A DNA stretch of 52,806 nt. Origin: Octopus bimaculoides. Its lineage: Eukaryota. The position numbers and the translations under genes were made by a program. Where the stretch lies: positions 87,147,047 through 87,199,852 of the forward strand of contig NC_068986.1 of the NCBI RefSeq assembly GCF_001194135.2. The letters are read 5' to 3'. The notes under the pieces are model-generated. The model saw only the letters and a program-made list of their open reading frames with translations, had not been told where the DNA came from and searched no databases. Shown in pieces: positions 1 to 52,806 of this stretch. Numbering within the stretch: position 1 is the stretch's first letter; each line of letters begins with the position of its first letter.

Positions 1-90
1 TATATATATATACATATAAATATATGTATGTATGTATATATATATATTTGTTCGTATGTATATGTGTGTACATGTTTATGCATATATTGT

Positions 91-387
91 GAAGGTAGGT
101 GGTTCAAAGGTCTATGGTATTCGGCTGATGATCGTGAGGACGTGATTTCGATTTCCGGTAGTAAATTGTCTCCTTCATTTCAAGTTGCTCCACTGCACTC
201 ACGTGGTAAAATAAGTTGAAAAGCCCAACCTTATCACAATCTGCATCACGCTGTATCTTTCCTCAAATCTACGTTAAGGGCAAGTGTGTCTGTGGAGTGC
301 TCAGCCACATGCACGTTAATTTCACGAGGAAGCTGTTCAGTTGATCGGATCAACTGGTGTACTCGTCGTCGTAACCGATGAAGAACC
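91..387 (+). mobile_element. tRNA-derived SINE, family C variant (degenerate head)
   Basis: Degenerate box-B-like ATTTCGATTTCC near the 5' end. The last ~130 nt (CTGTGGAGTGCTCAGCCAC...GTTAATTTCACGAG...GTTGATCGGATCAACTGG) match the reverse complement of 23733-23870. Confidence 0.7.
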
Positions 388-441
388 AGTCTATATGCAT
401 GTATATATATGTGTGTGTGTGTGTGTGTATATATGCATACA

Positions 442-472
<31 letters not shown>

Positions 473-1357
473 NNNNNNNNNNNNNNNNNNNNNNNNNNNN
501 NNNNNNNNNNNNNNNNNNNNNNNNNNNNNNNNNNNNNNNNNNNNNNNNNNNNNNNNNNNNNNNNNNNNNNNNNNNNNNNNNNNNNNNNNNNNNNNNNNNN
601 NNNNNNNNNNNNNNNNNNNNNNNNNNNNNNNNNNNNNNNNNNNNNNNNNNNNNNNNNNNNNNNNNNNNNNNNNNNNNNNNNNNNNNNNNNNNNNNNNNNN
701 NNNNNNNNNNNNNNNNNNNNNNNNNNNNNNNNNNNNNNNNNNNNNNNNNNNNNNNNNNNNNNNNNNNNNNNNNNNNNNNNNNNNNNNNNNNNNNNNNNNN
801 NNNNNNNNNNNNNNNNNNNNNNNNNNNNNNNNNNNNNNNNNNNNNNNNNNNNNNNNNNNNNNNNNNNNNNNNNNNNNNNNNNNNNNNNNNNNNNNNNNNN
901 NNNNNNNNNNNNNNNNNNNNNNNNNNNNNNNNNNNNNNNNNNNNNNNNNNNNNNNNNNNNNNNNNNNNNNNNNNNNNNNNNNNNNNNNNNNNNNNNNNNN
1001 NNNNNNNNNNNNNNNNNNNNNNNNNNNNNNNNNNNNNNNNNNNNNNNNNNNNNNNNNNNNNNNNNNNNNNNNNNNNNNNNNNNNNNNNNNNNNNNNNNNN
1101 NNNNNNNNNNNNNNNNNNNNNNNNNNNNNNNNNNNNNNNNNNNNNNNNNNNNNNNNNNNNNNNNNNNNNNNNNNNNNNNNNNNNNNNNNNNNNNNNGTAT
1201 GTATGTATGTATGTATGGATTTATTTATCTATATTTATATATTCGTGTGTGTCTCAACAGCACATTCTTTATCCCACAGAAAAATTTGTACGGATGATTT
1301 CTATACTTAGCTCCGAAAGCAATGAATATTCTTCGAAAACGCTATCATAGCTATCTC

Positions 1358-1586
1358 ATTTCTTTATTGCCTACAAGGGGCTAAACATAGAGGGAGACAA
1401 ACAGGGGTAGACAAAGGGATTAAGTCGATTATATCGACCCTGGTACGTAACTGGTACTTACTTTATCGACCCCGAAAGGATGAAAGGCAAAGTCTACCCC
1501 GTCGGAATTTGAACTCAGAACGTAAAGACAGGCGAAATACCGCTAAGCATTTCGCCCGTCGTGCTAACATTTCTGCCAGCTCACCG
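1358..1586 (-). mobile_element. tRNA-derived SINE, family B (tail variant 1)
   Basis: On the minus strand: head GGTGAGCTGGCAGAAATGTTAGC, box B GAGTTCAAATTCC, central CTTTCATCCTTTCGGGGTCGATAAAGTAAGTACCAG. The same body recurs at 9872, 12994, 37355 and 49985. Confidence 0.85.
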
Positions 1587-1829
1587 TTCAAAGGCTTAAC
1601 GTGTATACCCTTAGCAAGAGACGAACCAGAGTCGCCATTTTACGGACTTCAAGTCATGACATCGCTCGTCTTTTATACGCCGAGACATCAGCTGACTAGC
1701 GGTTAGTTTTCACGTGATAGTTTCTCCAGATCCTTCTAGATTGCTCTCTGTCATAAGCCTATAAACAAAATCAGTTTAGTCGCCAAACTTCACTGGGCGG
1801 TGCGATTCACTCTCCTTTTTTTTATACAG

Positions 1830-1878
1830 TCGTTCTAACGACTGCATGCTCATCCGGATATGCGTTAGACTGTTGCAG
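1830..1878 (+). CDS. candidate 49-nt internal exon of an unidentified gene
   Basis: Polypyrimidine acceptor CTCCTTTTTTTTATACAG and donor CAG|GTATGA. Two frames are open (VLTTACSSGYALDCC or RSNDCMLIRICVRLLQ). No homology recognised. Confidence 0.25.
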
Positions 1879-1980
1879 GTATGAAACAACGCGTTTAATC
1901 CGGTCACTGTGCAAGGCATTGTGGGTTTATGTTCCTTACCGTGGTTGTATGTTTCTTACATATTGTTGACTATCTGTTAT

Positions 1981-2035
1981 CTTTTACAGGTTTCAGTCAT
2001 TAGAGTGCGGCCATGCAGGGAGCCCTCCTTGAAAA
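1981..2035 (-). mobile_element. SINE-A-type 3' tail fragment
   Basis: Minus strand TTCAAGGAGGGCTCCCTGCATGGCCGCACTCTAATGACTGAAACCTGTAAAAG is roughly 80% identical by eye to the family A tail GGCGGTGCTCCAGCATGGCCGCAGTCAAATGACTGAAACAAGTAAAAG. Confidence 0.8.
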
Positions 2036-2046
2036 ATGTATGAGAT

Positions 2047-2164
2047 GCTTACAGCACCTAGGTTTCCCAATCGGTCACCCATCTAAGTACTCACTATGCT
2101 CGACGTTGTTCAACTTCGGTAATCGGACGAGAACCGGTGTATTCAAAGTGATGTAGCCGTGTGG
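2047..2164 (-). pseudogene. 5S rRNA-derived sequence (near full length, diverged)
   Basis: Minus strand reads ACGGCTACATCACTTTGAATACACCGGTTCTCGTCCGATTACCGAAGTTGAACAACGTCGAGCATAGTGAGTACTTAGATGGGTGACCGATTGGGAAACCTAGGTGCTGTAAGC. This is colinear with invertebrate 5S rRNA over ~118 nt. Box A (AGTTGAAC) and box C (AGATGGGTGACC) carry substitutions. Confidence 0.9.
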
Positions 2165-2530
2165 AGATATATTTTTTGTAATTCATGATCAACTTGCGCG
2201 GCGTAAATAAAATCATATTTAAATGTTTACAAGATGTTGTTAAATCATTCACCAACAACTTCAGCAAATATTGTTCATGCACGAAAACATAGTGATACAG
2301 ACATTGACCAACTTGGAAAGCTCTAACTAATGACATTATTGTTTTAAAATTTCTGGTAGTCCTTGTTTATTTATTTATCTATTCTATCGAATTGTCAAGA
2401 AAGGGTATTTGTGTGTAGCGAACCTGCATTGACACAATTCCCTTTCATAAGATATGTAAAAGTAACATACGCACACATACACGCTCATAAAATAGATATA
2501 ATGATAGATATATATATATATATACTGTTT

Positions 2531-2935
2531 TACTCTATTACTTGTTTCAGTCATTTGACTGCGGCCATGCTGGAGCACCGCCTTTAGTCGAGCAAATCGA
2601 CCCCAGGACTTATTCTTTGTAAGTCTAGTACTTATTCTATCGGTCAATTTGACCAAACCGCTAAGTTACGAGGACGTAAACACACCAGCATCTGTTGTCA
2701 AGCGATGTTAGGGGACAGACATAGACACACAAACAAACACACACACACACACACATATATATACATATATACGACGGGCTTCTTTCAGTTTCCGTCTACC
2801 AAATCCACTCACAAGGCTCTAGTCGGCTCGAGGCTATAGTAGAAGACACTTGCCCAAGGTGCCACACAGTGGGACTGAACCCGGAACCATGTGGTTGGTA
2901 AGCAAGCTACTTACCACACACCCACTCCTACGCCT
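2531..2935 (-). mobile_element. tRNA-derived CORE-type SINE, family A, full length
   Basis: Head AGGCGTAGGAGTGGGTGTGTGGTAAG with box B GGTTCAGTCCC, CORE-like CCTTGGGCAAGTGTCTTC, internal CA/TA microsatellite, and tail ending GACTGAAACAAGTAA. Near-identical copies occur at 4541, 28081 and 39571. Confidence 0.92.
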
Positions 2936-3313
2936 ATATATAGATACACACACAGACACACACACACATATATATGTATGAGTGTGTATATATATATATG
3001 TACGTGTGTATGTGTGTACATATATATATATGAAAAGTATGTATGCACATATGAATATGTATATATGTATATAATATGCGTGCACCCGTGTGAATATATG
3101 TACAATTCTAAAGTAGTTATGGAAATTATAAGCGAGGAGTGTTTTCCGCTTTTACAGTAAGGATATGTTCAATATTCATACACACAATTATAATAATAGA
3201 TATACATAATTACAAACGCTATGTATTTTTGTATGTATGAATGCGTGTATGTATGTAGGTGTGTATATATTTATGGATATATGTATATAAAGCCTGTATT
3301 TTTATAGACATAC

Positions 3314-3351
<38 letters not shown>

Positions 3352-3571
3352 TGTGGAAGTGGTTATTCGCAAATGGGACAAACGCTGTAACGTAGAACAG
3401 TTTATGTGATTCTGTAAACTGGATTGAGTAAGCCGAAATAACTGAACACTTTCAGAAATGCATGACCATCACAACACATACATAGCACTTCTGTAAAAGG
3501 AAAATTTCTTATGTGCCAACTCATAAGAATAATGACCAACTGTGTGCGTGTGTGTGCGCCTATGTGTATTT

Positions 3572-3634
<63 letters not shown>

Positions 3635-4031
3635 NNNNNNNNNNNNNNNNNNNNNNNNNNNNNNNNNNNNNNNNNNNNNNNNNNNNNNNNNNNNNNNNNN
3701 NNNNNNNNNNNNNNNNNNNNNNNNNNNNNNNNNNNNNNNNNNNNNNNNNNNNNNNNNNNNNNNNNNNNNNNNNNNNNNNNNNNNNNNNNNNNNNNNNNNN
3801 NNNNNNNNNNNNNNNNNNNNNNNNNNNNNNNNNNNNNNNNNNNNNNNNNNNNNNNNNNNNNNNNNNNNNNNNNNNNNNNNNNNNNNNNNNNNNNNNNNNN
3901 NNNNNNNNNNNNNNNNNNNNNNNNNNNNNNNNNNNNNNNNNNNNNNNNNNNNNNNNNNNNNNNNNNNNNNNNNNNNNNNNNNNNNNNNNNNNNNNNNNNN
4001 NNNNNNNNNNNNNNNNNNNNNNNNNNNNNNN

Positions 4032-4073
<42 letters not shown>

Positions 4074-4540
4074 CCAAATGGGAAAAAATGAGAGGACAGA
4101 GTAATAGAAATATAGTTAGGAAAATAATAAAGAGTAAAATATTGAGAGAACGAGGGAGAGAGTGAGAGAGGGGGGAGAATGGGAGAGAAAGAGACTGAGT
4201 AGAAATAAATTGACGCAGTACAAGCTATAGTACAAGGGATAATGGGAGTGTAATGAGACGTTCTTAAATAATTAAAGAATTAATATGATTATGAATTAAT
4301 ATACATATTTATGTTGCTATAATCCATTCAAAGTACAACAGACAGCGATGTTTCACTACCACTACTGTCACTGAACACGTCCGCATTGTTTTTTTTTTTG
4401 TTTTTGTTTGTTATTTGATGTATTCATACCCGCTCACATACTGCATATACACGCATATACATATACATATGCATATACATATACATATACCTACCTACAT
4501 ATATACGTACTTATATTTATATATTCTCTTTTTTTTTTTT

Positions 4541-4944
4541 ACTCTTTTACTTGTCTCAGTCATTTGACTGCGGCCATGTTGGAGCACCGCCTTTAGTCGA
4601 GCAAATCGACCCCAGGAATTATTCTTTGGAAGCCTAGTACTTATTCTATCGGTCTCTTTTTGCCGAACCGCTAAGTTACGGGGACGTAAACACACCAGCA
4701 TCGGTTGTCAAGCGATGATGGGGGGACAAACACAGACACACAAACACACATACATACATATACATATACATACATATATACGACGGGCTTCTTTCAGTTT
4801 CCGTCTACCAAATCCACTCACAAGGCTTTGGTCGGCCAGAGGCTATACTAGAAGACACTTGCCCAAGTTGCCACGCGGTGGGACTGAACCCGGAACCATG
4901 TAGTTGGTAAACAAGCTACTTACGACACAGTCACTCCTGCGCCT
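4541..4944 (-). mobile_element. SINE family A, full length
   Basis: Colinear with 2531-2935, including head, CORE-like block, internal microsatellite and tail. Confidence 0.92.
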
Positions 4945-5012
4945 ATATATGCATATATATATATAAACACACACAGAATCGCCAATATATAAAAATGTAT
5001 ATTTACACACAT

Positions 5013-5163
5013 GTAGCCGTGTGGTAAAGAAGTTTGCTTCTCAAGTACATGGTTCCTGGTTCAATAACACTGCGAGTCACGTTCGGTAAGTGTCTTCTTA
5101 GCCTCAGGTTGACCAATGACTAGTGAGTAGATTCAGTAGATAGAAACTGGAAGATCCCATTCG

Positions 5164-5165
<2 letters not shown>
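5013..5165 (+). mobile_element. SINE family A, old 5' half
   Basis: GTAGCCGTGTGGTAAAGAAGTTTGCTTC...CATGGTTCCTGGTTCAAT...GTAAGTGTCTTC...GATAGAAACTGGAAG, followed by (TA)n. Confidence 0.75.
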
Positions 5166-5213
<48 letters not shown>

Positions 5214-5414
5214 TGCACGTATACGTGTGTGTATGTATGTATATATACTTGGGGTGATGGGGTCTTTCATTTTATGTCTGTCTCCACCACCGCCAATTGA
5301 GAGTGTCTGTTTTACGATAATCGAGGTCTGCAGATAACCATTCCTTCATTCACTAACCGAGAACGCTCTATGCTATCTGGCTGAACAACGTTTCTAACAT
5401 ATAAAATTGAGATG

Positions 5415-6140
5415 AACTTAGATATGTTCGACCAAAGACTGGTCCAGGCCATGTCTAACTTAACAGCACCACCTGATAGGACTATCTAAATCCTTTTAAA
5501 ATCAAGCTTTGTGTTATCATGGTCAATTCAAGTAGTGAGTTCTTGTTGAGTGAGTTGTATCCAAGTATGGGTGGCTTATCTGGTAATCCTTGAAGAAATT
5601 TGTCCAGACCCCGTTTAAAAGTGATGGGATCCTTTTCCTCTTTGATCAGTTTTGGGACAATGTTAAACAGGGCAGGGCCTGTTGAGGAAAAGAAATTGTG
5701 TCGCAGAGTACCTATATGTTGTGATCCTGAATTGGGCAGGGGATATATGGCCCGTAGTCCCAGCCTTGAATAAACCTTGAAGCTAATGCTGGCGGTACAT
5801 TCTTCACATCGTTCAAATGATGTACCGCACGCGGCGGCGCTGGAGAGCAGTGAGGTTCAAGGCAGTCTTAGTAACCGAGATCAGTCATGTCCTTAATTCC
5901 TTTAGTGAATGAACTCTGGAGTTATTCAATTTCGAGATGTTTTGTTTTGTATGTGGAAACCACAGGGGGCAGCAGTATTGGAGGTATGGCCGTAAGAAGG
6001 AGGGGAAAAGTGGAATGATGACATCTTGTTCTCTGGACCGGAAGGTTCTTAAGATCCAGGAGCTCATCCTACGAGCTATATCGACCTTATTGTTGATGTG
6101 GGCACCCCTACAGAGATTGTTATCAAGAATTACACCTAGT
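5415..6140 (-). mobile_element. CR1/L2-group LINE 3' fragment (RT C-terminus and 3' UTR), decayed
   Basis: Minus frames give LGVILDNNL...RRMSSWILRTFRSRE...LRPYLQYCCPLWFP and RHNFFSSTGPALFNIVP...FKRGLDKFLQGLPDKPP. These are typical CR1-clade ORF2 C-terminal motifs, with frameshifts and stops. The ORF ends near 5514. Confidence 0.88.
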
Positions 6141-6223
6141 ACATTATTTACATTATTTACATATATGCACTTAGCATAATGGTAAACGTACGTAGGAACT
6201 TTGATATAAACTGGTGCTAATCC

Positions 6224-6400
6224 TTATTACTCTATGCGCGTAAGCGAAAGTAGGGTATTGTAATCACTTGTCTTTCTCTGCTTGTGTGTTTGCAAAATTA
6301 CTGGAAAACGGCTGAAAAAATTTTCACCACACTTGGCAGAAATACTCTGTGGGTGAGTGGCTTGAAATGATGAATATTTGGTTTGATTATCTTTCAAAAA
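6224..6400. mobile_element. possible non-autonomous Helentron/DINE-like fragment
   Basis: TTATTACTCTATGCGCGTAAGCGAAAGTAGGGTATTGTAATC...TGTTTGCAAAATTACTGGAAAACGGCTGAA...TTTTCACCACACTTGG resembles the start of small rolling-circle-type non-autonomous elements. Recognised by resemblance only; termini not resolved. Confidence 0.35.
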
Positions 6401-6689
6401 AAAAAAATCAAATAGAACTTACAAATAAATCGTTCAAAATTCCCCCCTTTAACTGTTACCTAGATGACAAGGAGTTTGAACACTATTTCAAGTATAGTGA
6501 TGAGTGAAACTGAATATAGATCTGAATGCTATTTGTAACAGATCAAAGTTTTATGTATATCACTTTCCATAATACTTCGAACATAAAGTACGTTTACGTA
6601 ATTATATAGCGTGAAACACAAGAAAATGTGTTGACTCAGTCATTACAACAACCAAGGTATTTTGACTATATGCTATTTTCATTGCACAG

Positions 6690-6777
6690 AAAGGTGCAGG
6701 ATGCAGTGCTGACAGTTGCAGAGAATATTAGCTATGGTTTCCCAGGAAATGACCCGGAGGCACATCGGTCCCCTTAG
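6690..6777 (+). CDS. candidate terminal coding exon of an unidentified gene
   Basis: Acceptor TGCTATTTTCATTGCACAG, then A + KVQDAVLTVAENISYGFPGNDPEAHRSP-stop (TAG at 6775-6777). Non-repetitive and GC-richer than its flanks. Confidence 0.3.
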
Positions 6778-6897
6778 AGTATAAGGAGTTGAGGGATAAA
6801 TCACTCACTTAAGAGGGCGTACTCTTCTCTGGGTCTCATTTGGTGTTCAACTCGTCATACATTTATTTACTGTCTGTCTTCTCTGTTTCTCTCTCTG

Positions 6898-6942
<45 letters not shown>

Positions 6943-7390
6943 GCAAGTGTATGTAATCCCTAACACATTAATTCTCTCTCCATTTTTCGTTCTCTCTCCA
7001 TTCTTTTCCTCTCATCCCTTTCTATCGGAGAGATTAGGCTCGAAACATCAAAGACATTCCATTCTTACAGAGCGTCAAACTAATATACCTGCTTCTCCTT
7101 GTTTCTTAGATTTTGTAAATTTGAACCTCGCAGTACGAGTTTAATTCGTTCCATGATCGTGCTTGTCTTCCGATTTGCTCGGTTTACAAATCAATTTTCG
7201 CCATTGAAATTAACTACAAAATAATTAATCAGTTGTAGTCCACCAAAACCCGTTAAAAATAATTTTTTATGAGTTTTAAAACAGAAAAGTTGTAGTTACA
7301 AGTAAAATGGCAATTATAGAAAAGAGAATGCAAAAGAAATACGTAAGCTGGTTTTAATTGAATTACCTTAACGTTGGCATGATTTGTGTG

Positions 7391-7436
7391 CTCGTACTGC
7401 GGATTTCTGCTCGTACTGCGGATTTCTGCTCGTACT
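7391..7436. repeat. 19-bp tandem repeat, ~2.4 units
   Basis: CTCGTACTGCGGATTTCTG twice, plus a partial CTCGTACT. Confidence 0.9.
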
Positions 7437-8024
7437 TCAGGACAAAAATTCGCACGAGTCTCGACTCGTACAACAAATTACTCGTACAATGGTGCACTCG
7501 TGCTGTGAGTGTGCGCGTGAGTTTGTGTATGAATATATAATATATATAATTATATATATATATGAATGTATGAAAGTGTGTATGCGTATACGTAAATGCA
7601 TATTTACGCACACGCACATACACACACAAACACACACACACAAACACAGAGAGAGATATATATTCATATATTTTCATACATGAACTGATATGAATATGTA
7701 TATATTTTTGCTTGTTTTTAAATACAAAGGTACATTATCAAAATAGGAATAATCTAACTAATATTAAGAGTGCAGCAGGTGTAGGCTATTGGTTGCAGTT
7801 GCTCTTACTAGAAGCCATTAGTTCTATAATCTAAGGTCAGATACGTACATTGACATTGTAAGTAGAAATATACGCACTAATTCATACACAGCTGATGCAG
7901 TTTATGGTGCAACGTACTCAAGACCCTTTAGTAACAGTGACTGCAATAGGCAGTCATTCCTATGTATGTACATATACATACATATATGCTTAAACACATA
8001 AATAACTAAATACACACACGTATA

Positions 8025-8230
8025 TTCTTTTATTTGTTTCAGTCATTTGAGTGCAGCCATGCTGGAGCACCGCCTTTAGTCGAACAAATCGACCCCAGGA
8101 CTTATACGTTGTAAGCCTAGTACTTATTCTATCGGTTTTCTTTTGCCGAACCGCTAAGTTACGGGTACGTAAATACACCATCATCGGTTTTCAAGCGATG
8201 GTGGCGGGGGTGGCAAACGCAGACACAGAA
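8025..8230 (-). mobile_element. SINE family A, 3' half
   Basis: Tail and 3' body match 2531-2730. It ends in (TA)n with no head beyond. Confidence 0.88.
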
Positions 8231-8232
8231 AC

Positions 8233-8273
<41 letters not shown>

Positions 8274-9350
8274 GGGCAGGGAATCGTCAATTAACAAATT
8301 TATTGGAATATTTAGCTGAAGATCAGAATAGAGTATTCTTTACTCTTAACTGTGAAACGATCGTACTAANNNNNNNNNNNNNNNNNNNNNNNNNNNNNNN
8401 NNNNNNNNNNNNNNNNNNNNNNNNNNNNNNNNNNNNNNNNNNNNNNNNNNNNNNNNNNNNNNNNNNNNNNNNNNNNNNNNNNNNNNNNNNNNNNNNNNNN
8501 NNNNNNNNNNNNNNNNNNNNNNNNNNNNNNNNNNNNNNNNNNNNNNNNNNNNNNNNNNNNNNNNNNNNNNNNNNNNNNNNNNNNNNNNNNNNNNNNNNNN
8601 NNNNNNNNNNNNNNNNNNNNNNNNNNNNNNNNNNNNNNNNNNNNNNNNNNNNNNNNNNNNNNNNNNNNNNNNNNNNNNNNNNNNNNNNNNNNNNNNNNNN
8701 NNNNNNNNNNNNNNNNNNNNNNNNNNNNNNNNNNNNNNNNNNNNNNNNNNNNNNNNNNNNNNNNNNNNNNNNNNNNNNNNNNNNNNNNNNNNNNNNNNNN
8801 NNNNNNNNNNNNNNNNNNNNNNNNNNNNNNNNNNNNNNNNNNNNNNNNNNNNNNNNNNNNNNNNNNNNNNNNNNNNNNNNNNNNNNNNNNNNNNNNNNNN
8901 NNNNNNNNNNNNNNNNNNNNNNNNNNNNNNNNNNNNNNNNNNNNNNNNNNNNNNNNNNNNNNNNNNNNNNNNNNNNNNNNNNNNNNNNNNNNNNNNNNNN
9001 NNNNNNNNNNNNNNNNNNNNNNNNNNNNNNNNNNNNNNNNNNNNNNNNNNNNNNNNNNNNNNNNNNNNNNNNNNNNNNNNNNNNNNNNNNNNNNNNNNNN
9101 NNNNNNNNNNNNNNNNNNNNNNNNNNNNNNNNNNNNNNNNNNNNNNNNNNNNNNNNNNNNNNNNNNNNNNNNNNNNNNNNNNNNNNNNNNNNNNNNNNNN
9201 NNNNNNNNNNNNNNNNNNNNNNNNNNNNNNNNNNNNNNNNNNNNNNNNNNNNNNNNNNNNNNNNNNNNNNNNNNNNNNNNNNNNNNNNNNNNNNNNNNNN
9301 NNNNNNNNNNNNNNNNNNNNNNNNNNNNNNNNNNNNNNNNNNNNNNNNNN

Positions 9351-9383
<33 letters not shown>

Positions 9384-9871
9384 TGAGAGAGAGAGAGATT
9401 TATACATACATATGTATATGTTCAAATTATGAAAATATGTAATAGAAGCAGCTTTATAATATAAACATTGCCAATGCCGCATACTTAAGTTATGTGTATT
9501 GTTTAAAAACAGCAGCTGCAGTATATTTTCTGGGAAAATTATTGTAAAAACGTATAGTGTCAAAGGCAAAGAAAAATAAAGTACTTCACATGTAGCCGGT
9601 GTCAAAATCGGTCTTAAATCGAACACAAGACGGTAAGATACGTATTTCGCTGCATTTGCTGCTTCTTAATATCGCACACTTCAGTCCTTTCTGAAACGAA
9701 ATCGAGATTTCTAGTCAGAAGCATAGCGTAACAACCGTTTACTGATTTGCAATTAGGTGCACAAGAAGAATAAAATTAGGTTATACGATACAAGCAACAG
9801 CAGAATAAAAACTTTACTAATTATAATGCTTTTTCGTTCTTTCATTCATGCCCAAAATTTGAAACAATTAT

Positions 9872-10040
9872 TAAGCATTTTGCCTGTCCTTGTGCTCTGA
9901 GTTCAAATTCCGCTGAGGTCGACTTTGCATTTCATCCTTTCAGGGCAGATAAATAAAGTACTAGTGGAGTACTGGGGTAAGTGTAAACGACTAATCCACT
10001 TTCCAAAAATTTCAGGCTAGGGGCTTATATTAGAAAGGAT
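9872..10040 (+). mobile_element. SINE family B, degenerate (tail variant 2)
   Basis: CTGAGTTCAAATTCCGCTGAGGTCGACTTTGCATTTCATCCTTTCAGGGCAGATAAATAAAGTACTAG. Confidence 0.8.
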
Positions 10041-10043
10041 TGT

Positions 10044-10058
10044 TGTTGTTACTGTTGT

Positions 10059-10119
<61 letters not shown>

Positions 10120-10129
10120 GTTGCTGCTG

Positions 10130-10181
<52 letters not shown>

Positions 10182-10222
10182 CACTTCTGCTGCTGCTGCT
10201 GCTACTACTACTGCTGCTGCTG

Positions 10223-10270
<48 letters not shown>

Positions 10271-10290
10271 TTATTATTATTATTGTTATT
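10044..10290. repeat. compound trinucleotide tract (GTT, CTA, CTG, TTA)
   Basis: Read directly. It explains the poly-L and poly-V ORFs in the track. Confidence 0.95.
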
Positions 10291-10627
10291 ATTTAATTCT
10301 ATATTTACTGGAGATTACGAGATAACAATCTATTAGATTATTTATTATATACACCTGATTGCCTTGCATTTTGTCACATTATCAATCAATGGATCATCCA
10401 CATCAACTGTAATGGACAGTGGTGCTCCCTATATACTTCCGTTTCCTGACACCATCAGAAACTCGGCTGTATCTCTCTCTCTCTACGCATTCAATTCCCT
10501 ATTGTTTTATATAGATTTGTTAGCCAAATGAATGTTCTTTTTTTCTATATTTGATTTTACTTTTTCTATTGTTCAAGCTTAGAACAAGGAGAAGACAAAG
10601 AGCAAAAAGAAAAGGAGTAAGATGAAA

Positions 10628-10646
10628 GGGAGTAATAATAATGATA

Positions 10647-10680
<34 letters not shown>

Positions 10681-10731
10681 GGATAATGATGATGATGATG
10701 ATGATGATGACAATAATAATAATAATAATAA

Positions 10732-10762
<31 letters not shown>

Positions 10763-10812
10763 AAGAAGAAGAAGGAGAAGAAGAAGAAGAAGAAGAAGAA
10801 GAAGAAGAAGAA

Positions 10813-10844
<32 letters not shown>

Positions 10845-11126
10845 AGAGGAAGAATAAGAATAAGAAGAAGAAGAAGAAGAAGAAGCAGAAGAAGAAGATG
10901 ATGAAGAAGAAAAAGATGATGATGAAGAAGAAGAAGAAGAAGAAGAAGAAGAAGAAGAAGATGAAGAAGAAGAAGATGATGATGATGAAGAAGAAGAAGA
11001 AGAAGAAGAAGAAGAAGAAGATGATGATGAAGAAGAAGATGATGATGATGATGATGAAGAAGAAGAAGAAGAAGAAGATGATGAAGAAGAAGAAGAAGAG
11101 GAAGAAGAAGAAGAATGATAACGATA

Positions 11127-11157
<31 letters not shown>

Positions 11158-11249
11158 TGATGATGTTGATGATGTTGATGATGATGATGATGATGATGAT
11201 GTTGATGATGATGATGATGATGATGATGATGTTGATGATGATGATGATA

Positions 11250-11281
<32 letters not shown>

Positions 11282-11295
11282 GGTGGTAGTGGTGG

Positions 11296-11326
<31 letters not shown>

Positions 11327-11330
11327 AATA
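10628..11330. repeat. ~700-bp compound trinucleotide microsatellite (AAT, GAT, AAG, GAC, GTT, GGT)
   Basis: Read directly. It explains the poly-N/K/D/M/L ORFs in the track. Confidence 0.97.
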
Positions 11331-11994
11331 CTAAAAACTAATATCCACGAAGGAAACGAAGTGATGTTGTGGAAACATATCATTCATTTATCAAGTGATA
11401 GTTTGGTTATCTCTAGCATTTCATTTATTTGTTAATAAATAAATAACTCATAAGATTGCATTTAATTATATTGGTCACGAACATTCAGAGATATACATAG
11501 CTACATAATTACAATTTAAATAGATAATGAGCGCTTGCACATATCAGATCGTAATTACATTAATATTTCCATATATATGTATATATATATNNNNNNNNNN
11601 NNNNNNNNNNNNNNNNNNNNNNNNNNNNNNNNNNNNNNNNNNNNNNNNNNNNNNNNNNNNNNNNNNNNNNNNNNNNNNNNNNNNNNNNNNNNNNNNNNNN
11701 NNNNNNNNNNNNNNNNNNNNNNNNNNNNNNNNNNNNNNNNNNNNNNNNNNNNNNNNNNNNNNNNNNNNNNNNNNNNNNNNNNNNNNNNNNNNNNNNNNNN
11801 NNNNNNNNNNNNNNNNNNNNNNNNNNNNNNNNNNNNNNNNNNNNNNNNNNNNNNNNNNNNNNNNNNNNNNNNNNNNNNNNNNNNNNNNNNNNNNNNNNNN
11901 NNNNNNNNNNNNNNNNNNNNNNNNNNNNNNNNNNNNNNNNNNNNNNNNNNNNNNNNNNNNNNNNNNNNNNNNNNNNNNNNATATATATATATAT

Positions 11995-12033
<39 letters not shown>

Positions 12034-12993
12034 CATACATACATACATACATACATGCATGCATACATACATACATACATACATACATACATTCATACAT
12101 ACATACATACACACGCACACACACACACTAACAAGCAGAGACGCACAGACACGTATATGCATATACACTCATGCGCGTATATAGGGTGGATAATCTCAGT
12201 GGAAAAGATTAGTTATGTTGAAGGTAGACAGTTGGCCATGAGGCACATGTGCGGCATCGGCAGCACCACCAAACATGCATCACATAGCACGTACAGATAT
12301 GTATTCGATGCGCCACCAAACACTAGAAGCCAGAAAGACGCTCACAGGGCCATGATGCGAGGGTCGCATTGCGCACCAACCTCGCATGCACCGGCAAACA
12401 GGAACAAGAGTACGAAGGAATGGACAAATTTGACAGATATCTTAAGCTTTGTCGCTAAGAGTTATGACTTACTCATCAACATACCACTTCACATGGAATT
12501 ATCTAAAAATCATTACAAAGAAAGTAGTAATCGTTACAAACGGTTTCATATCAAAGATAATATTGGCTTGACCTATCACGTTTATTTTCTAAGTGTTACT
12601 CTTGTTCATAGCTGTTTTAGCCATCTAAAATTCACAATTCTATATGCAACTGCTTGCTAGTCTCAAATCACACTCATTCATCATGCTGGTTATTTCTATA
12701 TTCGACAAGCATTATTTCTAAATACCTGTTAATCATATGCTGGATTCGTACGTTCTTTTGGCAGACTGTTTTTTGTGTTCTTTTGTTTTTTCAAACTGCG
12801 TTTTAACCAGCTATCTTCAGCAGGCTAGTTGCCGTTTCTGCAATTGACAACCCGACTTCATGTAAAGATTTAAGGTCTCTGCTCGTCCTTCCGTTACTGA
12901 ACTATATGAAATTAAAATTGTAAAAAGCTTTTAGAAAAATCTACTTGGATATTTCCATGAATGAAATGTGTATCAATACATTAACATAAGTAA

Positions 12994-13200
12994 GGCAAAA
13001 TCGTTACCGGGCCGGACAAAATGCGTAATAGTATCTCTTTCGGCTTTATGTTCTGAGTTCAACTTCCGCCGAGGTTGACTTTGTATTTCCTCTCTTTGGA
13101 GTCGATGAAATAAACACCAGTTGATCACTGGGGTCGATGTAATCGGCTTAACCACTTCCCCGAAATTGTTGACATTTTGGCAAAATTTGGAACCAATATT
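12994..13200 (+). mobile_element. SINE family B (tail variant 2)
   Basis: GGCAAAATCGTTA...TTCTGAGTTCAACTTCCGCCGAGGTTGACTTTG...GGGGTCGATGTAATCG...GGCAAAATTTGGAACCAATATT. Confidence 0.82.
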
Positions 13201-13258
13201 TTAACAGCCATTTGAAGTGTTGAACTAAAACCTTCAGTAAGCATCTTCTTCCAGCCCT

Positions 13259-13310
13259 TTGATACATTTCGTGGGCATTGATACCTTTCGAGGGCATTGA
13301 TATCTTTCGT
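13259..13310. repeat. 19-bp tandem repeat, ~2.7 units
   Basis: TTGATACATTTCGTGGGCA / TTGATACCTTTCGAGGGCA / TTGATATCTTTCGT. Confidence 0.85.
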
Positions 13311-13869
13311 TACAGTTACGTCCGGATTTATCCGCTGCTATCTAAACAGAAGTCGGTGAATGAACTGAATTGATGAGATAGACAGATAAATAGCTAGCTA
13401 GCTAGATAGATAGATAGATAGACTACAGATAANNNNNNNNNNNNNNNNNNNNNNNNNNNNNNNNNNNNNNNNNNNNNNNNNNNNNNNNNNNNNNNNNNNN
13501 NNNNNNNNNNNNNNNNNNNNNNNNNNNNNNNNNNNNNNNNNNNNNNNNNNNATATATATATATATATATACTGTATGCATAGATATACGCATGTGTATAT
13601 AAATTAGCGTGTCTGTGTATAGATATACTAACCTGAAATCTAGATCAATTTACCCTTAATCTAAAACCCTAACCGTAAATCCTAATTTTATACCTATAAC
13701 TAGTTATCAACCTTAGTAGAGTTTGATATAATTTCTAAGAGAAGCACATAACACTTAACAATGAAATCACCATGCCTTTTTTTGTTTTGGTCTTCATGAG
13801 GTGCAGAAAAAAGAGAGCAAACAGCTGATGGATATATTTAAACTGTTGTGTGGTAAAAGAGACTATAAT

Positions 13870-14046
13870 TGAGTGGTTTTCCATTCCTTGGTTAGTCCAC
13901 ATTACTCTGTAAGAAACACGAGGTCGGTTTCCCGGTTTCTCTGGTATATAACATTCCACCCTAAGTGGACTGGAGGAACGTGAAATTGAGACCACAAACT
14001 TATGGTCATAAGAGCAACACCCCTAACTACTAAGATATGCTCCTCC
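13870..14046 (-). mobile_element. degenerate tRNA-headed SINE-like element (family D)
   Basis: Minus strand GGAGGAGCATATCTTAGTAGTTAGGGGTGTTGCTCTTATGACCATAAG resembles the family C head. It is followed by a different body containing CCAGAGAAACCGGGAAACCGACC. Confidence 0.45.
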
Positions 14047-14979
14047 AAAAGGTAGCTAACGAATTTTATTAACTATCATTTTAAGCTGAAAACACACATA
14101 ATATATGAATCCTAGCATTTCCTGCAGTAAATTTGGTGAAAGGTCAGAAGAATGGTAAATTATAGGTAGATGAATGAAGCAAAATTTCAGATTTCCCGGA
14201 AGATTGGTGTTTTGGTGTTGAGATGGAACGTGGATCAATGGGGGAGTGATTATTTTGAAATACCACTCAGAGGGAGTGGACTGCCTCTAACAATAATGGT
14301 AACATCTGATATACAAACATGTATATATATATGTAAATATATATATATAAAGCTGTGTACATATATATAAAAATAATTAATGGTAATGTTGCACAACTTC
14401 GTACTATTCCTTATAATTATTATTGTTGATATTATATACTCCAGGAAATCTATATGGTTAAGGTGATATATTCAGAATAACCCAACGGAATATATCTTTA
14501 AATATTTATCGTATAAGAATATTATTCGATTTATATATTAACTGATGAATAACCTATTTTGAATATATATANNNNNNNNNNNNNNNNNNNNNNNNNNNNN
14601 NNNNNNNNNNNNNNNNNNNNNNNNNNNNNNNNNNNNNNNNNNNNNNNNNNNNNNNNNNNNNNNNNNNNNNNNNNNNNNNNNNNNNNNNNNNNNNNNNNNN
14701 NNNNNNNNNNNNNNNNNNNNNNNNNNNNNNNNNNTATATGCATATATCCATACATATATATACATACCTAGATTTATATGTATACATAGATGCATTTATG
14801 GGTACAGGACATCAAAACAACTTTAAACACAATGAGAAACGAAAACATAAAAAACGAAAACAGAAAACAAACATTTTTCGAACAACAAACAGAACAAAAC
14901 AGAGAAACGAGACATGCAACATAAAGAGTATACCCCTTCGTCAGTTGTCGTGTTCCATCTACTCCACGTTTCAAAGGCA

Positions 14980-15018
<39 letters not shown>

Positions 15019-16235
15019 GTGTGTGTGCGTGTGTGTGTGCGTGTGTGTGTGTATACACGCACGCACACGCGCGCGCACACACGTACACAAACACACGTAC
15101 ACAAACACACACACACACAAACACACACACAAACACACACACACAAACACTCACACAAACACTCACACAAACTCACGTGCATATGCATGTTTGTCTATGT
15201 GTGCATGTGTTATTGCGGATATAACAGCGTTGCATCTATTCTGCAAAATTTTGAATTGCATTTTGGTTATGCATATGTGTGTGTGCTTGTGTGTGTTTGT
15301 GTGTGTTTGTATGTGAGGGTACGAACCATTTATTGTCATTGTCCTTAATATGTTTACATTTATATCAGCCTAGTGGCCCAAAAAGCAAAAGAATAGTAAA
15401 AAGGAAAAGCAGTATGCTGTGATGATGACGACGATGATGATGCTAACCATCATCATCATCATCATCATCATCATGCCCACCACCACCATCATGCAGCAGC
15501 ATTGTCGTTTGTTATTGATTTCAGAATACCGTTTCTGCCTTTGACGTTCGTGGTATTGATATTTTTTATCAACTTTAATATTAAATATTTTATATTTGAC
15601 ATACACACATTTCATATTTAATACATTACAAATTTTGCACACATACATACTCACACACACAAACACCCACACACACAAACGCACATAAACACACGCATAT
15701 ACGTATTATATATAATATTTGTATATACATATATGTATGTGCGTGGGGGGGGTGTAAATCAATACGTTATATGACATGACTCCACCTAAAATATTAATAT
15801 ACAAGGCCTTGAAAGGTTTGTGACTTCTATCATGGAGGTTTTAGACTGGCAACATATGGACGAAGTTATTTGGCAACATATTGACGAGGTTAGACAGGCC
15901 GAGGGAAGCAGAAAAGACTGTAAAATGCATTAAAAAGCTGGAACATACCAAAATGTTAGAGAGTGAACGACATTTTGTTGGGAACATGTTCCGTAGAGTG
16001 TATTTTATAGAAATATACTATCATTTACAGATACCTTCTAATGTAGACTTTTATTATGTTGGAAAAAAAAAGTCCTTCGTCAAATGTTCGTGGTAAAAAC
16101 CTAAACGACAAGTCTTGTCGAACTTGTTAGTAGAGGACTGGAAAGCGCGCAAGAAACTGGACGATGGCATTCGAGTACATTTGACATGATACAATATCAG
16201 TTTATACTAACGAAGATATTACTGTACACACACGT

Positions 16236-16266
<31 letters not shown>

Positions 16267-16277
16267 CGCACACACAT

Positions 16278-16310
16278 GCAGGGGTGATTGTGTGGTAAGA
16301 AGCTTGCTTC
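16278..16310 (+). mobile_element. SINE family A head, left part (interrupted)
   Basis: GCAGGGGTGATTGTGTGGTAAGAAGCTTGCTTC matches the first ~35 nt of the family A head. The element resumes at 17960. Confidence 0.75.
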
Positions 16311-17959
16311 CAGTTTACCGTGATTCATTTGTTTGTTGGATTTGAGTGAGATAGACGTGTTTGATAGGCGGTGCGACGTTTTTACTCCTGTGTGATTGGG
16401 GTGCGTCAGGTGAGGAGCTCCGAGGGTTTGAGTTGTTCTGTAGTAAACGTTGTGGTGGTGGTGGAGTGCCTCAAGAAGGTGGAGAGGGCTGTGGAGGATG
16501 GAAGTGATGCTGCAGCTACAGAGGAAAAGGGCGAGGACATAGTGCTGGAGGATGTGGGCAAGTGTAGGGGAATGTTGAGAAGAGAAGGAAAAGAAGTGAA
16601 GGTGTTCCCAACACCGAAGAAGTCTTAAAGAAAACAGCAGAAAAACGGTAGTTTATAGGACGTACTCGGTGGCAACTGGAAAAACTGAGAATATGTTCAC
16701 AGTACAGATAGAAAGGTGTTAAGACCAGTCTGACAAGGGATTTCGTACCTTGCCAGAGGTAAAAAAATTTGGAAGGATGGAGGTACAGTTTGAAAGGTTA
16801 GCTACCGCCAGGTTGCACACGGCAACACCACTATAAACGAATGAAGGATTTCTTCTACCCGTATTTCTTCTACCTTGGGAGACGTGCTTCCAGGGTTAGG
16901 GTGGGAGAAATACCCCCAGAGGTGTAGTAGCCTGGCTGGTGGCTGCTATACTACTTGGAATGGAGGAAAAGATGGTGGTCCTACAGGTCACCAGAATACC
17001 TCATAGGAACTGGAAGGAACAAAAACCATTGACATGGTGGTGCAAATCGCAGAGGAGGACATCGAAAAAATGGTCGAAAGTAACACAGTGGGAGAGACGA
17101 TTTTAAAGGTCAGAGTTGAAAGGAGGATTCCGCGATGTTTTAAATGTTGCCAGAAAGGCCACATTAGAGCGGAGTGTCCTCCATCACTAGAAAGGACAAG
17201 GAGAGACAGTAGGAAAAAGTGGTTGGTGCTACACTACCTGTAGAGGAAGAAATAAGTGAGATGGAACCACAGAAGACAGGTACCAGTGTTGAGGGGGAGG
17301 AATCAAATACCAGCTGTGAAATTGTGGAAAAGAAGAGCAGGAAGAGCAGGAAGAGGACACACGTGGTGAATGGTGAAGGGTGACCCCAACCCACACCCAC
17401 TTTACCCCAACCACCCCTACAGACACCAGCCTTCTCCATGCCCCACTTGACTTGAAGACAAACACAAGCACACAGGAGCCCCAAATTTCCCCACCCTTGC
17501 TCTTGAAAAACATTATATTGTACAATGGAGAAAACGAAGAACTGTATGACAATGCTTTAAAAGTGGATGTATCAGGAGTGTAGTAAATTCGTTTTGTAGT
17601 GGCAGATCCTGAATATGCGTCGGAATTGAAGAACTAAGAGGTAAATCAAGTCTATAAGTGGTGTGTCAAGACATTGAACACAATGTCGAAACAAGTACGT
17701 TTTCAGGATATTTAAAAAAAACATAATGTAGACATTCTTAAAAAAAATGGTAATTAGCTGTCGCTAAAAAGAAAAGGAACAAGGCATTATAAACTAGTTA
17801 AAACAAAAAAAGTTTGTATTAACAGGTTCAATGAAGTCGCTCGGAGGTGGGGCCAAAGGGTTTCATTTCATCTTTCATTATATAAATTAATTCCGTTTAT
17901 TGGCTTTGTTTTGTTTTGTCCCCTGTATGTAAGTCTTTCATTGACAATTTCATAAAATA
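16311..17959 (+). mobile_element. L1/Tx1-like non-LTR retrotransposon derivative, ORF1 remnant only, with target-site duplication
   Basis: Frameshifted ORF1-like protein ...YLGRRASRVRVGEIPPEV...MVVQIAEEDIEK...RRIPRCFKCCQKGHIRAECP, containing a CX2CX4HX4C zinc knuckle. The 3' end is A-rich (CATAAAATAAA). Flanked by AAGAAGCTTGCTTC (16297-16310) and AAGGAGCTTGCTTC (17960-17973). Clade assignment is an inference. Confidence 0.75.
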
Positions 17960-18100
17960 AAGGAGCTTGCTTCTCGACCTCATGGTTCCGGGTTCAGTCC
18001 TAGTGCGTGGCACATTGGGCAAGTGTCTTCTACTATAGCCTCGGCCGACCAAATCCTCGTGAGTGGATTTAGCAGACTGAAACTGAAAAAGGCTGATGTA
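17960..18100 (+). mobile_element. SINE family A head and CORE block, right part (interrupted)
   Basis: AGCTTGCTTC...CATGGTTCCGGGTTCAGTCC...GCGTGGCACATTGGGCAAGTGTCTTCTACTATAGCCTCGGCCGACC. Confidence 0.88.
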
Positions 18101-18163
18101 TGCACACACACACACATACATATACATGAGAATCCATTCTACATACACACACACACACACACA

Positions 18164-18212
<49 letters not shown>

Positions 18213-18591
18213 CATTAAAAATGAAGTTCAATCGCACAATGCGAGAAGACCTTGAAAGATAAGGAGGTCCCCTGAAATGTGAATACGAACGGAATAAAAC
18301 AAGTTTCACGTAAATTAGACCAGTAGTTATTGAGATATACGGGGTTTTGGGGGTAGAAAAACCCAAAACGGTGCATAATGGGAAAATACTCTGAAAATAA
18401 CTTAACCCCGAAAGGGAACGAACTCTAACTCTCCATTAGACACATTATGACGGGCAAAATACTTTAAAGTGAAAATTATTTTAAAAGTACGGTTAATATT
18501 TCATAAAAGTCCCGTTCGTAACCTCTGTGTGAATTAGTTTCTTTTTCCATAGGATTCTTTTCAGTGCTTTCAACGTATCTCACCTCGAAAT

Positions 18592-18700
18592 ATTTGGCTG
18601 CTATTTCTAGCATGCCCTGTTACCACGTAACAGCTTTTTGCTATAAAAGATCCGAAATATGTTATACGGTAGCAGGGCATGCAAAAAATAGCAGCCAAAT
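18592..18700. repeat. inverted repeat / MITE-like hairpin
   Basis: 33-bp arms at 18592-18624 and 18668-18700 with 3 mismatches and a 43-bp spacer. Confidence 0.85.
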
Positions 18701-19342
18701 CCTTCCTTTTCTGTGGAAAGGAGCCGTTTACGCGTGATGTCGATGTCACATTCGTTCAAAGCATGCGAAATAACATGGAAAAGGAAGAAAAAAACACGAA
18801 TTAAACTTCGTTGCTAAGAAACTCAGACTTTGCTGGTGAGTCAACGGATCACGAGTAGTCTAGTATATATACATTTATATATATATAAATACATACATAC
18901 ACACACATATACGCGCGCACAAACACATATACATACAAGGGAATGAACAAATAAACAGAAGTAGCGCTCAACACCTATAGATGGAGTAGTATTTATGGAG
19001 TTATATGTTGACTTAGTACCTCAATTTATGTAAGTTTTGTGGATGTGAAAACATGACCAGCTCCTTATACTTTGCGAGTACACGCACACGCGCACACACA
19101 CACACACATACGTACACACATAATAGATGCAAACGGGTGCAGTTGCTGATGTAGAGACCAATATATACGCAGACAGATATAGCAATACTCGGTGAATAAT
19201 GAAGTCCTTTTAAACAAGAAAACATTGAGATTAAAATTATAAAGAAAAGAAGAAAAATATAGTGGGTATTGCATGATAATTACAGAATTAATTACAGAAA
19301 TATTAGAAAATTATCGAACCTGACTACTTCCTGAAAGATATA

Positions 19343-19915
19343 CACAGACATGCAGGAAGTAAATAGACACCGTTAATTTTCAAAATATTTTGATATTAGT
19401 TAGTTAAAGAGAGATTTTCTTCTAGCTGCTCGTCCATAATACCCAAGCTTATGCAGATATATAACACACGTTCTTGGACTAACTTCTAGCTGTTTTGCAA
19501 TGCCAGAAGCCTTCGAACGGGGTTCGTTTTCCACAATTCTCTTCAAACAGCGAAGCTTCCTTTCCGAGGGTCCAGGTCGGCTGGGATAAGAATCTGTTCA
19601 ATCTTTTCCGTAGCATTTGAATTGCACTATAATTCTATTAACAGTAGCAAGAGGAATTTGAAGATTTTCGGCAATTTTTCGCTGGCTAAGACCCGCCTCA
19701 GATTGCCCAACAATACGACCTCTTTGAAAATTTGACAGTTTTCCTGAATTTTTTGTGCGTGGCATGGTTACTCTTCGCAAATGCTTAATATAATGGCACC
19801 TGGAATGAAAAAGAAGAATTACATTGTAAATTTTACACCACTGAAAACATATTAAGACGCTTAGATCAGACATTTTGAAAATTAAAGGTGTCTATGTATT
19901 TTCTGCACACCACAC
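19343..19915 (-). mobile_element. Tc1-like DNA transposon, internally deleted
   Basis: TIR cores at 19351-19386 and 19872-19907 (36 bp, 4 mismatches). Minus-strand transposase N-terminus [46 protein letters not shown], continuing after a frameshift as ...KLGYYGRAARRK. No DDE domain. Confidence 0.88.
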
Positions 19916-20407
19916 CACACAGCTATACACTGGTAAAGAGGTATAGAGTAATATAGATTTAAAATTGTGTGAAGCGTGCAGGAGGATTGAAATTAGCGAA
20001 AGAAGTTTTTTTTTGCGGGGGGGGGGGACTTTTCAGTAGAAGTAGAGGAAAAAGTAATGATGGCTTCGAGATCAATATGTATGTTCACATGCATTTATGA
20101 ATATGTATATGCATTGCATTTGCATGCATAGATGTATAAGTATATATATATAAGGGTGTGTTTCAGAGAAAGAGAGAGAGAAATATATATATATAGAGAG
20201 AGAGAGAAATATATATAGAGAGAGAGAGAGAACGGTAGGGTTATATGTAATGAATAGCAGAAACAGAAACTAATACTAGCAGTAAAGTATAAATATTTTA
20301 ACCCAGTCAGCCATGACTGAAGAAACCTGTTACATTTACATGTGGAAACTGGTAGTTTCGGCCTACAAATATGCATATATGCATGCATGTACACATACAT
20401 ATATATG

Positions 20408-20542
<135 letters not shown>

Positions 20543-21353
20543 GTATATATATACGAGCACAGATACTTATACGTATACGAACAAATACATGTAGGTGTGT
20601 TTTTTGTGTGATTTAGAGGCATGGGGGGAATCTTAGGTGCAACGTACCTAAAGACAGCAAGAAAATAGACTTCAAGAAAATTTACGCCGCAAACGAAAAA
20701 CAAGAAACACGAAAGAAAGAAAGAAACACCACAACAATCTATAAAATAGGTTAATACACCAGATAAGTCAAAGAAGACGTTTGAAAACTAAAATTTCCAT
20801 AAATGCTGTTAAAAGTCACAGCATTGCTTTTGATTCTGTTTAAGCAGTGCATAATTTTTAATGTTGATTTCATTTGAGATTCTATTTATGTTTCCATAGC
20901 AAACAAAGACAGCTCTATTATTTCTATCTATCTGACCATTTCTTTATTTTATTCTTTATCTATTTTAAATAAATACTGGTTTCCAAACACCTATAATTTA
21001 TAATGATTTGTAGCCATATATATATATTTTTTTTTATTGTGCTTTGTTCTTAAGAAATAAATTACTATAAGTTTTGATTTAATTCTCTGCCATAGACTGT
21101 CAGATTTTTTCTCTTTGTCTTTCTGTATATCTATCTGTGTCTTTGTCTCCTGCTGCTTTCACTCTCTTTCTCACTCTCTATTTATTTCTCTATGTATCTA
21201 CGTTTCTCTCTCTCTCTCTCTCTCTCACCCTACATCTCTATAATTCTCTTCTCTTACTTTACATTGATGTCTCTCCACTTTCAAATATTTTCTTGCTCTG
21301 GCTTTATGTTAGTTGTCATCTACTCACACACACGCACACACACACACGCACAC

Positions 21354-21390
<37 letters not shown>

Positions 21391-21668
21391 TGTAAGCACA
21401 TATTCACATACATGCACACAACGCAAAATCATTCTCTCGTTCTCCCGTTCTATATCTCTCTATTTCTATCTCCCTTGTAACTACACACACACACATATAT
21501 ATACACCCGCAATTATGGCCATTGAATCAGACATATTTATGTATATAGCTTTAAAATCCAAGACTCTTTCTATATACGTATTTACTATCCTACCAACTGT
21601 TGTAAATAAGTACATATGGGTGTATAATATTTTGCACGTATATTTATATACATATATACATACCTATA

Positions 21669-21793
<125 letters not shown>

Positions 21794-21974
21794 ATGTACA
21801 TATACATACGCAGAAAGCACAAACACAGAGTCAGTTATAAAGGTGTAGGTGGAATGGATTTCATTGTAACATTACCTATAAACACAGCACATATATATAT
21901 TGTTAGGGGTCAAAACTCACACCCGTAATCACACTCATAAACATATATAAATACAATATACACACATGTATATG

Positions 21975-22013
<39 letters not shown>

Positions 22014-22020
22014 AATATAT

Positions 22021-22069
<49 letters not shown>

Positions 22070-22271
22070 CGTTTACAGTCTCTGTGTCTTTGTGCTTGTC
22101 TGTGTATGTATATATATGTATGTATATATATATTATATACACGCACATACGTATACACACATACTTACTTAAAACTTATGTGTAAATGAGAATGTATGTT
22201 TATGTAAACGACTGAGCTATATAGGCATACATACACGCGCTCTCGTACACACGCCCACAGAGGCACACATA

Positions 22272-22308
<37 letters not shown>

Positions 22309-23732
22309 TCACACATTTATACACACAATGGTGTTTATACATAACGACGTAAATAGATGATTTATGTCAGTTGAAACAAATATCGACCAGACAATGAATA
22401 AAGTTGAATGTGAGAAATATATTTGCCGGCGTGTGTCAGCTGATGTCTGTATATATAGCATACACATTGTGTACACAATGCATACTCTCATATTTATACC
22501 CGTAAACGAATATATCAATAGTGTGTTTTGATATATGGTCAACATAAAGATTTGAGACATGTTACCTTAGACAAAGAGATTTAATCGCTGCAAAGCCATG
22601 TTACTTCCATTTCCCTAGGTGTGTTTTGTTGTGGATATTTATTTAATGCTAGTTGTGTGATTCTGTATTTATTTCTATGTGTTCCTATCCAATAATAGTA
22701 ATAATAATAATGATAATAATAATAATAATAATAATAATAAATTCTGGCCATGCATGCACACTTATAAACATTCACTTAAGCACCTACGCACACGCACGCA
22801 CACGCACACACACACACACATACACACAGACATATATATATATATATANNNNNNNNNNNNNNNNNNNNNNNNNNNNNNNNNNNNNNNNNNNNNNNNNNNN
22901 NNNNNNNNNNNNNNNNNNNNNNNNNNNNNNNNNNNNNNNNNNNNNNNNNNNNNNNNNNNNNNNNNNNNNNNNNNNNNNNNNNNNNNNNNNNNNNNNNNNN
23001 NNNNNNNNNNNNNNNNNNNNNNNNNNNNNNNNNNNNNNNNNNNNNNNNNNNNNNNNNNNNNNNNNNNNNNNNNNNNNNNNNNNNNNATATATACATATAT
23101 GCATACATATGTGCGTGTGTGTGTGTGTGTGTGTGCACGTTCATATTCATATTTGTATAAATCATACGCATCCACATACACGCATGCTGCCATACATATT
23201 TGTACGTATACAAGTAAGTATATATACATGCATATAAAGTTTATACAAGCATACATATACAAATATATATGAATTTATATATAATTATCTACGAGTGAGT
23301 GTGTCTGCGTGTGTGTACCAGTGTATGTATATGTAAGCATGTGTGCATCTGTTTGGTTTAGTCGTTTACATTTAAATATATTCGACTTTTTCCACCCCAG
23401 GAGAATTTTATCCCAGTTGTCTACTCGCTGTCATATATAGCTTTATCTACCTCGAGTTTCACAACTTATCTAGCTCATGTTTACACACAAGCGCGCGCGC
23501 CACGCGTTATAAAGATTCATTGGGAATCACTACACATTAACAGGTAAGGCGCCAGAAAATGTTCAGGTGCAAACATAGTACTCTCGATGAAATAAAACAC
23601 CATTGTTGGCAGGACACTGTAAATAAGCAAACACCAAATCCAGTTATTAACCATCAATGCGACTCATCAGTTGACCCTCGTCGTGCCGTGCCATTCCTGT
23701 TTACTATTTTATATTCTTCTCGTATATATGTT

Positions 23733-24096
23733 GGCACTCCGTCGCTTACGACATCGAAGGTTCCAGTTGATCCGATCAACGGAACAGCCTACTCGTGAAA
23801 TTAACGTGCAAGTGGCTGAGTACTCCACAGAAACGTGTACCCTCAGCGTAATTCTCGGGGAGATTCAGCGTGACACAGTGTTACAAGGTTGACCCTTTGA
23901 ATTACAAGTACAACAGAAACAGTAAGTAAGAGTAAGAGAAAGTTGTGGTGAAAGAGTACAGCAGGGTTCGCCACCATCCCTTGTCGGAGCCTCGTGGAGT
24001 TTAAGGTATTTTCGCTCAATAAACACGCACAACGCCCGGTCTGGGAATCGATACCGCGAGTCCGCTGCCCTAACCACTGGGCTATTGTGCCTCCAC
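23733..24096 (-). mobile_element. tRNA-derived SINE, family C, near full length
   Basis: Minus head GTGGAGGCACAATAGCCCAGTGGTTAGGGCAGCGGACTCGCGG with box-B-like TCGATTCCC. The 3' part is shared with 250-387. Confidence 0.85.
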
Positions 24097-24109
24097 TCTC
24101 ATATATATA

Positions 24110-25207
24110 CAGGGGAGGTAAAAGCCGCGCACCATTGGGATAACTTATCAAAAATATAATTACATATGAAAATTTTATTTGCAGTTATTTAATTGTTATA
24201 TGTGCTGTTCAAAATGCCCCTCTTCCTTTTCCTGTATAATTCATGAACACGTTGGAGAGGTTGCTCAGTTATTATACTGCATTCGTTTTCAATTCTTTAA
24301 GTTCCACGATATTTCTAGGGCGCGTCTGATAAACAACTGATTTCAAGTGGTCCCACAGATAAAAATCCAAGGATGTGGGGTCTGGTGACCGCGGTGGTCA
24401 TTCAACAGAGCCTGTTCAACCTATCCATTTGTAAGGGAAATAAATGTTAATTTAGAAAGTCACGCATAATCAAATTAAAACGTGGTGCTGCTGCATTTTG
24501 TTGAAAGTACATGTTCGATCATTTTGCTAATGCAGCAATGTAATGTACGTTGCGATTTTGCATCCATCTAGGACTATTATCAGCCCAATAGCAACAGTTA
24601 TGTCTATTGACCTGCCCACTTAAATTAAACATGGTCTCATCACTGAAGAGCATGGAACAATCGCAGTTTCGCAAATACCACTCGCAAAACTCTTTTCGGC
24701 GATCGAGGTCGCCCCCGTACAATTCTAGCACCACATGAACTTTGTAAGAATGGAAGTGATGTCTGTGGAGAATACGCAAAAATTAACCTTTGGTTGGCAT
24801 CTGTCTCTTGACGTAACCTCCGCGTCAATTTTGGTGGGGCTGTTTGTAAGAGTTTCTAAAACAACCACCGTTGATGTTGGACCGGGTGCATTTTTTGGTT
24901 TGACACTTCGAGGGTGGTAAGCGACGCTATCAGTTTCTTTATAACTCATAAGTTGACTCTAACAGTTGATTTATCAGTTGGGGGTCGGTGAAGATTCCAC
25001 CTATTAGATTTCTCTGCAACAGATGTGAGAGCAGCACCTGATTTTCCATACATGAACACTATAAAAACTCATTCATCCTACGTTAGTTTTTCGCCCATTT
25101 TACAGCGACAAAATTGTTTCTGCAAATAAGAAAATATCAGAACAAATTAGACATTTAACACATGATTAATTAACTCTTATAGTGCGTAACTTATGCCTAA
25201 CCTTCTG
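24110..25207 (-). mobile_element. Tc1/mariner-superfamily transposon remnant with D as third catalytic residue (maT/rosa-like)
   Basis: Minus frames HSYKVHVVLELYGGDLDRRKEFCEW...FSDETMFNLSGQVNRHNCCYW and PPRSPDPTSLDFYLWDHLKSVVY. Degenerate terminal repeats CAGGGGAGGTAAAAGCCGCGCAC (after TA at 24108) and CAGAAGGTTAGGCATAAGTTACGCAC. Confidence 0.82.
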
Positions 25208-25381
25208 TGTGTTTGTGTGTGTGTGTTTGCGCGCGAGCGCATATGTATATATATATCTGTATGTCTATATATACAGAAACACACACACACATACACACAC
25301 ACACACACAAATGCATAAACATAGTTACTCACCTGCATATGTAGATGTATATATATATATATATATATATANNNNNNNNNN

Positions 25382-25424
<43 letters not shown>

Positions 25425-25590
25425 GGTGTACTCGTGTACAGGTGTCTCAGACAGTGTTCGAAGAATTTAATTTGTACAGTTATATATATGTATACTCAGT
25501 TGCCCGTAAATCAATAACAAGACACTCTCTATATAAGAAATAGAGCGGTTATATTTTTATATGATCAAACAGCTGAATACTGGTTATGCC

Positions 25591-25709
25591 ATATAACTGG
25601 TCAGAATGTTACCGTTGGTTTCGCTTACGATTCTTTAGCTGAACAGCCGTCAATGTTGCAAAGTGCAATAGTGGCACTAAAACGACGGTAACATTCTGAT
25701 CAGTTATAT
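25591..25709. repeat. inverted repeat / MITE-like hairpin
   Basis: 25-bp arms at 25591-25615 and 25685-25709 with 1 mismatch. Outer TGGTTA/TAACCA also pair. Confidence 0.85.
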
Positions 25710-26248
25710 ACCTTAACCAAATATTCCTTCAATAGGTCTTTAAATTAAGTTTTGAAATATATAGTATTAAGCCATTAACAGTTCAAGAGCTTCCCAATTT
25801 GCTAATGAAATAGCGATGATTTGTTGCAGCGTTTTCCCGTTGGCATCTAACGTTCATGGGAATAAGCGTGGTAAAATATGAATATTTATTTACCCATAGG
25901 TATTCCTAGCATTTTTTAAATTTTGTTTCGTTGGGAAATTGAATGATGGAGGTGCATTTTACCGGTATACGTTAAGGATCGAATCAAGTGATTTCATTTC
26001 TTTTTTAGCAATCCTGTTCGCTCACCTCTCCCAATCTGAAGTATTGTTAATAGTAGCTGAAGGCAAGTAAAATTCTGAGCAATTTTATGCGTAGGCATTC
26101 ATACACACACACGCAAACACACTCACAAACACGCACACACAGAAATGCACACACATACACAAAGCAGCCTGAGGTCGACAGCCTGATAATAATTATTACT
26201 AGAATAATTACTATAATAATTATTCATTCCACATCCAAACATAAGGAC

Positions 26249-26279
<31 letters not shown>

Positions 26280-27291
26280 CATACATATATATACATATAT
26301 ATACATATATATATATATACACACACATATATACATATATATATATANNNNNNNNNNNNNNNNNNNNNNNNNNNNNNNNNNNNNNNNNNNNNNNNNNNNN
26401 NNNNNNNNNNTATATTTACATATATGTATACATATATATTCATATATATGTATATATCTATATATATGTATATATATGAAAATATACATGTATATATATT
26501 TGTGCATGCTTATACATATGTATGCATCTATGAATGTATGTACGTGTGTGTGAGTGTGTGTATGGGTGTGTGTGTGTGTGTGTGTGTGTGTGAGTGTGTG
26601 AGTGTATGTAACGATATTCATAATCCATATTGTATTCGTGCAATAGCACTTAATGACTGGCTGTTGACCTTCTATCATTATTTAAATGACAATATGCCTA
26701 GACACATATTTCCGCCTCTATTATTGACTTTTTGTGAGGGAAATATGCACGAAGCCACATAAATTTCATTTAAGTTTAAATCGGTCCATTCGATGTTAAA
26801 TTCAAAATTTGTGAAACGCTCATATAAATCCAGCTGTCAGATTGTAAATGAACAACTGTAACTCTATTCACTTGTTGAAACGAAATAAAGAAGGCTTTCA
26901 CTATATTGTCTACTCAACTGCATTTAAAGAATTGTTATAATGGTAGCAGTCGACCTTAAACCTGTTTCAACTGAATGTTTTCAAATTGCTGATGCAAGTA
27001 CACAATCTCAATCTCTAATCTGAAGAGCGGAAAGCCGAAAGCGTCTGAAGACCGAGAATGTTATTCATCGAGGTCTTCTGCACACCAAAGCTGGTGTTTG
27101 GTGACAAACATGACTAGATTCGACACACACTCAGCGTACGGCAAGCAGCTGGCGCCGAACATAGATAGATGTGATCTACACTCAACCCGCGTCACTTGTG
27201 TTTCAATGCTTCTTCCAGGCAGATTTGCCTCTGCTGTTCAACTAATATTCTTTTCGTTCCCTGTGATTTTGTTACTTTGTGGAGTGTGAAA

Positions 27292-27850
27292 ATGCCAAAA
27301 AGATCTGCAGATTTCTCTATGGGTAACAGTGAGAAGCAGAAAAGGAAGCATTTGTCTTTGCCTATAGCACAGATTATAGTGTTACTGCAGAAGCTGGATC
27401 TTGATGTGTCTGTGCCGCATCTTTCAGAAGATTACGGTGTGGGAACAGAAGCGGGTTGCTGAAGTTTTGCTGTGATAGGGATGACGAGTAACTAATGATA
27501 AATTGGAAAACATTGCAGAGGGTAAAACAATGAAGATATTGATCGTACGCTCATTGAGTTCGTGTTCAAAAACACTAAACGTCAGCCACTTAGTGGACTG
27601 TGGATCATGAAACAGACTGTAGAAATTTAAGAAGTACTATGGTTTAAAAAATATAAATCTGTGGGGAAAAATCTTGTGATTGTGAAGATTTACATCTGAT
27701 GAAAACCCTAGTCTAGAATAAATTTGCAACGCAAATGAAACAGCTCTCTACTTGCTCTTCGTTCCTAGTATAACATTAACGGTTGATGAGAAAGCAACCA
27801 CATGTCTCAAAGATGCTAAGAACAGGATGACTGTGTTTTGTGTGCTAATT
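27292..27850 (+). mobile_element. pogo/Tigger-family transposase remnant
   Basis: MPKRSADFSMGNSEKQKRKHLSLPIAQIIVLLQKLD...SVPHLSEDYGVG (CENP-B-type HTH), then NEDIDRTLIEF...PLSGLWIMKQ and DEKA...KDAKNRMTV. Frameshifted and deleted. Confidence 0.85.
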
Positions 27851-28080
27851 ATTTCCATATTCAACAGATACATTTTTGGCACAAGTAATGAGCTAGTCGT
27901 TTACATCGAACTTGGCGTTTAATTTGTTCTTATGTTATCAACCCCGCAATGATAAAAGGCAAAGCCCACCAGGGTAGCATTTGACTAAGAATGAGTCTCT
28001 TTCAATAATAAACATTATAGTGTGTACAACTTCAGGGTTCAAAATAAAGGCCTTTAAATGATCCATGGCATTCTCTTTTT

Positions 28081-28359
28081 TACTCTCTTTTACTTGTTTC
28101 AGTCATTTGACTGCGGCCATGCTGGAGCACCGACTTTAGTCGAGCAAATCGACCCCAGGACTTATTCTTTGTCAGCCTAGTATTTATTCTATCGGTCTCT
28201 TTTTGCCGAACCGCTAAGTTACGTGGATGAAAACACACCAGCATCGGTTGTCAAGCGATGGAGGGACAGACACAGTCACACAAACACACATACATACATA
28301 CATACATATTTAAACATTGATTTCAGATCGGAAGANNNNNNNNNNNNNNNNNNNNNNNN

Positions 28360-28405
<46 letters not shown>

Positions 28406-28568
28406 GACGGGCTTCTTTCAGTTTCCGTCTACCAAATCCACTCACAAGGCTTTGGTCGGCCCAAGGCTATAGTAGAAGACACTTGCCCAAAGTGCCACGC
28501 AGTGGGACTGAACCCGGAACCATGTGGTTGGTAAGCAAGCTACTTACCACACAGCCACTCCTTCGCCT
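28081..28568 (-). mobile_element. SINE family A, full length, N-gap inside the internal microsatellite
   Basis: Colinear with 2531-2935. Confidence 0.92.
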
Positions 28569-29719
28569 AAGGAGTTAAATAGTTTATAAATATGTTCGCC
28601 GTTCTTTTGCACCCATTGAATAATTATCCGTTCGGTAGACATTTGCACTCAACCCAAATATGTTCTTTGCTGATTCTAATAAACAAGAGCTCGTACTATA
28701 ATGAGATTCATGGGTCGGAGGTAGCATCGGCTGAAGAGATGCAAAACGAGGTCGAAACATCACAGCATCTCGAAGTCAGCTTACACCGGCGAATCCCACG
28801 AGTTGCAAAGAGGTATTACTTTAAAGGAGGTTTTCTCCGATAGTGAGTGACATCAGCGGTCATCATGTTCACGTTCGAATCTGCTTCAAATATTAAGAAT
28901 AAATAGATAGATGCCTTGTAGTTTGGGTTCTCGCAGTTCTGCGTGTACCCATGTATAACGCGCGCGTGTACACAAACACTCACACACATACATATACACA
29001 CGTACGCACACATACATACACACACACACTCAGACACATACTCACTCCTACATACAAAGACACACACAAAACATATATACATTCAGTCACTTGTCCTCTG
29101 CTAATTAACCCTTGCTCACATTTACCCATCACAATCATATACATACACCTATGCCGTTTCTGTACCTTTAACCTCTGCAGATATTTTTAGCCATACAGTT
29201 CATTTCTCTCTCACTCTCTCTTTCCTTCTCTCTCTCACTCTATCTATCTATCTCTCTATCTGTGCATCTTTCTATCAATCTCTCTATCACTCATTTTCTC
29301 TCTCAATCTTTCTCTGACTCTTCTTTATTCTTTTATTTCTTTCACATTCACCTGATGTTTCTCACTCCCGCTCTATGTGCTTGTAAAGAATTTATTATGA
29401 GTGAAATTTGCTAATACCATGTGTTGAATATATGAATACGACCGAATGTAATGCATGGTTGTACCTTAATATATAACCATATGCATATATGTGCGTTTAT
29501 ATACATACGTGTGTGTGTACCTCTGTACGTGTATATATATAAGATATATACACATACATACTCAGACGTATATGCATACACATACATATGCATATATATA
29601 TTCTCATATATATGTACATACATACATATATGGGGGAATGTTAATTCGTGGATGTGTGTATTATATACATAATGCATGGTTTGCGCATATATATGCGTTT
29701 AATTTGCAGAAGATCTAAG

Positions 29720-29836
<117 letters not shown>

Positions 29837-30655
29837 CATACATACGTACACACACACAAATAACACATATTCACATAGACGTTTCTGTGGAAATTTAAGT
29901 TCGTGTGTGTATGGAAATTGCTGTATGTTTTCAATGTATAAATTAACATTTATACACCTGCGTGTGTGCATGCATAGAACTCTGTGTACGTGTATGCAAA
30001 TTAATATGTAAATTACGTATGCAAATTACAATGTGTGTGCGATTTTCGTATTAGTGTGCAGCATATAATGTACACGTATATACATAAATATACGTACATC
30101 CATACGTGTATCTGTGTATGTATGTATGTATGTATGTATGTATGTATGTATGTATGTATCTGTCCAAATACGCATAAACGTGTACGTATGCGTGTGGATG
30201 CATATGACCAACGTGCACGTGAATGTGTGTCTTTTGGTGTTAGCGAAAGTGCAAGGGAAGGTTGGGTTTGGAACTACCGTTTCTCCACGAAGATATCACA
30301 TCTAAAGTATTATATTTTAACACGAAATCTACGTGGAATTTTCGCACGTTTGATGGTTGCCAGAAAATACTTGTAAAAAAAAACAAAAATGAAGAAACAT
30401 AACGAAAAACGAAATGGAAAGAAAAATAAATAAATAAATAAATATATTCCTCAAATATAATCCAGCATAAACTGCTCTAGTATGATGTTTTATAATTACA
30501 ATGTAACGAGTATTGAATTTTAACTCGTAATTACCATCGTTCACTTTCTCCTGCTATACCCCATTCAGTTAAATAATACATCTTTTTTGCGTCTTTGTCC
30601 ATTAAGGGAAGAAGCAGCAATGATTATAGTAACAACAACAACAATAATAATAATG

Positions 30656-30689
<34 letters not shown>

Positions 30690-30763
30690 CAACAATGATA
30701 AAAGTAAAACCAATAATAATAATATCAAAACTAATAATAATGATTGTAATAATAATAACATTC

Positions 30764-30802
<39 letters not shown>

Positions 30803-30805
<3 letters not shown>

Positions 30806-30843
30806 GCACGTTATAAAAGCACGTTATAAAAATAAAACTACTG
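30803..30843 (+). mobile_element. extremely 5'-truncated copy of the R4/Dong-like element 3' end within (TAA)n
   Basis: 30816-30843 (AAAGCACGTTATAAAAATAAAACTACTG) is identical to 36772-36799. It is preceded by a duplicate AAAGCACGTTATA and has AAT repeats on both sides. Confidence 0.8.
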
Positions 30844-31262
30844 CTGAGTAATAATAATAATAAAACCAATAATATTGATAGTAATAATAATAACAATAAT
30901 GGTAATAATCACAATGTTGCATTCCATTGTCTGCATATATGAATAGAAGTCTAGCTTTATGGTAAAGCGCTATGGTTAAGAACCAATCAAGTGTTGGTAT
31001 CATTGTATTGCATGTATGTGTGTGTGCGTGCGCGCGCGCGATGTGTGTGCACACGTGCGTGCCAATATGTGCGTGTAAATGTGTGTGTGTCTGTGTCTGT
31101 GCACGCGTGTGTGTGGTTTGTGCATGTGTATATATATCCATATGCTTATGTCTCCCATACATATTCGTTGTGTCATTGTCAGATGAATAGGTTTTAACAT
31201 GTATTCTTTGACACAGGTGTGCTTCCTCTCTTGTTGATATTGTCGCACTTCAAATAGTAGTT

Positions 31263-31303
<41 letters not shown>

Positions 31304-32199
31304 GGTGGTGGTGGTGGTGGTGGTAGTAGTAGTAGTAGTAGTTACGTTGTATAGCTTGTACAACTGCAGATATTTTTATGTTTTGCTCAATAGATGATTG
31401 TTCTGGATATGTCATGCACCTAATGACGTTTTACGTATTTTTTTAATATATATTTCAGGATACTTCAAAATATTTGAAGAGATTTCAGGAATATATGAAT
31501 ACATGNNNNNNNNNNNNNNNNNNNNNNNNNNNNNNNNNNNNNNNNNNNNNNNNNNNNNNNNNNNNNNNNNNNNNNNNNNNNNNNNNNNNNNNNNNNNNNN
31601 NNNNNNNNNNNNNNNNNNNNNNNNNNNNNNNNNNNNNNNNNNNNNNNNNNNNNNNNNNNNNNNNNNNNNNNNNNNNNNNNNNNNNNNNNNNNNNNNNNNN
31701 NNNNNNNNNNNNNNNNNNNNNNNNNNNNNNNNNNNNNNNNNNNNNNNNNNNNNNNNNNNNNNNNNNNNNNNNNNNNNNNNNNNNNNNNNNNNNNNNNNNN
31801 NNNNNNNNNNNNNNNNNNNNNNNNNNNNNNNNNNNNNNNNNNNNNNNNNNNNNNNNNNNNNNNNNNNNNNNNNNNNNNNNNNNNNNNNNNNNNNNNNNNN
31901 NNNNNNNNNNNNNNNNNNNNNNNNNNNNNNNNNNNNNNNNNNNNNNNNATATATATATATATATACATACTTACATACACACACGCATACTTTCTTGAGA
32001 GGTGGAGAGAATAATTTGCTGATCTTCTACATACAGTCAAAATAGAATAATCTGGTTGACGCTGATATCATATGGGCGATTAAAGTGTTGAGAAGAATGA
32101 TATTCGACTTGAGATGCGAAACACCTTCGGTTGACTAATGTATGGCAGCTGACTTGAACCTCTGGTAAGACAGCAAAGCAACGAAAATTCGGATTAATA

Positions 32200-32960
32200 A
32201 TCACTTTTTGTTTTAAAAAGGGACACAAGAGAGTGCTCCATTTATAAAGGAATATTCCTGGTGAGTCTCCCCTACGCTTTTATGTCTGGAAAAGAAATGT
32301 AAGATAATTGTCGAGCTCGAGATCATCTGGCTTCCGTTCTGGGCGCAGCATAACCGACTTGATATTCATTCTACAGTTGGCCATCGAGAAAATGCAACAG
32401 TTCTGCCGAGCAATGTATGCTTGATTTGTTGACATCGGGTGCCACAGTAACTGCTCAGGAGGATTTTAGTGGGAGTTTAAGATTAAAGGGCAACTTCTTC
32501 TTTCCGGGAAGTTCCTCTACTAACACTCAGGTTTTTCTCATCGGGTTTATGGTTGTACGACGAAAGATATCTAGTGGGTGTTAGACTTCGTATGGGATAG
32601 GTATTATCATCTCTCCTCTTCATAATTTTTATATACTGTATTGCTATATATCACAGTCGGTGTGTATATGATCGAACGGTTGATATTCACAGATGACATG
32701 GTGCAGCTCATTTGAATGTGATCTCAAGTAAAAACTGAATAAGTTCGCTGCCGTGTGCTGTAAAACAGCATTGGAAGACTGAGACATTGCACCACTCAAG
32801 AAAGGTTTCCAAGGCACTTTGTATGTTGGCTGAACATCATTGATTTAAGTCGAAGAATGTATTTGGTGCTTTATTCACGACTGGTAGAAAACACGAAGTT
32901 GAATTGGAAGCTAGAATTTCAGGCACTGGCACAGCAATCTTCAGCATTTCCCCTGAGAAA
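32200..32960 (+). mobile_element. RTE-clade LINE reverse transcriptase remnant, heavily decayed
   Basis: Motifs in order across frameshifts: FKKG...ECSIYKGIFLVSLP, SGFRSGRSITDLIFIL...EK...FVD, RLIFTDDMV, KLNKFAAVC, EARISGTGTAIF. Confidence 0.8.
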
Positions 32961-33420
32961 GGGTTAGCCGAGGTTGAGTTTCCCCAGAAGGGTCTTTGGA
33001 GTAAAGTTATTCGAGAGTGTGCGTACCTCGCAGATAAAACATCTCATCAGAGATACAGTCACGTGTTTAGAATGACGCAGCAGAGAATTGCAAGACAGAC
33101 ATGTCAAGAAGTAACCAAACATGAGAGAGTTGGGTAAAATCCATTGTCATAGTTGATCCTGAGTAAACACTATGTACGAATGTAAGTTTGCATGTACGTA
33201 TAGACTTATGTATGTATATATATATGTGTGTGTGTGCGTGTGCATAAAAGTACTTCTATATAAGCATATAGAAATATGTACAAACACACAAACGCACACA
33301 TGCACACACACACACACACACTCACACACAAACACACACACAGACACATGTAACCATATATAGATCGTTAGCGACTTTTTCCTCCATCTTCCTTTTCTCT
33401 TGGACTTTGCCCCGCCTCCT

Positions 33421-33455
33421 GCTTCTGACGAACAGCTTTGCTCGAAGCGTAAACC
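33421..33455 (+). ncRNA. degenerate minimal type I hammerhead-like motif
   Basis: GCTT-CTGACGA-A-CAGC-TTT-GCTC-GAAG-CGTA-AACC. The core reads GAAG instead of GAAA and there is one mismatch in each of stems I and II. Confidence 0.4.
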
Positions 33456-33689
33456 TGCCTTTCTTTCTTCCCTTTAGCGTGTGCTATTAATTTGCATGTA
33501 TCACGTGCTCGCGTTGTTATTTTTTCTTGATGTGTTTGTTCTTCGCTTTTTTTTTTTTTTTGGTGGCGGGGAGAAGGGAGGCTGGTATGTCTTCCATAAA
33601 CAACCTTGCCCGGACTTGTGCCTGGGAGGGTAACATTCTAGATGCAATCCCACGGTCAGTCATGACCGAAAGGGGTATTATCATATATA

Positions 33690-34571
33690 CTAGCTGACGT
33701 ACCCGGTGGTTCCAGGTAAAGCGGGGCGTATCCCGTGGTTCCGTTCTCATAATTGTTTCGCCAATCCAATAACAGTACAAATTATTAGCCCTTAAAACGT
33801 TTTCTGTGTATTTATAGAGAATACCGAATTGTCTTACATAGGATCTTGTTTTTAGAAATTCCCAATAAGTTATGAATACCCAAATTCTGAAGTCAGTTAT
33901 GTAATAACATGAAATTAGTTACCCGATAGTAAGAATTCAAATACAGTAGCTCCCGAAATGGGCTTTAATGCGTTCCCAGAGTATATAGAACATAGGAGGA
34001 AATACTAATAAGATATGTATACTTAAATCGTGAAGCATGTTACGTAATAACAAGCTAATCAGATATGAGATAATAACAATTCAAGTAAATAACTCTGAAA
34101 AGGGCTTTTGTGCGTTCCAAAAGAATATTACCCTCACAGGCGCTAGTGTTCGTATATCTGGGAATAAATCACTAATCGAAATAAGTGGATCTATTGTTTA
34201 GGAAAATGCTATTTACTTATTTAATTGCGAAAATAATTCTAAGAATTCAAATACTAAGATATAAGCATGCTCAATTTCATTTGTACCAAATAATTTAGGA
34301 AAATGAAATGGTTATTTCCCTTGGCTATATATAAGGGGCGAATGGGTTATTTCGCTTGGTTTTTCAAATAAAATATATTAGAAATACATAAGGATCCCTT
34401 CCAGGGCCATATTATCAATTTTTTTCAACATCTGAGTATGCCATTGGGTTTACAGACATAAGTTCGACTCCCGTGTTAAGTTTCATCGAAATCGATAAAA
34501 CGATGTAGGAGGAGTTAGCTAACAACTCCACTAACACACCCACAGACAGAATTTCCCACATATGTAGTAGA
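33690..34571 (-). mobile_element. non-autonomous Helitron, ~880 bp
   Basis: On the minus strand it begins A|TCTACTAC (34571) and ends CAGCTAG|T (33690), the canonical TC...CTAG inserted between A and T. A GC-rich subterminal segment has only imperfect stems. Internal degenerate ~140-150 bp repeats lie near 33935, 34080 and 34240. Confidence 0.7.
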
Positions 34572-34774
34572 TATATATATATATATATAGCATACACATA
34601 TACATCTAAGTTTATATATATATATATACATATACATATGCATATGTGCGTATGAATAATTACACACGCATATACATCATATATATATACACACGCATTC
34701 ACACATATATAGACGCCTGTCTGTAAAAGAGAGATGAAGAGTGTGTGAGAGTGAGAGAAAGAGCAAGAGAGATT

Positions 34775-34834
<60 letters not shown>

Positions 34835-34851
34835 AAGAGAGAGAGAGAGAG

Positions 34852-34882
<31 letters not shown>

Positions 34883-35384
34883 AGGAGAGCGCGGAATATT
34901 CCTTACAAATATTTACGTATTTTACTCAGATCACAGATGATAACGAAATAGTTTAGTCTGAATTGAAGGTCAGCATCTTGATGTGTAATATATAAAGAAT
35001 TCAATGGAAACAACAACAACAATGACAACAACAATAATAACAACAACAACAACAACAACAACAGCAGCAGCAACAACAGCGATAATATGAATAGTAATAA
35101 TGATAATAATATCAATAATAATTGATGCTTTTAGTAAAACCCTTTTACTGCCAGGGCTTCCATAAATGGTAACCTGTGACCTACACAATTTGTTGTCTGT
35201 TATATGTTCTTATCTTTTATGCTGAACACAAATGTTTGGTATATTTTTAAGTAATAACACGCAAGAAGGAAACATTGTTGCATACAAATGAACTTATGTA
35301 TTTTGAAGAAAACTTATATTTCTTCCAAATTATAGCTTTCTCTACATAAATTACCATTCTTCACACAGGTAAAATCATTGTTCG

Positions 35385-35420
<36 letters not shown>

Positions 35421-35493
35421 GTTGGGGTGGGTACGTGTATGTGTCTGTGTATGGGGGTGTCTGTGAGTTTAAATGACTGATCAAAGAACATAC

Positions 35494-35577
35494 AAAACAA
35501 TCAACTGGATGGTGGTGAGAACCTGGCGTTATCACCACCGCTTTCTTAACGTTCTTTTTTGCTTTTTCTTCGTCTTG
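35494..35577 (-). CDS. candidate 84-nt symmetric exon of an unidentified gene
   Basis: Minus acceptor CATACTTTCTGTGCAG and donor TTT|GTATGT. The phase 0 frame is open: QDEEKAKKNVKKAVVITPGSHHHPVDCF. Confidence 0.3.
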
Positions 35578-36059
35578 CTGCACAGAAAGTATGGGCGTAT
35601 CGATTACAGTTGGGATTAGTGATTTCCTGAAGTAATACTAATTAAAAATTGATTCTTCTCTACAAATTTGCATGTCAAAAGATGTATAATTAAATCATCG
35701 TTTCGATATATGGAATTAGGTTGGAGTGGAGAAATATAATGTTTCTGTAAAGATGGCTGTGCTTTGAGTACGATATATTGGCAACAAAAACAGTCAATTA
35801 ATCTCTCTATCTCTTCTTCTCTTGCTATTCGTAGCCATAGTTCTGAATATTGGTTTCGAATTTTGGCACAAAGCTAACAGTCTTTTATGATAATAATAGC
35901 AATAATAATAATAGTCAAAACGAAGAGCGCGATTTTAGATGTTTTATTTTTTGAACAACATTTCGACAGAACGTCTGTCTTTCTCAAGTTCAAACCAAAA
36001 GGTGATTGAAAATTCAAAATTTCAGAAACCAAACGTAGACTATGAACGTGAGTAATCAG

Positions 36060-36801
36060 CGTCCATACGTTGATAGAATGACAGAGAAAGAAATAGACAG
36101 AGAAAAATCCCAGCAATGGCTGAGAAGCTCAGGACTCAAAGCAGAGACTGAAGGATTTTTAATTGCTGCACAAGACCAGAGCCTCCCCACCAGAAATTAC
36201 CAAAAACACATAATGAAAAGAAATATAACAAGTAACTGTAGAATATGTGGAGATGGACAAGAAACAATAANNNNNNNNNNNNNNNNNNNNNNNNNNNNNN
36301 NNNNNNNNNNNNNNNNNNNNNNNNNNNNNNNNNNNNNNNNNNNNNNNNNNNNNNNNNNNNNNNNNNNNNNNNNNNNNNNNNNNNNNNNNNNNNNNNNNNN
36401 NNNNNNNNNNNNNNNNNNNNNNNNNNNNNNNNNNNNNNNNNNNNNNNNNNNNNNNNNNNNNNNNNNNNNNNNNNNNNNNNNNNNNNNNNNNNNNNNNNNN
36501 NNNNNNNNNNNNNNNNNNNNNNNNNNNNNNNNNNNNNNNNNNNNNNNNNNNNNNNNNNNNNNNNNNNNNNNNNNNNNNNNNNNNNNNNNNNNNNNNNNNN
36601 NNNNNNNNNNNNNNNNNNNNNNNNNNNNNNNNNNNNNNNNNNNNNNNNNNNNNNNNNNNNNNNNNNNNNNNNNTTCTACGCAAAACACTTTCAATACAGT
36701 AAACATAAGAGCACCACAGCAAACCACAGCACATACCCAAGGCGCACAGAGCTGCGCTCGGTAGTGAAGTGAAAGCACGTTATAAAAATAAAACTACTGA
36801 A
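36060..36801 (+). mobile_element. R4/Dong-like (RLE-type) non-LTR retrotransposon, 5'-truncated 3' portion
   Basis: WLRSSGLKAETEGFLIAAQDQSLPTRNY...CRICGDGQETI is the post-RT region and start of the CCHC finger typical of the R4 clade. After the gap the ORF ends LRKTLSIQ-stop (36700-36702), followed by a short 3' UTR and (TAA)n. Confidence 0.8.
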
Positions 36802-36829
36802 CAATAATAATAATAATAATAATAATAAA

Positions 36830-37330
36830 TGCCCGAATGCAGTACCAGGCAGTGGCTCTCATGGTTTCTGATCTTAATTGATTGGAAGTGTTATCATGTA
36901 CATTGTTTTGTCTTGGTATAAAAGATGGGCTACAGCAAATATTCTGCTTAATACCACAGATTTGCTTGTCAGTTGTTTGACCTTAACCAGTTGAGCATGT
37001 CCTTTGGTGGCTGACGACATGTGCATCTCTGATCACAAGCAGAAGTAGTGGGGGAACATCATAGCCATGTGCTGAGGGGAATTTTTGGTGTTTGTATAAT
37101 TCACATCCTTAAACAACCCTTATTCACGGACCATTTGAGCGGGATGTGCTGACTAGGCCAGCACCTGTAACGTCATGCGCTGTTTATCTTGATACGAAAA
37201 CAACATGTCGCGCACATATGGCTGTGCCTGGTGTACCCTTATCAGGCTTGTAGTCATGATGGATATACTGGGCTTCTTATATTTTACCCCAGTGTCACTT
37301 TGATTGCACGCACTGCTCCCTCACTCATTA
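36830..37330. repeat. unclassified interspersed-repeat-like segment bounded by (TAA)n on both sides
   Basis: Non-coding, GC-richer block between AAT tracts at 36803-36829 and ~37328-37355. No second copy in this window. Confidence 0.35.
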
Positions 37331-37354
37331 ATAATAATAATACTAATAATGATA

Positions 37355-37569
37355 ATGGTTTCAGATTTTGGAACAAGGCCAGGAATTTCGTGGTGGGCTC
37401 GTCGGTTGCATTGACCCCCAGTGCAGAATTAGTACCTATGTTATCGATTCCGAAAGGATGAAATACAAAGTCGACTTCGGGAGAATTTGAACTCAGAATG
37501 TGCAGACGGACGAAACGCCTCTAAGTATTTTGTTCAGTGGCTTCTAAAGATTCTGCCAGTTCGCCACCT
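37355..37569 (-). mobile_element. SINE family B (tail variant 2)
   Basis: Plus strand CGAAAGGATGAAATACAAAGTCGACTTCGGGAGAATTTGAACTCAGAA...TTCTGCCAGTTCGCC. Confidence 0.8.
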
Positions 37570-37959
37570 TTATATTTGTGAATATCAAGCCATCAAATGT
37601 TACATATTCAAAAGTCGCGGGGTCACGTAAAAAGAGATTTAACTTATCTCAAGTGTTAATCTCTGATAGTTATTTTTTTGTTGTTGGTGGTGGTGGTAGC
37701 GGTGGCGGTGTTGTTGTTGTTGTTGTTGTTGTTGTTGCTTTCTCCTCCATTTCATCACTGACAATGCCTCACTGATCCAAGACATTTCAGTCATTACAGT
37801 TTAGCTTTCTCTTGAGCAATATGTGACCAAGTCAATGTTATAGAATTTAGTCTACGCTCTCTATCCATTTCTAACAGATGGAATAACCACTTACAAAAGG
37901 GATGTCAGACATACGGAAGGAAAGAGTCTTTAGACCATCCATATGGGTATATATGAATG

Positions 37960-38165
37960 TGCGAATGTGTGTCTGTTTGTGTGCGTGTGTATATGTGTGT
38001 GTATGTGTGCGTGTGTATGTGTTTGCATATGTATCTTCTTAAAACGTGACCAATAAAATGAGTACCTAACTTAAAAATATATAAGTCCTGAGGTTGATTT
38101 ATTCCCCTAAACCCTTCAAAACGGTCCGTCATCATGGCCGCAGTCCAAGAAGCAAAACCTGAAGT
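37960..38165 (+). mobile_element. SINE family A, old 3' half
   Basis: GT-rich tract, then AATAAAATGAGTACC...AAGTCCTGAGGTTGATTT...AAACCCTTCAA...CATGGCCGCAGTC. Confidence 0.6.
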
Positions 38166-39082
38166 ATTTAGGTTTAATAAAGATCTTATAATATGCATTG
38201 ATCTCTTTATTTATTGACTTTGGCCTATATCACGATGAGGTTTTTGAAAGACAATTGTTCCTATTTGGCCCGCGATATCTAGTTTATTTTTCAGTCCAGT
38301 CTGAAAAGCAGAAAGTGTTTCACATTCCTGGGGTAGAAACTTTTCTTGTAGATCGCATTATGCCCTGTCCCTAATACAAGGTCTTGATTCTCATTTATCC
38401 CCTATTTTAGCTATGAATATGGAACGAGGAGACGCTCAGTTCCCCGCTAAGAATCACAGACTTAATATTTTCAGAAGTAGAAGATTACATTAAGACTAAG
38501 CTAAAAAAAATCCTCTCTTGTTACAAATTCGAAGAACGAAATACTTTATCCTGTTCACATGACAGAATATATATCATAACATGTTCAGGACAGATTCCAA
38601 AGACATAACAAAGAACAAAACAACTTTTCTTTGGTGTACAAGAGTTCGAATTTGTATGTGTGTGTTTTAAATAGAAAGCTCACAATTTAACTAACATATG
38701 TCATACTCGGTTTTCTTGCAGACTATATCAGTGTTAATGAAATGTGAGGTATTTCAGATAATCATGCAATTTGATACTTATTTCATGTTTATTCGATATT
38801 TGTTTGTTTATGCTACATGCCTGGGGTCCCTTGTTAAACATATTTTTATTCATACACCCACACAAATTTAGCGCACTCACGGACACAGAAGCCAATATTC
38901 ACACACAGAAATACATATACTTATACGTGCATACACAGATCCCGGCACATACAGACACATATATGAATGACATATATTATATGGAAGACTTTCACTCCCA
39001 ATAAAAATCAAATCTATGTATACACTGTCCGCTAAGGAAATAGGTAATAATGTAAATACCCAAATATATGAATAAACGAGCA

Positions 39083-39170
<88 letters not shown>

Positions 39171-39570
39171 CACACACGCAGCCATACACAATACACATGC
39201 ACATTTTTACATGCTCATTTGCATATAGATATATGTATGCTTACAAAAATGCATTATATATACATGTATATGATAAATATAGTGGAAAATTATCATGAAC
39301 ACTAGTATAAAAAATTTGTTCCTATGTACGTTTCACTATACCAGTTATTTGAAACTCAGTGTTGGATTTTTGAAGTGCATTTTGGTGTCTAACCATATTG
39401 GCTCATTCGGTTACAGAAATCTAATATCTGAAGTCGGAGCTCGAACACATAACACAGTCGTCGTATATCTAACTGCACTCGTAAGATATATAATGAATAT
39501 ATTAATTAGAATGGTAGGCGTATTTACAAACACTTCATAAACCACCCACCATATATATCTATATGCACTT

Positions 39571-40104
39571 TACTCTTTTACTTGTTTCAGTCACTTGACT
39601 ATGGCCATACTGGAGCACCGCCTTTAGTCGAGCAAATCGACCCAAGGACTTATTCTTTGTAAGCCAAGTACTTATTCTATCGGTCTCTTTTACCGAACCT
39701 CTAGGTTACGGGGACGTAAACACACCAGCATCCGTTCTCAAGCGATGTTAGGGGGACAAACACAGACGCACAAACATAAATACACACTTACATATACATA
39801 TATATATATATATATATANNNNNNNNNNNNNNNNNNNNNNNNNNNNNNNNNNNNNNNNNNNNNNNNNNNNNNNNNNNNNNNNNNNNNNNNNNNNNNNNNN
39901 NNNNNNNNNNNNNNNNNNNNNNNNNNNNNNNNNNNNNNNNNNNNNNNNNNNNNNNNNNNNNNNNNNNNTATATATACATATTTACGACGGCCTTCTTTCA
40001 GTTTCCGTCTACTAAATCCCCTCACAAGGCTTTGGTCGGCCCGAGGCTATAGTAGAAGACACTTGCCCAAGGTGCCACGCAGTGGGACTGAACTCGGAAC
40101 CATG
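39571..40104 (-). mobile_element. SINE family A, head truncated by ~40 nt, N-gap inside the internal microsatellite
   Basis: Colinear with 2531-2890. Confidence 0.9.
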
Positions 40105-42597
40105 CCTAGAATAGAAAATAATATCAACGATTTCTGTGATCTAGAAATTACTGCGATTTTGAATGTGTTGGGTTTATATTGTACAAGGCTGAGGCTGTGA
40201 TATGAGGTTGTTTCCTAGGCCTGAACAGTGATAGAACGTTGGGGCTATTAAAAGAAATTAAATTGTCCTAACTTAACTTTGAAATTTTTCGGTATTTCTG
40301 CTTATGGATGTTGTACAGGCTTTACATGAGGTGTCTGGTTTGCAAGTGTAGTTCCTTGTGCATAGCAACGGGTCTATTAAATGTGACATGACACGGATGA
40401 AGAAAGAGGGAAAAGAATATGAATGAAGCTTATGTTGCAACAGCGTTCATAGTGAACGGCTTGCAAAGGAACCCATCAGTGTAGGACCTGTGATGTTGTA
40501 TTCTCAGATATGAGAGTTGGATGAAGGCCGTATACATCTGGCTTAGTTTAGAGGTTCATCTTCCCGACACTATCTAATGCTTTCTTGAGGACAAGAGACC
40601 TCTATGGCATGTTATATTTTCGCAAGTCAGTAACGCATTCGTAAATGCTCGTTCTTCGGCCATTAAAATCAGTGTCTAATAGTTCCTTGAACTGTCATTT
40701 TATGGCATAAATTGCATTTCCCACCCCAAGTTGTATTTAAATTTACAAAATATTCATATTTTGTAACTGAATGAATTTTTATTACTGACACAAGAACAAA
40801 TATTTAAAAGTTGTTTCCTTTTGTTCTCACATCGCTCAAAGAAAAAAGAGAAGTCTCACTAGCACATAATATTTCATCTATGTTTATAGCATTAAATTTA
40901 TAGCTTTATTTATATTTTTTTAGATCATTTCAAACATGGCATCTACGGCTCAGTGTTTTATTCTATGGTGTCTGTACCATGTTGTTAGTGATGCTCCTAA
41001 AATGACTGTTAATGCTTAAGTTTATTGATTTCTATTACTGAAAGTCAGTCTATCAACGAAATTGTAGCTTCTATAGTTTACACTTCCATTCAATTGGTTG
41101 ATCCAGAGACCTTGCTAAAAAAAAATGACTACTGATACGATTTAATATATTCTTCTGCTTCAGTGAGAATAGTGCTAATGTCACTGAAATTACGTGTCTT
41201 TATGATGTAACCTATAAGATGTATTCGAGCTTGAGTCCAACAAGTCATGGCGACTTAAAAGACCAGGTAGTCAACAATTTCACGTCAGTGCCTAACTCCC
41301 AGTGGTCTTCCAGTACGTAGGGCTCCAACAAGTAATTTCCGAGGGTTTGTGCTCTTACTTGATAGTTTTTGAACCTACAATAGGTTCATCCATCCTTTTA
41401 ACAGGTCTTTTTTTTTTTAGTCCTGCAGGGTTTCTAGCAACCGTCATCAAGAGGCAAGCTGACAATACGCAGACACACACACACACGTGTGTGTTTATGT
41501 GTGTATGTGTGGGGGTGTTATTGCATGTTTATACGCAAGCACACACATTTTATTCGCTGATATCAAAAATTACATATTTGTATAGGTAAAAATGTATGAA
41601 TACTTTTGTTTGTGTATGTGTGAGCACATGTGTAAATGTGAGAGGATTATGTTCTCATTGTATGTATTTATGTATGTGAATCTATATGAACGTAGGATAA
41701 CATTGCGTGTTCCTGTGTTGGTGTATACATCACTGCATGTATATGTGAGTGATTTGTGTGAGTGTATGTACAAGTAATTTTCTAAAATCTACAGCAGCAT
41801 AATGAAAACCGAAATGCAACAGCAACAAAGTAACAGAAAATAAAAACAACAGTAACACGAAAACAAAGAACAATAGCAAAAAATATTCTATTATTAATGC
41901 TTTAGGGCTAATTAAAAAACTAAAAGAGGTAATCCGTGAGATAGAAGAAAAGGGCAACCCTTTAAGAGACTATAATATGGCTGTGATTGCAGCCAACAGG
42001 GCGAACGAAAGTAGGATGGGTGGTAACGGTGCTTTGTGAGAACAAAAATCTGATTCTGATAGCGGAATGTTTGTTAGAAAAGTGTAATTAAAAACGCTTC
42101 TCCCCTCAAGGTCCTATATATATATATATGTGTTTTTTTGTATCTGTGTGTGTGTGTGTGTGTGTGCGTGTGTGTGTGTGTGTGTTTGCGTGTGTATATG
42201 TGTGTATGTATATGCGAATATATATCCATGTGAATGCATGTGTGTGCGCTAGCTTGCGATAAGTTTGTGTTTGGTGTAATTGTTGAAAGTTGCATATACA
42301 TATGCTTGAATATACATACATATATATATGTACATACATTCACACGTGTGTGTGTGTATGTAGCAATATATGTGTGTGCGTTTCTGTGTGGTGTAATTAT
42401 TTAATTCGCTTCTTATTTCCAGTAACGATTGGTACTAGCCAAGCTGGAGCACTATCACAATGTTTTTCTTAACCTTATTTCTAAGTGTTTCTCCTGGATT
42501 TCATGTGAGTGAAAGTGCGATGCCCGTATTTGTATTTCATATTCGTACGTGTATCCATACATGCATGCATATATACATACATATGTATATATACATG

Positions 42598-42663
<66 letters not shown>

Positions 42664-43158
42664 AGAATATACAAAAAATAACAACAGACGAGGACAGGTG
42701 GTGTAAATAACAAAAGTATATATTAGTANNNNNNNNNNNNNNNNNNNNNNNNNNNNNNNNNNNNNNNNNNNNNNNNNNNNNNNNNNNNNNNNNNNNNNNN
42801 NNNNNNNNNNNNNNNNNNNNNNNNNNNNNNNNNNNNNNNNNNNNNNNNNNNNNNNNNNNNNNNNNNNNNNNNNNNNNNNNNNNNNNNNNNNNNNNNNNNN
42901 NNNNNNNNNNNNNNNNNNNNNNNNNNNNNNNNNNNNNNNNNNNNNNNNNNNNNNNNNNNNNNNNNNNNNNNNNNNNNNNNNNNNNNNNNNNNNNNNNNNN
43001 NNNNNNNNNNNNNNNNNNNNNNNNNNNNNNNNNNNNNNATATATATTGTTGTACTTGGGGATGGTCATATTGCCAGTTTAGCCAATAAAAACACACGCAC
43101 TGTATATTTGGTGTTAATTTGCTTCAGCTTTATATTACATTAATCTTAATCTTATTTC

Positions 43159-43202
43159 GGCCAGAGTTCTTTCGTCACACTTCTGTGACATCATCAGTGG
43201 TC
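43159..43202 (-). ncRNA. minimal type I hammerhead ribozyme motif (Penelope/retrozyme style)
   Basis: Minus strand GACCA-CTGATGA-T-GTCACA-GAAG-TGTGAC-GAAA-GAAC-TC-TGGCC. The CUGANGA and GAAA cores are intact. Stem II is 6 perfect bp, stem I is CCA/TGG plus G-C after one mismatch, stem III is 2 bp, and the cleavage triplet is CUC. Confidence 0.7.
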
Positions 43203-43277
43203 CTTTGTTTCCTTCCTTCTTATGTGTGTCTCACCTTATATATATACATATAACGTGAGAGAGTTAGGGGTTGGGGG

Positions 43278-43311
<34 letters not shown>

Positions 43312-44034
43312 TCTCTGTCAGTGTGTGTGTGCTTTCGTCAGTGGAGTGTGATTCGTGGTAGATTTGGTTTCTTAAGAATCATGTATGTGTATGTGTGTAA
43401 TGTGTACGCGTGTGCAAAATACATGAGTGAAGGTGTGTTTACAGGTGAGTTACATTGGTTCCATTAATGTGTGGGTGAGAATAACAGTAGATATTCTAAT
43501 TTGATATTTGATACATCGTCTGATACCTGCTTTGCTTTCTTGATTTAGGAGTTGATAACTTTAGTACCAGTAATATACCTTCCTTTATTTAAATCATTAG
43601 TGTATGAAACTGTATAGTTCTCTATTTAAGACATGAGGAATTATGTACATTATATACATTATTTACATATGACGGATATTTATCCTCGTCTTGTTAACAC
43701 CAAACAAGATGAGGATAAATATCCGTCAAATGTAAATAAAATAAATAATGTAAATAATGAAACTGTGTATGTACCTATATATAAAATTATCCAAATAATT
43801 TCTTGGTGAAAAATATCTAAACAAAAATAAACAATGATACAAGGCAAATAATTACATGCTTTAAGGAAATAATAGGGAGAAGATTTAACATTTCGGATAG
43901 CGGTCATTCATCAAGAGAAAAAAATTACGTAATGAGAAAGAAAACTGCTTTTATACCAGATAACAGTGGAATGTACTTATATGTACTTTGGGTAGAAATT
44001 GCTTGTTTAAATAAATGTGTATGTGATAAAGAGA

Positions 44035-44100
<66 letters not shown>

Positions 44101-44370
44101 TCAGTTAGACAAACAGACAAACAAACAGACAATGCTAGAAAAAATCACGAGAGCTATGTACGTAAGCGAATGCTCATTTTTTAGTATGTGATCCTAAATG
44201 AGGGGGAAACGCATACTACTTGCTCGAGCAGTTTGAAATAGCAATGGAATCTCACTTTACTTTCTTTAAATCGAAGAGATAATTCTTGAAATAGATGGAT
44301 GGTCATGGGTGGAATGCTTTTGAACATGGGGTTAACTTTAAGCTAACAGAGCGTCTTTAACTATGTGTCC

Positions 44371-44498
44371 GCTTCGCAAAACATGGCTCCAGGTGCGTCC
44401 TTACTGTGTGGAACCTTAGGCAAGTGTCTTCCACTATAACCTCGGACCAATGAAAAGCATTGTGGGATTTGGTAGACGGAAATTCAAAGAAGCGCATC

Positions 44499-44500
<2 letters not shown>
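44371..44500 (+). mobile_element. SINE family A, old 5' half
   Basis: CATGGCTCCAGGT...GGAACCTTAGGCAAGTGTCTTCCACTATAACCTCGG...GATTTGGTAGACGGAAATTCAAAGAAGC, then (TA)n and a gap. Confidence 0.78.
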
Positions 44501-44538
<38 letters not shown>

Positions 44539-45389
44539 AATTATATATATGCATATATATGTATATGTACACACATACANNNNNNNNNNNNNNNNNNNNN
44601 NNNNNNNNNNNNNNNNNNNNNNNNNNNNNNNNNNNNNNNNNNNNNNNNNNNNNNNNNNNNNNNNNNNNNNNNNNNNNNNNNNNNNNNNNNNNNNNNNNNN
44701 NNNNNNNNNNNNNNNNNNNNNNNNNNNNNNNNNNNNNNNNNNNNNNNNNNNNNNNNNNNNNNNNNNNNNNNNNNNNNNNNNNNNNNNNNNNNNNNNNNNN
44801 NNNNNNNNNNNNNNNNNNNNNNNNNNNNNNNNNNNNNNNNNNNNNNNNNNNNNNNNNNNNNNNNNNNNNNNNNNNNNNNNNNNNNNNNNNNNNNNNNNNN
44901 NNNNNNNNNNNNNNNNNNNNNNNNNNNNNNNNNNNNNNNNNNNNNNNNNNNNNNNNNNNNNNNNNNNNNNNNNNNNNNNNNNNNNNNNNNNNNNNNNNNN
45001 NNNNNNNNNNNNNNNNNNNNNNNNNNNNNNNNNNNNNNNNNNNNNNNNNNNNNNNNNNNNNNNNNNNNNNNNNNNNNNNNNNNNNNNNNNNNNNNNNNNN
45101 NNNNNNNNNNNNNNNNNNNNNNNNNNNNNNNNNNNNNNNNNNNNNNNNNNNNNNNNNNNNNNNNNNNNNNNNNNNNNNNNNNNNNNNNNNNNNNNNNNNN
45201 NNNNNNNNNNNNNNNNNNNNNNNNNNNNNNNNNNNNNNNNNNNNNNNNNNNNNNNNNNNNNNNNNNNNNNNNNNNNNNNNNNNNNNNNNATTATCATATG
45301 TATTTATTTTCTCCTAGTTAATAATTGACTCGGACAAAATAAATTGTTTAATAGATACCAGGATAGCAAAGATCACAAAATGACTGTGG

Positions 45390-45435
45390 TGTAACTCCTG
45401 TTTATGAGGTTTCTACCTCATAAACAGGAGTTACA
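45390..45435. repeat. perfect 21-bp stem, 4-nt loop hairpin
   Basis: TGTAACTCCTGTTTATGAGGT-TTCT-ACCTCATAAACAGGAGTTACA. Confidence 0.95.
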
Positions 45436-45454
45436 AGTATTTTGGGTACTTGAG

Positions 45455-45745
45455 TATATATAAATTTAGTAAATGGAGTAAAACGCACATATTAACTAAA
45501 TACTTTTATTTCCAACATATGTTTCGAAGATTACAAATAATACTTTCCATAGGAATAGGTGATGTTGAGACGAATATAGTCTTCTCTTCAAGGAAATGCA
45601 TGGGAACCAGCTTAAACGTAAGACATGAAGAGAAGATTACATTCTTATCAACATCACCTATTCCTATGGAAATAATTTGTAATCTTCGAATCATAGTATT
45701 CAGTTAACATATGCGTTTTACTCCATTTACTAAATTTATATATAT
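45455..45745. repeat. long foldback (arms ~120-135 bp, ~35-nt loop)
   Basis: Arms at ~45455-45590 and ~45626-45745. Example pairs: TAAATTTAGTAAATGGAGTAAAACGCA / TGCGTTTTACTCCATTTACTAAATTTA and TTTCCATAGGAATAGGTGATGTTGA / TCAACATCACCTATTCCTATGGAAA. Confidence 0.93.
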
Positions 45746-45814
45746 ATATACATATATATAAACCGAAAGAATAAATACCATGCTTAAAAAACAAAAACGT
45801 AATGATGTCGATTT

Positions 45815-45880
45815 AATCGACTAAAACTTCTTTGAGACGGTGCTGCAGCATGGTCGCAGTCTAATGACTTCAACAATTAG
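45815..45880 (+). mobile_element. SINE family A tail fragment
   Basis: ATCGACTAAAACTTCTTTGAGACGGTGCTGCAGCATGGTCGCAGTCTAATGACT. Confidence 0.7.
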
Positions 45881-46317
45881 AAGACAAAAAGATAAAAGAT
45901 ACATATAAACACATTCACACAGAAATACATGCACATACACACACACATATATATACACATATATACTTATATATAATCTGTGTGTGTATGTGTGTGTGTG
46001 TGTGTGTGTGTGTATGCATGCACAAGCAATCAGCCACATAACGACGCAAGTAATATATATGACCTTGTGTTACTGTGTATACGTATATCTATTAGTTTCA
46101 CAATGCCTACCTATTAAATTGACATTTATATATGAAAATTAAATATAGGTGCATTTATATTCTTAGATCCCAATTTTCCTCGCAGGAACAACTCACACGG
46201 CCGGTCGTCTATTTCTGTCTCGCCTTTTATATAAAATTCCTGAACTTTCTATCAATAAACACAGCTATTGAAACGTACCACCATCCCTAACAATCTAACA
46301 TAAATCATACCGTCTTA

Positions 46318-46353
<36 letters not shown>

Positions 46354-46660
46354 CTGTGAGTGTGTGTCTGCGAGTATGTGTATGTGTATGCGAGTGTGTT
46401 TGTGTATATATAAATGTGTATGTATGATGATATGTATGTTTTATATATCTGCATAGACATCCACACTAAGCAGTTCTCCTGAGGGAAATTCGATATGCAT
46501 AAATTTAGCATGTATATATACGTGCAATAGATGTGTAAATGTCAGATGTACACCTGTAAACACTTAAACACCATCAAATGTTTATATGCATATATGCATG
46601 TATATATGTATGTATACATCTAGGTATATGTATACATTCACAGTAATATATAAATATACA

Positions 46661-46718
<58 letters not shown>

Positions 46719-47532
46719 GGTGTGTATAAACTATCTGTAGAAGCCTGCATACTTGTCAAAAGCTAGGTATCCCGAGATGTGAAGGAGTCGGCGAAAATAG
46801 ATAGGTCAATTTTTGCCTACGTAGAGGTCAGTCGCCATTAGCTAGATTTCAGTTATGAATATGAGTTAACTTTCTCTAGGTAGAAAGATTAAAAAAAAAA
46901 ACGTGTGTGTGTGTGTGTGTGTGTGTGTATGCATGTCTGTGTGTCTGTGTATTTGCACGTGTGTGTGTGACTGTCTTTGGGAGTGTGTGTTTGTATGTAT
47001 GTGTGCATTTGCGTCTGTGTGTGTTTCTGTGCGTATATGCGTCTGAATATGTATTTGAGTGCCCTTGTATTTTATCTTTCTGATAGGCGGAAAACTATAA
47101 AAGTGGCAAGAAAAATGCAGACGCGTGGGTTGGATTAGCCTTGGTGTAGATAATATGCCGCTATTCCTGAGGAGAACCGTTCTTTGAAGAAGTGATAGAA
47201 GAAGTGATGAATTGCTTATATCTCTAGATTCGATGTTGAAGTCATTCTTCAAAGAATCTTCAGCAGTCAAGTGACTGTACATTATATCCAGGATACGTAG
47301 TATATAACGTAGCATTTTCAAATATGTAAGACCTGCTACAAGATGATTCATATTGGATCACTGGTTTAGTCTGCTTATAAGCTTCTTATTTGGAATTCTG
47401 AAACTTGACAGGTTCCCTTGGTGTTTTATGACAGCTGTCCTGTCTAAGGTGAACAATGGGCTCAATTTTCCAAGCGTATTCACCTAATTTCTTCCCCGTC
47501 TAAGGGGTAATTTTACCTGATACATTATAAGC

Positions 47533-47595
47533 CAGGAGTGGCCAAACTGCGGCTCGCGAGACACATGCAGCTCTTTGACCCTTAATATGCGGCTC
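47533..47595. mobile_element. hAT (Charlie-like) terminal fragment
   Basis: CAGGAGTGGCCAAACTGCGGCTCGCGAG...GCAGCTC...GCGGCTC resembles hAT termini with GCGGCTC subterminal repeats. The other end was not found. Confidence 0.55.
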
Positions 47596-47654
47596 ATGGA
47601 AATATGTTGGCTGAGCTCCTTTTTTCATCATAGTTTGTGTGTATTCTTTATTCT

Positions 47655-47875
47655 TCTTTGACGTGTCACAGTCATTTGATTGCGGCCATACTGGAGCACT
47701 GCCTTAAAGAGCTTTTTTTAGTGGAAGAAATCGACCTCAGGACTTGTTCTTTGTAAGTTTACTACTTATTCTATCGGTTTTCATGTCGAACCGCTAGATA
47801 CGAGGACGTAATCATACCATCATTGGTTGTGAAGCGATGGTGGGGAGACAATCATACACACAGACACGCACACAT
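47655..47875 (-). mobile_element. SINE family A, 3' half (variant with extra segment before GGCGGTGCTCC)
   Basis: CAGTCATTTGATTGCGGCCATACTGGAGCAC...TACTTATTCTATCGG...GAACCGCTAG...AGCGATGGTGGGGAGAC. Confidence 0.82.
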
Positions 47876-47887
47876 AAATATATATAT

Positions 47888-48214
47888 TGAGCAAGCATCA
47901 TCTACTATGGCCTCAGGCCGCCCAAAGCCTTGTGAATGGATTGGGTAGATGTAAACTGACAGAAGCTCATCATGTGTGTGTGTGTGTGTGTGTGCCTATG
48001 TGTGTATGTCTTCGTGTATTTGTTTGTCCGTCACCACCACTTGACAACCGCTGTTCGTGTGCTTACGTCCCCGTAACATAGTCAATCGGCAAAAGTTACC
48101 GATGGAATAAGTACTAGGCCTTAAAAAATGCCCTGGGGTCTCTTCCTTCGACTAAAACCCTTCAAGGTGGTACCCTAGCATGGCCGCAGTCAAATGAGAG
48201 AAATAAGTAAAAAG
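47888..48214 (+). mobile_element. SINE family A, headless (CORE block, microsatellite, tail)
   Basis: CAAAGCCTTGTGAATGGATT...(GT)n...CTTGACAACCG...ACGTCCCCGTAAC...TAAGTACTAGGC...GCATGGCCGCAGTCAAATG. Confidence 0.85.
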
Positions 48215-48231
48215 AAAAAAAGATTAAAAAG

Positions 48232-48278
<47 letters not shown>

Positions 48279-49984
48279 CATATATACACACATATATACA
48301 CATATGTATGCATATATGTGTGAATGTGTGTAAGTGTGTGTGCATGTAGGTATGTATGTATGTATCTATGTATATATACGTGTGTGCGATGTGTGTGCGC
48401 GCGCGCATGTGCGTGTTTTGAAGTACAGAATCTACCTAGTGTTTAGGAAGATTAAAATTGAATATACTGACTATACATCGTAAGTAAATCCGAAAAACAT
48501 TTAATCTGGGGCAGGATATATAATTGATCTTCATTGCAAGTTTCCTGGCAGGAATGTAATTATTGATATTTTCTCATTGGTATGGGGTTAATTTCTGTAA
48601 ATATCACTCGCCACGAAGTAATTCGCCAATGAAAGTCAATTCAAAACTAGCAGGATGATCTCCACATCGTGGAAAACAAAGTTAAAGAACCTTAGTCTAG
48701 TTCTTACCTATGTCTATCAAACATGATCAATATTTATAACAACAGCTGTTACAATAACATATCTATGACGAACAGAAATAATTGCGATGTAATATAAAAA
48801 TGTAGGTAGAGGAGAAAAGCAGCGAAATGCGTTGTAATAAATTAGTGGAGATAACAATCATTGTGAATCAATCTTGATAAACTAAATATATTTCGAAATA
48901 AAAGGTATTGGAGCTTTCGCTTATAGATCCACGCAGTCTGCACATCGCTCATCTGAACAATACCTTCTTTCGGAGGAAACGAATGTAATCTATCTACTTT
49001 CATATACAATCAAAGTGTATAGTATTATATATTCATCGAGGCCAATCTCACTAATCAGTTTCGCACCTTATATTAAGTAGAAGCCCAGTTACGTAATACC
49101 GCGTGCCGTCAGAGCAGGCAGGTAAGGAGAAGAATATAGCGATTGCTCTATGTTATTAGAGGTGAAAAACTACATCCGGTTTGTGTCTGCTGTGAAAACA
49201 GATGACAAACTGAATAAGGGCTATATCAAGTGTTGTGTGCTTTGACCCCCAAAAGTCCCTCTGACGTTTTCTGAGATTATGTCTATGTGTGTGTGTGTGT
49301 GTGCGTGTGTGAGGGAGGGGGTTGGTGCTCGTCTAGGTTTGGAATGTATTTAGGGGTATTATTATGCGTAGGGCTTTGGGTAGCCAGGTGCATGAGCAGG
49401 TGCCCAAACGCCAAGGACCATGTTAAGGCACATATGTGTCTGTGTGTACGTTTGTGTGTGTTTTTGTTTATCTCTTTGGTGGGTTCTCAGGATATGGTGG
49501 TGAAAAGACCGAAGGTATAAAACTGGTGATATTCTTGAGGGGACTGTACCGAAAGATTATTAATATGGTTCTTTTCTCGGCTAAACATTAAATGCAGTTT
49601 CTGCTATACTCAGATTATTTACATTATACTGTACTCAGTTGCGATTATACGGTCATATGTACCAGGCCAACTCTATGGAATTTCATCCAGCAGGAGTTAG
49701 AAAGACTTAGATTCATTGAATCTGGTTTTTCGAAGTGTAAGTGCGACAATGAAAACAGAAACACAAAAAATAACAGGAATATTATCAAACAAGTTGAATG
49801 AAACTGGTGACATATTCAAACCAAAACATAGATCAAATGTGTTATAGTCTCTACATTTATTCACTTATTGGAAATCATAAATATGCATAAATTTACTGAA
49901 ATTCATGATGTGAAACTATATTTTACCGTCAGGAAAATCCCCAATGAAGTTTTGCTTTTTGTAAAGTGACTTTCCTTTCTGAAA

Positions 49985-50185
49985 TAAGTACAAGGCTTTA
50001 AATCTTAGAGAAGGGGATTTATTAATTACATCGACCCCAGGAATTGAGCGGTAATTATTTCATCGCCTTCAAAAGAATGAGAGGCAAAGTCAATCTCGGT
50101 GAAATTTGAACTCAGAACGGAAAGTCAGAAGAAATGCCGCGAAGTGCTTTGCCCGGTGTACTAACGAGTCTTCCTGCTCCGTACC
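49985..50185 (-). mobile_element. SINE family B, degenerate
   Basis: ATTACATCGACCCCAG...GAGGCAAAGTCAATCTCGGTGAAATTTGAACTCAGAACG. Confidence 0.75.
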
Positions 50186-50558
50186 TTCATTCAAAGAATA
50201 ATAATAAAAAGCATATACTCACATATATACGATTGTATCGAGGAAACACATACAGTCATATATATGGGTTTAATCGATTTGACTTGGACTTCAAGTTTCG
50301 CTCATAGGTTCATTCAACAGTGTGGTGGAATGAATCAAAAGGCGAAACCTTTTCCCAGTCAAATAAAATTTTACATATGAGACTTTACTCTGAGCATTGA
50401 ATCACAATATAAGTAAAGTCTCTGTTGTTATTCTTAAATTAGTCGCGAAATAATAATCTTAATTCTAAAATTAAATATATTTATATGAAAGACATACTAA
50501 ACCGAACCAAAACGTGAGATATATAGAATACCAAAAAAAAAACAGAAACCCACAAATA

Positions 50559-50811
50559 TTATGGTGTAGTCTTGCGTAGACCAGACCTGTGTCGCCTTAA
50601 AAAACAGAGAGCAACATCATGCATTGGTGTAGATTTCTGGGGTCCATTGGAGTTGACTGTCAGGAGTAAAATTATGATACCCGGATCAACACTCAAGGTG
50701 TGAAAATGTGGTGTCATGGTGATGGTCAGAACATAGCCAGGGTAGGAGTACCTGGGATGAAAGTGATAGTTATTGGTGACTCTCCAGTACTTCTGGATGA
50801 AGTGCATCTGT
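50559..50811 (-). CDS. candidate coding exon (possibly terminal) of an unidentified gene
   Basis: Minus acceptor TTTATCTAACTCTTTTCCAG followed by an open frame of ~83 codons, QMHFIQKYWRVTNNYHFHPRYSYPGYVLTITM...RKTTP-stop. The first ~30 codons end mostly in C or G, in AT-rich surroundings. Confidence 0.35.
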
Positions 50812-52077
50812 CTGGAAAAGAGTTAGATAAAAAGTAATATTAAATAAATCGAATATGATGCAAGCATCACATGTATCTTGTACTTTTGTAATTGGAGATG
50901 ATGAAGATAATGATGACAACGACGAGAAGGATGAGGATAAGGATGAGTAGGAGAAGGTGGAGGACGAGGACGAGAAGGAGGATGACAGCAGCAACGTGGG
51001 TGGCAGTAGAGAGGGTGGTGCTAGTAGTCATGGTAACAATGATTTTTGTTCCAAGATTGTTGATGAGAAATGAGGTTATCTATCACCAAATATATTACTA
51101 GTACAATATAGCGAAATTTTGTTTTTGTTTTCTTTTATTATAAAACAAGCATTTAAAAATGCTTAAATAATAAATAAAGTTTGTTTTTTTAATAAAAAAA
51201 AATTAAATAAAAAAAAAGATATAACAATTTATGAGAAATTATCAATAAAAGCAAAACCAACACTTATCAACATCGACACCGCACCACAGAGTTGAAACGT
51301 CGCAATAATAAAATAATAATAATAATAATAACAACAACAACAACAACTATGATAGTAATAATGATAATAATAAATCAAACAAAGAAGAAATAATAAACAA
51401 TAACCAGAATAATAACAACAGCGCTAACATGATTTCCGTGTGATTATTTTGAGCACTATCAGCACCATAAAAAATAAATAAATAAATAAAAGTCATTAAG
51501 AAGGAGACGCGTATCATCAATGTCAACGCCATCACCTACATTATAATATGGCAGCGATTATTAAAGATAGGCACAAGGCCGGAAACTTATATTAACACCA
51601 CTTCTGACGTCACATTAACCACCACCGACGCCATTAACATTGCACATTCTCATGCAAAAACAGTGTCTGCGCGTTTACATCTATGAGTGCGTATACGTAT
51701 GTATGTATGTATGCATGCATGCATGTATGCATGCATGTATGCATGTATGTGTATATACATATTTATATATATATATATANNNNNNNNNNNNNNNNNNNNN
51801 NNNNNNNNNNNNNNNNNNNNNNNNNNNNNNNNNNNNNNNNNNNNNNNNNNNNNNNNNNNNNNNNNNNNNNNNNNNNNNNNNNNNNNNNNNNNNNNNNNNN
51901 NNNNNNNNNNNNNNNNNNNNNNNNNNNNNNNNNNNNNNNNNNNNNNNNNNNNNNNNNNNNNNNNNNNNNNNNNNNNNNNNNNNNNNNNNNNNNNNNNNNN
52001 NNNNNNNNNNNNNNNNNNNNNNNNNNNNNNNNNNNNNNNNNNNNNNNNNNNNNNNNNNNNNNNNNNNNNNNNNNNNN

Positions 52078-52116
<39 letters not shown>

Positions 52117-52806
52117 TGCATATACATATATATATGCATATATATGTGAGGGCGTGTGCCCGCGTGTGTGCGTCTGTATGTGTGTTTGTATATATACAAA
52201 TATATTATGCACACGAACTTATGCATATACACATATATACATATGAATATCATAGAAAATAAATGAGTTTTTAATCTAGTTTATTTAGCATGATAAGAAG
52301 TTAAAGAAAAATATAAATATATTTATCTATAAAGACGTTTCTTTAATGTATTTTTAATGACTTGGCAAATATTTCTGCCAAATACTTTCATACAAGCTGA
52401 TTTTATTTTCTTTCTATATATCATTTTTACACTTTATTATATATGTATATATTTTTTTGCTATTATCATATTTGCTGATGTTGCTGTTTGTATTATTATT
52501 GTCGTTGTTAATGTTCTTTTTATCTTTGTATTTCTTTCTATTCTTTTGCCCTTTTTTTTAATCGTATTTCTTTTCACCTTCCTCTCTCTTTCTTTCTCTT
52601 CTTCAAGACGAATGCCAACAAACAAACATAAAGAAAACGATATATCATAAGTAGACATTTAGCATGTAATTGTATGTAAATGTGTTTGTAAGTGGTGGTG
52701 GTGGTGGTAGTGATAGTGGTGGTTGGGTAGAGTTAGATTTTCCTGATATGATTGCTCACATATAATATTTATACATAAATTCATAATATATATATATATA
52801 TATATA

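What the first reader, a model, noticed from the sequence alone, without database searches (positions are those of the whole stretch)
1981..2164. 5S rRNA head joined to the SINE-A 3' tail: candidate SINE3
Seen: a full-length 5S-like sequence (2164-2047) is followed ~12-15 nt later, on the same strand, by the tail used by family A tRNA-SINEs. Established: 5S-headed SINE3 families exist in fish, some mammals and insects, and use LINE-derived tails. I know of none from cephalopods. Inferred: this is a 5S-headed SINE that shares its partner LINE with family A. Caveats: a T5 run (2032-2036) between head and tail could terminate Pol III, and boxes A and C are mutated.
Basis: partly seen in the sequence, partly recalled or inferred. 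Interest (0 to 1): 0.7.

Follow-up and report, generated by a model that had tools for sequence, protein, structure and literature searches.

The report
Decayed 5S rRNA copy fused to octopus SINE tail
In this octopus DNA a worn-out full-length copy of the 5S ribosomal RNA is joined to the 60-base tail used by the genome's common jumping elements, so it looks like a 5S-headed SINE, but I could not test whether it is one of many copies or a one-off.

Summary
Rfam finds one full-length 5S rRNA match at 2164..2046 (-) (76 bits, threshold 38). After a 9-nt linker, about 60 nt (2036..1977) match the 3' ends of nine other SINE copies in the window, on the same strand.

The host is Octopus bimaculoides or a close relative. 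The tail is closer to a divergent "B-type" SINE than to family A. A third SINE family carries a similar end, so this is a shared 3' module.

Chance adjacency is unlikely (about 1.5e-3, or about 1e-4 for a tail with no SINE body). The flanks are unique and no target-site duplication is detectable. The copy is dead: five broken 5S base pairs, substitutions in box A and the intermediate element, and a T5 run. That T5 run aligns with CCCTTC/TTCTTC in B-type tails, so it is probably a later mutation.

The decisive test, other loci with the same junction, could not be run. No searchable collection held octopus DNA beyond one 25-kb locus.

- Best reading (about 0.5): a dead copy of a 5S-headed, SINE3-type element.
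- Main rival (about 0.3): an orphan template-switch chimera.

Cephalopods are not a blank: the giant squid genome paper reports about 24,000 5S-derived loci.

The parts
2046..2164 (-). Full-length 5S rRNA-derived head. It is decayed: five non-canonical base pairs, three of them in helix I, plus substitutions in box A and the intermediate element. The box C core GGGTGACC...TGGG is retained.
   Evidence: Rfam RF00001, 76 bits against gathering score 38, model positions 1-120, with the alignment and its NC line. It is the only 5S hit in the window at E <= 1.
2037..2045 (-). A 9-nt linker, TCTCATACA, between the 5S 3' end and clear tail homology. It matches B-type TCGACTAAA only weakly (4 of 8 columns), so its origin is undecided.
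   Evidence: Sequence and MAFFT alignment with A and B copies.
2032..2036 (-). A T5 run, which is a potential Pol III terminator. It lies inside the segment that aligns with CCCTTC, TTCTTC or CTCTTT of B-type SINE tails, so C-to-T changes after insertion could have created it.
1977..2036 (-). The 3' tail module, ATTTTTCAAGGAGGGCTCCCTGCATGGCCGCACTCTAATGACTGAAACCTGTAAAAGATAA, shared with octopus tRNA-type SINEs. It is closest to B-type and reaches the families' 3' terminus (AAAAGATAA). It may extend to 1970 (CAGATAG).
   Evidence: BLAST against 8 window copies, 75-87.5% identity. Core motif with 2 mismatches. 47/61 identical columns to the B consensus and 42/61 to the A consensus. L003 copy at 83% over 60 nt.
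1994..2007 (-). An imperfect inverted repeat, CACTC-TAAT-GACTG, inside the tail. Most other copies read CAGTC-NAAT-GACTG. It is a candidate hairpin for reverse-transcriptase recognition but is unproven.
   Evidence: 89% of cells pair across 11 tails, against 7-38% when the partner is slid. There is no covariation, and RNAalifold predicts nothing.
2528..2941 (-). Reference copy of family A. It is about 415 bp, with a head carrying A/B-box-like motifs, a CCTTGGGCAAG domain, an internal (TA/TG)n tract and the tail. Other copies lie at 4520-4960(-), 8023-8267(-), 28070-28569(-) and 39569-40104(-).
   Evidence: BLAST with a full copy and consensus building.
47887..48221 (+). Reference B-type copy, whose tail carries the extra AAACCCTTC segment that the 5S element also has. 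Other B-type tails lie at 47644-47887(-), 45762-45907(+) and about 38090-38160(+).

Best explanation
This is a dead, old copy of a 5S-headed retroposon with SINE3-type architecture. Two steps are inferred. First, a LINE reverse transcriptase began copying the 3' end of a B-type SINE RNA, or of the LINE RNA carrying the same module. After about 60-70 nt it switched template to the 3' end of a 5S rRNA and copied it to its 5' end. Second, a fusion of this kind can be transcribed by Pol III from the 5S internal promoter and retroposed through the tail that the LINE enzyme recognises. The copy in the window would be one decayed product of that amplification. What is shown is the head, the tail, their order, strand and spacing, and the decay. 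What is inferred is the template switch, the Pol III transcription, the LINE dependence and the existence of sister copies.
For: 1. The 5S match is full length (model 1-120). It ends within 9-15 nt of the start of tail homology, on the same strand.

2. The tail runs to the families' own 3' terminus. The element carries no SINE body, whereas all nine other tails in the window are attached to SINE body sequence.

3. Chance adjacency is about 1.5e-3 per 5S locus, and about 1.1e-4 if a body-less tail is required.

4. The flanks 2165-2527 and 1586-1975 have no other copy in the window or in L003, so the unit is just head plus tail, about 190 bp, a typical SINE size.

5. The same tail module ends at least three different SINE families (A, B and L003:7459-7524). 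This is the pattern expected of a LINE-recognised 3' module that heads can be swapped onto.

6. There are precedents. HaSE3 is a 5S head on the 3' region of the tRNA-SINE HaSE1, with an RTE partner, and some copies lack TSDs (PMC3272025). CoeSINE5 and CoeSINE4 are a similar pair (PMC5786205).

7. If the window was chosen blind to this feature, one dispersed 5S-like locus in 70.8 kb implies 965-212,000 such loci per 2.7-Gb genome at 95% confidence (the genome size is from my own knowledge). That is many more than orphan chimeras would supply. The giant squid paper reports about 24,000 5S-derived loci.
Against: - Only one copy is known. No second junction was found in 70.8 kb of octopus DNA.
- Translated searches found only ordinary antisense-5S ORFs, with none of the tail residues.
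- No target-site duplication was found. There is no exact repeat of 6 nt or more, and the best local alignment of the flanks is matched or beaten by 27% of random pairs.
- This copy has a T5 run between head and tail, and substitutions in box A and the intermediate element.
- No LINE carrying this tail was found. The one LINE fragment in the window ends in (AAT)n.
- The blind-window argument fails if the window was selected because of this feature.
Confidence: 0.5

Rival explanations
1. This is an orphan chimeric retropseudogene. The same template switch from a SINE or LINE 3' end onto 5S rRNA happened once, was integrated, and never amplified. It would be a would-be SINE3 that stayed single-copy.
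For: The anatomy is exactly that of small-RNA/retroelement chimeras: a full-length small RNA at the 5' side and a 5'-truncated retroelement at the 3' side, in the same orientation. Such chimeras are cited as evidence for template switching to small RNAs (Buzdin 2003, as cited in PMC4758252). A T5 run and a damaged promoter are no obstacle to a one-off cDNA. Only one copy has been seen. 5S type-1 promoters depend on upstream signals, so retroposed 5S copies are usually silent (PMC3272025).
Against: Orphan chimeras are rare, so meeting one in a single 47-kb sample is improbable unless the window was chosen for it. Another cephalopod is reported to have about 24,000 5S-derived loci.
Confidence: 0.3
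2. This is a chance juxtaposition. A dispersed 5S pseudogene or orphon happens to lie beside an independently inserted, severely 5'-truncated SINE tail fragment.
For: Body-less tail fragments do exist. L003:15426-15458 is a 33-nt tail fragment with unrelated sequence upstream. No TSD brackets the combined unit. The 9-nt linker has no clear origin. A T-run a few bases after the 5S end could be a remnant of the gene's own terminator.
Against: The probability of a same-strand tail starting within 15 nt of the 5S 3' end is about 1.5e-3, or about 1.1e-4 for a body-less tail. The T-run lies in a stretch that aligns with B-type tails, (C/T)(C/T)CTTCAAGG.
Confidence: 0.12
3. This is a functional or recently functional solitary 5S rRNA gene with its own downstream T5 terminator, and the tail is irrelevant.
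For: The match is full length, well above the Rfam threshold, and a T5 run lies 10 nt downstream.
Against: Five base pairs are non-canonical, three of them in helix I. Conserved box A positions are changed (TAAGC to TGAAC) and the intermediate-element region is changed. It is solitary rather than in a tandem array. There is no T-run directly at the 3' end.
Confidence: 0.03

Closest known systems
HaSE3 with HaSE1 (Helicoverpa armigera; PMC3272025)
   Same: A 5S rRNA-derived head is joined to the 3' region of a tRNA-derived SINE living in the same genome. The origin was proposed to be a template switch from the SINE RNA to 5S rRNA. The tail is shared with an RTE-type LINE. Some copies have no detectable TSD, and abundance is low relative to the tRNA-SINE.
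   Different: HaSE3 shares both body and tail with HaSE1 (94% identity between consensuses). It was shown to be multi-copy (16 sequences, 73-99% identical to the consensus) and present in several species, and its LINE (HaRTE1) was identified. Here only about 60 nt of tail is shared, one copy is known, and no LINE was found.
SINE3 / 5S-derived SINEs in general (zebrafish SINE3, CoeSINE5, SINE-1_Pmo, lepidopteran SINE3s)
   Same: They have a 5S head carrying a type-1 Pol III promoter plus a LINE-related tail. Such families are known to have arisen independently many times.
   Different: These are defined families with consensus sequences and intact promoter boxes. Many also carry a central body such as Deu or RTE 5'-UTR pieces. 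This element has no body between head and tail.
Small-RNA/retroelement chimeric retrogenes (Buzdin et al. 2003, cited in PMC4758252)
   Same: A full-length small Pol III RNA is fused upstream of a 5'-truncated retroelement 3' end, in the same orientation, made by an RT template switch.
   Different: Those are single-copy products of mammalian L1 and usually have TSDs and poly(A). Here the 3' partner is a stringent-type SINE tail and no TSD is visible.
About 24,000 5S rRNA-derived loci in the giant squid genome (PMC6962438)
   Same: This is a cephalopod genome with a large excess of dispersed 5S-like loci, which the authors suspected to be SINEs.
   Different: The lineage is decapodiform, so any relationship to this octopus element is unknown.
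Octopus tRNA-derived SINEs (OK, OR1, OR2 of Ohshima and Okada 1994; Ceph/CORE-type SINEs)
   Same: Families A and B here are abundant octopus SINEs with a CCTTGGGCAAG motif like the Ceph/CORE domain described in PMC5786205. The 5S element uses their tail.
   Different: The head is 5S rather than tRNA-like, and the element has no Ceph/CORE-like domain and no internal microsatellite. I did not test whether A or B equals OK, OR1 or OR2.

Membership tests
SINE3 (5S rRNA-derived SINE family) | The 5' head is derived from 5S rRNA. | tested here: met
   RF00001, 76 bits against gathering score 38, model positions 1-120.
SINE3 (5S rRNA-derived SINE family) | An internal type-1 Pol III promoter (box A, intermediate element, box C) is conserved, at least in the family consensus. 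| tested here: inconclusive
   In this copy the box C core GGGTGACC..TGGG is kept. Box A reads TGAAC where the model has UAAGC, and the intermediate-element region is altered. No consensus and no authentic octopus 5S sequence were available for comparison.
SINE3 (5S rRNA-derived SINE family) | The 3' tail is shared with a partner LINE or with SINEs mobilised by it. | tested here: inconclusive
   Sharing with SINE families A, B and a third family is shown. No LINE with this tail was found in the window or in L003.
SINE3 (5S rRNA-derived SINE family) | There are many dispersed copies with the same head-tail junction in unrelated flanks. | not testable with these tools
   No octopus DNA is present in metagenome, genome or viral collections; the positive-control tail pattern gave 0 hits. 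Only 70.8 kb of octopus sequence was in hand, with one copy.
SINE3 (5S rRNA-derived SINE family) | Target-site duplications flank the element. | tested here: not met
The best local alignment scores 7, and 27% of random pairs score as high. This is expected to be weak evidence for an old copy.
SINE3 (5S rRNA-derived SINE family) | There is no Pol III terminator (T4 or longer) between promoter and tail. | tested here: not met
   T5 lies at 2036..2032. In this copy only, the homologous positions of B-type tails are CCCTTC, TTCTTC or CTCTTT.
Functional 5S rRNA gene | Helices are intact, the gene sits in a tandem array, and a terminator lies at the 3' end. | tested here: not met
   Five non-canonical pairs. 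It is solitary in 52.8 kb. The T-run begins 10 nt after the end.
Template-switch chimeric retropseudogene | A full-length small RNA lies 5' of a 5'-truncated retroelement 3' end, on the same strand and directly abutted. | tested here: met
   The 5S match covers 1-120, then a 9-15 nt gap, then the last 60 nt or so of the SINE tail through to its terminus.
Template-switch chimeric retropseudogene | The junction is single-copy (unique). | not testable with these tools
   The limitation is the same as for the copy-number test above.

The most novel reading that the evidence does not exclude
The element is a member of an abundant, so far uncharacterised, 5S-headed SINE family of octopuses. This would be the first SINE3 defined in a mollusc. 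It would have arisen by a head swap onto the 3' module already used by at least three tRNA-type SINE families, and would form part of the octopus-specific SINE expansion.
Probability: 0.45. Interest if true: 0.5.

Novelty: new member of a known kind. Interest (0 to 1): 0.35.

Why it matters
Octopus genomes are known for large lineage-specific SINE expansions. If a 5S-headed family uses the same tail as the tRNA-type families, it would show that octopus SINE diversity is built by swapping heads onto one LINE-recognised 3' module. It would extend SINE3 to molluscs. It would also give a concrete model for the unexplained excess of 5S-like loci reported in the giant squid. If the element is an orphan, it is still a clean snapshot of the template-switch step from which such families arise, but that is of modest interest. 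In either case the kind of element is already well described in fish, reptiles, mammals and insects.

Tried and rejected
1. Junction ORF against the 5.8-billion-protein index. The 50-aa ORF spanning tail, linker and 5S (2004-2153, plus strand) gave no candidates.

2. The same ORF with phmmer against 1.84 billion representatives. It gave 122 hits, all to the antisense-5S portion (QQHPVFPGGHPSKYW...) from many eukaryotes. None carried the tail residues. This is uninformative for copy number.

3. Junction pattern in JGI metagenome contigs. It gave 0 hits. The positive-control tail pattern also gave 0 hits there, and in GTDB genomes and IMG/VR. These collections hold no octopus DNA, so the negative result says nothing.

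4. Reaching octopus DNA through proteins.
   - The LINE-fragment query returned only ENA host-associated contigs that lack family A.
   - A translated family-A consensus identified O. bimaculoides and gave one indexed protein, P0024. That yielded L003, 25 kb, with no 5S head.
   - The four UniRef-only octopus proteins I looked up, and a window ORF, are not indexed.

5. Literature. I found no description of a cephalopod SINE3. The paper said to hold the octopus 5S rRNA sequence (PMC326244), the Buzdin 2003 paper and the octopus genome paper are not held.

6. TSD search. None was found.

7. Tail hairpin. It pairs in 89% of cells but shows no covariation, and RNAalifold predicts nothing. It is therefore not claimed as a structure.

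8. The LINE fragment at 36042-36800 was rejected as the partner, because it ends in (AAT)n.

9. L003:7440-8600 was checked for an RT reading frame upstream of a tail-like end. None was found; it is another SINE.

10. A larger composite element was rejected, because the flanks are unique.

Full report
**What is there**

On the minus strand, Rfam's 5S_rRNA model matches 2164..2046 at 76 bits (gathering score 38, E = 2.2e-14). It covers model positions 1-120 without truncation. This is the only Rfam hit above threshold in the 52.8-kb window. It is also the only 5S hit when the threshold is relaxed to E <= 1; the rest of that list is microsatellite noise. ARAGORN finds no tRNA gene.

The copy is not a working 5S gene:
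- The alignment flags five non-canonical base pairs, three of them in helix I.
- The conserved UAAGC of box A reads TGAAC.
- The stretch corresponding to the intermediate element is altered.
- The GGGTGACC...TGGG core of box C survives.

I could not obtain the authentic octopus 5S sequence. I therefore cannot say exactly which differences are mutations rather than lineage-specific residues.

**The tail**

After the 5S end the sequence reads TCTCATACA-TTTTT-CAAGGAGGGCTCCCTGCATGGCCGCACTCTAATGACTGAAACCTGTAAAAGATAA.

BLAST of this region against the window matches 2033..1977 to eight other sites, at 75-87.5% identity over 36-55 nt. A looser motif search brings this to nine other tails in the window and two in an independent octopus locus.

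Its parts, in order, are:
- a head with A/B-box-like motifs;
- a CCTTGGGCAAG motif resembling the Ceph/CORE domain;
- an internal (TA/TG)n tract;
- the tail ...GGCGGTGCTCCAGCATGGCCGCAGTCAAATGACTGAAACAAGTAAAAGAGTAAAA.

A more divergent "B-type" set lies at 47644-47887, 47887-48221, 45762-45907 and about 38133 in the window, plus L003:13188 and L003:19700. These copies carry an extra pyrimidine-rich segment (AAACCCTTC, AATTCTTC or similar) before AAGG, and they end in AAAGATAAAA.

The 5S element has both of these B-type features. It matches the B consensus at 47 of 61 columns, against 42 of 61 for the A consensus. A third, unrelated SINE in L003 (7459-7524) ends in GCAGTCCAATGACTGATGCAAATAAAAAAGATAAAAGG.

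The tail is therefore a general 3' module of octopus SINEs rather than a family-A speciality. Its CAGTC-NAAT-GACTG inverted repeat pairs in 89% of cells across 11 tails. It shows no covariation and RNAalifold predicts nothing, so I note it only as a candidate recognition hairpin.

**Whose genome**

A translated family-A consensus hits Octopus bimaculoides proteins at 81-93% identity; these are exonised SINE pieces. One of them led to 25 kb of O. bimaculoides chromosome CM046609.1 (L003). L003 is full of family A copies at up to 93% identity. The window therefore comes from O. bimaculoides or a very close relative.

**Is the head-tail adjacency chance?**

There are nine other tails in 47,383 non-N bases. 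The chance that one starts within 15 nt downstream of a given 5S end, on the same strand, is about 1.5e-3.

All nine other tails are attached to SINE body sequence. Requiring a body-less tail lowers the figure to about 1.1e-4; one such fragment exists, at L003:15426-15458.

The 5S part is complete at both ends and the tail runs to the families' own terminus. The flanks (2165-2527 and 1586-1975) have no other copy in the window or in L003.

This is the anatomy expected from a reverse transcriptase that started on a SINE or LINE 3' end and switched template to the 3' end of a 5S rRNA. The same origin was proposed for HaSE3 in Helicoverpa (PMC3272025). The preference for switching to small RNAs is also seen in human chimeric retrogenes (cited in PMC4758252).

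The T5 run at 2036..2032 would stop Pol III. It lies in the stretch that aligns with CCCTTC, TTCTTC or CTCTTT of B-type tails, so one to three C-to-T transitions in this old copy would create it. Another decayed SINE copy shows a T6 run in a homologous body region (L003:13188). The T5 run therefore says little about the ancestor.

No target-site duplication is detectable. There is no exact repeat of 6 nt or more, and the best gapped match of the flanks is equalled by 27% of random pairs. For a copy about 20% diverged from its sources this is weak evidence, and one HaSE3 copy (HaSE3.1) also lacked TSDs.

**Family or orphan?**

This is the decisive question and I could not answer it directly.
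- The DNA collections open to pattern scans contain no octopus DNA. A positive-control pattern for the very abundant family-A/B tail found nothing in JGI metagenomes, GTDB genomes or IMG/VR. The zero for the junction pattern is therefore uninformative.
- Translated searches across the junction found nothing in the word-indexed protein set.
- In the exhaustive phmmer search they found only ordinary antisense-5S ORFs without the tail residues.
- Only one octopus protein was indexed to a contig.
- In the 70.8 kb of non-N octopus sequence available, there is one copy.

Two indirect arguments favour a family.

First, suppose the window was picked without regard to this feature. One dispersed 5S-like locus in 70.8 kb then implies roughly 1,000 to 200,000 such loci in a 2.7-Gb genome at 95% confidence (the genome size is from my own knowledge). 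That is far more than one-off chimeras would supply.

Second, the giant squid genome paper reports about 24,000 loci derived from 5S rRNA and suspects SINEs (PMC6962438). 5S-derived amplification in cephalopods is therefore plausible, and not entirely unreported.

Against a family: 5S type-1 promoters depend on upstream context, so retroposed copies are usually silent. I also found no paper that describes an octopus SINE3.

**Verdict**

My weights are:
- about 0.5 on a dead copy of an amplified 5S-headed SINE;
- about 0.3 on an orphan template-switch chimera;
- about 0.12 on chance juxtaposition;
- about 0.03 on a solitary 5S gene.

The partner LINE is not identified. The only LINE fragment in the window ends in (AAT)n.

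This is at most a new member of a well-known kind. Its main value would be to extend SINE3 to molluscs and to show head-swapping on a common tail module in the octopus SINE expansion. A single BLAST against the O. bimaculoides assembly would settle it.

Noticed in passing
window 28325-28335 (+): AGATCGGAAGA, the start of the Illumina adapter, sits directly beside an N gap inside a family-A SINE. This is probably an assembly or scaffolding artefact (0 expected by chance).
   Followed up: partly
window 47644-48221: Two B-type SINE copies lie head-to-head (47887..47644 on the minus strand and 47887..48221 on the plus strand). They share a boundary and form a palindrome-like inverted pair.
   Followed up: no
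window 19598-19873 (-): A 91-aa ORF has a Tc1/mariner-type HTH (Pfam HTH_SB, E = 1.3e-6). It is a DNA-transposon remnant.
   Followed up: partly
window 36042-36800 (+): A 5'-truncated LINE 3' end carries a CRICG zinc knuckle, is interrupted by an N gap and ends in (AAT)n. Its nearest proteins (50-71% identity) are only in ENA host-associated assemblies that lack octopus SINEs.
   Followed up: partly
window 1408-1585, 9877-10002, 12994-13157, 27895-27970, 37432-37565, 50006-50179: This is a third, unrelated SINE-like repeat family (GGTTTCAGATTTTGG...GTCGAC...GAATTTGAACTCAGAA) with six copies at 72-78% identity.
   Followed up: no
L003:15426-15458 (-) and L003:7459-7524 (-): The first is a body-less 33-nt tail fragment that shares the TCTAATGACTGAAAC variant with the 5S element. 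The second is a different SINE family, with a (GAT)n tract, ending in a related CAGTCCAATGACTG...AAAGATAAAAGG tail. The tail module therefore serves at least three SINE families.
   Followed up: partly
window 43589-43728 (-): A SNORA72-like H/ACA snoRNA match falls just below threshold (37.1 bits against gathering score 43, E = 0.03).
   Followed up: no
window 15416-15475: A sub-threshold mir-598 match (38 bits against gathering score 69). The giant squid paper notes an unusually high mir-598 copy number (172), so this may be a repeat-borne hairpin.
   Followed up: no
window 10040-11400: A low-complexity tract of about 1.3 kb that translates as poly-L, poly-I or poly-K in different frames.
   Followed up: no
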